Assembly (NCBI GenBank): GCA_950097015.1
Contig: CATNEN010000005.1
Coordinates: 1,426,001 to 1,490,000 of the forward strand
DNA from: Macrostomum hystrix
Lineage: Eukaryota > Animalia > Platyhelminthes
Direction of reading: 5' to 3'
Length of the DNA stretch: 64,000 nt
A program made the translations under genes and the position numbers. Shown one piece after another: positions 1 through 64,000 of the stretch; within the stretch, counting starts at the first letter, position 1; the number at the start of each line of letters is the position of its first letter. The notes below the pieces were generated by a model. It worked only from the letters and a program-made list of their open reading frames with translations, was not told the origin of the DNA and did no database searches.

Positions 1-172
1 CTATCTGGGGATCTAGATTTGAGCAGGGGATAATCCTATCTGGGGATCTAGATTTGAGCAGAGGATAGTCCTATCTGGGGATCTAGATTTGAGAATGGGA
101 TAATCCTATCTGGGAATCAAGATTTGAGCAGGGTATAATCCTATTTGGGGATCAAGATTTGAGAAGGGGTTG
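1..172. repeat. 35-bp minisatellite, about 4.8 copies, probably continuing left of the window
   Basis: Unit ctatctggggatctagatttgagcaggggataatc restarts at 1, 36, 71, 106 and 141. Confidence 0.9.
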
Positions 173-493
173 TCTGCACTATTACACTATTGAAACAGTG
201 AAAAAGTCAGCTATATTTTTCGCTGTCGGTAGCGCATTAAAGACACGGGGAAAAGTTGTCATATTGACGCTAACATGCACCTGCTGCCTCTCACAATTCA
301 ATCGATAAAATGGGGGAATACTTTTTCAGGGTACGGAATTTCTTTTCCATCTATGAGCTATCACTACTCAAGGAATTATCATTTATCCTATCACTTAAGC
401 AAGAAAATGATAGATACCTTATACAAACTATAAACCTTCTATAATAGCAATAATTACAGTAAGTAATAACTAAACGAGTATAAATAATATAAT

Positions 494-660
494 GGGTTGC
501 AGCCTAGTGGTTAGAGCGTCTTTAAGGTCGGAGGTTCGATTCCCGAATCCACTGGTTACAATTTGTTTCCCTTATCAAGACTAATTAATCTGTATTGATT
601 CAGTTCACGCAGCTGTTAAATGAGGGTGGGTGTGGCGTGCCCCCAGTCCATGGACTGACA
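494..660 (+). mobile_element. tRNA-derived SINE, degenerate
   Basis: A-box-like TAGTGGTTAGAGC at 505-517 and B-box GGTTCGATTCCC at 533-544. The following body (...cccttatcaagac...cagctgttaaatgag) resembles the body of the SINE at 31510-31785. Confidence 0.6.
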
Positions 661-1431
661 GCCGTACGCAGACATTGCATGTGTCACTTAGTAATTTAAT
701 AGAGATAATAAAAAAAGTAAACTTTGAAACTTCTAGCTCGTAAACTAGAAAAGATAATTAATCTATGAGTGGTTGCTTTGACAACATATAATTGTGCAGA
801 ATACGTTCTAAATCTCCTCCTGTAGCAGTTGATTGAACACATATATGGCTAGTTGCTGAGGTCATATCATGCTTTATTAGAACACGCACATCGTGTGTGC
901 TTAGTAGTTATAAAGTTTGGATAAATCTCTAATTAACTATCTATAGTATATTCGGCTGCTACCTGGTTAATGTTATACATTATGTGTTCATTTTTTCTGA
1001 CGTATTGGTGATCCTGTGTGTACTACAAGTGTGGTCAAGTGTCCATATGCACACAGATAGACACACACACACGCACACACACACACTTAGCAGGACTAAA
1101 TACGAGTACTAACACTGAGTTAGCTCATCGGGACCAAAGTTCTTATTGGGTGCAACACTGCTTTGCTAAATGCTCATTATCACTCATGCATGCTTCATTA
1201 ATGATAGAGAACTTCTATAATAATACAGCTCCTGATGAGAAACATTATTAGATTTGATCGGCCAATTCACTTACAAAGACAAAGTTGAAAGTGAATTTTA
1301 ACACGAATTTCGTTTGATGCAGGGGTCTAAAACTATCATGAAAGATTTTCGGGTTAAAATTTGGATTTTTATGCAAAATTTGGCAAATCAAGAGACTAAT
1401 GAATTGCAATGTGCGGACAACTGAAATAAGC

Positions 1432-2404
1432 GATGGGATAGGGATGATGGGATGGGATAGGGTAATAGGACGGGATAGGGGTGATGGGATGGAATAGGGG
1501 TGATGGGATGGGATAGGGGTGATGGGATGGGATAGGGTAATAGGACGGGATAGGGGTGATGGGATGGAATAGGGGTGATGGGATGGGATAGGGGTGATGG
1601 GATTGGATAGGGGTGATGGGATGGGATAGGGGTGATGGGATGGAATAGGGGTGATGGTATGGGATAGGGGTGATGGGATGGGATAGGGGTGATGGGATGG
1701 GGTAGGAATGATGGGATGGGTAGGGGTGATGGGATGGGATAGGGGTGATGGGATGGGGTAGGGGTGATGGTATGGGATAGGGGTGATGGGATGGAATAGG
1801 GGTGATGGGATGGGATAGGGGTGATGGGATGGGATAGAAGTGATGGGATGGGATTGAGGTGATGGGATGGGATAGGGGTGATGGGTTGGGATAGGGGTGA
1901 TGGGATGGGATTGAGGTAATGGGATGGGATAGGTGTGATGGGTTGGGATAGGGGTGATGGGATGGGATTGAGGTAATGGGATGTGATAGGGGTGATGGGT
2001 TGGGATAGGGGTGATAAGATGGGATAGGGGTGATGGGATGGGATAGGGGTGATGGGATGGGAAAGGGGTGATGGGATGGGATAGGGGTGATGGGTTGGGA
2101 TAGGGGTGATAAGATGGGATAGGGGTGATGGGATGGGATAGGGGTGATGGGATGGGATAGGGGTGATGGGTTGGGATAGGGGTGATGGGATGGGATAGGG
2201 GTGATGGGATGGGATAGGGGTGATGGGTTGGGATAGGGGTGATGGGATGGGATTGAGGTAATGGGATGGGATAGGGGTGATGGGTTGGGATAGGGGTGAT
2301 GGGATGGGATTGAGGTAATGGGATGGGATAGGGGTGATGGGTTGGGATAGGGGTGATGGGATGGGATAGGGGTGATGGGATGGGATAGGGGTGATGGGAT
2401 GGGA
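1432..2404 (+). repeat. G-rich 19-bp minisatellite (ggggtgatgggatgggata)n, about 50 copies, with G-quadruplex potential
   Basis: Direct reading. G3-G4 runs are separated by 2-4 nt loops throughout. Confidence 0.95.
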
Positions 2405-3077
2405 GAGTGAGAGGCGTGTAAAACGTAGATCCGCTAAAAGCCTAGCATTTCATTCGGTTAATTTTAAATTAATTTTTGCTGCAAGATTTCTGGCCGTCCT
2501 TTTGTACCGAACAGTTTTTAGTCAATCGTTTTTAAAGCCAGCATGATTATCTGATAGCGCCAAAGAGTCATTTTCGATCAGCATGAAATCTAAATCATAT
2601 TTTTATACGGTAAAATAGGATTCTAAAAAATAACAAATATAATTCTATGAAAAACCACTGAAAGGTCGTTTAATTTAGATTTCAGAAGAATAAGCATTGT
2701 GCTCACAAGTGAAACTCTAAATAATGGATCTATGCGAGCTGCTTTTGTTTTTCTCTGTTAATTTTATGATGAAGGTGAGAGTGCCACAGGAAAAAATCTG
2801 ATTATAAAAATAATAGGAAGATTTTCAAACGGAAGAAAACAATTTCGTAATACTAAAAAGGCAAAAATTATAGGAAATTAGCAAAATTTTGTTTATTTGA
2901 TTCCATTCACCATAATCAGTCAGGAAATTTAGGATATTAGGAAAAATATCCCAATCAATTTCAACCCTCGATACGCCAGGTGATATTGCGGTTAAATCAC
3001 ATAATTATTCTCAATTACGACTGTTTGATGTTAAATTGTTGCTAAAAATCGTGAAAGTTTATTGAATTTTTATAAGA

Positions 3078-3189
3078 ATTGCAGGAGGGCTCCAGGTGAT
3101 GGCGGGGGTGACACTAGACATGCAGCCAGCGAACTTAGGCTCAGTGACGCGAGAGTCAAACGCGCGTAACCGCTCTGCCACCGGCCCCC
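3078..3189 (-). mobile_element. tRNA-derived SINE of a second family; related copies at 37780-37918 (-) and 46520-46670 (+)
   Basis: The minus strand reads ggggccggTGGCAGAGCGGttacgcgcgtttgactctcgc...gctggctgcatgtctagtgtca...gccatcacctggagccctcctgcaatt. Head and tail match 46520-46670. Confidence 0.65.
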
Positions 3190-3617
3190 ACCATGATTAG
3201 AGAATTTATGTGTAAAATTCTAATACAATAAATTATACGATTAATATAAACTCAGTTGCTTTGCAAGTACTGATAATGCGGATTATTTTATTTGAGTATA
3301 TTAAGATATATGAGAGCAGAGAGAGGAGGGGAGTGATGCAGAGCAGACTCTGCATTGACACTGTTAGTTCGTTCACCATATTTTTAAACGGAGAATGCCA
3401 CCGCTATTTTGATCCAAAAATTGAAATTTTGAGACTATTCTAAAATGTACACAATCCACACTTAACTACTTATAGTACGCAATGCAGAATTTGCAACCTG
3501 CAGCTTGCCCGATAAGATGAGAGTTTTGAGAAGATATGAGGCGGGATACGAGAGGGTTAAATGAACGAGAGAAAGATTTGGGTAAAGAAACGATGGAAAA
3601 AATTGGAAGATAAATCT

Positions 3618-3932
3618 GGGGAAGATTCGGGTAGAGGAACGAGGGTAAGATTCGGGTGGAGGAACCAGGGTAAGATTCGGGTAGAGGAACCAGGGTAAGA
3701 TTCGGGTAGAGGAACGAGGGTAAGATTCGGGTAGAGGAACGAGGGTAAGATTCGGGTAGAGGAACAAGGGTAAGATTCGGGTAGAGGAACGAGGGTAAGA
3801 TTCGGGTGGAGGAACGAGGGTAAGATTCGGGTGGAGGAACGAGGGTAAGATTCGGGTAGAGGAACGAGGGTAAGATTCGGGTGGAGGAACGAGGGTAAGA
3901 TTCAGGTAGAGACACGAGGGGAAGATTGGGTA
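3618..3932. repeat. 25-bp minisatellite (gggtaagattcgggtagaggaacga)n, about 12 copies
   Basis: Direct reading. It explains the repetitive minus-strand ORFs 3462-4137. Confidence 0.9.
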
Positions 3933-3934
3933 CT

Positions 3935-4700
3935 GGAACGTCGCGTTGTAAGCAGGACGGTCTCGACCAACGCCTGAAACAGCGTCGCCATCTGGCGGTC
4001 ACGTGGGCCGCGAGCTGCAAGATAACCCTCACAGAACGGAAGGTTACCAGGCAAGCCCGCGGCCGCAGATTGTCGCGGACGTCCGGCACCAGACCACCGA
4101 GGTAGGTGAACTGTTGACAGCGCGGGATATCCGTCACCTGCCCGTCAGCGCCTTGGCAGAAGATTGTGGTGTCGCCCGGCAGAGCACGATGGTCTTTTGC
4201 GTGTTGACCACCAGGCAGCTACGCTCGCAGTAACGGCAACCAGCTTGTCCAGCTGCCGCTGGGCGTCGAGGACAGCAGGGCGAGATCGAAAGCCTTCCTG
4301 AAAAAAATGAAGATCAGAATGAGGGTCAACTAGCCGATGCGCGCTTCCTCGATGACTCGGCGAAGAGCTAGGATCTGCGCCACTGTTCCGCGATGGGGGC
4401 GGAACCCGTTCTGCTCAGGCCGCAGGTAGGGATCTAGCATGGGTTGGAATTGCGAAAACTGCATCCGGTTGAACAGCTTCGCTGCGCATGACCAGGCAGA
4501 TGCGCTGTCCACGGCGGCTTGCTGCCGCTGCGCGTAGACAATTTCAAGGGCCACTTCCACCTCGCGTGTAGGTCGCCTGCTCAAACGGAGCCTCTCAAGC
4601 TCTTCCCTCGCTTGATGGATCGAAGGGTCGCTCTGCCAGACCGGCTGCCCACGTTTGGGCCGGTCGCATCAGCGACTCCGCTTGCTCCTCCCCGACGACG
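3935..4700 (-). mobile_element. Internally deleted, frameshifted RTE-like non-LTR retrotransposon RT remnant
   Basis: Minus-strand fragments SCAAKLFNRM..LDPYLRPEQNGFRPHRGTVAQILALRRVIEEAR, IFFRKAFD, VVNTQKTIV, QFTYLGG and LFQALVETVLL appear in RT-to-thumb order with large gaps and frame changes. Confidence 0.75.
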
Positions 4701-6465
4701 ACGAGAAGGAGACGACGACGACGATGAGAAACTCTTGCTGCCCATTCATTCCGCCGTGGGTCAGCGGTATGAGCGGTATTGCCTCCTCGCTGGCTGCATG
4801 CGGATTCGGCTGTCATCTGAGCTTAGTTGGGCTCAGCAGGTAAGATCAGCAAATTCAGCAAAGAAAAAAGAATGGAAGAGATAACAAACGAAAGGTTCCA
4901 TTCCGAAATCGCTAACGTCACGCAGAATAAAAATATTCTCTGCTTCCCAGCTTAAGGCTTGAATCAAAGACCAGTAATCTTTGAAGCCGCCTGCAGTCAA
5001 CATCTGCGCCTCTTTCTGAATCGCTGGATCAGGTGCACAAAATATTTTTTATCAAAAAGGTAATCCAGCGCGTCTGAAGCGACTTAATTTTTCACACCAG
5101 CTTGTGACGCAGTCGAAACATAGGGCGATCGGACTGCATAGTCTATGCGTGAGCATGAGCTGCTAGGCTGGTTGCAACGAAGAACAATTGCATGATTGCG
5201 AATATTATTTCTGCTTGCTTTCCAAACGCCGAGTTCGCTGTCTTTTCCTTTGGCTAGAAAACAATTATCCGAATCGGGTGCAGCTGCTCACTGCATGCAC
5301 CTGGTTCGAAGGAAAGTCTTATTTAAGAGGGACTACCGAGCCGCTACCGCTCTAATGCTAGAAATTGTTCCTCATCGAAACATTCAATAACAATGCTAGA
5401 TTTCAAGTGTCTATTTCCGCTTCAGGTTTTTCTCTGTCTGGCGTTGTCAGCTCAAGGTGAGTTTAGCTAAAAGCTTCATGTTCTCGTATTCGTATTCTTA
5501 ATATTCAAAATTAAACCTCACAATTTCAGAACAATCTTCGTTTCCAATTGAATCTGCCGACACGATAAAAATTATCAACCTAAATGATAATGAAGCAGTC
5601 GCTCTCATTGTGTACAAGAGTAGGCCGCCGACGCAGCTACCTACCCAGAACCAGGCCGCACAGACTAAGCAGCAAGCGACAACAGACAATCCGATGGCCG
5701 AGATGCAGCTACAGGCGACGTCGAACCAGCCGCTGATGAAGATCCGACTATCAATTACAGCTGAGCAACAGATGAAGCCAGAGACGACCAGAAAGCAGCC
5801 AATAAATGAGCAACAGACGCAGATGAAAAAGCAAGAGATAGTGGCCAAGCCCCCAACTGCCCAGACACGAATGCCGTCACAGCCGCAGCCGCAGCAAAAA
5901 CCGCGGCATCGTCCATGGTTAGGAAGTGTATTTCCTCGACTGAGAATCTGAGAACAATGTGATTGACTTCCACGCCTCGAGACTCGAATGTTGGCTTCAA
6001 AACAGGAAAAATAACTACTTTTCCAGACCTGATCCGCCACCATTAAATACAGACAAGAAATTGATTTGCAATTAAAAAATGTCGTGGTTGCTTCTTAACT
6101 TTTTTACTCGAAATTCAAGCTATGAAATAGCAAGCTTATGATAAAGTCCTGTCACATTAGGATACATACAACAACTGCTTCCTAAGAGTAATGTTGCAAT
6201 TAAGCCCACAAAATAAAAAAACCGATGCGTATATTGACGTTAGACACTTAAAATTAGAAGACGATTGAGCTTGTGAAGCTTGGGAATAAAATGAGCGCCT
6301 ATTTTATCACTGCTTTATTCGCATTATCCTTTAGGCTGTGTGTTACCCAAGCCATGGAATTCCTATATACAGTTAGTTAAGTGCAGCGAAACAAATGCCT
6401 TATGTACGCACAGGAATATTAAGTCTAGATAAAAAAATCGATCAGACCAGCTCTTACACCTAACG

Positions 6466-6570
6466 GCCGTGGACTAGCCGGCCCCAGCTCACGGTAAAAA
6501 TTAGACGGCTAGCCCAGGTCACCTCACCGTGCCATGAGTCCGGCTAGACGAGTGCAGCTCATGAGCTCCC
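6466..6570 (+). repeat. Palindrome-rich ~105-bp element with two bipartite motifs; diverged inverted partner at 31875-31983
   Basis: ggccgtggactagccggccccagctcacg...ctagcc...ctca...tgag...ggctagacgagtgcagctcatgagc aligns by eye to the reverse complement of 31875-31983. Confidence 0.6.
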
Positions 6571-6859
6571 TGTGGGAACGTGAAGCGTGGGAACCCCATG
6601 ATGAAGCGTGGTTGGCTGGGAGGGGTTGTTTACGCGAACTTGGGAACGAACTAGACGATGGTGCCATACATCCCTATTTGAGCGGGGGACAAAGGGGAAC
6701 GAGCTGTTTTTCCTCTTCCCACCAAAACTCGAATAGTAAAGAGCTCGTCGAGTCAAAACTTCAAATCTAATTCTATATACTATACTAGCTAGAATTGTTA
6801 AATAGAAACCTTTTTTATTAGCTCAAATAAGAACTGACAGGTAAGCCAAGTTTAGGTGC

Positions 6860-7201
6860 CCATGTCGGTTTAATATTTTCGTATTTGTAATAATGTATTG
6901 TAAGAGTTTGTGGCATGTCAAAATCAATCCATATTTGTTATTTGACCCATGTCAGTTTAATATTTTCGTATTTGTAATAATGTATTGTAAGAGTTTGTGG
7001 CATGTCAAAATCAATCCATATTTGTTATTTGACCCATGTCAGTTTAATATTTTCGTATTTGTAATAATGTATTGTAAGAGTTTGTGGCATGTCAAAATCA
7101 ATCCATATTTGTTATTTGACCCATGTCAGTTTAATATTTTCGTATTTGTAATAATGTATTGTAAGAGTTTGTGGCATGTCAAAATCAATCCATATTTGTT
7201 A
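6860..7201. repeat. 87-bp AT-rich tandem repeat, about 3.9 near-identical copies
   Basis: Unit cccatgtcagtttaatattttcgtatttgtaat...ccatatttgttatttga; produces the 29-aa periodic ORF 6893-7246. Confidence 0.9.
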
Positions 7202-9352
7202 CTGCTGTATAATAATCTACATAGTTGGAAATTGCTGGTATTATAAATATTACTATCAATATTTATAGTAGTAATAGCTCATTAATGCTGCCTGCTAAAC
7301 AAGCTTTTCATGCAGATCTAAACAGTGGCATACATAGCCTAGAAATCCATTCCAGGGGTCATTACTGTCTCGGGTGTCACGGCAAGCTCATGCTGATAAT
7401 TTTCGCTAATTTTTGGTGCTCAGAATTCTGTTGAGTAATTGTAATGGGGCTCCAACCCCTCAGCCACATAGATCGTCACAGCGTCACCTATCCTATATGC
7501 AGAGGATAGGCCACCCTCTCCCATTCAAATGCACGCTCTCCTATTTCCCCTGTGTTAGGCAGATTTCTGGTAACCCATACTACTAGTGTTCGGCTACTAG
7601 TAGCTAGTATGACCCCCTCGCCTACGCCATTCAGATCAAGGTGTCAAATCTTAGATAGTCCAACTCTTAATCACCCACACTGCACCCACACCTGCAGCCC
7701 GGAGAAATATGTAACATGCCCTGTGGCCTGTGACTATGACCTGTTAAGAGTGCCTTCAAGGAAGTGAATATTTCAGTCAAACCAATACAGAAAAGTTGCG
7801 ACACAGACTACTAGATGAGGAGTAGTATCAACTGTTAGCCGTTCTTACTCTGCATCTGGCGCAGGAGAAAAGGGGAATGACGGAGAGATCGGGAGAGAGA
7901 GCAGATGAAAAAAGCACTGTGGAAAGCGGCAGAATTTGAATGTAATTGAAAGTTAGAAACAGGAACAGCCTCTATTTGTCAAAGTCAGTGTGTTAAATAT
8001 AAGGAAAATGCCTGACCATAGCGGGCATGTCTCCTCGAGGCTGATGTAGAGAGGAGAATCTGAGAATCACATGGAATCGAGTCCTCGTTTAATTATTGTT
8101 ATTAGCATGTAGCATTAATAGAATGGGACCATATAGGGCCAAAACACCTGTTTATAAAAAATGAGGGCCATTGCATTTGAATTCACATTGAACTGTAACT
8201 TTCACAAAAGCAATCAATATTTTTATAGATATTAACTCACGCTCGTCCAAAGAGTCGAGCTGCAGGCTGATAGTAGCTAGCTCTGAGAGCAAAAGTATTG
8301 CAGTAACTTGAGGCTTGCCTAGAACCAGACAATGGCAGTTTGACAGCATAGACCTAGTCGTCCATTAGAGTCCATAATGTTGACAAGCGAACAGTCAGGC
8401 AGCAAGCAAGGCAGGCTGGAAATGTTTGAGGAAAATGTATTAGTATCAATATTTAGTGCAAAAACTGAAAACCATGATTAAACTGTGATTACCTCTTTAA
8501 AAGTTGAAAAAACTCAAAGCTTGTGAAATGTGTGCAGCATGTGTTTTGACTAGGGCCTGTTAAGAGTACCTTCAAGGAAATGAATATATCAGTCCCACTG
8601 GTAGCTATAGAATACTTAAATAGCTGTTCCAAGACCAAAAAATTCACCATGCCCATGCTAAATAATTCCTGAAGAAAAAGTTTCAAAGTAGAACTAATTT
8701 TCAAGTTAAGAATTCGAAATTGTATTTCATGAATTTTTTATGCTTTTTCCTATTAATAGCAATGGTGACATGTTACAGTTTTGGATTTTCTAACTTGACC
8801 ATTTTGTGGCCCTATAATATGGTATTACTTGACATGCCTATAGACTCCAAAAATATATAGTTTGCCAATGAAGTGTAGGTAAATAGTTCATGTGACAGAC
8901 ATTTGATTTACATATTGCTAAAAACTTAATTTTAGATGGGACCTACTAGCGGCAATGAATTTCTTCGAAAGAAGGGCTGTGCTAGTAAGTGTTTTATATA
9001 CAGTAAGATTTAAAGGAATTTGGCATTTCTACACCTACGAACTTGGTTTTTGTTCAGAATTGTACAGCTGACTGGAAAAAGGAAAAGGGCAGCTTTCTTA
9101 GTTTCTAAAAAATGGGTGACTGCCTTAAAAACTTGGTAAATATGCTTTCATGCATAATGCTGGTTTGGGTGTTAATTTTTCATTTTATATTTAAACAGTT
9201 AATTCAGTGATGGTGTTGTTCTCTCCCCTGAGGTCAAGGGGAGATTACCTTAAGCATGGCCTCACTTTTAATTCTTGCAGTTCTGGACAAAAGCCTAGTT
9301 TAGTGGAAATCTCGTTTAAATATTTTTAATATCATATACTTCTTCATTTCAG

Positions 9353-10488
9353 CTTGGACTTCAGCATTGCTAGAGAAGTATAGGGGTCTAAGTATAGCAA
9401 AAAAAGAACGACTAAGAAAAGCTGCTAAAAATCGACCTCGCCCAATTAAAAGAATCATTCAGGACTTGGACAAACATAAAGAAACTTACATTGTTATTAG
9501 AATTACTGAACATGACAGAGCCATTTATCACTGTTCTAAAGATGTCACTGGCACTTTGAGTGGACAGGTCCAAGAAGCATGTAGTTCTATTGTTGATTTT
9601 ATAAGAGCAGATAAGCAAGCGCAACACAGGCTTCAAAATTTGCAGCAGCTTCCTCAAACAGAAGGAAAGTTTGAAGAAATTATTAAAAAGGGTGTTGTCT
9701 ACATGCGCAAAGAGCTTAGTAAAATAGCTAAGGACGCTTATGAAAGGGCAGGCAACTCTGGTGCAATTCAATGGGCACTTATAGCTTCTGATTTAGCTAC
9801 AGGTCAGAAGAAAGGGCCAGGACGTTTTATTCCCAACTTCTCTTCACCCCATAATCTTAACCAACAGCAATGTGTTGCACAATTTCAGGCAATTTCTGAT
9901 CATGGTGAAGTGAAATTCTGGTCTCATTCAGAATGGAATGAGAGAAATGTAGCACCTACAATTAGCACAGAAGGTACTCTGGCAAACCAAAATCAAGCAT
10001 TGCTTGTTGGCATGCAAGGTACTAGTGCAAATGGTAATGATTCTGCAATAGTGGCTACACAGCAAAATGACTATGCTGCTGAGGCTGAGATAAGCCTCAA
10101 TGAAGAATGTAGTCAAAGTGCAGAAGCATCACAAAGTAATGTCAATGATATTACCAGTCTCAACAATACTACTTCAAAAATCAATAGTATTGACAATTTA
10201 TTCCAAAATCCAGACGCTTATTTAGAAGACATTCATTTGCAGCAACTTAGAAGTTCTCAAAATCAAGTAATACATAGTCACCTACGTCTTGCTCAGTTTT
10301 CGCAGAATTATTACCCAGGTATGTTATTGCCACAAGAAATACAGATATCTGAGTCTCAAGTACCTCCTCAGGTACCTTTACAATTTTCATTACCAAGCCT
10401 GTCACATATGACACAGCAAAGTGCTGCTGAAGAACATGTTATCTCACAACAGCCAAACAGTAGGACAGTCCATCTTTTTCCTAGATAG
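9353..10488 (+). CDS. Large orphan exon (~378 codons): basic helical N-terminal half and Gln/Ser/Asn-rich tail; possibly a transposon accessory gene
   Basis: 1.1-kb open frame in AT-rich DNA starting after the acceptor cttcttcatttcag (ends 9352), with no ATG at its start. No family recognised. Confidence 0.5.
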
Positions 10489-11839
10489 ACTAGACTGCAA
10501 ATTGTTAAATAAAACAGTCAGTATATTGCACTTTATAGATGTGCTATTAAAATCAATGAGGATAATGTACATTGCACTCTTTAGAAGTGCTGTAAGCCTC
10601 AGTAGAAAGCTTTTTAATGTAGATTGATATAGCTATTATGTGCTGTATTCATTTTAACCACTTGCATTTAACATAGTGCTGTGAAGCTAAAGTCTTAAAA
10701 ACTGACCAAAGCTCTGAATACCTTGCACTCAAAATCTATGGGCACTTCTGGAAACCTTCTCGCTTGGCAAAAATGGATAAAAATATAGGTAGGGTCAGCT
10801 GTCAACTCACTATTTAAATCTGAGATCCATATTTGCCATCTGGTGTGCCTGATAATCTTTTGTATACAGCTATTTTGCTACTATACAAGGTGAGATCCTT
10901 GTGTTTTAGCATTATAAAATGTTTACAATAGAGAGCCAATTCCAGTTAAAAAATTAACAATATCTATTATATTTTACATGTAAATCAAAAGCACACACTC
11001 CATTACAAAAAAATATTTTCATATGTGTTCAATGTGGTCTATGACAACAACAGCAGCACTGATTATAGCTAGTTATGTCTTAATATAAATATTTATTCCA
11101 TCCTTAAACTGAAAGAATTCCTCTAGCCAAATAGGGTTGTAATTGTAACATTTATTCCAAAAAATCATATATTAGCTAAATTTAAGCTAAGAAATTTGTT
11201 TCTTCATATAGGACTACCTACTTCTGTTCTGTCCTCTTCAAAAGAGACTTAAATTTTTTAAAGATTCACATAGGGCATAGCTATAGCTATGCTATAGCAA
11301 ATGTTTACAAGAAACTCACAGATAGTTTACACAAATGATATATATATGTGATCCTACATTACTACTGTTTGTTGTATCTGACTTTCTATCTAATTTTTAA
11401 TATAACAATTCGATCTTTATTGCGAATTTTTTGATGCAGAAACCAAATTAATTGTCCTTCTATGCATGATATTAGATCATTGGTATATTAAAGTGATAGA
11501 CTTTACCCAACTTTTAGAGTAAAATTTAAACTTACTAGTAAATATTTAAGAATTTGATGAAGAAAATCAAGTATGATTATCTTAAACAATAAAGCTATTA
11601 AGTGGCAAAGTTTTGGTATTTTCTTAGAAAAGAAAAACTCTTTTATGTGTCCAAAGAGGCCAGGTAATATTTGAACTGACAAACTCACCTATAACTTACA
11701 TATACTGCTATAGCTACCTCACCGTTGTTTACTGGTACAACACTTCCTTGAATCATGTTTGTTAATTTCCAAGAAACATAATTTGCGTGATTAACGAGTT
11801 TGGCAATACATAATTTCAGGGTTCAAAGAAAAAATCGGC

Positions 11840-12300
11840 CAATCGGAAAAAGGGTCGGGCCGACGCCCGTCCCTTGCGGGCCCCGCCCCGCCCCCCGCCA
11901 CCGCCAACGCTGCCATCGCCACCGCCATCGCCGCCACCGTCCAGGCCGGCCACCAGGGCTTCTTATGCCCGGGTGGCCGGCGCTCCCCCCCCCGATCCCG
12001 ACCCAGCCTGCCCCTGCCCCAGTCCGCCCTCTTCTCCCCGCCCAACCCAACCTTCCAGCCCGCCCCATCCCTCCTCAACCCAACCCAGGCCCACAACCCA
12101 CCCTCACCACCCCTGCCCCAGTCGGCCAACCGCCCCGTCCAGCCCGCCCCATCCCTCCTCAACCCAACCCAGGCCCACAACCCACCCTCACCACCCCTGC
12201 CCCAGTCGGCCAACCCCCCCTTCCAGCCCGTCCCATCCCTCCCCAAGCCAACCCAGGCCCAGCCCACCCTCCCCCCCATCTCCAACAGCAGCAGAGTCGC
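11840..12300. repeat. C-rich low-complexity region with 2-3 copies of a ~90-bp unit
   Basis: ccagcccgccccatccctcctcaacccaacccaggcccacaacccaccctcaccacccctgccccagtcggccaacc recurs from about 12055 and 12140. Confidence 0.7.
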
Positions 12301-12464
12301 CGCGGCCGCCCTCATCGGGGAGGCCGCAAGTGGCGAAGTTGGAAGATAAATGTGAGTTTCTGTGCCTTTAATAGTGTTGTTGACAGTGACCCTCCTAACT
12401 CTATAAATTAATTCTTCAGTGCAGTCAATAGCAGGAATATGCATTTATTCGTTGATTCGGGGTT

Positions 12465-13400
12465 TTGGGATTTACAGCTTTGATCCCAGATCCCAAGTCC
12501 TTCTCTGATCCCAAATCCTTCTCCAAAATCCCACTTAGTCAGTTATCGACTTTATCATGCAATCATCCCCGTTCATTAGTTATCCCATTTCATGAGTTAT
12601 CCCCGTTTATCAGTTATACAGTTATACAGGATTGTACTAACAACCGTCCTTGCTCTATATTTTTTGTTTTAAAAATTTGCAGAGAGACAGCGTGCGAGCT
12701 TACCTGCTCCTGATGGAGCAGGTAAAGCTGCGCAGTCTTTCGGCGTATTGCCGAGGGTGAGTTAACTTTTTGTCAATGTTAATTTCACAGCTCATGATGG
12801 AATTCTCTAAATCAATTCAATTACCAGAAGGCCTTGTATTTTGCAGAAATTTTGGATTCATGCCACCGTGGCATTGGCCGGGCCCACCAGGGCCCGGTGG
12901 TGGCGGGATCGCTTTCTGGTGAGTTCTGGGGAAGCAAAAATTTGGAAAAGTCGGTCCAGCCAACAAATTTTCATTCAATTTTCCATTTTCTGTCAATGTG
13001 TGCCTGATCCTGCCTATCTGCCCTGCGTAAATCGGGCAAATTTCATTAGCCACAAGTCTTAGAAAAGAGGAAGAAATGAGCTCCGCTTCCAGTCCAAATT
13101 TTAATTTTAGAATGTGACTAGCAATTAAGCCGCTTCGAGTTATTCAGTTATTCAAAAACTCGTCACTAACTAAATTCGTCACTTCGTCAGATATCCCCTT
13201 CAGCAGCTATCCCCTTTCACCAGTTATCCCTCATCTACAGTTATCCCATATCGGCAGAAATCCCATTTCATCAGATAGCCCACTTCAGGAGTAATCCCAC
13301 TTAACCTGTTATCTTACTTCAGCAGTTATCCAATGTCAGCAGTTATCTAACTTCATCACTAATTCAACTTCTGCAGTTTTCCCAGTGCACAGTTATCCCA
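12465..13400. repeat. Two clusters of degenerate cagttatccc-type ~20-bp repeats (about 12530-12630 and 13185-13400), likely subterminal repeats of a non-autonomous element
   Basis: Repeated agttatcc / agctatcc / agatatcc motifs. Confidence 0.45.
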
Positions 13401-14407
13401 CATCAGGGGTAGCAGGGGTGGTGGGGTAGCAGGGGCCATCAGATTAGCGAGTTTAAAAAAATATGTCTATCCAGACGCAAATGTATTTGATCTTCAAGGG
13501 CAATACATTTCGAAGGTCCCAGCGAAAAAAGTAAATTTCTATGTGCATCCGTTTAACAAAGACATCGCTTAGAAAAGTGGCCTTTAATAAAATTTACAGT
13601 CTTTAAGTGTCGCGTCCTTCTACTCTAGTAGTCCTTGCAAATAACTACTAATTTTGACTACTAACTAAACTTTTCCGTTTAGCTTCCAGTGCAGATGCTG
13701 CTATATAGGGGTCCTTTGACTAAACCCTTCTCACACCGAGCCAAACTAACGGCCGTTTAATTTATCGATCCTTCCAAACCAAAAATATTTGTCAGTCATT
13801 TAACACCCACCCCATTCCCAAAACCCCATATTCGCGTGCGATTCGCTGTGATTCATTTAATGACACCCACCCCATTTCCCAAACCCCATAATCGCGTGTC
13901 CTCTCTGTCTTGAGGCTCCTGGCTTGCCTATTATGGTGTCCTGCATATCACACCATCTATTTAACACAAGACCAGAACAAAGACGCTCGTTCAGTGGACT
14001 TAGACAGTGGACTTGTTGATTCTACTAAGAAAGAAAATTGTTTATCGAATCTAATAAACTTTAGTCCATCTTTATTTTTATAACGTTGAGCTTTGCAAAG
14101 ACTATCTGAGATTGAGAAAAACAGAAGAACTCTGAGAAGAACATATTCTCATCGCATTCTCCCTAACTCTCCTCTTTATTAAAGACCAAGGAACAACTAA
14201 ACATCATTATTTCGTTTCTTTTATTAAAAATGGCTAATTTTGTTGACTATATTATTGACTATTTTCGTATTGTGGATTGTTCATATTGTTCATTGTTTAA
14301 TTCGGGCAGACAGGAGGGAGTGAGGGGCAGAGAGGAGAGAATTGAGATCATGGGATTAGAATTGAGATCATGGGATTGGAAAGGGGATCGTGGGATTGGA
14401 AAGTGGT

Positions 14408-14690
14408 CAGTGCCCTCCTTACTAGAAAGGGGCCAGTTCCCTCCCTGCTAGAGTGATCAGTGCCCTCCCTGCTAGAAGGGGTCAGCGCCCTCCCTGCTAG
14501 AGAGGGGTCAGTGCCCTCCCTGCTAGAGAGGGGCCAGTTCCCTCCCTGCTAGAGAGGGGTCAGTGCCCTCCCTGCTAGAGGGGCCAGTTCCCTCCCTGCT
14601 AGAGTGATCAGTGCCCTCCCTGCTAGAGTGATCAGTGCCCTCCCTGCTAGAGGGGTCAGTGCCCCTATGTTATAGAGGGGACCAGTGCCC
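14408..14690. repeat. 23-27-bp minisatellite with core cagtgccctccctgctagag, about 11 copies
   Basis: Direct reading. Confidence 0.85.
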
Positions 14691-17417
14691 TCAGGCAAGC
14701 AGGCAGGCAGGCAGGCAGGCAGACAGACAGGTAGACAGACAGGACAGGAGCAGATATCTACCCCATACTTTACTTGTATGGCTTACTAAATCTAGCCCAA
14801 ATCTACCAAACCCAACCCCACCCAATGCAGCCTCCTCTCCACTCCGCCCTAGCTCTCCACCCTCTAAGCTTCTACTCTTCTACTTACACTTCCACTTCTT
14901 CCATGTGTTCATAAGCCATGACCCATGTGCTCAAATCTCTATCTGGCCTACAAGATAAAAATGGTTACCAACCCTGTCCTAATAGGTCAGTGTCCATAGA
15001 TCTTATATTCCCTAGATAACCTACTCCCCATTCAAGCAATGTGAAAAATGTGATCCCACCAAAAACATTTAATAAACCTGACCATGTCCATGCTCACTCA
15101 GAGCTCAAGTTCAGTAGCTATGGGACATAGGCAGTTATTTTTGTTTGGATGGCATTAAAAAGATGTAGCAGAAATTTTTTTAGTTGCCAATGTTTCCTAC
15201 CTGTGTGAGCTATGCTCAGCAGCAAATAGATGGTGCCAGACATTAAACTCATGTAGCTGCTGCATGAGGGGCTGCGGCACCCAAGTGCCACAGGGCCACA
15301 GGGATCCTTTTCCCTTCCTCCCATTCCTATTCACTCACATTTCTATCCTTCTAGCTTACATAGAATTGTAGTCTACACTTTGACAGCACTTCATATGGCA
15401 AAATAAGATAAAACCACTCACTCACTCCAGTTGTAAAACCGAATACCAACTTCTCCATTTGGTTTGAAGATACTGAAAATCATTGTTCGGTTTTAGATAA
15501 AAAGCAGTAATAACTTTTTTTTATTTGACAAAATAGCAAAAGCAGACACTTTTTAGAAAGATGTAACTGTTTTCTATAACTTGGCTTTTGATTTATCATC
15601 ATATCTTAAATAGAAAATCTGTAGCTTAGGTTTGAAGTAAAAAAAATACACATTCTTGTTGGGTTGATGATACATTACCCTATAGATGACAGATATTAGA
15701 CTTTGGTTCCAATTTTCTTATTTCTTCCCCTCAATTTTATTAGATCTTTTATTTAAAAGCACAATTCTTTTAAATATGTGACCTATGAAGTGGGTGCAAA
15801 TTGGCAAGTATACCATACTGACCATACCATTTTTGGAATTGGATATACATTAGTCAATTAGTTTACATTGGATTACTTATTCCACTAATTATCAATTCAA
15901 TCATAGAATTAAGCCCTACAGAATTTTCTTAGAGCTACAGAAAAAAGGCCAAACTGCAATGGCAACACTAGTCCTTGATCCTAGGCTCCCAGCTCATAGA
16001 TCCCATATCCCAGTAGTTGCTTGGTAATCTTAATAAGAATTTATATTCCTGGGTCCCAATTTCATTTAGAATAATTCATTGTTTCTATACAATTATGACA
16101 AGTTGCCAGCCAATAAGCTATGCATATAGACTAATGGACCCAATATACAGGTTTTTATTCTAATTTTAAGACTTGTTAAGATAAGCATAAACTCTGTAGC
16201 CTATGTAAAAAGGCTTGGATAGCTCACTATTTATAATACACTGAAACTTAATACTCTTAGAGGTCTACATTTTAATACATAAATGGAATGTGGGTGCATT
16301 CATTTAGTGATGATCATAGCAGGTCACATATTAGCTATGAGCCGAGCTGACAAGTTAGGACAGTGGCACTGGGTTGAGAGCAGTAGATTCATATTGTTTG
16401 AGTTAAACACTTCGAATGTGCAAGTCAAACATAAAACAAACAACAGACTCATACTACCTCCCCAAGCCTGTGATTAGCAGTAACACTTGTCCAGCTCTGC
16501 ACATTACTTCATATTGTATTCTGCTAAATTTCAATATTCTCCGCTTTCACATTATGCCTCGCTTTTATACTGTGAAACAAGCTATTTATAACTTGACGTA
16601 CCCTTGTTCTCAAAGAAAATGACCGCGAAACGTTAATTTAAATGGTCCCTCATAACATACAGTGCAGAAACCATCTTTCCTAGAAAGCAAGTCGTTTCAT
16701 AACGTAACTGTTGTTGCTCGGTCGTATAAAATCTCATTCGAATTATGACTTTCCAATGCTCATTTAAATGGGCCAACTTTTCTACAGAGCATGCTTTAGG
16801 ACACATTATTGTTATTGCTTACTTATAAAAAACTTTCGCTCGGGGAAACTGTTAACTTTCATTGCCTCCCAATCATCATTCTAATTTTCGAAATTATTCC
16901 TTTAATCCTACTTCTAAGTTGGAATTCTATTTTCCTAATTGAAATTTTCTCCTAATTTTAAATTTCATTTAAAGCATTTAATGCATTGTTGCAGAATGGA
17001 TGCTCCGCCACCGCCGCCGCCGCCGCCGCCGCCAGTCCCGCCGCCGCCAGTCGCTGCTGAAAGACGGCGAATACGGCGGCTACGATCCGGAAATCTGCGG
17101 ATCAGAAGGCCCTAATAATATATTCTCTTATTAAAAAAGTAAAATTTAACTACTTTACAGTATTTTAGGTGTTAATCAAAGCAAATTTCTTTTTTCTGCT
17201 CCTGGTGCAACTACATTTGGTATGAGGGTCCTACTTTTACATCAAGTCATTTCTTTAGTTACTACAAAAGTACCATCTACTACAACTGATACAGGAAAGC
17301 ATATGACAACTCTGACACCAGTCCCAGTATATTATGGCAACAGTTCAAATGACATACTGCATTTCTATGTGCATATTGCCCTTATTTTCACATTGTTTGC
17401 TATAGCAACAGCAATAT

Positions 17418-17618
17418 TTGGATTTTCCATTTATTATTTGGCATGTGGCAAGTCTTCATGTGACAAGAGACAAATCTCCCCTGTCTGATTACTTGACAAA
17501 CTGTTGATCAATGTTGGATTTTCCATTTATTATTTGGCATGTGGCAAGTCTTCATGTGACAAGAGACAAATCTTCCCTGTCTGATTACTTGACAAACTGT
17601 TGATCAATGTTGGATTTT
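17418..17618. repeat. 96-bp tandem duplication (two copies plus a stub)
   Basis: ttggatttt restarts at 17418, 17514 and 17610 with near-identical sequence between. Confidence 0.85.
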
Positions 17619-18052
17619 ACAACTGAAATAAATATTGTACTAAGCTGATTCACTATATTAATGTATGATATTGCCAAATTTATCCATTTATAATTGCCCC
17701 AGTCATTGTTACAAAGTCATGGCATGTTAGTATACATTGGGCACACGATAATTTCTCGACTTTCCAACAATCAGTTCACAGATCTCGCATGTGAAGGTGA
17801 AAGTTGTGTCGCGCACGCAATCAGTGCTTTGAATATTTGGCTTAATCTTTGGGCCCAGCTGTATGTTGCTATTGCTACAATAGTAAATAAAAAGGAGCCT
17901 ATTTTTGGATAATTTTGTTGCCTTCTATCTTCTTTCCTTTGCTAACAGCGAAGCTACGGAGTCATTTTATCGCATTACTTCATTCACTTTGATTTGACAT
18001 TAATAATACGTTGTGCTAAAGCCTGCACCATTCCAGGATTAACCTGTGTCTG

Positions 18053-18760
18053 ATGGCAGACTCCGGAAGACCTGATCCTGCTGAGCTATGCCGAGGTGCG
18101 GCTCAAGACAAGTTTCTGATCGTCACCGACTGGCTGCCGCAGCTGCTGCGGCAGGAGAACGGCAGCCGAATATTCGTTATCGACAACGACATCGAGCCGG
18201 TGCCCCAGCTGGAGTGTTTCGGCTTTGACCTCGTGAGATGCGCGTCCGGCACCGCGTTCCTGGTTTACGATGTCGATGATGATGGCGAAGAAGACTTCAT
18301 GTTCGACTACGGCTACTGGCATTGGTAGCTGAAGAATTCTGGCATGCTCAGACAGTTCAGTGCGCTGCATGGTTGCTGTTCAGGCAAGTTGAATCACAGC
18401 GATCCACCCGGCCTTTTGCCACCCATATAGGGCTTGCAACTTTTCCTGCTTGGCATGGTACCTGTTCGACATTAAGCCCGTACTCACCTGCCCTACTCAA
18501 ACAGGCCTACCGACACGTATGGCCGTCATCAGACGCATAAACGGGCTCTCAAACTTGGTTGTCAACTTGTACAATCCATCAGCTCCAGGCTTGTCCCGTC
18601 AGGACCTGCTACAGGAGCTGCTGCAGACCAACCTGATCACGGAGCTGCGCTCGAAACCGGAGGTCAAGCGAATGGGCCTGGACGTCTGCTGCCTGGGTTG
18701 GCGGCTTCGGTGGCGGAGGCGGCGTCGCAGCAGAAGCGGCGGTGGCGCCACCGGAAGACG
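18053..18760 (+). pseudogene. GC-rich, coding-like orphan segment broken across frames
   Basis: Consecutive protein-like ORFs 18053-18328, 18322-18540 and 18450-18845 lie in different frames within a GC island flanked by AT-rich DNA. No family recognised. Confidence 0.3.
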
Positions 18761-19014
18761 GTTAATTTTAGCGCTCTTAAACTTAACGCTTCACAGCACA
18801 TTGTATTGCATGTGCAAAGTGACCTGCAAAAAATTTGCTAGTTGAAAGAAATGTGTCCAAATTTTGGGCTTACTGGTATTAATTTTAGCGATCTTAAACT
18901 TAACGCTTCACAGCACCCACACAAAAGTAGGTGCAGAGTGACTTTACAAGGCAGCGCTTGACTTCAATTAAAAACACAAGTAACGGTGGAATCATCAGTA
19001 CACTGGTTGGATAC

Positions 19015-20278
19015 TTAATCGGAGTCGCTATCAGAAGACTCCGAATCTTCTGAAGCAACCGCTTCATTAGCGCTCTGACTCAGTGTGCTGAGGGAGAACT
19101 TATTCGCAAGAAGATATTTTACAGCATCAGTCACGCTTTTACTTGCAACATCTTCAAGCAGTCTTCTAAACAATTCCCGAAATTGAGCGGCTAAGCCCGG
19201 CTGATTCGCTAAGTCATCACAGAGGCTCTGCAAATTAACCTGAAGGTCAACCCACTCATCTGAAATAATATGCGCTTCTTCTTTTAGGCGTTTATATTTG
19301 TTACTGACGTCTATAGCCCGCTGACGAAATCGGATGGAAAGGTCGGTTCCAGACAAATGTTCATATTTCGCACTACGCGGTTTTTTATATTCATCGAAAG
19401 AAGCTCTGTCTTCAATTGGAAGACGAGCGTAGAGTTTTTTCATGTCGGATGCATAACTTTTAACCTTTCGCAAGCACATTCTGGTTTGACTTTGGCCAAC
19501 TGACTTACCAACCTGTTTACTCCAATGATCTCTGTGCACTGCAAGAGCGCGTAGCTCACATAGGATATCATCTTCCGAGTTGTGTACAGCTACTCGGAGG
19601 GAATCTTCATACCATTGGGAGCCTAAATCCAAAATTTCATCATCAGAGATGACCAGACTGTCATTTAGGACCCCCGAGTGCTGCAAAATCGCAGACTGGC
19701 TTTGTAGCTCTTTTAGTTCACTTAGAATGCTTTTTCCCGCACCTACCATAAGCTTAATACGTTGTGTAAACCACCCAGAAGCGCTAAGAAGCTGTTGTGC
19801 ATTAAAGAAGTATAGAATATGCGCCATGTATTGTGCTCGTCGGTCTTTTCGCATGTACTTTAAAAACTTACCGAACGGCCTGAGTTGAGACCAGGCTCGC
19901 TCAGTATTCTCTCCATCGCATAGACCTGCGCCTGGAGTAACGCGAACAGAAAACTTTTTTTGACAACTGGGCAGGTGACCAAGAGCATGAAAAGCGTTTA
20001 TTGCACAGCTACTCGCTTGAATGTTGGCACCAGACTTCGCAATAGCGGACGTAACCCGGCTGGATACGCGACAGCCTGTGAATTGGGATAAAGAGTAAGT
20101 CATGTTGTCATATAACTGTACACAAGCAACAGTATTTCATAGATTGTACATGCATTTTATAAAATAATAATAAACTTACCCACGTCATATACGACAAGTA
20201 ATTCCTTAGACACTCACGTTTCGCAGAAAGTGTTCAAGGCACTGTTCCAGGTAGCAAAACTTTTCTCCACCAGTTGTG
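19015..20278 (-). pseudogene. KDZ transposase, C-terminal part, with one GT-AG intron at 20076-20179
   Basis: After the LINE the frame reads NITTGGEKFCYL, then LLVVYDV G|gtaag...cacag|GC TGT rebuilds YDVGC. Downstream are NAFHALGHLPSCQKKFSVR and GAGLCDGENTERAWSQL, hallmark KDZ motifs. There is one extra nucleotide near 20210-20220. Confidence 0.85.
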
Positions 20279-20384
20279 ATATTTGAGCCACTTGACTTAC
20301 TTGACTTAGCTGCAGGGGGCATCTTCCGGATGCAGCGGGGAGGCGTTGCCGCCCATTCCGCTAGCCCCTGGCGACCACGGGCAA

Positions 20385-23300
20385 CTAGAGCTGCGGTGTC
20401 GCGCAGGGGGATCCGGTGGTGCCGGCGTCCGCAGCGCGGTCCTCCTCCGGAGTGTCCAGGAGGTGGAGGGTTGCTCGCCCGGTGGCCCTCAGGTATCGGA
20501 CGAGCTGGCAGATGTTCTCAGGCCTGAAAACGTCGGGGAGATCCGGGTTTGGGCCGAGATAGGTGAGCCGGTCCTGAGTGAAGGCGGGGCAGTCGCAAAT
20601 AAAATGCTCTGCATCCTCAACATAGGAGAGGCAGAAGGGGCATTCCTCACTGCGGATTTTTCCTTGCAGGAAGCGGTGCCTGGCGAAACAGCCATGGCCA
20701 GAGAGGGCCATGGTGACTGCCCTGATGTCCTTGCGGTTCAGTCCAAGCAAGGCTTTGCGAAGGGCAGTGGAGGGACAAGGGACAGCAGCGCGAGACTGCC
20801 GACAATCGGCGGTATTGATCCATCTGTCCTTGTGCTTTGAGGTCACCCACTGGTTAATCCGAGTGTTGACGACGGCGGTAGGGGTGGAGACCGCAGGCAC
20901 GGGGCCAAAAAGCGAACCCGTCGAACCGGCCTTGGCGAGGCTGTCGGCCAATTCGTTACCAGGGTGGCCAGAGTGCCCTGGAATCCACCTTAGGGACACC
21001 TTGTTGTGGGTCCCTAAGCGGTTGAGTTGCGCGACGCAGTCAAGGACTGTGCGCGAGCAGGTGTGCGTGCGTCCAAGGGCATGGATCGCCGCCTGGCTGT
21101 CCGAGTGGAGGAAGATTTCTGCTCCATGGACGTTTTGGTAGATCAGCTCCAGGGCGCAGGAGCTGATGGCCAGAACTTCGTTCTGGAAAACAGTAGAGTT
21201 TATGCCGGTGTGCTGGGAGAAGGTCGCCACAGTTTTCCCTCCGGACATAATGCAGTAGCCGAAACCAGAGACCGAGTTGATTTGCGATCCGTCGGTGAAG
21301 CAGTGAATTTCACGGGGTTGGCCGTGGTCACGTACTTCCTGGCGAGGCGGAATGCTGGTTTTGAATTTTTGCGGTGGGCACAGCGTCGACGGGATTCCGT
21401 CGGAGAGAATTTTGAGACCTCCTGCTGCGTCCAGGTCCCGTAGGCTGAGGTCGCCATGGGGCTGGAGGTTCCGCTTGCTGAAGGCAAGTTGCTTCCGGAT
21501 GGAGATACCCGCGTCCAGAAGACGACGAGCCGTCTTCATCGCCTCCCCCTTGATAAAAAGATCTAAAGGGGGAAGGTCCAGGAAGGCATTCATGCCAGCG
21601 AAGGGAGTGGAGGGTGCCGCACTCATGATGGCTCGACAAGCACGGCCCTGCACCTTGTTTAGGGCCTCCAGGACCCCTTTGGTCTCCAGGGCACTATTCC
21701 AGATGAAGCCGGCAAAAGAGATGGCCGGTCTTACAATGGTAGTGTAAATCCACCAGAGACGGCGGGGGGTGAGGCCCCAGGTGGCGCCGAAGGCTCTGCG
21801 AATCTGCGCGAGCGTCGCAAGAGCTTTACGGGTTTTGAATTTGACGTGAGGTGTCCAGCTCAACCTGTGGTCGAGGATGACACCTAAGCATCTGGTTTGC
21901 TTCTCCATGGCGATTGGTTTGTTATAGAGAAGGAGAGGCTCAATCCTCCAGTTTCGTTTGCTGGTGAACATAATGGCGACGGTCTTGGACTCAGAGAGTT
22001 TGAGGCCGCAGCCATTGGCCCAGCGTTCGGCACGGTGGATGAAAGCTTGCAGAAGGTCTCTAAGGACCGGGGGAGACGGTCCGGCCACGGTGGCGGTGAC
22101 GTCGTCAGCATAGCCGATTTTTTGGACCGGGTCCGGGTCAGGGCTGCAGAGCAGTTCGTCCATGACAAGGTTCCAAAGGATCGGACTGAGAACGCCACCC
22201 TGCGGGCCTCCCTTCTGGACATTCACAGAACGGGAGTGTCCAAGCAGGTGCGAGGTGGCAGTTCGGTGAGAGATCATATACATGATCCAGCGGGTGAGGT
22301 GCTCGTGCGTAGCCCGGCGTTCCAGGGCTCGCCTAAAGGCTCCGAAGAGCACATTGTCGAAGGCACCATCAATGTCGAGGAAAAGCGAGAGAGCAAAACC
22401 GGTGCCAAGCACGGCGCGCTCCAGCTTGTCGACAATGGCATGCAGAGCACTTTCGATGGAACGTCCGGATCGAAAGGCGTGCTGGTTGGCGGAGAGCGGG
22501 GAGTTCCTCAGCTCAACGTGAAGGAGGCGCCAAAGAACAAGCCTTTCAAGCAGCTTAAGAAAGAAAGATGTTAAGCTGATGGGGCGGAAGGCTTTGGCGG
22601 AGTGGTAGTCTCCCTTCCCAGGTTTGGGGATGAAGACGATAGTGGCTTCCTGCCAAGACCTGGGTACGTACCCGAGGGTGATACAGGCCTTGAACAGGTT
22701 GCAAAGGAGGCCGAGGAACCTGTCATTTTTTACCGCTTCATGTAGGAAGGCGGGGTAAATGTTGTCAGGTCCAGGCGACTTAAAAGGCGAGAAGGAGTTA
22801 GCAGCGCGAGCTGTCCGTTCTCTAGTGATAATAGTTGTCGCAAGGATGTGTCCACCCGGAGTGTGGTCCGGCGGGTCCTGAAGCGGCGCAGTCTGGGGGA
22901 AGGCGCTGGCGAGCATGATGTCCAGCGATTCGCCAGGATTCTCAGCAAGCCGGCCGTCCGGTCTTTTGATCACTGAGAGCTTCGACATTTTGTCAAGAGT
23001 GAGCGCTTTTACAACGCGAGAAGTTGGGCGGGCGCCCTCCAGCTCGGAGCAGTATTGGCGCCACTTTTCGGACTTCGCTTTCCTGGTGTCACGCTTAAAG
23101 TCACGAATCGCATTCTGGTAGGCGGTCAGGTCAGCTGGGTCCTTGCTTTTCCGCGCAATCCGCTGGAGGGATTTGGCCTTTCGCCGGAGGGTTCCAAGCG
23201 CTGGGTTCCACCAGGGAGCGGATTTTTTGCCTTTGTAGGCTTTAAGAGGGCAAGAGGTTTCATGAGCTGTCAAGATGGTCATGCTGAGTAGATCAGCCAG

Positions 23301-24089
23301 ATCGTCCACTTCTTGACAGGTGGCAGGAACAACGGATTCTAACTGGTTGGTCTGGCGCTTCACGGATTCCGCAAAGGCCGTCCAGTCAGTATTCCGGGCG
23401 TTCCTTCTCCACAGAATACCAGGCTTGGAGTAGGAGCTTAGCAACCGGAAACGAATGAAGCGATGGTCAGACAGAGATTCCTCTTCGTCCCACACCTGCC
23501 AGTTCCTAATCAGAGGGATCAGGCCCTGAGAGGCGAGGGTGGCGTCAAGGACCTCCGTCCATCGTCCATTGTCAAAGGTGGGTGTGCCACCCGAGTTGCA
23601 GAACTCAATATTTGTGGTGCAGATGTAGGCAAGGAGATCCTCGCCTCTGCAGTTGGAGGTAACACTGCCCCAGTGGGTGTGGTGGGCATTAATGTCGCCT
23701 GCCACCAGCAGCTCAAAGTCGCGGTCTGAGCAGTAGTCCACGAGGGAAGTGAGACTGGGCGGAACCGCAGGACCGTCACCAGGAATGTATATAGAGGCGA
23801 TGATGACGGTGCGGTTCGGGAGAATGTGGTTGGTTTGGATGACACAGAGGTCTTTGTCAGAGAGGTCTGGTCTATACCAAGCTTTAAGATCGGTAGTCGC
23901 GAACACAGCAGCCCTGGGGTTTTGGGGCATGAAAAAACAGTCAAAACCAGCAGGAATGTTCGGAATCTTACCTTTCTTCGTCCAGGGCTCTTGGAGGAGG
24001 ATGATGCCCGGTTTTTCGAAGTCCACCACACGCGCCAGGTTGGTCGAGGCCGCGATGCAGTGGTGCAGGTTCAGCTGCAGGAAGCTCAC
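20385..24089 (-). CDS. LINE ORF2: AP endonuclease, reverse transcriptase, RNase H and CCHC finger (1234 aa, GTG start in the ORF track)
   Basis: APE motifs LQLNLHH, LLQEPW, AGDINAH, LDATL, SDHR; RT motifs [33 protein letters not shown]; RNase H motifs FTDGS, EVLAI, SDSQAA, WIPGH, GNELAD; [14 protein letters not shown]. Confidence 0.95.
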
Positions 24090-24124
24090 CCCAGGAGGGG
24101 CGGTCCGTGCGGCTATCTGCTGGC

Positions 24125-25612
24125 CTACGGCGAGTTGTTCAGGAGCGATTCCTCGTCCTCGCCGGTGTTTTGCCCGAGCTCCATCGGTTCCTCCTGAATC
24201 GGATCCAGAGTTGAGGCCGGGGCTGCCGCAACAGCGGCGTCCGTGTCCTCAACCCGGTTTTCCGCTGGGGGTTCCGATGAAACATTGGGCCGGGTGGTGC
24301 TGCGGTGGCGTCCACTGTTGGGGTCCGACAGCTGTCTGGCGCGCTGAGTCAAGCCAGCACGGATGGTGTTGCGGGCGGGTTTCCGGCCCTTACCACGTCC
24401 GCCTGTCGTTGCGGCTCGCGCGGCTTTGCCCCTGATAGGGTCCGCATCCTCGGAGTGGTCGTGACGATCAGGAGTCTGTGTTCCAGGGCGCAGGGGCCCG
24501 GCAGAGCTCTGGTTCGTCCGTTTCCGCTTTTCCGGGGGCGGCGGGCGAGTGGCGTCGGACTCGAAGCTGAAAATCTGCATTCGAGTGAGGCCTGCACTGA
24601 TGTAGGACATGTCTGGGCAGCGGAGCATCCAGCTGTCCGACAATCCTAGGATGGCCGTGAAACCGTCTCCACCAGGTCTGGTGATGGTTTCATGAACCAC
24701 GACACCGTTTGCTGGCAGATCCGGGTGGATTGCCAACAGCAGGCGGCGCAGTTCTCCGGCGTTGGTGATGGCGCTGCGAGCTGGAATCCAGACACGATGA
24801 CGGTGTGTCTGGGGGCGCTCGTCCTCCCTGTAGATAAACAGGTTGCCCATTTCCGTGCCCCAGTCGAAGGATTTCAGCATCTCGAGGAGTTGCTGTCCGG
24901 ACTGGTTGTCGGCAGGCTGGACAATGAGGGCTTGGTCCTGGATGTCGGTCTTCAGGACGTGCAGTACAGTGCCGCTCAGTGCCAGTTTGACCAGATGGGA
25001 GTCCAATCTGCGCCAGATCTGGTCGAGTTGCGCTGTTGTGAGGGGCATCTCCTGGCCTCGGATAACCAAGGCCGGCTGCCTCTTTGCCATAGCAGCGTAA
25101 GTGCGCTTTGGCCTTGTGGTTTGGCCGGCGCCTCCCGCAACGGGCCCCCCAGCAGTCGTCGGAGTTTCCGGATGACTGTGAGAGGTTCCGCCGCGAGAGG
25201 AACCGGATGCCCCAGAGGCCTGGGCGGCACTTTTCCGCGCTTCCGGATTTCCCGGACGGCGCGAGGAGTCCGCCTCCTTGTTGGGTGCCGGTTCCTCCGC
25301 GATGTTCGCAGAGTTGCCGGCCCCCTCCTCGGGGGCGGTGGTTGGCGCGGATTTCGCAGCCAACCGTACTTCCTGTTTTCGCCGCCGGAATTCCTGGAGG
25401 CGGGCGAGGCTGCGGGCTTGCGTGGAAGGGGAGCGTTTGCTCTTTGATCCAGCCGCTCTGGTGTTTTCCTGAGTGGCGGAGGAGCAGGATGAATTTTGGG
25501 CGCCGGTGGAACCGGTGTCGCCCTGGCGCTGGTCCTGAGGATCTGCGTCGCCGGCCGGGGTCGGCGTTTCAGCAGGGTCCTGGGACGTGCTGGAGCTGTA
25601 GTGGGACTCCAT
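24125..25612 (-). CDS. LINE ORF1 (495 aa), low-complexity ends, no CCHC knuckle; central domain resembles the ORF1 of LOA-type elements
   Basis: ATG-to-TAG ORF directly upstream of ORF2 on the same strand and inside the TSDs. Confidence 0.85.
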
Positions 25613-25738
25613 AGGTCGCTGGAAAAAGAGAAAGAAGAGAATAAAAATAAAAACCGCTAATGGCCGGATAGACTCCCCGGACCTTTCAGCCCCTCAGCGC
25701 GGTGAGACCTTAGGCATAAGAGGACACCTAAAGCAGTG

Positions 25739-26400
25739 CCAGGCCCGCAGACTGGCTGCGTACCCTGTTGAGGTCGAAGGGTGACACCTGTCCCTCAGAG
25801 CCGTAGCCAGAGGTACCTGATCACGCACAGGTGCACGAGCGCTGCGGACTGGCCGCATACCCTGTTAAGGTCAAAGGGTGACACCCTTCCCTCAGAGCCG
25901 TAGCCAGAGGTACCTGATCACGCACAGGTGCGCGAGACGCTGCGGACTGGCCGCATACCCTGTTAAGGTCAAAGGGTGACACCTTTCCCTCAGAGCCGTA
26001 GCCAGAGGCACCTGATCACGCACAGGTGCACGAAAACTGCGGACTGGCCGCATACCCTGTTAAGGTCAAAGGGTGACACCTTTCCCTCAGAGCCGTAGCC
26101 AGAGGTACCTGATCACGCACAGGTGCGCGAGACGCTGCGGACTGGCCGCATACCCTGTCAAGGTCAAAGGGTAACACCTCTCCCTCAGAGCCGTAGCCAG
26201 AGGTACCTGATCACGCACAGGTGCGCGAGACGCTGCGGACTGGCCGCATACCCTGTCAAGGTCAAAGGGTAACACCTCTCCCTCAGAGCCGTAGCCAGAG
26301 GTACCTGATCACGCACAGGTGCACGAAAGCTGCGGACTCGCCGCATACCCTGTTAAGGTCAAAGGGTGACACCTTTCCCTCCAGCCAGGGCTAGAGGTAC
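25739..26400 (-). repeat. Array of about 6.7 monomers of 97-98 bp in the LINE 5' UTR
   Basis: The hairpin marker (t/c)gc(g/a)gact(g/c)gc(c/t)gc(a/g) starts at 25746, 25843, 25941, 26038, 26136, 26234 and 26331. Confidence 0.95.
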
Positions 26401-26669
26401 CCAGTTTGGCCAGAGGCCCTGGATGGGTCATCCAGCGCTGTTGCCCATTCTGTCCGGCTGCCCTAGGGTCAGCCTTGAACACTCGCGGGACGTGTACCCA
26501 TGGGTCAGCTGACGGGACAGCGTGGAGGGATCCCTGCACCCGGAGGTACAGGGCTCCTTCCTGCCAGGCCTGCTCAAAAAACGACTGCAGGTGTGAGGCA
26601 TCGCAGACCTTAGCCCGTAGGCCTGGTCTGACTCATACCACACAGGCATTGTGTCCCGCCGGTGCGAGC

Positions 26670-27853
26670 ATATTTGAGCCACACAAAAGGCGATTGTGAC
26701 GACAGAATAATCCAAAGAAACCCGTGACATCATGTCTCTGCTCACGGCTTAATGGTTCATGAGCACCGGCCTTCCAATTAGGACAATTCTGTTCCTCTGC
26801 TCGATTTTTTGGCACATCCGCATTAATGTCTACATAGACAAGCGGCGTAGGTAATGGACGACCATCTGATGGTATTTCCAGTTGTGTACGCCCCCTGGCT
26901 TTAAAGCGCTGCCAACCAAATAGAGCATCTGCACAGACAACAGTTTTGCGCACAGCGTGATTATCTGGACAGAGAAGACAATTATTTGGCCATTTTGCTG
27001 AGGCCATTTGCAGGTGGCGAAACCGCAGCAAAACATCATGTCGTTGAATGCGTTGATAAGTGCTTTTTACAAGAGCCAAATTATATATACCTTGTCCCAG
27101 AGTTGGCCCAATGAGCAGTGTACTGACCGCTCTGTGAACAGGCAACTGCCCAGTCATACACAAACTGTCTAGCAGGGACAAAAAGGTAAAAGAAAAGAAT
27201 GCATACCCATCTGAATCAGGCTTTGACCCTTCGCAACAAGGGAAGAACCCTTGAGAAAGGAGTGCACCAATAAGATCACAGGAGTCGCAGGTAATAAAAA
27301 TGACCTTTACGCTTCCAGCCAGATCTATAAGGTCAACTTTTGTAGCCGCACAGACATTCAGATTCAATTTACTAGAAGCGCAGCAAAACATTTCAAAAGC
27401 ATCGTGAGTAGCATCCAGTTCCTGAAACATTAGACTCTCCTTATTCCATATGAGAAACTTGTGGGCTGAAAACTTTTTATGCGTCTCATTCTTACAGCTG
27501 GCACATAAGCTAAGTCGACAAGTAACACATCGATATACACCTTCGTGCTCATAGCAAGAGGAACACAGATTTAAGAGAAAATGCTTCTCGTAACTACCTC
27601 TGTATTTCTCAGCAAAGCTGTCAAAATCTACCCATTCAACATCTTCTACTGTAGGAGCAAAAGACTCAGGCATACCGACATCATTCTCGGTGCTAGCTTC
27701 CACTGGAACAGGAGTAGTTTCAGACACAGGACGCCGAGATGTTGAGCCTCGATTTCGGCCGCTAATGATTGTCTTAATCTTTCTGGGTCGCCCACGACAG
27801 CCAGTTTGCAGTGTAGCTTTGACAACACGCTTCAGTTCGATGCCGCGATACAT
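26670..27853 (-). pseudogene. KDZ transposase, N-terminal part: AT-hook-like RGRPRK, Cys/His-rich zinc-binding regions and the start of the catalytic core
   Basis: CSSC..RCVTC..LCASC...H..H; CDSC...LLSQGFFP..AFFSF; VVCADALF; CPNWKA; HDVTGFFGLFCRHNRLLCGSN up to the TSD. The acceptor tttctcatttccag lies just before the ATG. Confidence 0.85.
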
Positions 27854-28456
27854 TGTCTGGAAATGAGAAAGTAATTTATAATCATGGCTTTACAGTTAAT
27901 ATTGTAGACAGACAACTGTTTTCTATTTAATACTATAAAGTTTTATATATTCTATAATGAAATCATAGCACTTATATTCAACATATATTCCCACAAGTAT
28001 TGTGGCCATGTAACTACAGTGTGTGGAGATTGCTGACCTGCACTTGGGCGTCATTTCTATACACTTGCTTGAATATAAAGAATTGAACATTTACTTAAAA
28101 ATTTGCACACAAATCCCTTTTTCTCACTCTCACAAATTAACACATTACTGCCACCCATGGACTCCATGGAATGTGACAAAGATTGGCAGACTTGGGGTGG
28201 CAGTTTGCTCAGCTTTGCCAGGGCCAGACTGTCATGCTGCAGTGTCCAGCTGCAGCTATTCTGCCTAGATGATCAACCTGTCTGATACTGATACCAGCAT
28301 GGACTTCTCTAATCCTCCAATGGATTGCCACTAATCTCAGTCGAATACCCTCTCAAGTGATTGATTTAAAGATTTCAATTTCACTATTTACGATATAAAT
28401 ATTGATCTTAAGTTCAAGGTCCACTGGAAAGAAGCCTTCATGTGCAAAGAGTATGC

Positions 28457-28890
28457 GGCAATGTTCTACTTCCGTTTGTTATATTATTTTTTCATTTGCA
28501 AATGACAGATAACGACAAAAACAAGTTTAACGGTAACAATAAGTCTGTAGTTTGATCAGACAGTTCTGAAAAGTCTTGGTCAGTCTTTCTTCTTTCAAAC
28601 CGGGTAAGTGCCTAATCCAGTAGAGGAGGGCACCGAAGCTATTCTTGGGGTATAGACAGCGCCATAAGAATTCTTTGAGGTGGCTTTCGAATAGAGCAGC
28701 ATTCGTGCCATGCATTTGACGCAGCTTGGCCTTCACAAAATCTTCAGCTGCAGAATTTCTGTGCCTAAGCTTCCTGTTCCCCCATATTTGCCAGATTTTG
28801 CCATAGACATAGATCCAAGTGTCAAGTCACGGCAAAGCCATGTCAATTCAAACGAAAAAATAATATAACGAACGGAAGTAAAACATTGCC
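28457..28890 (-). mobile_element. Merlin/IS1595-like non-autonomous deletion derivative (434 bp)
   Basis: 42-bp TIRs beginning ggcaatgtt(c/t)tacttccgtt with 3 mismatches; 8-bp TSD GAGTATGC at 28449-28456 and 28891-28898; internal KAKLRQMHGT...SHLKEFLWR...F..LL..I resembles the Merlin transposase C-terminus. Confidence 0.85.
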
Positions 28891-30866
28891 GAGTATGCAT
28901 TAGTTTTTTTGAGATCTTGCCCTATTAACTATTTACTTTATTTACTATTTACCAAAGCCTACTTGACTCAATGTTAAAGTTACTTATATTGGTGGTGCAT
29001 GTCACTTATTACATTGTTTATAATTTCTTTCTGGCACACAGAGCCACCTTTTTGACTCTGGAAGTAGGCTAGGAGGCTAGGTCTAAAGACCAAATGAAAT
29101 TAGTGACTGTTGCTTCATAAAAAGTTGCAGAGCTTGGTACACTGTTAAGCAAGAAATGCAAAGAAACTAGCAGCAGAACTTAATAAATAAAAGTGAATAT
29201 TATAGTCGGACAACTGTTTCTAATTTAATACACACTGGCACAACCTCTAACAAAATTTTGGATTAACCCATCTTCAATGTTAACTAAATATGAGTAAATG
29301 CTTATAGGCACTAGCTATAGTACTGGTTTACTGCCGAGTTAACTAGTTTCTAACCTGCCAAAGATAGTCAGATAATATTTCCTATTCAATACTAGCTATC
29401 TAGAGTGTTATATTACATCATATTAACCATGTAATTTTGCCATATAGCGACATATGTTATTTTCCAACTGACATTGTTTAGACATTTATCGAGTTTTTAA
29501 TTACCTTGTGCAAATGACTCTGATTTGTCCAAAACTAAGTGAAGAGTGAAGTAAACAATACAAATATTTTTCTTTTTAACCTTAATTACGATTTACGAAG
29601 AACGAAATTAGCTACCAAAGTGGCAATAATCTAGAAAAAGTAACAGTAATGTGGAATGATTGCAATTGGTACAATCTTGTACTTTTTTGTCCCGATTTAC
29701 CTGTCTTTCACTTTCAGTTGAATTCAAAGAGAAAATTAAATTACTAAATTAATTAAAATTCAGTTCAAAATTAAAATTTGAAAAAGCTAAAAACAACATG
29801 GCGGACAACTCCGACGAACATGCATCTGAAATTATTTAAACCGCGCCAAAAAAATCTGCAGAGCCTTCTTTATGTATATGTCTAAGAACATAATTATTTG
29901 TTTTTTCAAAGCAGTATTACGTAGCCTATACCTTTATTACGATTTTGTTTTTTTAAACTCAAACGCTACGAGTACGTTACGGTTTACATACGTAAGTTGC
30001 GGGTAATATCGAGCCGATCTTCAAGAAAGGAAAATAATGTGTTTCGTAGCTAATTATTTGGAATACCTTGGTTTTTCGAGAATTATTAAATTAAGACCTA
30101 ATATACCAGAAAGTCTTACGGTTTCCCTACTTTGTAGCAGAACACGAAAGCTCAGACACTTTTATTAAAAATATATAATATTTGTAGATGAATTAACTAA
30201 ATCGATGTTTCAGTAGGTTGAACTCGTGCGATTATACTGCTTTTGCAACAGAATGCAATGACTTTGCATCAATTAGATTTATAAATTGGTCGATTATTTA
30301 TCATGTTGATTTCTGTCGAAAAGGTTAAATGTTCCGGAAACTTTATGTAACTCTAAACAAAGTAAAACATTTAGATACTGGTGTGAGGCATTGCACTTCG
30401 TACCCTACAAAATTTAAACGCTGTTTTGCCGTTTTTATGCAGTATGTGTTTAAAAAAAATCTTTTAGCGAACTATTTTCGCTTCAACCTTTCTTTTAAGT
30501 TACTTTTATGCTTTAAAAATAATGATTTTTGCCTTGCTGGTCTTTATTTAAAACTTTATGGATTACATGCAATGACAAAAATAAGTAGAATGTTTGGTGC
30601 AACGATAAATCGATGACTTTCGTTACGGGTGCTAATAATTTTGACTTTTGCTGAGTTTGTAATAAATTTGTAATATTGACGTTCACCCTTTTGGTTTTTG
30701 AAGCTTTGCAGATAAAATTTGGGGACCTGCTGGACCCGTCGTTAGATAATGGAGCGATTCGCTAGCTCGCGATATATTTGCTTGCGTTGCTAATATTGCG
30801 TTGCGAATTTGATCGCTACGATGGCCATTGCTTAAAATAAGAAAGCACAAGCTGCAGCCTGCAGCC

Positions 30867-31508
30867 AAAAAAGTATTCGAACGAAAGAATATATACTAAT
30901 AAATAGTAATTCTTCGTTGTAAATGGGCAATGTCATGTGGTGAAACTGGTAGCACGTCAGCCTGATAACTGCGGGTCGTTGGTTCGACTCATTTTTTATT
31001 TAAATTAATGATTATATGTTTTGCAGAACAACAAGAACATCATATAAGCCTACTCATTTCTTAATCTGGCTGAGTAAGAAAAAAAGCGGTTTTACGCTGA
31101 TTTACATAAATATCAGCACTATACAGTACACTCGAAGCACCAAAGGAATCACATACAGTAGGATAGCCTATATGTTTTGAAAAACTCTGAAAAAGTATTC
31201 GAACGAAAGAATATACTTATAAATAGTAATTCTTCGTTGTAAACTGGCAATGTCCAGTGGTTTAACTGGTAGCACGTCAGCCTGACAACTGCGGGTCGTT
31301 GGTTCGACTCATTTTTTATTTAAATTAATGATTATATGTTTTGCAGAACAACAAGAACATCATATAAGCCTACTCATTTCTTAATCCGGCTGAGTAAGAA
31401 AAAAAGCGGTTTTACGCTGATTTACATCAATATCAGCACTATACAGTACACTCGAAGCACCAAAGGAATCACATACAGTAGGATAGCCTATATGTTTTGA
31501 AAAACTCT
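30867..31508 (+). repeat. Tandem duplication of a ~320-bp unit, each copy containing a truncated tRNA-like A-box/B-box cassette
   Basis: aagtattcgaacg starts at 30871 and 31193. Each copy has gtggt(ga/tt)aactggtagcac...ggttcgactc followed by a T-run. Confidence 0.85.
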
Positions 31509-31509
31509 T

Positions 31510-31785
31510 AAATTAAGAAAACTCTTAAAGAATTTATTTTTCCAAACATATCGGCAGCATCCGAACCCCACAGAATTGCCGCACAGAACTGCTTTATTCC
31601 ACGCCAGCCAGATTTATTATTACCCGACGAAATGTCGGTACTCATCTGCAGCTGAGTAGACTGTGTGCACATCAGGGCAAAGCAGCTTGCCAAGGGCTGC
31701 ACGAATAGTTCTAGACTAGGTCGGGAGTCGAACCCAGGACCATCTGATCCAGAGTCCGACACCTTACTGACTGAGCTATCCGCCC
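31510..31785 (-). mobile_element. tRNA-derived SINE, near full length
   Basis: Minus-strand head gggcggatagctcagtcagtaagg...ggactctggatc...gggttcgactccc (A and B boxes), a body cccttggcaagctgctttgccc...ctcagctgcagatgagtacc, and an AT-rich tail. Confidence 0.8.
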
Positions 31786-31874
31786 TCATGGGCAACCTCT
31801 CCCCCTCCTCCTCCCCCCCGTCACCTTCCTATCCCATATCCGAGGCCCACACCAGGAGCGCACCCTGGGCCCAT

Positions 31875-31983
31875 GGGCTGGGCTCATGAGCTGCGATCGG
31901 CTAGCCCAGCTCACCTCACCATGAGGGCACCCTGGCTAGGCGCACGATAAACGCATGAGCTGAGGCCGGCTAGCCCGCGGCCA
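31875..31983 (-). repeat. Palindrome-rich element with two CATGAGCTG-N4-CGGCTAGCCC motifs; inverted partner of 6466-6570
   Basis: Motifs start at 31885 and 31954 (spacing 69). The reverse-complement motifs at 6485 and 6555 have spacing 70. Confidence 0.6.
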
Positions 31984-32159
31984 TAGACTGAGCTCTTATG
32001 GCTCAGGAGGCTAGTTGGGGAGGCGTGGCCTACTGGAATCGTATGTACATTATACAGCGGGGTTTAGAGACAGACATTTAATTGGTCGACAGAGGCCTCA
32101 CATGACGCCTACTTTCTATCCTCCTCCCCCGCCTCGACTCTTCAACCCTCTCCCCCCGT

Positions 32160-32175
32160 GTTTATTTATAGCAGC
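32160..32175 (+). promoter_or_regulatory. Candidate TATA-like element for the metallothionein
   Basis: tttatttatagcag lies about 140 bp upstream of the ATG. AATAAA follows the stop at about 32541 and 32808. Confidence 0.35.
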
Positions 32176-32308
32176 ACGTCTTGTGACTTGTCTGAAGCTT
32201 GCCCTTAGTTTGTTCCCGCCTTAAATAACAAGTCTAACAGCCAGCCACATAGCGCTATTGCTCAGACTTCTCAGTAAGCTAGCTAACAAAAGCATCAGTA
32301 GATTAATC

Positions 32309-32533
32309 ATGGACAGCAAATCGTGCCAGGCGAACTGCAAATGCGGCGCCGACTGTACCCCTGGAGGCGACTGCTGCAAAAAGAACGGCTGCGGCTGCGG
32401 CAGTGGCTCGGCTCCCGGCGGCGGCTGCTGCGGCGGAGGTGTTGCCAAAGTCGACAAGTCATGCAAATGCGGCACCGGTTGCACACCAGGCGGCGACTGC
32501 TGCAAGAAGAACGGCTGCCACTGCGGCGAGTAG
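32309..32533 (+). CDS. Metallothionein, 74 aa, 17 Cys, intronless, internally duplicated
   Basis: MDSKSCQANCKCGADCTPGGDCCKKNGCGCG...CCGGG...SCKCGTGCTPGGDCCKKNGCHCGE. It has CxC and CC motifs, is Gly/Lys-rich and has no aromatic residues. ATG at 32309. Confidence 0.85.
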   Translation: MDSKSCQANCKCGADCTPGGDCCKKNGCGCGSGSAPGGGCCGGGVAKVDKSCKCGTGCTPGGDCCKKNGCHCGE

Positions 32534-33648
32534 AATGTCGAATAAATGATGGCGCTTCATATCTTCTCTTTGTGGAAGAGAGCAAGAAAAACTGCGAATT
32601 GTGTTGTCCCTGTGACTATCATGTTAAGAGCTAGAACATCATTAATGTTGTATTGTTGTTTACCCGAATTTCGATAAAAAGTAGAATTACAATCACAGCG
32701 ATTGAAATAATAATTTATATTGTTTTCTTTGTTTAGTTTTGTTTTGTTTAGAAATCGGTGTCAACTTCATACCATTTTCGTGACTGAGTGTTGTGTTCGA
32801 CTTGATTAATAAATCATTATTGACAACTATTATTTACACACAACAGCGTGTGTTCCTGTTATTTTATTTCTTTTAATTTGGGTTTTCTCGAAAGCAAATG
32901 TCCGCTTATTGTACTACTAGGAGAAGTCTGAAGGAAAGTAGTATATTCTTTTTTATCTAAGTAATTTACAAGTTCAATCACACTGACCTGACATTCTGAC
33001 AACAGATTTTTAGGGAAGTTTAATAACTCACAAAATAATTCACAATCATCGTAGTAAAAGTTGACGGTTTAAATTTTAGGTTTAAACCAAAGCTGAACAT
33101 ATATTACAACAGAGTAAGTGATGATGTATGCAAAACACTTAAATATATGCATAAAATATTATGTTTATTAAGTGTTTCAAAACAAGAACACATATTTTTA
33201 AGGAAGAAAAATGCAAATAGATCGCATAGGAAGTTAACAACAAAAGGAGCAACTGCTGAACAGAAAGAATACTTGCTTTGAAAAGAGGTCATATTTTTTA
33301 ATTCCAGCAGACTCTAAGATGGTAACTAGAAGATAGGAGTCAATGTATGGAAAGCACATTATAATGTAACAAAAAACGAAATTCTCATGCTTTCCCAGTC
33401 TTGTCACTCTATAAAGATTCTATTGATTGTAAATACTTACAATCCCGATATTTTCATACCATATGAGACCATTTTTGTCAATCGTCGAGATCCAATTATT
33501 GTTAATCCCTGAGATCTCATTATTGAATGTTAGTTTTTTAGAAACCGTTGTTATGTATGATGCAAAATTTCATTCAGTCAGTCATTGAGTTTTAATCAAA
33601 TAAACATTCCTAAAAAATTTAGGCTATTGGATGATCGATCAAAATCAA

Positions 33649-36307
33649 TCAGCGATTTAAGCTGGCAGGGTCGACGCTAGAATCGTCCTTTTCAGTCTGG
33701 TGCAGACAGTAGCAGAACGCTCTAAGATGCGGCAGCTTATCACCCAAACAAGCAGCTTGTTGTCTGTAAGCATTCACCCTGCTGACACTGTTTATGTCCA
33801 TGCGCAATCGGTGACTGACTGTATCCTCCTGAACCGTAACCTCGTAGTGACCTTTATTTGGCAGGGTCTCCAAGGTTAGTCGGTACAGTTTGTAATTGGC
33901 TGACATTGTGTCGGAGAAGTCCGGCCTGCGACCGTCAGCGTCTTCGCTGGCCTAGATGAAGAGAATATAGCTGATTCGGTTAAGGTACACACGAAATCTA
34001 AATTTAAATGTAGTTTTCAAATCAATTTAATTTTTCACATCTACTTACCTGTCAGGCTAAATAAAAACTAACAACTTTCACTCAATACAAACAGACTATA
34101 CACTGTCTGTGACTCCAACCTGATAGTCTATATTCACATTGAGTCACTCTAACCTGAGAGTCTATATTCACATTGAGTCACTCCAACCTGACAGTCTATA
34201 CTCACATTTAGTCACTCTAACCTGAGAGTCTATATTCACATTGTCTATATTCACATTGAGTCACTCTAACCTGAGAGTCTATACTCGCATTGAGTCACTC
34301 TAACCTGAGAGTCTATATTCACATTTAGTCACTCCAACCTGACAGTCTATACTCACATTTAGTCACTCTAACCTGAGAGTCTATACTCACATTGAGTCAC
34401 TCTAACCTGAGAGTCTATATTCACATTTAGTCACTCTAACCTGAGAGTCTATATTCACATTGGCTCACTCCAACATGACTAAAATCATGTACTACAATCT
34501 GGCAGTCTTCTACTTTATTTCTATACGTATACATGTGCTAGTATTTTCCCCTATAAGAGATAGTATTGGGCGTGAGCCGTACCTTAAAGGCAAGAATCTT
34601 CGCCGACGGCGCGTAGCCGTCAACAGCCAAGAGCTTAGAGAAGGTCAACTCGGCGCACTGATTGCGGTGCTTCTCTATGTGCGCATTAAACTGCGACACC
34701 ACAAAATAGCCGATGGCCTTAACATTGGTGCCCAAAGGACTGAGCGACTGCCAAGCCAGGCAAGCGCACCAATGTGCTTCGATGCCGATCTGGGCACAGT
34801 TACGCTTCTCTGAGATCGGCCCAAACAAGCTGACGCCAAGCGAAGAATCTTGGGGACGACCAGTTTTATCATGCAGCTGCCGCTGCTGCTGAGGCTGCTC
34901 AACGAAGAATTCCGAAATCTGGCGAATTGTTGCGTGAAGATCCAGCGGCGTTATGAGACGGTTTCGATTCTTCAGTAGCTGCTTGGTTTCAATGGGATAG
35001 GCGTCTTTCAGCCGTTTCGGTAAGACTAGGCCCAGAAATGGCAAGCGCTCCTCGTATTTACCATGCAGAGTAGACCTGGTGCTGGCGTAGCGATGTCCGT
35101 GATCGGACATCAGGATCAGAACAGAATTGTCCAAGTGTCGTGAGTTCTTCAGATAGCGCAGGTAAGTCAGTAGGTCAGCATCCATCGGGCTTAAGTAATA
35201 GTTGTCTTCGTGGCTAAGCTCGGAGTGAAAGACAAAGGTGAACTTCTTGCGATGCCGGTAAACGTCCAAGAAGTCCTTCTGCCAGTCGATTTTCACCTGG
35301 TGCAGAGGCTTAGAGCCGAGGCAGCCGAACTTGCGATGCGGATACAGTTCGTCAAGCTTTAAATAGAATGGTCGCATGTAGTGATCAGTTGGTTGCCGCT
35401 TGAAGCCCAACAGTCTGTACTGGAAGGTGCCATATTTCGAGCCGTCCTCGCCAAACTGTGTTGTGTAATTCTTGGCCGCCAGTTCGCGCCAGATCCAAGG
35501 ATAGTCGTCAACCGTCTTGGAATTGTTGAAGCCACGCCGTGATTCGTACAGGTTCCGTTCCAGGTGGCCAGTCAACAGGGGTAGCAGATTGTGCGTGGTA
35601 CCATCACCCAAAATGTTGTACTTTTCAAATACTACGCCCCCTAGGTCGTTGATGAAATATCCATATGATTTCGGTAAGTAGCGCTTCCAGGCTTCGCGGG
35701 ACACGGAGTCCAAACCGAAGATAATTATGTTCAACGGCTTCTGCTGCTTGCTTGGCGTAGTCTCTTTAGGGGGCTTCTGTGCAATGCCTGCGTGCAAAAG
35801 TTGATACTGCTTGGATCTTTGCTCACTGGCACAGTTAGCCACAAAGAAGTCGTTGCTCAACTTCCTGCTGGAAGCGATGTCGTCAACCGCTTCGCCATAG
35901 TAAACGGAGAAATCGTCGTCTCGAAGTACTGGCACAATGGCGCACTTGACATCGGGATAAGCGCTGCGCGTGGCGTCTGTAATCCTAAACATTCCGCCCT
36001 CGGAGGTCACCCAGTTAGGTTCGGCAGAGGTACAGTTCAGGGTGTACCGTGGCTTTGCTGAGGTAGCTAACTGCGGTTGCAGTGGAGGCAAAATGCACAG
36101 ACTCTCTGTGTCCTCTTTAGCACTGGATAGCACAAGATCCTGCTTAATCTGCAGCGGATGAAAGCGCTTCCTGATGAGGTTTGGTTGACGAAGAAGCTCC
36201 AAGAAGACGTACACGATCGGCACGCAGACTATGACAGTCCACATGAGCCGGTAGTGCGATTTACCTAGCCTTAGGCAGTACATGATGCGGCGTGTTACAC
36301 GGACCAT
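33649..36307 (-). CDS. DUF229-family alkaline-phosphatase-superfamily type II membrane protein; 2 exons (36307-34583, 33951-33649), about 675 aa
   Basis: N-terminal TM segment; IIIFGLDSVSR, YNILGDGT, FGYRLLGF-like FQYRLLGFKRQPTDHYMRPF, MSDHG, YEERLP, CAQIGIEAHWCAC; phase-0 intron AAG|gtacgg...ctag|GCC; the last exon ends LRAFCYC. Confidence 0.9.
34105..34475. repeat. Intronic 34-bp minisatellite (gagtcactctaacctgagagtctatattcacatt)n, about 10 copies
   Basis: Direct reading; lies inside the DUF229 intron. Confidence 0.9.
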
Positions 36308-37463
36308 TCTAGCGCAGTGGAGTAGCAGCTTTTATATAACTTATCTATTCTTCTCTGTTCACGTCGAAAATGGGGTTTCGCGGGCACAGAAATACTTTCA
36401 AGAAAATTTTTTTCGCGAGGAGTGAGGCGGAAAAAGACGACCTTGAAAATAGTGCTATGCCGCCAAGTGGTTTAAGGCTCGCAAGTGTTACAGAGTTAAG
36501 CTATGCCACTGCTGCCACAGCACTGACATAGACGTTTGGAAGTAGAATTGCATTGGCTTCATTTTTATCTGGCTGTACACTAAATCATTTTCTCTCTCTC
36601 TATGTGGCAGCGGGGGGTAATGTAAGGACAGAGGGAGACGCATCGTATGTACATTTGCTGGAATGTACATTAAGAAATGTCCTAGACAGAGGGAAGTGTG
36701 TGTAGAGCGGGGGGGCTACGCCTAAGCTTTTCTGCTCCTCCTGATAAAACTCTATGTGCGGCGCAACCACCCCTCGCCTCGGTCTAACCGCCTTCAATTG
36801 CTGTCTCATTCCACAGTCCAGACGAATCAGACATATTCCAAACCAACGTACATTCCCGTCTGTTAAAAATACAATTTTCGCATTCTTTAACGAATTTAAC
36901 TCGGCATCCATCATAGATAATTTTCAACAATGCTTTTTAACAGCAGCTAAAAGGAGCATAGCCAATTATCCTAGTTTGATTTTTTTGATTGATGCTGCTG
37001 AAGTAGTGAAGCTTCCCAGACACCATATCTTGCACTAATTATATTTATGTCTTGCACTATTTAATTTAAAAAAGAAACTTTATTTCTCAAATGACTGAGT
37101 GGAGAGTAAAGACTTCCGTTCTGAGAACATTCGTTCTTGTAATTCATCGAGGCCTTTGTTCTTGCAGCAGCAGCACTTATTATTACAGCTTACAAAGAAA
37201 GCAAAGATATCACTACAGATTTTATCTTTGTAGTGATTTTACGGTGGAGAAAAATGGCCAAAGAAAATCTGTTTATTTTCCATTTTTGTAAAATAAAAAC
37301 GAGCTTGTTTTCGCTCCAAGATAAACAATGCCTAACAGCGCATCAGTCAATAAAGTTATTTGTTTGTTAACTTATTCATTTGATTTGTCAACTTGGCTGG
37401 CACATATAGAATAATAAGCAGCATGGAAGAAATATTTTCTTAAATTGTCGGCCGGTCATCAAA

Positions 37464-40085
37464 TCAGTTGTTGACGCGAGTGATCTTGTCCAGCACAATC
37501 GGATCAACGCGGAGCTTCCTCTTAGTTTCGTCGTCACGTTTTACTGAAACCATAGCAACGCAGCCTTTGTTAGATTTGCCAGTATAGCCTGGAGCTGAGA
37601 ATGCCGTGATGAGGTTTTTTTTGTAGTGCCATTCGTAGCCGGACATGCGCACATCGTGACCTGTTCGAAATTTGAGATAATTTGCGTCATCTTTAATATT
37701 TTCAGGAGGGCTGCGCGAAAATGGCACATCATGTGGCAGCCAGCGCAGACTACTGTACGCAGGCACACGCTTACACAGGTGTGTAAATCTGCTCTGACTT
37801 TCTCATCGTCAGGCAGTGTACACTCACTGTACCAAATTAATGTGGCCTCGCCGCGGAATCGAGCTCTGGGACCTTGGTGCGAGAGGCAAACGCGTAAGAC
37901 CGCTCTGCCACTCACCCCGAGATCATTTAAATAGAGCAGCATTAAAGGTGGAGAATTTGGTGTTCGTGAATAAAAAATATATCTGTTAAAGCTTTGAAAA
38001 ACTACTCTGAAGAAAAAGCTAAAAGTTCACTAACCTCGAACAATCATACTGAGCTGCCAAGAGTTCAGAAACTTCTCAATAACATTGGTGCCAAAGACGT
38101 AGGAAATCTTTCGATCATTGTTGAAATTCCAGCCTTTGCTCTGGTGCCACTTCTGATCATTTGGCCCGGTGGTGCCCTTCACGACGGACGGATCCGACCA
38201 CAGCAGATCCGACAACAGGAAGCCGTAAGTCTCGAAGGTCTTTGTGGTGATGATTTCCCGAAGAACTTCTGCTCCGATTGTAAGTAATGAAAATAATGTA
38301 CTTAGATCTCCCAATCGTATACCTATAATGCTATACTCATTAACTGATAGTTTTTCGCTCGTATGTGCGATTAACAATCTACTGCTCTAAAAGTTCATGG
38401 GATTTGATTAATCTGAAGCTCGAATATAAAAAGTTCTCAAAAGCGAATTCTCATCGTGGTAGCCTACGAAGTAATTTCTATGGTCTCACCCTTGTCCTTG
38501 ACGTAGGCGTCCCCGATTTCGCTAGGATTCTTGACCCGAGTATTGATTAGGTCAATCAGGTAGTCAACTGGCTGGCTAGACGACATGTGGTCGGGTATTT
38601 CGCAGATGTCAACTATGCGACTCTTGCCAGTGCCGGCACGACAGGTGTGACACATTGTGAGTATAGGCGAGATGCCGCCGTGGACGCAGAATATTTTTCT
38701 GTCCAGAACGCACACAGATGGCAGGTAGTCGAAGACGTGCACAAACATGTAGTACATGTTGTTGAATGACAGGTCGTACAAGGCGGCGTTATTGCCGACG
38801 TTCTCGGAGCACCTGTTATATGCGTTAGTTAATGCAGCGACTGCAATGAGTACCAACGGTACACTTGATGCAAATTTAAATTGGAAAATGGACACAAACA
38901 AACTCGTAATATAAGAGAATTAAATTTAAACAATTAATTAATTATCAATATCTGAGAGTGTACATCAACACCAACATACAACCGATGGTAGGTTGCCAGC
39001 TTAATAAAATATATTTCGAAAACCAATTTAGAGTCCTTACCTGTTGCGCACCTCATCCAAAAAACCATAGTGCTCGTGCATGTCGAAATCCTCGTGGTTG
39101 CCCTTCAGAAAGAACACCCTGCTTGGGTATCTCAGCTTGTAGTACAGCAGCAACAAAGTGGTCTCTATCTGGCGTGGTCCGCGATCCACCGAGTCGCCGC
39201 AGATCACATAACTGTACACATTTTGCTGCTCTGGTCCGCCGAATAGGAAGAGCCAGCGCAACTCGTCCGAGTGCTGGCCGTGTAAATCGGTGAACACGAA
39301 GGCTGGGCCTTCGCACTCCTCGCAGGCCATGTGCTGCACTAGGCAGTAGCGGACGGCCATAAGCAAGGCAATGATGCGGTAGCCGTTTAGCTTGTTGTCC
39401 TCCTTAGTGTCGTCATCCCATACGATTGTCAGACTGTGGTGATCATGTGTACAAGTGAGCGCATTAGGTATACATTTTGAAATTGTTTTTTGTGCCAAAA
39501 AAATTCAAACCTACCTCTATACATTTTTATGTTAACCTCGTCGATCTTAGTTATCCTATTTATCTTCGAGTCGATTTACACTGCATCTTAATCTCCCATA
39601 TTATTATTGCTATAATCTTTCCACAAGGGTTGAAATACTCACGGCCTGCCTTCGAAGCCGACATTTTCCGGCTTTGATTTTCCAGTCTTCAGAGCATTAT
39701 CTGTGGCTCTATTGAAGAACTGGTTATATTTCAGCTTCATAAACAGGATGTCCAAATCCAGATAGTTGTTCATCTCTCTGCGCAGGTTGGCAGCAGGCAG
39801 TAGTTCGTAAAATCTGGGCATAACGAGCGTGCCGTCGCCATTCTTTTGCATAGACGAACGACCCAAGCCTTTGAGGTGGAGTTTATTGAGTCACTTTTTT
39901 GGGTCAGAGTGATTAAACTGGTAGACACACCAATTAAAAACTAATTTTGGCTGCCTGACAATGATAGTGGCGTTAGATACCGATTCCTACCTACATTCGT
40001 CAATAAAACTGCAATTCATCTTACCTTCAGTTCCTCCGGCCTTCTTCTTGCCAGAAACTTTGCTGTTCTCAGAGCCTTCAGACAT
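37464..40085 (-). CDS. Divergent PPP-family (PP1-like) Ser/Thr phosphatase; 6 exons (40085-40025, 39868-39643, 39433-39041, 38812-38490, 38268-38035, 37660-37464), 477 aa
   Basis: Motifs TDLHGQ, GDSVDRG, KGNHE, VHGGISP, DLLWSDP, RGH and FSAPGY. All introns are GT-AG with phases 1,2,2,1,1, summing to 1434 nt. Confidence 0.88.
37780..37918 (-). mobile_element. tRNA-derived SINE copy in the last phosphatase intron
   Basis: Minus strand ggggtgagTGGCAGAGCGGtcttacgcgtttgcctctcgc...gagctcgattcc, the same head as the copies at 3189 and 46520. Confidence 0.6.
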
Positions 40086-40801
40086 GATCCGAAGCAAGTA
40101 TTGATAGTCACACAAGCAAGCTTTAGATTCAACCTGCCTTTTACCTTCTTTACCCCCAGTCTTATTGAATAAGCTTTTCTTACTCTCACTCTCCTAGTCC
40201 GTCGAGTCGTGAGAATGTTTGGACCCTAGACATCCACCAAAGGCAAGTGTTTGCGTGTGTGTGCGCGCGCTTAAAAGTACAATAAAACTTTATTCTCTAT
40301 GTTCCAGCCAGCTTACTCGCACTATTGACCCGATATGCATTTGCAGTGCGAACTCCACTGACAAAGCGATAAACGCGATTGTTTTTAGTTTATTAAGCTC
40401 TATATTATTTATAATTCACGATTTAAAAAACTTAATATTAACTGCGAAGACCGTTAAGATTAAATTTTAAAAGCACTGAGCACTGAGTATCATTTCAGTG
40501 GCTTGTATAGTATAGTGCATTACTTAATTTATATATTTAGGAACGGGAATCAAAACTTAACACAAGCCAATAAGCTTATTAAACAATAAATGAAGAAAGA
40601 AACATAAAGAAACAAATTATTTTCCTATGATTAAAATTAAAAGTTTGATATTAAACATGGATTTTTGTATGTCGAAATTTAAGCCAGTCAACTTGAACTT
40701 GTGAGCATTTTAGCTCACTTGTCGCTCATTTCAAACTGGAAACAATAAGTTAATTTAACAAACTGTCTACACATAATATACAAATTATGTTTCTCGAACA
40801 T

Positions 40802-43118
40802 CTAATTGGAGTCTTTGTGCTCTCCGGGATCCTTCGAATAGGCAAGACCAGACAGGGTGCTAGCCAGCACCAGAGGCGCGCCAGTCAGGCCTCTGTTATC
40901 GTCCAGATCCCCAGTCGAGGAGATTTCGAAGCTGCCGCAGACAGCGCAGGAGCCGTCAGCTGGCGTCAAGTCCAACGACGAAGACAATGACAAAGATTTA
41001 CTAAATTCCAAGCAGTGACTATTCGATTGGGTTTGACAGTCGCCGTCTGCAGGCAAGGATAAAGACTGAGGCTGCAGCAGCAGCTGATCAGGGCCGGTCG
41101 TGTCCAATCGCCTGACAGTGTGCAAGTAGTGAGCTCGCACTCGGTCAGCGTTAAACTCCTGACGACCGGCCGGATTGCCGCATAGCTCGGGCTTGGCGCA
41201 GGCGCAGGGGAAACCGGCGCGATCCACCTGAACAGGGAAGGTGGGTGGAGAAAGAATTGAAAATCTGGGAATCTGGGAATTTTAAGCGAACCAAAGACTT
41301 GGAAATAGCTCGCTGACAAGAATAAAGACTACGTAAAAAATAGACAAGAAAAAAATCTTTAGTTGATAAGAACAAGAACAAAGACTAACGGACAAGAATA
41401 AATACTTGCTGACGAGAACAGAGACTAGCAGACCAGAATCAAGACTATCCTTTCCGATTATAAGAATAAGAGACAAGCTGACAGACTAATATCCATCACT
41501 AGATAGTCACCAGACACGGGATGTCATCGCCGGCGCAGGGGCAAACGCCGGGCTGGCAGCCGTCGCGGCAGTTGCAGCCGCACTGCTCCCGGCTGGCGCG
41601 AATGGCGCGACACTCGGCCCGCTCCTCGGCGGCGTCGGCCCGACGGACGCCGGATTCGCGCAGAAGCTGACGCCTTGATTTAATTGGCAACGGCGACAGA
41701 GCCTGGGCATCGTCGACGCTGATGCCGACGCCTGACGGAATGTCGCGCGGCGTTAGGCATTCAACACCGCAGTGGCTGAGCTGCATTCCTAGGCCGACAC
41801 TGCCGCGGCTGGGGACACAGGAGAAGCCGAGAGCGCGCTCGAATAGGAAGGCGCGGAATTCGTCGGCGAAGCGAACTCGACGCGGCTGCTTGGATGCCGG
41901 TTGAAGCTCCGGTTGGAATGGAGACTGGGACGCCGGCAAAAATGACGACTGGGATTCGGGTTCGAATACGGATTGGGACTGCGACAAGGATAAGGCTTGG
42001 CTAGCCAGCTGAGCAATGGACTGGGATCCTTGGTCAGCGGCGGCCTGGGGCGAGGGAACACGAATCAGGATGACAGACGGCGGCGACTGGGACCGAGTGA
42101 CAGACGGCGATTGGGACCGAGCGACAGACGGCGATTGGGACCGAGTGACAGACGGCGATTGCGATCGAGTGACAGACGGCGACTGGGATCGAGTGACAGA
42201 CGGCGACTGGGATCGAGTGACAGACGGCGATTGGGACCGAGTGACAGACCGCGGCGACTGGGACCCAGTGACAGATGGCGGCGACTGGGATCGAGTGACA
42301 GACGGCGATTGGGACCGAGTGACAGACGGCGATTGGGACCGAGTGACAGACCGCGGCGACTGGGACCCAGTGACAGATGGCGGCGACTGGGACCGAGTGA
42401 CAGACGGCGATTGCGATCGAGTGACAGACGGCGATTGCGATCGAGTGACAGACGGCGACTGGGATCGAGTGACAGACGGCGACTGGGATCGAGTGACAGG
42501 CAGTGGCATGGGCCGAGTGACAGACGGCGATTGCGATCGAGTGACAGACGGCGACTGGGATCGAGTGACAGGCAGTGGCATGGGCCGAGTGACAGACGGC
42601 GGCGACTGCGATCGCGATAGATGCGAGTGCTCTTGTCGCAATGCTTTGAAGTTGCAGCTAAACCGTTGTGATGAAGGATCGACGGAGATTATTGGCAAGT
42701 TTATCTGCCTTAGATTCTCAAGCTGAACGCTGTCTTGAGAAATTCTTTGAGTACCACAAGGAATTGTTTTAATCAATTTAACAGCTGGCTGCACTTGATG
42801 AAGCCTTCTTCGCTGCTGCTGCTGCTGTTGCTTTTCCTGACACGCAGAGCCCACCGCTCGAAACAGAGTGCTAGTACTCAAGTGTTTACTCATCGAAGCT
42901 TTAGGTTTTGTACGACCTAAAGCAGCAGCATCAGCTGGAACTGTAGCAGGCGTAGGAACTGTTGATGAAGAAGACAAATGAATGGAAGAATTGACAACAC
43001 ATCTGGGTCGTTTAATTATAACTGGCGGCGCATTCTTTGTAGCCTCGCTTGCGGCAGCGGCAGCGGTCGCGGCGCCTGAGGTCAGGACGTCGGAGGCAGT
43101 GCAGTTTGAACGCTTCAT
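40802..43118 (-). CDS. CSRNP: Cysteine/serine-rich nuclear protein (CSRNP/AXUD1 family); 2 exons (43118-41511, 41227-40802), about 677 aa
   Basis: RRVRF...FERALGFSCVPSRGSVGLGM, RRQLLRESGV, IRASREQCGCNC, CPCAGDDIPCL|VDRAGFPCAC..CGNPAGRQEFNADRVRAHYLHT; phase-0 GT-AG intron. Confidence 0.9.
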
Positions 43119-43319
43119 TAGAATTCCAACTGAAGTGGCATTAGAAAAACAAAAGCTTTTTTATTGTTAATACGAGTAATACAGACAATAATTTATTGTT
43201 TATATATATATTTAGACAGTTATAATAGGAAGGAGATATGGATTTAAAGGGTAAAGGGTTGGGACTTATAGGTAAGAGGATAAAGAGTTAAGAAGGACGT
43301 TAGAGTCATAGTAAATGGG

Positions 43320-43790
43320 ATTGTAATTGGTAGGGAAAAGGATTGGGATATGCAGGAAACGGGATTAGGATTTGTAGGGAAGGGGATTGGGATTGGGATT
43401 CGTAGGGAAGGTGAATGGCATTTGAAGGGAAAGGGATTGGGATTTTAGAGAAGAGGATTTTTAGGGAAGGGGATTGGGACTCGTAGGCAGGGGAATAGGA
43501 TTGTGGTTTGTAGGGAAGGGGATTGGGGTTTGTAGGGAAGGGGATTGGGATTTTTAGGGATTAGGATTGGGATTCGTAGCGAAGGGGAATGGGATTGGGA
43601 TTTGTAGGGAAGGGGATTGGGGTTTGTAGGGAATGGGATTGGGATTCGTAGCGAAGGGGAATGGGATTGGGATTTGTAGGGAAGGGGATTGGGGTTTGTA
43701 GGGAATGGGATTGGGATTCGTAGGGAAGGGGAATGGGGTTTGTAGGGAAGGGATTGGGATTCGTAGGGATTGGGATTCGTAAGGATTCGA
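43320..43790. repeat. G-rich degenerate repeat built from gggatt/gggaat/gtaggga units
   Basis: Direct reading; lies upstream of the CSRNP start. Confidence 0.8.
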
Positions 43791-44387
43791 TATAAGGACA
43801 TTTATAAAATAATTAACAAAAGTGCAAAGTTCAAGCAAATACGAGTAAATTTGGTCAATATAAGTCAATCACCAATTTTTTTAACAATATATTTGGCAGC
43901 TTGAAACATAATTGGCAAAAAATCTATGACCTTATAATCTGTTAACCTTATAGAATATAGAGTACGCAAAACGCAAAATATTTCCAAGGTAGGGACATAA
44001 ACGAAAGATATTTTTTTAGCTAAACGCAAAATGTAAAACAAAATGGCAGACTAGAATGTAAAAAATAGGAAACATTTTTGCATATCACAGCCACCAAGAA
44101 TCAGTGTCTCATTTGTTTTTTTACTATTATTAAAAGTTAAAAGAATAGAAGCATCTTTATCTATTTATTTAGTTTAGGTTTCATAGAAAAGGTTGGACTT
44201 GTAAACAGTTGGAGGACAAAAACCGAACTTAAGTACAAATAAACAAATGGGTGCAATGGGTAAAGGCTTAAGACTGCAAATTAAAAATGCGGCAAATTTT
44301 TCATTTGAATTTTTTCTTTCACTTCAAGAGACAAAATTGCCAAACCGATCTCTTTTTATTCCTGAGAGCTGCATATTGCGCAATGGT

Positions 44388-45532
44388 GGACAGTGGGATT
44401 TTAATGTAGGACAGTGGGATTCAGATGTAGGACAGTCGGATTCAGATGTAGGACAATCGGATTTAGATGTAGGACAGTGGGATTCAGATGTAGGACAGTC
44501 GGATTCAGATGTAGGACAGTCGGATTCAGATGGTGGACAGTCGGATTCAGATGGTGGACAGTCGGATTTAGATGGAGGACAGTCGGATTCAGATGTAGGA
44601 CAGTCGGATTCAGATGTAGGACAGTCGGATTCAGATGTAGGACAGTCGGATTCAGATGTAGGACAGTCGGATTCAGATGGTGGACAGTCGGATTCAGATG
44701 GTGGACAGTCGGATTCAGATGGTGGACAGTCCGATTCAGATGGAGGACAGTCGGATTCAGATGTAGGACAGTCGGATTCAGATGGTGGACAGTCGGATTC
44801 AGATGGTGGACAGTCGGATTCAGATGGTGGACAGTCGGATTCAGATGGTGGACAGTCGGATTCAGATGGTGGACAGTCGGATTCAGATGGAGGACAGTCG
44901 GATTCAGATGGTGGACAGTCGGATTCAGATGGTGGACAGTCGGATTCAGATGGTGGACAGTCGGATTCAGATGTAGGACAGTCGGATTCAGATGGTGGAC
45001 AGTCGGATTTAGATGGAGGACAGTCGGATTCAGATGTAGGGCAGTCGGATTCAGATGGTGGACAGTCGGATTCAGATGTAGGACAGTGGGATTCAGATGT
45101 AGGACAGTCGGATTCAGATGGTGGACAGTCGGATTCAGATGGTGGACAGTCGGATTCAGATGGTGGACAGTCGGATTCAGATGTAGGACAGTGGGATTCA
45201 GATGTAGGACAGTCGGATTCAGATGGTGGACAGTCAGATTCAGATGGTGGACAGTCGGATTCAGATGGTGGACAGTCGGATTCAGATGTAGGACAGTGGG
45301 ATTCAGATGGTGGACAGTCGGATTCAGATGGTAGACAGTCGGATTCAGATGTAGGACAGTCGGATTCAGATGTAGGACCGTCGGATTCAGATGTAGGACA
45401 GTCGGATTCAGATTGTGGACAGTCGGATTCAGATGTAGGACAGTCGGATTCAGATTGTGGACAGTCGGATTCAGATGGTGGACAGTCGGATTCAGATTGT
45501 GGACAGTCGGATTCAGATGGTGGACAGTCGGA
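44388..45532. repeat. 21-bp minisatellite (ggacagtcggattcagat[gta/ggt])n, about 54 copies
   Basis: Direct reading. The unit is stop-free in several frames, which explains the GQSDSDG and PPSESDC ORFs. Confidence 0.95.
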
Positions 45533-45616
45533 ATTAATTAGGCAAGCAGGCAACACTTTGTGAACCAGACTAAGCGCGGAATAGGATAAACGCAATAATA
45601 TTCTCAATGAGTCCAG

Positions 45617-46150
45617 TCAATGCTTCACCTGAGAAGCCAGCCAATCCATGGCAGCAGATAGGCCTTCTCCGCTGATAGCGCAACATGCCTGAATGTGCCA
45701 GGCCCTGCATCTCAAGCATGTGAGATCCAAGCTTTTGCTAATCTCGGCGGCGCTTAACCTTCCAGCAATGTCCTGCTTATTGGCCAGTACTAGAAGCGAG
45801 GCTTTGCGCAACTGATCCGAAGCCAGCATGCTGTACAATTCAGATTTAATCAATTCTAATCTTTGCCTATCGGCTGAATCAATGACTAGGATGACAAAAT
45901 CCGTGCCCGAATAGTACGATTCCCATGTAGTTCGAACGGAGCTCTGGCCGCCTAGATCCCAGACAACGAATCTGAGATTTCGCCATTGCAATTCTTCCAC
46001 ATTGGAACCCAGTGTCGGGGCTGTGTGCACAGTTTCATCCAATACTAGCTGGTACAGTATAGTGGTTTTGCCAGCATTGTCTAGGCCAACTAATAGCAAT
46101 TTGTGCTGCTGGCTGCCAAATAAGCACCACAGCCTGGCTAGGACTAGACC
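45617..46150 (-). CDS. ARL5: ADP-ribosylation factor-like GTPase 5; coding body is a single exon starting at Gly2 after a splice acceptor
   Basis: GLVLARLWCLF..HKLLLVGLDNAGKTTILYQ, TAPTLGSNVEE, WDLGGQ, ELYSML..LRKASLLVLANKQD and WHIQACCAISGEGL match the ARL5 subfamily. The acceptor ctcttcag ends at 46151. Confidence 0.9.
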   Translation of the reverse strand, partial: GLVLARLWCLFGSQQHKLLLVGLDNAGKTTILYQLVLDETVHTAPTLGSNVEELQWRNLRFVVWDLGGQSSVRTTWESYYSGTDFVILVIDSADRQRLELIKSELYSMLASDQLRKASLLVLANKQDIAGRLSAAEISKSLDLTCLRCRAWHIQACCAISGEGLSAAMDWLASQVKH

Positions 46151-46519
46151 CTGAAGAGATTTTGTTGCAAACATTTTTAAATGGGTTCCCTAAAACACTG
46201 TTTCACTAAAAATGATAATTTAAACAAAAAACACAATTTCTTGAGGCGAAAGGTGATATACTCTGTTTAGAAATATGAATTGTTATTCAAGTATTTAGCC
46301 AAGGATTTGCTACTGTTGAAGTACACTCATTATGTGCTTTGTGGATGCTTTGTATGAGATGATGTATTTCATCAGATATTGCTACATCTGCTTTAACACA
46401 TGAACTAGCTATGAATTTACACCTCAGGCAGACAAATAAACTGACAAAAACAGACAGATAAGTTCAGTAATTGTTATATTTTTATTTAAAATATACTCTC
46501 CATTTGCAGCATTCAATAT

Positions 46520-46670
46520 GGGGGAGAGTGGCAGAGTGGTCTAATGCATTTGCCTCTAGCAACATGATCCCTAAGCATAATTCAGTGGCAAGGGGCAGCA
46601 TTGCCTCCTTGCTGGCTGCTGGTCTAGTGTCAATAAATGGTGTGCCATCACCTGCAGCCCTCCTGCAATT
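46520..46670 (+). mobile_element. tRNA-derived SINE copy, more decayed
   Basis: ggggagagtggcagagtggtctaatgcatttgcctctagc...gctggctgctggtctagtgtca...gccatcacctgcagccctcctgcaatt matches the reverse complement of 3078-3189. Confidence 0.65.
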
Positions 46671-47674
46671 ATTTTTGCATTTCTTTACTATTTTCATTGA
46701 TGATAAACATTTGGGTGCTATGAGCAATAACACAGCATATCTCACATAAAATTTCTAGCAAATGTGGACAATTAGTAAAATTTTAATTTCAATAGGGTCA
46801 AGAACTTATGTTTTTTGATTAGCATGAAAAAAGGCAGTGCTTATTCTAACAGTCAAATGTGAAAAATTAGGAAATTATACACATGGTTCTGTGCCAACAA
46901 TGTCTAGCTAATCTACATGGCAGCTTGCCTAAATAATAGCATTACTCTACACTACATGATATGCCACACCAAACAATAGCTCTATGATTTGTATAATGCC
47001 CATCACAGCTACATAACTGCATACATTGACTCTAAGATTTTTATGGAAGTCCTAAAATTTAGTTTAAGAATTGGTTTACAAAGTCAACAAACAATTGCAG
47101 AAATATCACTAAGATGTGTGCCAGGCTTTAAACCCTTTAATTATTTTTTCTGATCATTTCTTTCAGCTTTGCTTGTCTTGATTTATAATATGGCTTTGAT
47201 CATATCATTTACTTTTTGTCTTTGTTAGGAAGTCTTTGTCCTACATTATTTGCTTTTCATTTAACGCCTTAATTTTGAGGTCTTGAGAAAAAATGGTAAC
47301 AACCATTAAAAGTTACTAGTGTTCCACTGTAGCTATGGATATGGCTACAGGAAGTTACAGATATGAAGCGTTTGGACAATAGTTACTGATAGAGATATGT
47401 GTACAGAAACCCATATCTAGTTTCCCATATCTAGTTTCTGTATCTTGAGTTCTCAAATATAGTTTGCACTGAAGTGATTAAAACAAGCAGTATAGGCACA
47501 AAAGAGACAGCAAGAAAAAATTAAATTGAGAAAAAACACAAAACATCTACAAACACAAGCCCCTAAATACTTCAAAGCTACACATTTATAGGGATCAAAA
47601 AACAAAGGGACATATTTCTATCCTTAATTTACAAATTTAAATATTTCTTAATTTGCAACCATGTCAAAGCCACA

Positions 47675-47850
47675 AAACCAACCTCAACTCTATGGAAATA
47701 CTTTACTCAATGTGATGGTGACATACACATAGCAATGTGCTTATTGTGTGACAAAGTTAAGTAGGGGTACAATAAGTCTCACTTGTCAGAGGGCAGCATG
47801 TTGAAGCATCTTGCAGATAAGCAACCTGATGCTTACAAAGAAGGTCATGA
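47675..47850 (+). pseudogene. Decayed BED zinc finger, probably a hAT transposase relic
   Basis: STLWKYFTQCDGDIHIAMCLLCDKVK*...MLKHLADKQPDAY has the BED W-x-x-F, CxxC and L-x-x-HL pattern with an in-frame stop and loss of the last His. Confidence 0.6.
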
Positions 47851-50149
47851 GAAAGAACAACTGAAGGTGCAGAAAAGAGCCAACAAATAGGCAGCCTAGA
47901 ATTTGCCCCTTTGAAAAATCTATTTAAGAGTAACACATTTATATATGATACAAAGGCTGCAGGAAGTTACGGGACTTTTTTATGGATATTGATATGGATA
48001 GGCAATGGGAAAACTTTTTGATACAGACATGGATACAGATATGGGAAAGGCAGTGTTTATTCCCATGGTCCAGTGCCAATAATTTTCTGCTTATCCACAT
48101 GGTAGCTTGTATGAATATGTATACAAGTCTTTATATATGCCGTGCCATTAATTTCAATTTTATCCACATGAATCTGCTTTGTTGAACCCTTGAGCCAATA
48201 GATCAGCAAAGATGCCAGTGTGTTATGACAGTGTTCTACATTTTGACCTACACATTCATTAACTGACATTAATATCATCCTTTTCAATTATTGTAATAAC
48301 AACTTACTAAATATTTTGTCATTGTTACATGTTTTTATTTGAATTGTATTGACTTAAAAAGTAAGAAGTCTATCAAAGAAAATCATACGAGTCAACCAGC
48401 AGAATTCTAGTCAGCACTGAACTTTTCACACATTATACATCATTGTTATTCTTTTACACTATGCATTGATAGTGTGCACTATACACTATACACTGAAGCA
48501 AAAGCCTTATGCTCAGAGAAGAATAGGTACCTAGGGACTTGAAAGTAGAGAAAATCATAGCTACCTATCTAATGAAGAAAATGGTCCAGCAAAAGCACTG
48601 TTTAAACTTTCAAGAATTTAATGCCTAAGTCCAAAGGACACAAAATTGTAAAGATTTGCAGAGGAAAGTGAGGAACTAGTTGACATGCTTTTGTCGGGTT
48701 TCTGAAACCTTATTTTCATACAGTAACAAGTCAGTAGGCACTAGTATCATTTGCGCATTTGCATCATAGGCCTATCATATTTCAAGCGCATGTTCAATAC
48801 AAATGTCAGCACGATTTCTCATACAATTGTTAGCAATGTTACCTATTCATACAAGCTGCCATGTGGATAGGCCTAAGCATAAACTTATCGGCATGGATAA
48901 AATTGGATAAAATTGTCATTATTGGCACGGGACTGTAGGAATAAGCACTGCCTATGGGAAAAATTGGTTATGGCAGAACTCTAGAGGTTAAACAAGTATA
49001 GGGCCTATTATTATTACATGTTTTATTATGACATCTAAAATAGATTAAAAAAGCTGCCAATGCATTAAGATAGACCCTATAGGCCTAATTAAAGTTAAAA
49101 TTAAGTATATATGCACTAGGGCTAGGCTCATGGAGAATTTGGAACTAAGGACCTAGGCAAAAGAAGATTACAGGGCAGTTACAACTCACAAGTGCATAGT
49201 GGATAGCTGCTAGGCCCTAGTCCTGATTTCCATCAACTAGATAGGCCTAGGCCTAGTGCTATGCCATAGACTAGCCTACCTAATATATTCAAGGCAAATA
49301 GACTTTTACCTACAAACGTTTATACCTGTTAAACAAATACAGGCCTATGCAAGAATAGGCCTATGCAAAATTTAGATAATCATTCATTAAACATCTAAAA
49401 AAATTGGCAAAACAAACAAACAATGTATTTTATGGCAGTGACTATACATAAAAAGATTTAATCAAACAACTCTATGTTGCGTAAATTTATTAACATATCT
49501 AACCAAAATGATAAACTAATGTCATTCCAGAGATTCACGTGCAATGTGCGTCGTCTAATGCGAGCCTGCGACAGAGAAAATTCCTACTCAGAGAATTTCA
49601 TGAAAGTTTTGAATTAGTTTCTTTTCTAAGAAAGGTACATTACAGGAAACGAAGTATTTAGGCCCCTATGGTTTTCTTTTTGCAATAATTTCCGTTTCGA
49701 ACAAAAATTTCTTACTTCCAAGCTGTACTATCAACTATAAGAACCTTTTTTGCTAAAGCGTACTGTAAAAACTTAAAGGATTAATTAAAATAAGTGACTA
49801 AAAACAAAGTGCAGAGCTGAAAAGTTTGCCTGTCTTGATTTCAAATTAATTCGTGTTAATTTACTGGTAGAAATGTAAATAAATGAGTTATCAGCATACA
49901 ATATAAATCAAGTAAACACCATTTTTATCTCAGAAGCTTCAATTTTTAAGCTTCTCATAGAAAAACTATATATATATTAGTGTTGATGAGTCGACGCAGG
50001 CGATGAACTAACTGTACGCTACCTCTATGCATGCCAATGTATGAATTTTTAAGCTGCCAGCAGGGCTCCATCATACAAAAATGAGTTACTGGCTGACTGA
50101 CTGACTGACTATAGACAATAGACTAATACCTTGCATCTACAAGTCATAG

Positions 50150-50290
50150 CAGCATCGGCAGCCTGCTGGAGTCTCATGCATCGGTAGCCTGCTGGAGTCT
50201 CACAGCAGCAGCTGCCTGAAGTCTCACAGCAGCGGCAGCCTGGAGTCTCACAGCATCGGCAGCCTGGAGTCTCACAGCAACGGCATCGCC
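50150..50290. repeat. Short degenerate tandem repeat with core cagcatcggcagcctg(ct)ggagtctca, about 5 copies
   Basis: Direct reading. Confidence 0.7.
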
Positions 50291-50299
50291 GACTGCCTA

Positions 50300-50600
50300 A
50301 AAGCTACCGCTTAGAGTTTCTATTCGTGGCCAGCCTCTGCCAAACGTCACCAACCCGAAGATCCTGGGCGTCACTCTTGACCCCAAGCTTACCTTCTCGG
50401 AGCATTTTCGAATTGCGATCGAAAAGCGAAAGCCCGTAACAAGGTACAGAGTGCCCCCGTTGGTACGTCGTGGGGAGCCGACACCGAAACACTCCTTGAC
50501 ACGTACATACCTTCTCATCTCCGGAGCCCTAATCATCTCTGACTCAAACTGGCAAGCTGCATGGCACTTCGGAATCTGATCTGCACGCGTAAACAAGACT
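50300..50600 (+). mobile_element. Frameshifted LINE RT-thumb fragment
   Basis: GQPLPNVTNPKILGVTLDPKLTFSEH, then in another frame GTSWGADTETLLDTY. Confidence 0.7.
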
Positions 50601-52329
50601 GCTTCGAGTTCATGACCCCTGCCGCCTCCAGTTTGCCACGGCGGCCTGCCGTCCTGACCACCCACGCCACTAGCTGCTTAATCAAGCTGCTCCCCGCCGT
50701 CCGATGAAGCTCACGATGAAGTCCGTTGGGGACGATCGGTAGAGCCTCCCCTCATCCTCGACGCTGACTTGAACTGACTCGTGCCAGCAACCAGACATCG
50801 GCCGCTGCCTCGGCGCTGGTAGCCCTGGAGTCGAACAGGGCGATCGGTGCCCGACGGCCGGTCAACCCTGAGGAGAGGCTGCTGGTGCCCGCTTCTGCTG
50901 AACTTTCAACACCGCATCAGCCAGGCAACTGCTGACGTCCGTCCGGTCTGCAATCGGGCAGGGTACGATGCGCCCAGGCCACCCAACTCATCTTCAGCCG
51001 ACAGACCTCTGGAATAAACCCAGAGAGGCCGCCACCTGGCTGGGCCTGCTTGATTGACTGACTCCCGTTCTAGTCACCTGGTGGACCCGGTTCAAGGACG
51101 TGGTGGCTAAAAGCTAGACGCAGCGACAACATATCGCAAACTCAAAACAGCCAGGGCTCGCATATGCAGTGGCTTTCACGCAGATTAACAAATGCCTGCT
51201 GTATACGGCTAGAATAAATAGAGAAAGGGCTTCGAGTGTAGTCTACTCAGCCTGTATTTGAAGGCCAGTTGACTCGACTGACAAAGCGAAGCAGTCTAAC
51301 TTTTCGGCCCTTCTTTGCAGCTCTGATGCCATGGCCTTAAGTCTTCGAAGTCGGCGAAGTGAAGCTGGACTTAAAGTTGCTGAACCGTGAAAGATGTCAG
51401 CAACAATCAAACACTGCCATGAAGCAACCGCCAATGACCAATTGGACCTGGAGGAGCCCAAGGACAACTGAAGTTACGTTATATATTCAGTTGTCCTTGG
51501 AGGAGCCGGAGGCGGCGGAGGAGAAGGCCCTCGCACTTAAGAATAAGTTCGGTTGGGGGGACGTCGAGCGATTCTTGCGGAGCTACAGGCGTCGTGTGCC
51601 GTTCTACAAGTACAGACTGGCGCAGCTGTCAGCAACACTGACGCACCTGGCGACTGACCGGACTCGGCCCACGACTCTCTGAGCCGCTCACATGTACTGT
51701 AGCTCTAGATGGGCATCGTAGATACAATAGGTATCTACGAGAAAAAATAAGTTTAAAAAAATAGATTTTAGTGCTTCGAATAAACGTTCCGGTTGTGTGA
51801 GCTTGAATCTGAAGTTGATGAGAATTTTCATTTCAAGAGTGGTTCTGAGCAATGAAAACTTGTTTGGGAATTGAAGACTAATGGAATAATTTTGTCTCAT
51901 TAAATCATGTCTCCTAAACAACGCGCCGCATTGTTGTTTGCTTTCACTGGGGTTCTGTCACTTTTTTCGAATTTTTATAGCATTTTGCTTCTTCAGTTTT
52001 GTTTAGTGATTTGCTGTTGTTGGTGTTGTTTGTTGGTCGTCAGCAACGGCTGCTGCAGCTGTTACTGCATTGGACTCTCCAGCTGACGGCGAAATCTTTC
52101 AGCGGCGTCGAGAAAGTCGATTTAACCTTCGTTTGACCTATGGGACAACAGCCTCCGCCGCTGCATGCTGCTGTGTCTTCTTGCTTGGCCTTCTGTCTGC
52201 CCGTCTTATTTATTATTCAGAGTTAATTCTCAGTGTCACGTAAATTATTTTTAGACGCGTGTTTTTTTAGCTAAGAGTCACGGGGGAGGACGCCACCACC
52301 CCACGAGCGCTACCCCTGGGCTGCAGTCT

Positions 52330-52490
52330 CGGCCAATCAGCGAGCGACCCGGCGTCATTACATGTCTACCCTCGGCAAGAAGCAACCGCGGGGCGCAGGA
52401 CGGCGGCCGCGAGTCTACTGTGATTTGCCAACAGCCAGGCATCCACCTCGCCGATCGATCGAATTTGGGATTAAAATAACCCTATAAAAG
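52330..52490 (+). promoter_or_regulatory. Candidate CpG-rich promoter with CCAAT (52333) and TATAAAA (52483), possibly for the shootin-like gene
   Basis: Motif reading only; lies about 1.6 kb upstream of the inferred ATG at 54061. Confidence 0.3.
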
Positions 52491-52589
52491 AAAGCGTGTT
52501 TTTGCAGTACGTGAGAAGCAAGCAGGTCCACTTTGGCGGAGAATCCGCCGTCTGGCAGGAGTGCCAACCGATAGGAAAAAATAGCGGCG

Positions 52590-52990
52590 ATGGCGGTAAC
52601 AATCGTTACGGACCATTTGGGTAACGAAAAGTGAAAAAAATAGTAACGACCGTTACTTTTATTCGTTACTTTCAGCTTTTTACACTTTTACAATAAATCA
52701 TCTATTTTTACTTAAGCATAATATTGACGATTAATGATAATATAAAATTGTCGTCAGAGTAAAGTAACAGACTGTAGTCAGTCTATAAATTTACCAATAA
52801 AACGTTTTTAATGCAGCAAAATAAATTATTCATAGTGCTGCTAATTGCTTATTTTTTTCGGGAACTAGTAACGAAAGCAGGTAACGGGAAATGTACACTG
52901 TTGGTAACGACTCGTTACCATAATTTTCGTTATCAGCCCGTGGTAACGAGAAAAGGTAACGTTGCAAAAAAGTAAAGCGGTACACTAACT
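52590..52990. mobile_element. GTAACG/CGTTAC-rich non-autonomous element; similar motif clusters at 60500-60660 and 61140-61290
   Basis: Many gtaacg motifs in both orientations, clustered at the two ends of an AT-rich core. Confidence 0.45.
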
Positions 52991-54060
52991 AGAACTTCAG
53001 TTTTGTATATGCCGAACTGCCTCAAGTTTTCAAAAGTCTGTTGCAGCAGTCAAAGATGACAACCTAAGCTATAAACAGCGCACATTGTTTAAACGTGCGC
53101 ACAGCTATAGTGGTCAAAGAAAGAATTTAGTTTACTTAAAGTTTTAAGTCTGGCACAAATCATATTTCGCTATACTTATCAGATAAATAGTAAATTTTTA
53201 TTGTTTATTGTTACATCGAATGTTTAAGAAGACATGCTTTGCGCTTTCAGTCAGCATTCTCTACAATGGACGATTCAATCTACATAAACACAAGTAATAC
53301 AAGTGATTCTCACTGCAAAAATGCGTGATTCATAAATTTCATAAATTAGCATTGCTATAGTATACAGCTAGCGAAATATAATTAACATTGGCAAGACAGG
53401 AATAGGAAAACAGAATGCTTGTCACAACGTGCCACTTCCACCTTGACAAATTAATCTCTCTTTGTCTCTCTTGTCAGGTTAATCTGCGAGCCTGTCAATT
53501 AGGGTTTTAGCGCGGGCATGAAGTGTCGAAATTCTTGGCTGTTTTTAGTGAAAGTGTCCAGCACACAATTGTACACACTTTGTTGAGCAAATTAAAAAGT
53601 AACGCGGACACGCAGAGAGAGAGAGAACGGAGTTTTATTGATCGGAATTCAAGCCAAATGAAATGTTTTTTTGTTTTCGCTTAACGTCCACTTGGCTATA
53701 TAGCATTGCATGTATACATTAATGTATAGCTGTGCGTTTAGGCACCCAACCGTAAGGCGCGCATGGCACATGCCTGTAGGCTGCGATGCACGCAGCACAT
53801 GTAATGTACGAGGTATATATATACATGAACTTGGTCACTCGAAGCTTAATTAGGAAGCCACCCATACATATATACTCGTATATACAGAAAAGAAAGCTTC
53901 CTTTAAAATTCTTTCTTTAAAAGTCTACAGAAAAAATATTTAGGCCGGTTTAGAGTCGGTTATACTTCGCAGCAGCAGCAACAGCTGGTTACTGGACTAC
54001 ATTTTATAATTGACGCAAGGTCCGAATTGTAAATTACCAATTCATTCAAACTGCAACACA

Positions 54061-57000
54061 ATGTTTGGTAAGTTTTATTGTTTGAAATGGGATTTTACTT
54101 TAGCTTTTCATAGCTAAAGCTATATTGGGGAGTCACTAACAGCTGTAATTTCAGCCTCAGTTTCTAAGAGGCACAAAGATTCTGTAGTTTCCTGCGTACA
54201 ACATAATACGAGCTATATTTACTATATAATTTGTCAATTATTCTAAAAGCGAAACGATATAACAAATATCCCATTTAGGTCGACGTTCAAGCAACAGCAG
54301 CAACAACAGCAGCAGTGGCATTGGCGGCGGTGGCGGCGGCGGCGGCGGCAGCGGAGGGGGAGATGGCAAACAAAAGTGCACCAATTGCGAGCTGCTTGAG
54401 AAACAGAGCCAACGACTGCAACATATGATAAGGGCTTGTAAGTGCCTGCTACTCAGCCTACCCAGAGAGAAAGACAGAGACAGAGAGACAGAGAGACAGA
54501 GAGACAGAGATAGAGATAGAGACAGAGACAGGTAGACAGAGACAGAGATAGAGACAGAGACAGAGATAGAGACGGAGACAGAGACCGAGAGACAGAGACA
54601 GAGACAGAGACAGAGACCGAGAGACAGAGACAGAGACAGAGACAGAGAGACAGAGACAGAGAGACAGAGACAGAGACAGAGAGACAGAGACAGAGACAGA
54701 GACAGAGAGACAGAGACAGAGACAGAGAGACAGAGATAGAGACAGAGACAGAGATAGAGATAGAGACAGAGAGACAGAGACAGAGATAGAGACAGAGACA
54801 GAGAGACAGAGACACAGAGAGACAGAGAGATACAGAGAGACAGAGACAGAGACAGAGAGACAGACAGAGACAGAGACAGAGACAGAGAGACAGACAGAGA
54901 CAGAGACAGAGAGACAGAGACAGAGAGACAGAGAGACAGAGAGACAGAGAGATACAGAGAGACAGAGACAGAGACAGAGACAGAGACAGAGACAGAGAGA
55001 CAGAGATAGAGATAGAGACAGAGACAGGGAGACAGGGAGACAGAGAGACAGAGACAGAGAGACAGAGACACAGAGAGACAGAGAGATAACAGTCGAATTG
55101 ATTGCGAAGGACATAGAAAATACGATCTAAAATAAATATTCTAGAGGCAAATCAGTAGTGCGTCTTCGTAACCTCGGTTAAACAAACATGATTTCAGCAT
55201 TCGAGAAGTGCAGCGAAGACGATCGGATTCACAAAGAACTGGTAAGTAAAACGGCTAGAGTGAAGTCAGGAATTCGAATCTCTGCCTAAGGGGAAGCTTC
55301 AAACGCGCCACACAAAAGCTTTAGCTGTGCCACATGGCTGTCAGCTTGTAATTAGGATTATAATCTTACTTCATTTGAAATATTTGCCACCAAATCGCAG
55401 ACAGAAAAACTAGAGGCTGATCTACAAGCGGCCAATGATGAACTGCGGATCTTGAAGCTTGGTAAGCTGGTCATTATTGACTCATTGTTACCAAAAACAT
55501 TTTTTCAACAGTAGAAAGATTCCCAAAAAATCTCCCAAAAAAATTCAACCAATCGCCATGAAATTCTAGAATGCAGGCTAAAAGTTTCCGCTCTATCCGA
55601 TGAAATGACTTGCAGAATAAAAAAACAGGTGTCTGGTGGCTAAAAACCACAAATATTTGCATCATTTTTCAGCTCACAAAATGTCATCATGTAACCATGA
55701 CGGCTATCATTGTTGACTATTTTGAATTGATGAAATTGTTATGTAGAGGTTTATGCAGAAGAGCAATATTAGTTGTCCTTGTCACCAGGGTCTTCGTTAA
55801 GAATCGATGAATTTCTCGATGATGCTGGACTTTCATGAAAATCGGTCATTCGGTTTGAGATCTTTCGTGAAGTAGGTAGAGGGCATTTGAAATACCCCCT
55901 GTTCTTTCTAGGATAGGAAATCAGTATGCGTCCTATCCGGGTCGCTATTGAAATTTATAAATTTTGCAGAGCGACAACAGCTGATTGAGCACACTGAGCA
56001 CCTCGAGAAGCAACTGGAGTGGAGTCTCATGTACCGTCGGGCAGCGGAAAGTGTGTGCGCTGATCTGGCCAACGAAGCTAGACGAGTGAAGACGCGCAGC
56101 TGTGCCGTCTTGGGCCACATAATGCTGAAGGGAGTCGAGGTCGTAGAGAGCGGCGACAGAGGCAGCGAAGTTCTGACTGACAGTCTGTGCTGTTCTAGCG
56201 TGGTGGACGCTATCGAAGAGTTAATGCAGGACACGGAGTCGTCATCGTCGGATTCAGAAGACTGGCCAGCTAGCAACGGGAGCGTTGAGAGTTTGATAGC
56301 TTTGAAAAACAGGCTGGATAATCGAGAGTCGCTTGCCGACATGCCGGAGTCTGATGACAAGCCGACAGAGCACAAGCGAGTTCCTTGTATGGAGCAACTA
56401 GCTGAACCAGTTCTATCGCTGCAGCCACAGGAGCAACCGGTTGAAGAACCATCGAGAGAACAGAACGAGCAAAGCCAAGCAAATAGGGGACAAACACTGG
56501 AACAGAATGACGGCTATTTAGATTTGGCTGAGAAGACGCTTCAACAGAAGGAAGAAGCCAACGAAACGAACGACCAATCGTCGAACCACAAATGCGAACA
56601 GCATGGACAACAGAATGATCTCATGGTTGAAGAGGTCGACAAAGAGATCCACACACCGCTAGAAGAAATCCACAGACCACTCGAAGAGATCGATAAACCT
56701 AACGAAGAGATCGATAGACCTCCAGAAGAGATCGATAAGCCTCACGAAGAGATCGATAGACCTCCAGAAGAGATCGATAAACCCCACGAAGAGATCGATG
56801 AACCTTCCGAAGAGATAAAAAAACCACACGAAGATGGTGCAGATCTGCCGCAAGTAGAAAACTTGAAAGCGATAGAACAAAATGAACAAGTACAGAAGCA
56901 GCGAGTCGTGGACGAACGAGCTGTCCAAGAATCAAATCTGTTCGATGTGGTACGTAGCTAACTGTTTTAGAAGTCACTTTTACTAAGCAGAAAATCATTT

Positions 57001-58234
57001 AAGTAATAAACAGTCGTAAATTAATTTGCCTATTTCAGAAAGTCTCTAAGCCGGCAGGCCTAGTGGAGGCCATGCTAGAGCGGGTTAGACAATATCTGCA
57101 AGAGAGACAACCACGGCAGCAGGAGTTGGACGAAAATGACGACACCGCTGCTCATTTCAAAAGCTGTGACTGCTGCAACAGCTTGTTGAACTCTTTGCTC
57201 TCTGACCTGCTGAATTTGAAGATCTGTAAGTAAATTAGGTAGCGCTAGTGCCGCTACATTTCTTTTTTGGAATGAGTTGAATTTAGGGGGGTGCATGTGG
57301 GCCAATCAGGGCGAGCTTAGAGGACGAAAATAAGACGGAGTAAGGTGCAGTTGCGCTGACGAAAGGGTAAGAGCTGATTCTAAAAATAGATCGACTGTAC
57401 ACAAATGAAATTTCCAACCAGGCATCTGTCGTCACAAGCAACAACTGCTGGAACTTCAAGAGCAGATTCAGATTCTAAAGACGCGACCGCCACCGCCGCC
57501 ACCCCCGCCTCCGCCTCCGCCGCCGCCGCCGCCGCCGGTGCTTCGTAGACCGCTTAATTCAATCAAGCGAATGGCAGGGGCACAGCAATCAGGTAACGCA
57601 AGAAATGTTTTTACATAAATTTGTGAACAAGACCTGTGTGTAGAATTCAGGACTTTACTAAGCGATGCCTTCAAGGAGGAAAATGAGAATGTCATCAAGG
57701 GCGTAAATTAGGACATCATCAAGGACGTAGATGAGACTGTCATCAAGACTTAAATTAGGATGTCGTCGAGGATGCAAATTGAGAATGTCAGCGAACCAGA
57801 ATTGCCTTTTAGCTGTCACCAAAATGTTTGTCTAGGACGTGAAGACGTGTCGCCCAGAGACATTTTATATTTCTCGTTTCTTTCTTCTAACAGCCAGCGG
57901 CAACGCTCTAGGCCTGGATACGGCCCTGATTGACAGCCTGAAGTCGGAGCTTAAAGCTGCCCTTAAAAGTCGCAATCGGCTAAGACCAGTGGCTACTTCA
58001 ACAGCCAAACGAGAATCTGGCGAATTGAACGAAGGAACGCAATTCGCACACGTGCTCAAGCTGAGACGAAGCGGCACTACCGGACCTCGCGGCGGCGGGG
58101 TGGTCGGCGGCAACCCGACGGTGACAGATCCGCAGCTACAGAAGCGCCTAGAACGAATCAGGCGAAGATTGTCCACCTACATGCCAACAGTTGGGGAGCT
58201 TCAGGAAGCCGACGAGAAGGCGGCGAAGGTGTGA
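54061..58234 (+). CDS. Shootin-1-like coiled-coil/polyproline protein; 8 exons (54061-54067, 54279-54437, 55198-55241, 55401-55461, 55970-56949, 57039-57225, 57422-57592, 57894-58234), 649 aa
   Basis: All introns are GT-AG with consistent phases (1950 nt in total). EHLEKQLEWSLMYRRAAESVCADLANEARRVKTRS, poly-Pro then VLRRPLNSIKR, and LKSRNRLRPV...LERIRRR parallel the shootin-1 layout as recalled, not searched. The gene model is firmer than the name. Confidence 0.65.
54468..55086. repeat. Intronic (GA/GACA/GAGACA)n microsatellite
   Basis: Direct reading. Confidence 0.95.
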
Positions 58235-58589
58235 CAGCTAGTGCTACCTTTTACATGTCTTCTTCGAGAACTTATGAATTGTGTTCATTCAAAAGTAAAA
58301 ACCAATCATCTAAGACTAGGGCGGCGTCATTTTTAATGTAATTTGAAACTTTTTAAACGGTGGAATCAAATTCACACTAATACACAATGGGCTAATAACT
58401 TTTGTATCTATTCATTGTTAATAAATGATATTCAGGTTGACAAATGTTTTCAGTTCTCTGATCTGATAATAATAATAAATGCTAATGAACGGTAGGATAT
58501 CAATTTGCTTTTGCACTGGCTTTGACTAGCCAATAACTCACTTGAATGAGAACAGAAAACATACGGTTGTTCTGTTGCTACAACAGGTT

Positions 58590-59240
58590 CTGTCACATCC
58601 TGAGTATCTGAGAATGTGTCACGTCCTGAGGATTAGTAAGAATGTCTGCCAAGTCTTGAGGTATTTTAGGATGTCTGTCAGGTCGTGGGGATCAGAAAGG
58701 TTGATCCTCACGTCTTGAGGATCTGAAAGGGTGTCAGTTATGTCCTGAGGATCTAGAAGGGTGTCAGTTATGTCCTGAGGATCTGGGAGGGTGTCAGTTA
58801 CGTCCTGAGGATCTGGGAGGGTGTCAGTTACGTCCTGAGGATCTGGGAGGGTGTCAGTTACGTCCTGAGGATCTGGGAGGGTGTCAGTTACGTCCTGAGG
58901 ATCTGGGAGGGTGTCAGTTACGTCCTGAGGATCTGGGAGGGTGTCAGTTAAGTCTTGAGGATCTGGGAGGGTGTCAGTTACGTCCTGAGGATCTGGGAGG
59001 GTGTCAGTTACGTCCTGAGGATCTGGGAGGGTGTCAGTTAAGTCTTGAGGATCTGGGAGGGTGTCAGTTACGTCCTGAGGATCTGGGAGGGTGTCAGTTA
59101 CGTCCTGAGGATCTGGGAGGGTGTCAGTTACGTCCTGAGGATCTGGGAGGGTGTCAGTTAAGTCTTGAGGATCTGGGAGGGTGTCAGTTACGTCCTGAGG
59201 ATCTGGGAGGGTGTCAGTTACGTCCTGAGGATCTGCGAGT
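58590..59240. repeat. 30-bp minisatellite (gtcctgaggatctgggagggtgtcagttac)n, about 16 clean copies plus a degenerate left edge
   Basis: Direct reading; lies between two convergent 3' ends. Confidence 0.95.
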
Positions 59241-60384
59241 GTCTCTAAAATAAGCGTTTCACAAATGGAAACCGAACATAAAAGAACGAAAACTATTTTT
59301 TAACTGTCGAAAAATGGATAAAAACACGTTTACACAGGGAACAGCACAAGTATGTATTTATTTTTATTGTGTTTCTCATTCTATTATAAGGGACAGTTAG
59401 AAGTTGACATTTAGAAACAAAAAAATGACAGCACGAACGCAAATAGTACGGTGAAAAATGTTTACAAACAAACAAATGAACAAAAAACGTTTTAAAGACA
59501 CTTAATTAAACACCTGAGGGACTTCAAAAGGATTTGAATTAGAGTAAACTAAAGTTAAGTAAGAGTAAAAAATGTAACACAAACAATAGCAATAGTAATA
59601 ATATACTAAAATTTACATATGGTTAACTTTGTACAGCAATCGAAACCAATGGATTTAAGAAAAAACAGAAGACAAAGAAAAACAAAGACTTCCTGAAAAA
59701 ATCTCCTTCAGATAAAACGCATGTTATAAACACATCAGAAGCGAGAATTTATGCTTATGTTATTTAATAAAAGAGCAAAGAAAACTTAAAGACACCAATT
59801 ACATACGTAGAACAACTAACTACTCACTGATTATTCGCACAGGGATTTGATTAGGAAAATTAGCTGCCTAGATATGTAGGCGATAAATTATTATTATTGT
59901 AACTTTGTCAAACTGAACATTTCTGTGCAATGATAGCTGATTAATAGAAAATGTAGTTAAAGCAATATATGTACGGTGGTGGAAGTTTTGCAAGCACTAA
60001 TCAATTGTAATAGGACTAGCAGAACAGATTTACTCAGTCGCATCAAATACAAAACAATCTAATCCATTGAAGCTGTTTATACGCAGAAATAAAAAAATTA
60101 ATAACCGTCAAACGGTTTTGCAATAAGCTACTGTAAGTAGTGCTAAGGAGGAAAAACGTTACAAAGAAGCATCTTAAACTAATGTTTAATTACTAGATAA
60201 AATACATTTAGGCGACATGTGTATACAGGCAGCCAGAACCGAAAAAAGCACAGATTTTAGGAGTCAGACAATTAGGAAAACATTTCGTAAAAATGGGACT
60301 TAAAAAAAGGTTTATTCGTTTCTTTCTCCGACATGCTAGTCGGCGACCTAAAACAAAATGTTAGTCAGAAGCGCAACGCAGTTC

Positions 60385-62451
60385 TTACGCCTTGCCGACT
60401 GGGTAGGCTGGAATCGGTTGCTGAAATCGAATGAGGAGCAGAGTTTAAAAAAACGTAGCGAATTGGCTGTTTCTGCAGAAATCTAAAGTTTATCAGTTTA
60501 AATGTAACGAAATAATGCCAAAAAGTAACGAATTTTGTTTAAAAGGTAACAAAGCAACAAATTAAAAGTAACAAATAGACTTTAAAAAAGAAACGAACTA
60601 ACCAGTTTTAAAGTAACTATCTAACTTGTCTCGGTAAATTAACTGCCTTAAAGTAACGAATTTACCCTGTAAAAAATTCGGCTGCTTCTTCGGCGGGTTT
60701 TTGTGCAAAATAGGAGTGGAATCTACCAAAATCCCCCCTATCTCGCAAGAGTTAAAGAAACCACCCAGGAAGCAGCCGATGTAACCGTAAATTGTGCGGA
60801 AACCGCCGAAGAATCACCCGAACCAGTGGCCCATGGGACAACCAGAGAATTATTTACGGGCGATTCCTCGGCGGTTTCTGAGCATGGAATCTTCCGAACT
60901 GGATGATTCTTTGGGTGATTCCATTTCGCCACCAAGAAGCACCGAGAAAACGCCCAGTTGGGTAGATTCTAAGCATGGAATCATCCGAGTGGTATGTTTC
61001 CAGCGTTCGGCTGTTTCTTTTTCTGGAAACACAGCAGATTCCAACTGGAATCACCCAAAGAAACATCCCTATTTTTTAGCGGGTAATGTTTTATCTGCAA
61101 CGAATTGACTGAGTTAAAAGCGTCGAACGGACTGGTTTAGTTACCAAGATTTTTTAAAGTAACGAACTGGCTTTAAAGTAACGAATTGACTGGTTTAAAA
61201 GTAACGACTAGAATTGTAAGAAAGTAATAACGAACTGACTAATAATAAAAAGAAAGTAACGACTTCTCTATTTCTTAAGTAACGAAATTCGCATAAAACA
61301 CTCACAGTCTGCAGCTGGAAGCTGTCATAGACGTCAATTAGCTCCTGCATTGAATACTCGGCTAGAATAGTGAAGCCCTGCAATTCCGGCTGGATCTTTC
61401 TGGCGCAGTCAAGGCAGTGGCAGACAAACTTCTTGTTCTGCTCCATCACGAACAGAATGTTGAACAGTTCGATCTGCGGGTGGAGGGGGGAAGGTTGATC
61501 ATTTTAACTCTGAAGGTATCAGGACATGCGTCGGCTAGATCGTAAGGATCAATGGGATAATGGTTTTAAGGATGAGGGAATAATGGGGATCGGTTGTGAG
61601 GAGCAGGGAAGACTGGGAATCAATTTTGGGGATCAGGAAGGAATGTGGATCGATTTTGAGGATCATGGAAGAGTGGGAATAATTTTTGAGGATCAGGAAA
61701 CAGTGGAAATCGTTTTTGGGAAAAATGAAAGAATGGGGACCGGGGTTGTGAGGATCACGAAAAAATGGGGATCGATTCTGAGGATCAGGGAAGACTGGGA
61801 ATCATTTTGAGGATCAGGAAACAGTGGGAATCGTTTTTTTGGGAAAAAGGAAAGAATGGGGATCGATTCTAAAGATTAGAGAAAAGTGGGATTGATTTTG
61901 AGGATCAGGAAACAGTGGGAATCGATTTTTAGTATCAGGAAAGAATGGGGATCGGTTGTGAGGACCAGGAAACTATGGGAATCGCTTTTGATGATCAGGG
62001 AAGACTGGGGATCGATTCTAAGGATTAGGAAAGAATGGGGATCGATTCTGAGGATTTGGGAAACTCAGAAAAAGACTAAGAATGTTGAGAGAATGTCAGA
62101 GAGTGTTGACTCATTTTGCCAGCTCACATCGCAGACGTTGCAATACTGCGTATCATCATCCGGTTTGCGGCCGTGCCATTTGACTTCCAGTTTGAGGTGA
62201 TGTACAAATTCGATGGTCATAAAACAATAGACCAGAGATCTCTGCAGAGTGTACTTGATTAATTCGAACAGGCTCTGATCCGATAGCTTCAGATTGCGGG
62301 CCAGCATCCAGCTTAGATGAATCATCGGCACGATGGACTTGAAATTGTTCAACTTGTTGAACTCGTAGCGTTCGCGAGCTAGCATGTACTGCTTGGCTGT
62401 CAGTGGGCCGACGTTCCAGGCGATGTTGTTGCACCAGCCGATGGCCTGAAC
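60385..62451 (-). CDS. KDM6A: KDM6/UTX-type H3K27 demethylase, last three exons (62451-62128, 61473-61306, 60420-60385); gene continues beyond the window
   Basis: [17 protein letters not shown]...[15 protein letters not shown]...WHGR...YCNVCD|IELFNILFV...HCLDCARK...[13 protein letters not shown] is the JmjC end plus zinc-binding domain of UTX. Introns are phase-0 GT-AG. The 36-nt last exon is less certain. Confidence 0.92.
60665..61083. mobile_element. MITE-like insertion (~419 bp) with short imperfect TIRs and a TA TSD, inside a KDM6 intron
   Basis: ta|ccctgtaaaaaatt ... tattttttagcggg|ta; GC-richer than its flanks and interrupts a gtaacg-repeat tract. Confidence 0.55.
61540..62060. repeat. 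Degenerate ~30-bp intronic minisatellite with core gggatcgattttgaggatcaggaa
   Basis: Direct reading. Confidence 0.8.
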
Positions 62452-62525
62452 CTTGACAGGAATGGGATTTGGGATTCAAGAACTCACTTTAAATATCACT
62501 TACGAGATAATATATCTTAACTATG

Positions 62526-64000
62526 AGGCTATAGGTCTCACCTAGGACACTGTGAATCTCACTTAGGAGACTGAATCTCACCTAGGACACTGTGAATCTC
62601 ACTTAGGAGACTGTGAATCTCACTTAGGAGACTGTGAATCTCACTTAGGAGACTGTGAATCTCACTTAGGAGACTGTGAATCTCACTTAGAAGACTGTGA
62701 GTCTCACTTAGGACACTGTGAATCTCACTTAGGAGACTGTGAATCTCACTTAGGAGACTGTGAATCTCACTTAGGAGACTATGAATCTCACTTAGGAGAC
62801 TATGAATCTCACTTAGGAGACTGTGAATCTCACTTAGGAGACTTTAAAACTAACTTAGGAGACTATGAATCTCACTTAGGAGACTGTGAATCTCACTTAG
62901 GAGACTGTGAATCTCACTTAGGAGACTGTGAATCTCACTTAGAAGACTGTGAGTCTCACTTAGGACACTGTGAATCTCACTTAGGAGACTGTGAATCTCA
63001 CTTAGGAGACTGTGAATCTCACTTAGGAGACTGTGAATCTCACTTAGGAGACTATGAATCTCACTTAGGAGACTATGAATCTCACTTAGGAGACTATGAA
63101 TCTCACTTAGGAGACTATGAATCTCACTTAGGAGACTATGAATCTCACTTAGGAGACTGTGAATCTCACTTAGGAGACTATGAATCTCACTTAGGAGACT
63201 GTGAATCTCACTTAGGAGACTATGAATCTCACTTAGGAGACTATGAATCTCACTTAGGAGACTATGAATCTCACTTAGGAGACTGTGAATCTCACTTAGG
63301 ATACTGTGAATCTCACTTAGGAGACTATGAATCTCACTTAGGAGACTGTGAATCTTACTTAGGAGACTATGAATCTCACTTAGGAGACTGTGAATCTCAC
63401 TTAGGATACTGTGAATCTCACTTAGGAGACTATGAATCTCACTTAGGAGACTGTGAATCTCACTTAGGAGACTGTGAATCTCACTTAGGAGACTGTGAAT
63501 CTCACTTAGAAGACTATGAATCTCACTTAGGAGACTATGAATCTCACTTAGGAGACTATGAATCTCACTTAGGAGACTGTGAATCTCACTTAGTAGACTA
63601 TGAATCTCACTTAGGAGACTATGAATCTCACTTAGGAGACTGTGAATCTGACTTAGGAGACTATGAATCTCACTTAGGAGACTGTGAATCTCACTTAGGA
63701 GACTGTGAATCTCACTTAGGAGACTGTGAATCTCACTTAGGAGACTATGAATCTCACTTAGGAGACTGTGAATCTCACTTAGGAGACTATGAATCTCACT
63801 TAGGAGACTATGAATCTCACTTAGGAGACTATGAATCTCACTTAGGAGACTATGAATCTCACTTAGGAGACTATGAATCTCACTTAGGAGACTATGAATC
63901 TCACTTAGGAGACTGTGAATCTCACTTAGGAGACTGTGAATCTCACTTAGGAGACTATGAATCTCACTTAGGAGACTGTGAATCTCACTTAGGAGACTAT
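62526..64000. repeat. Intronic 21-bp minisatellite (gaatctcacttaggagact[g/a]t)n, about 70 copies, running off the window
   Basis: Direct reading. Confidence 0.95.

Follow-up and report, generated by a model that had tools for sequence, protein, structure and literature searches.

The ARL5 gene and its conserved N-terminus

The window, by which the whole analysed stretch of 64,000 nucleotides is meant, carries on its minus strand an ARL5 coding sequence formed by a single exon at 45617-46150, which opens with GGT, the codon for Gly2 (46150-46148), and closes with the stop codon at 45619-45617. The exon encodes 177 residues, and the Met must come from elsewhere. Around the start of the gene the minus strand reads AAAAATG (46174-46172), then TTTGCAACAAAATCTCTTCAG, whose AG occupies 46152-46151, then GGT and CTAGTCCTAGCC. 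In codons this is ATG TTT GCA ACA AAA TCT CTT CAG followed by GGT CTA GTC CTA GCC AGG CTG TGG, and the frame is unbroken from ATG 46174 through GGT 46150 to the stop codon. The first-pass annotation had placed the ARL5 N-terminus at a splice acceptor with no Met codon before the Gly; its description and its coordinates proved exact, and the startless layout of an acceptor followed by a Gly codon is confirmed.

The encoded protein matches the Pfam Arf family (PF00025) with E = 2.7e-63, covering residues 18-182. Its closest solved structures are human ARL5B (1yzg; E = 2.8e-71) and ARL5A (1.6e-68), with ARF1 (5e-54) and ARL1 (6e-51) as weaker relatives, and its named database matches are ARL5A/B. 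Judged by sequence similarity, ARL5 is a nearer relative of this gene than are the remaining ARF/ARL members. The P-loop GLDNAGKT as well as the DLGGQ and NKQD motifs are all intact.

The acceptor CTTCAG (46151-46156, minus strand) fits the [T/C]TNCAG motif published for trans-splice acceptors of M. lignano (PMC8629364), a motif expected by chance at about 1 in 512 per position. Upstream of it, in the outron, lies the in-frame genomic ATG at 46172-46174 on the same strand, with an A at -3, which is not conserved in M. lignano and would prepend MFATKSLQ to the glycine. An in-frame stop sits 5 codons before this ATG, which makes it the sole genomic in-frame start; the first-pass annotation had named it as the only such ATG nearby. 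The octapeptide has no counterpart in any homolog; the alignment to human ARL5 opens at Gly9 of the query, which corresponds to human Gly2. On the spliced ARL5 mRNA, taken as the published 35-nt leader plus the exon, the next in-frame AUG is found only at residue 109, past the P-loop and both switches, and five out-of-frame AUGs precede it. The leader AUG would therefore be the sole start giving a GTPase.

RNA contigs at the ARL5 locus

RNA contigs were compared with the window from three runs of one study and one organism (X2, X3 and X4) and from a fourth, X1, of another study and another organism. The kinds of these runs are unrecorded; X2-X4 were treated as RNA because their cover tracks the exon and because leader-joined contigs occur among them. 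X1 covers 45871-46067 only.

Each of X2, X3 and X4 holds a contig of the identical length of 673 nt, which matches the window at 45560-46151 with 0 differences, extends by 24 non-genomic letters past 46151 and, on the 3' side, by 57 letters past 45560. Its depth is about 10. If the leader's ATG and the acceptor AG have their last G in common, the genomic match would be expected to reach 46151. From the extent of the contig, a minimal ARL5 3' UTR can be drawn at 45503-45616 (minus strand), which reaches the first units of a tandem array.

This array is a 21-bp repeat in about 55 copies at 44383-45532, beginning 85 nt past the ARL5 stop, and the contig enters it by about 30 nt. Open reading frames of 427-438 residues occur in it on either strand and are unlikely to be genes. 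A further array, with 22-bp units, lies at 43317-43777.

Other parts of the neighbourhood also drew RNA contigs. Thin contigs at 46824-47535 and 49053-49252, with a depth of 2-4.5 and no differences, stand upstream of ARL5, where the sequence is otherwise silent, and represent either outron or pre-mRNA or traces of genomic DNA. At 47992-48600 a diverged repeat, presumably a family of transposable elements, is strongly expressed in X2-X4; its contigs reach a depth of 80-200 and show numerous differences as well as rearranged joints.

The spliced leader and an upstream acceptor

An upstream leader acceptor and its exon were mapped to 46426-46668 on the minus strand. The acceptor is TTGCAG, with its AG at 46664-46663, which likewise fits [T/C]TNCAG and precedes the ARL5 acceptor by 512 nt. 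Contigs of X2-X4 stop at 46663, and the loose end of the X2 contig, when reverse-complemented, reads GAAGACTCAATTTATTGCAT followed by the shared G. This end equals the last 21 nt, terminating in TTGCATG, of the 35-nt spliced leader of M. lignano, the sequence of which has been published (PMC8629364). It follows that the runs hold RNA, that the species trans-splices and that its leader ends in ATG. Lack of an AUG-terminated leader had been named in the first-pass annotation as a fact that would speak against leader donation; here the X2 contig itself carries the leader's terminal TTGCAT plus G. An origin of the leader from a nearby copy in cis was considered and rejected, as no leader copy occurs in the 64,000-nt window with up to 3 mismatches allowed.

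For the exon behind 46663 two roles can be envisaged, an alternative 5' end or an upstream cistron; in the latter case it could be a short one preceding ARL5 in an operon. It probably belongs to an expressed repeat family, since the depth over 46624-46775 is 83-218 versus about 10 for ARL5. Weak copies of 46426-46668 occur at 37846-37918 and 3074-3130, and the segment contains only tiny open reading frames and an AATAAA near 46488. An identity of 46426-46663 with a known RNA was rejected, because neither a tRNA nor, at E up to 1, an Rfam family was matched.

Comparison with M. lignano and other ARL5 orthologs

The best database matches of the ARL5 protein are two M. lignano proteins, BOX15_Mlig003408g1 (P0001, 82% identity) and BOX15_Mlig002685g2 (P0003, 73%), with all others at or below 63%. 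The protein database searched contains none that is identical, and the window is accordingly assigned to a Macrostomum-like flatworm distinct from M. lignano. Both are annotated as 5'-partial and both begin with G. In the M. lignano genome the Gly codon directly follows TTTCAG at one locus (L001) and TTGCAG at two others (L002 and L003), all of which fit [T/C]TNCAG. Upstream of the Gly the frame is closed by stops at a distance of 7 and 8 codons, and the interval holds no ATG, so that no genomic start is possible at these loci. In the Mlig_3_7 annotation, 5' ends were set from leader-containing reads and open reading frames were then called on the cut transcripts (PMC5730564), which explains why the M. 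lignano proteins begin with the codon immediately following the acceptor. The acceptor-Gly arrangement, for which the first-pass annotation had suggested looking in related species, is thus present in both M. lignano paralogs.

The Macrostomum ARL5 genes are without introns, with 534 contiguous nucleotides, and the M. lignano paralogs share with the window a [T/C]TNCAG directly before the Gly and the lack of a genomic ATG at the Gly. Unlike the window, they have no accidental in-frame ATG in the outron, and their upstream sequences are unrelated to it. DNA similarity between the window and M. lignano extends from 3-5 nt before the Gly codon to near the stop. Since the motif stands before the Gly in the window and at the loci of both M. 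lignano paralogs, where the upstream sequence is otherwise unalignable, its position goes beyond chance.

Outside the genus, human ARL5A and ARL5B and the ARL5B of Fasciola, Heterobilharzia and Taenia belong to the same family, with about 55-62% identity and an N-terminal helix of the MG-hydrophobic type, but in them, unlike in the window, the Gly codon is immediately preceded by an encoded ATG. In the ARL5 genes of Fasciola hepatica, Heterobilharzia americana and Taenia crassiceps, this genomic ATG directly precedes GGC, and the genes have introns and span 3.3-9.5 kb. In the two flukes among them, ARL5 stands head to head with another Arf-family gene of 205 residues. Because the three orthologs of parasitic flatworms retain the genomic ATG, the loss of the start is placed, on sequence comparison, in the Macrostomum lineage.

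A gene that lacks introns where its parasite orthologs have them, and that has no genomic start at its conserved N-terminus, could be a decaying, startless retrocopy from which no functional protein is made. Four lines of evidence oppose such an origin and leave it with hardly any credence. The reading frame and the GTPase motifs are intact, and ARL5 is expressed in three runs. Furthermore, third codon positions are far more diverged than the first and second when the window is compared with both M. lignano paralogs (41-50% identity at position 3 versus 80-86% at positions 1 and 2), a contrast that indicates purifying selection on the ARL5 protein. Finally, no relic of a leader was found upstream of the gene when the leader was aligned, end-anchored, with the 60 nt preceding each acceptor, and 618 acceptor-like [TC]TNCAG sites served as the null (median 4, 90th percentile 8). 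The same measurement led to rejection of a related proposal, that a retrogene arose from a leader-bearing mRNA whose TTGCATG became a TTGCAG acceptor, as the anchored scores of 4, 4 and 8 fall within the null.

The comparison also bears on whether translation starts at ATG 46174, on an unspliced mRNA or on one spliced at 46663, so that MFATKSLQ would precede the glycine and preclude myristoylation. This codon is in frame and has an A at -3, a leader acceptor does exist at 46663, and X2 shows thin cover upstream of the ARL5 acceptor, in the piece 46246-46419 among the pieces listed. Even so, a start there is very unlikely. Over 46168-46319 the depth is 1.95 in X2 but 0 in X3 and 0 in X4, where no contig covers the interval; on a transcript spliced at 46663, 12 AUGs precede ATG 46174, including the leader's own, which opens an ORF of 5 codons; and the eight extra residues are unmatched in homologs, M. 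lignano having stops and no ATG at this place. A minor unspliced or differently spliced ARL5 mRNA may exist, as contig assemblies drop rare forms.

The first-pass annotation had gone further and viewed trans-splicing as a control over whether the protein can be myristoylated. Such a switch finds no footing in the absence of ATG 46174 from M. lignano, in the lack of X3 and X4 contigs over the stretch preceding the ARL5 acceptor, or in the many AUGs that a transcript begun at the upstream leader acceptor would present before that codon. Instead, the dependence of ARL5 on the leader looks constitutive, because ATG 46174 is an unconserved codon of the outron, because of the 12 AUGs that follow from splicing at 46663, and because M. 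lignano has no alternative start.

Nature of the 24 non-genomic letters at 46151

The 24 non-genomic letters joined at 46151 are most likely the spliced leader, as judged from the length of the contig and from the M. lignano annotation. The 673-nt contig ends 25 letters past the junction, and its two ends would be branch points of an assembly graph, produced by the tandem repeat on the 3' side and by the leader on the 5' side. Between 7,000 and 8,000 Macrostomum genes are trans-spliced (PMC10468722). In a graph of 31-mers, a leader-led transcript would accordingly be unique only while a word keeps about 5-6 exon letters (log4 of 7,500 being about 6.4), and therefore some 25 leader letters would remain, in agreement with the observed contig end.

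A different source for these letters would be a cis-spliced upstream exon that ends in ATG and gives Met1, situated beyond the examined 4.5 kb or in a repeat. The letters are known by number rather than by sequence, and parasitic flatworms often use one acceptor for both cis- and trans-splicing (PMC12582326), which lends this exon some plausibility. Nevertheless, no joint into 46150 from anywhere in 46151-50100 is found among those above the support threshold, and RNA depth over 49360-50100 is zero in all four runs; the latter interval includes the weak cis donor candidate at 49918-49922 that the first-pass annotation had given as an example, which is thereby left without RNA in any run. A unique 5' exon would moreover have extended the contig, so that the stop after 24 letters, seen in three runs, counts against it. 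The M. lignano paralogs, for their part, are annotated from the acceptor by a pipeline using leader-containing reads. Taken with these observations, the cis exon is given a low probability, and the spliced leader is preferred as the source of the letters.

A model for leader-donated initiation of ARL5

Based on these findings, a model is proposed in which ARL5 pre-mRNA would be trans-spliced at CTTCAG, with the junction at 46151/46150, to the leader of the genus, which ends in AUG. The mature mRNA would then read from the leader through AUG into GGU CUA GUC, the leader terminus TTGCATG being joined to GGTCTAGTC. The leader's AUG would serve as codon 1 of a predicted protein of 178 residues that starts with MGLVLARLW. 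Removal of the Met would leave an N-terminal GLVLAR open to N-myristoyltransferase, and the putatively myristoylated amphipathic helix would then anchor ARL5 at the trans-Golgi. We regard this explanation as a whole, namely that the leader AUG supplies Met1 of a gene that is leader-dependent, constitutively so, and that acquired this state in the Macrostomum lineage, as highly probable. Of the initial proposal that a spliced leader donates the AUG, three supports hold: the contigs leave the genome at 46151, the leader ends in ATG and the M. lignano genes are startless; the assignment of the 24 letters to the leader stays at the level of inference.

The myristoylation pattern (PROSITE PS00008) consists of G, any residue except charged or aromatic ones and Pro, two further residues of any kind, one of [STAGCN] and a residue other than P. 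By inspection, and given a Met directly before the Gly, this pattern is fitted by GLVLAR of the window and by GVALAK and GLIIAR of M. lignano; the counterpart in human ARL5B is GLIFAK. ARL5 is held on the trans-Golgi network by means of its myristoylated amphipathic helix (PMC6829661).

The AUG of the flatworm leader initiates translation in schistosomes, as reported by Cheng et al. 2006 according to later papers that cite this work (PMC12582326, PMC9851317). A requirement for the leader AUG has been reported for more than 40 cDNAs of Schistosoma mansoni (PMC9851317), and Wiberg et al. 2023 stated that the Macrostomum leader likely contains a start ATG (PMC10468722). ARL5 resembles the flatworm leader-AUG mRNAs in that the organism's leader terminates in AUG, the acceptor lies in frame before a conserved, startless N-terminus, and the correct protein would require the leader AUG. 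It differs from the schistosome cases in that the animal is a free-living macrostomorph, the gene is another one and the next codon is the Gly2 of predicted myristoylation, while the case made here is sequence-based. Both the mechanism and the leader of the genus are thus already known, and ARL5 is a further example rather than a new mechanism. Within the set of papers searched, no mention was found of a link between a leader AUG and a Gly needed for myristoylation; this link may have been unremarked so far, though it is a direct corollary of the known mechanism.

A wider reading can be entertained, in which AG followed by GGN and joined to the leader AUG is, in Macrostomum, a recurrent, selected way of making Met-Gly N-termini, lipid anchoring of a group of myristoylated proteins that includes ARL5 depends on trans-splicing, and the choice between 46151 and 46663 could tune the amount of anchorable ARL5. 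This reading is speculative and is considered unlikely.

Implications

In conclusion, ARL5 offers a clean, genus-conserved example of a flatworm gene that would be unable to make its protein without the leader AUG, and its borrowed Met adjoins a glycine that is probably destined for lipid modification. For the annotation of Macrostomum genomes, this means that models which ignore the leader AUG will render such genes as 5'-partial, which is what happened in M. lignano, or extend them falsely, as with MFATKSLQ. In M. lignano, a flatworm open to transgenesis, ARL5 would offer an easy gene with which to examine translation that depends on the leader.
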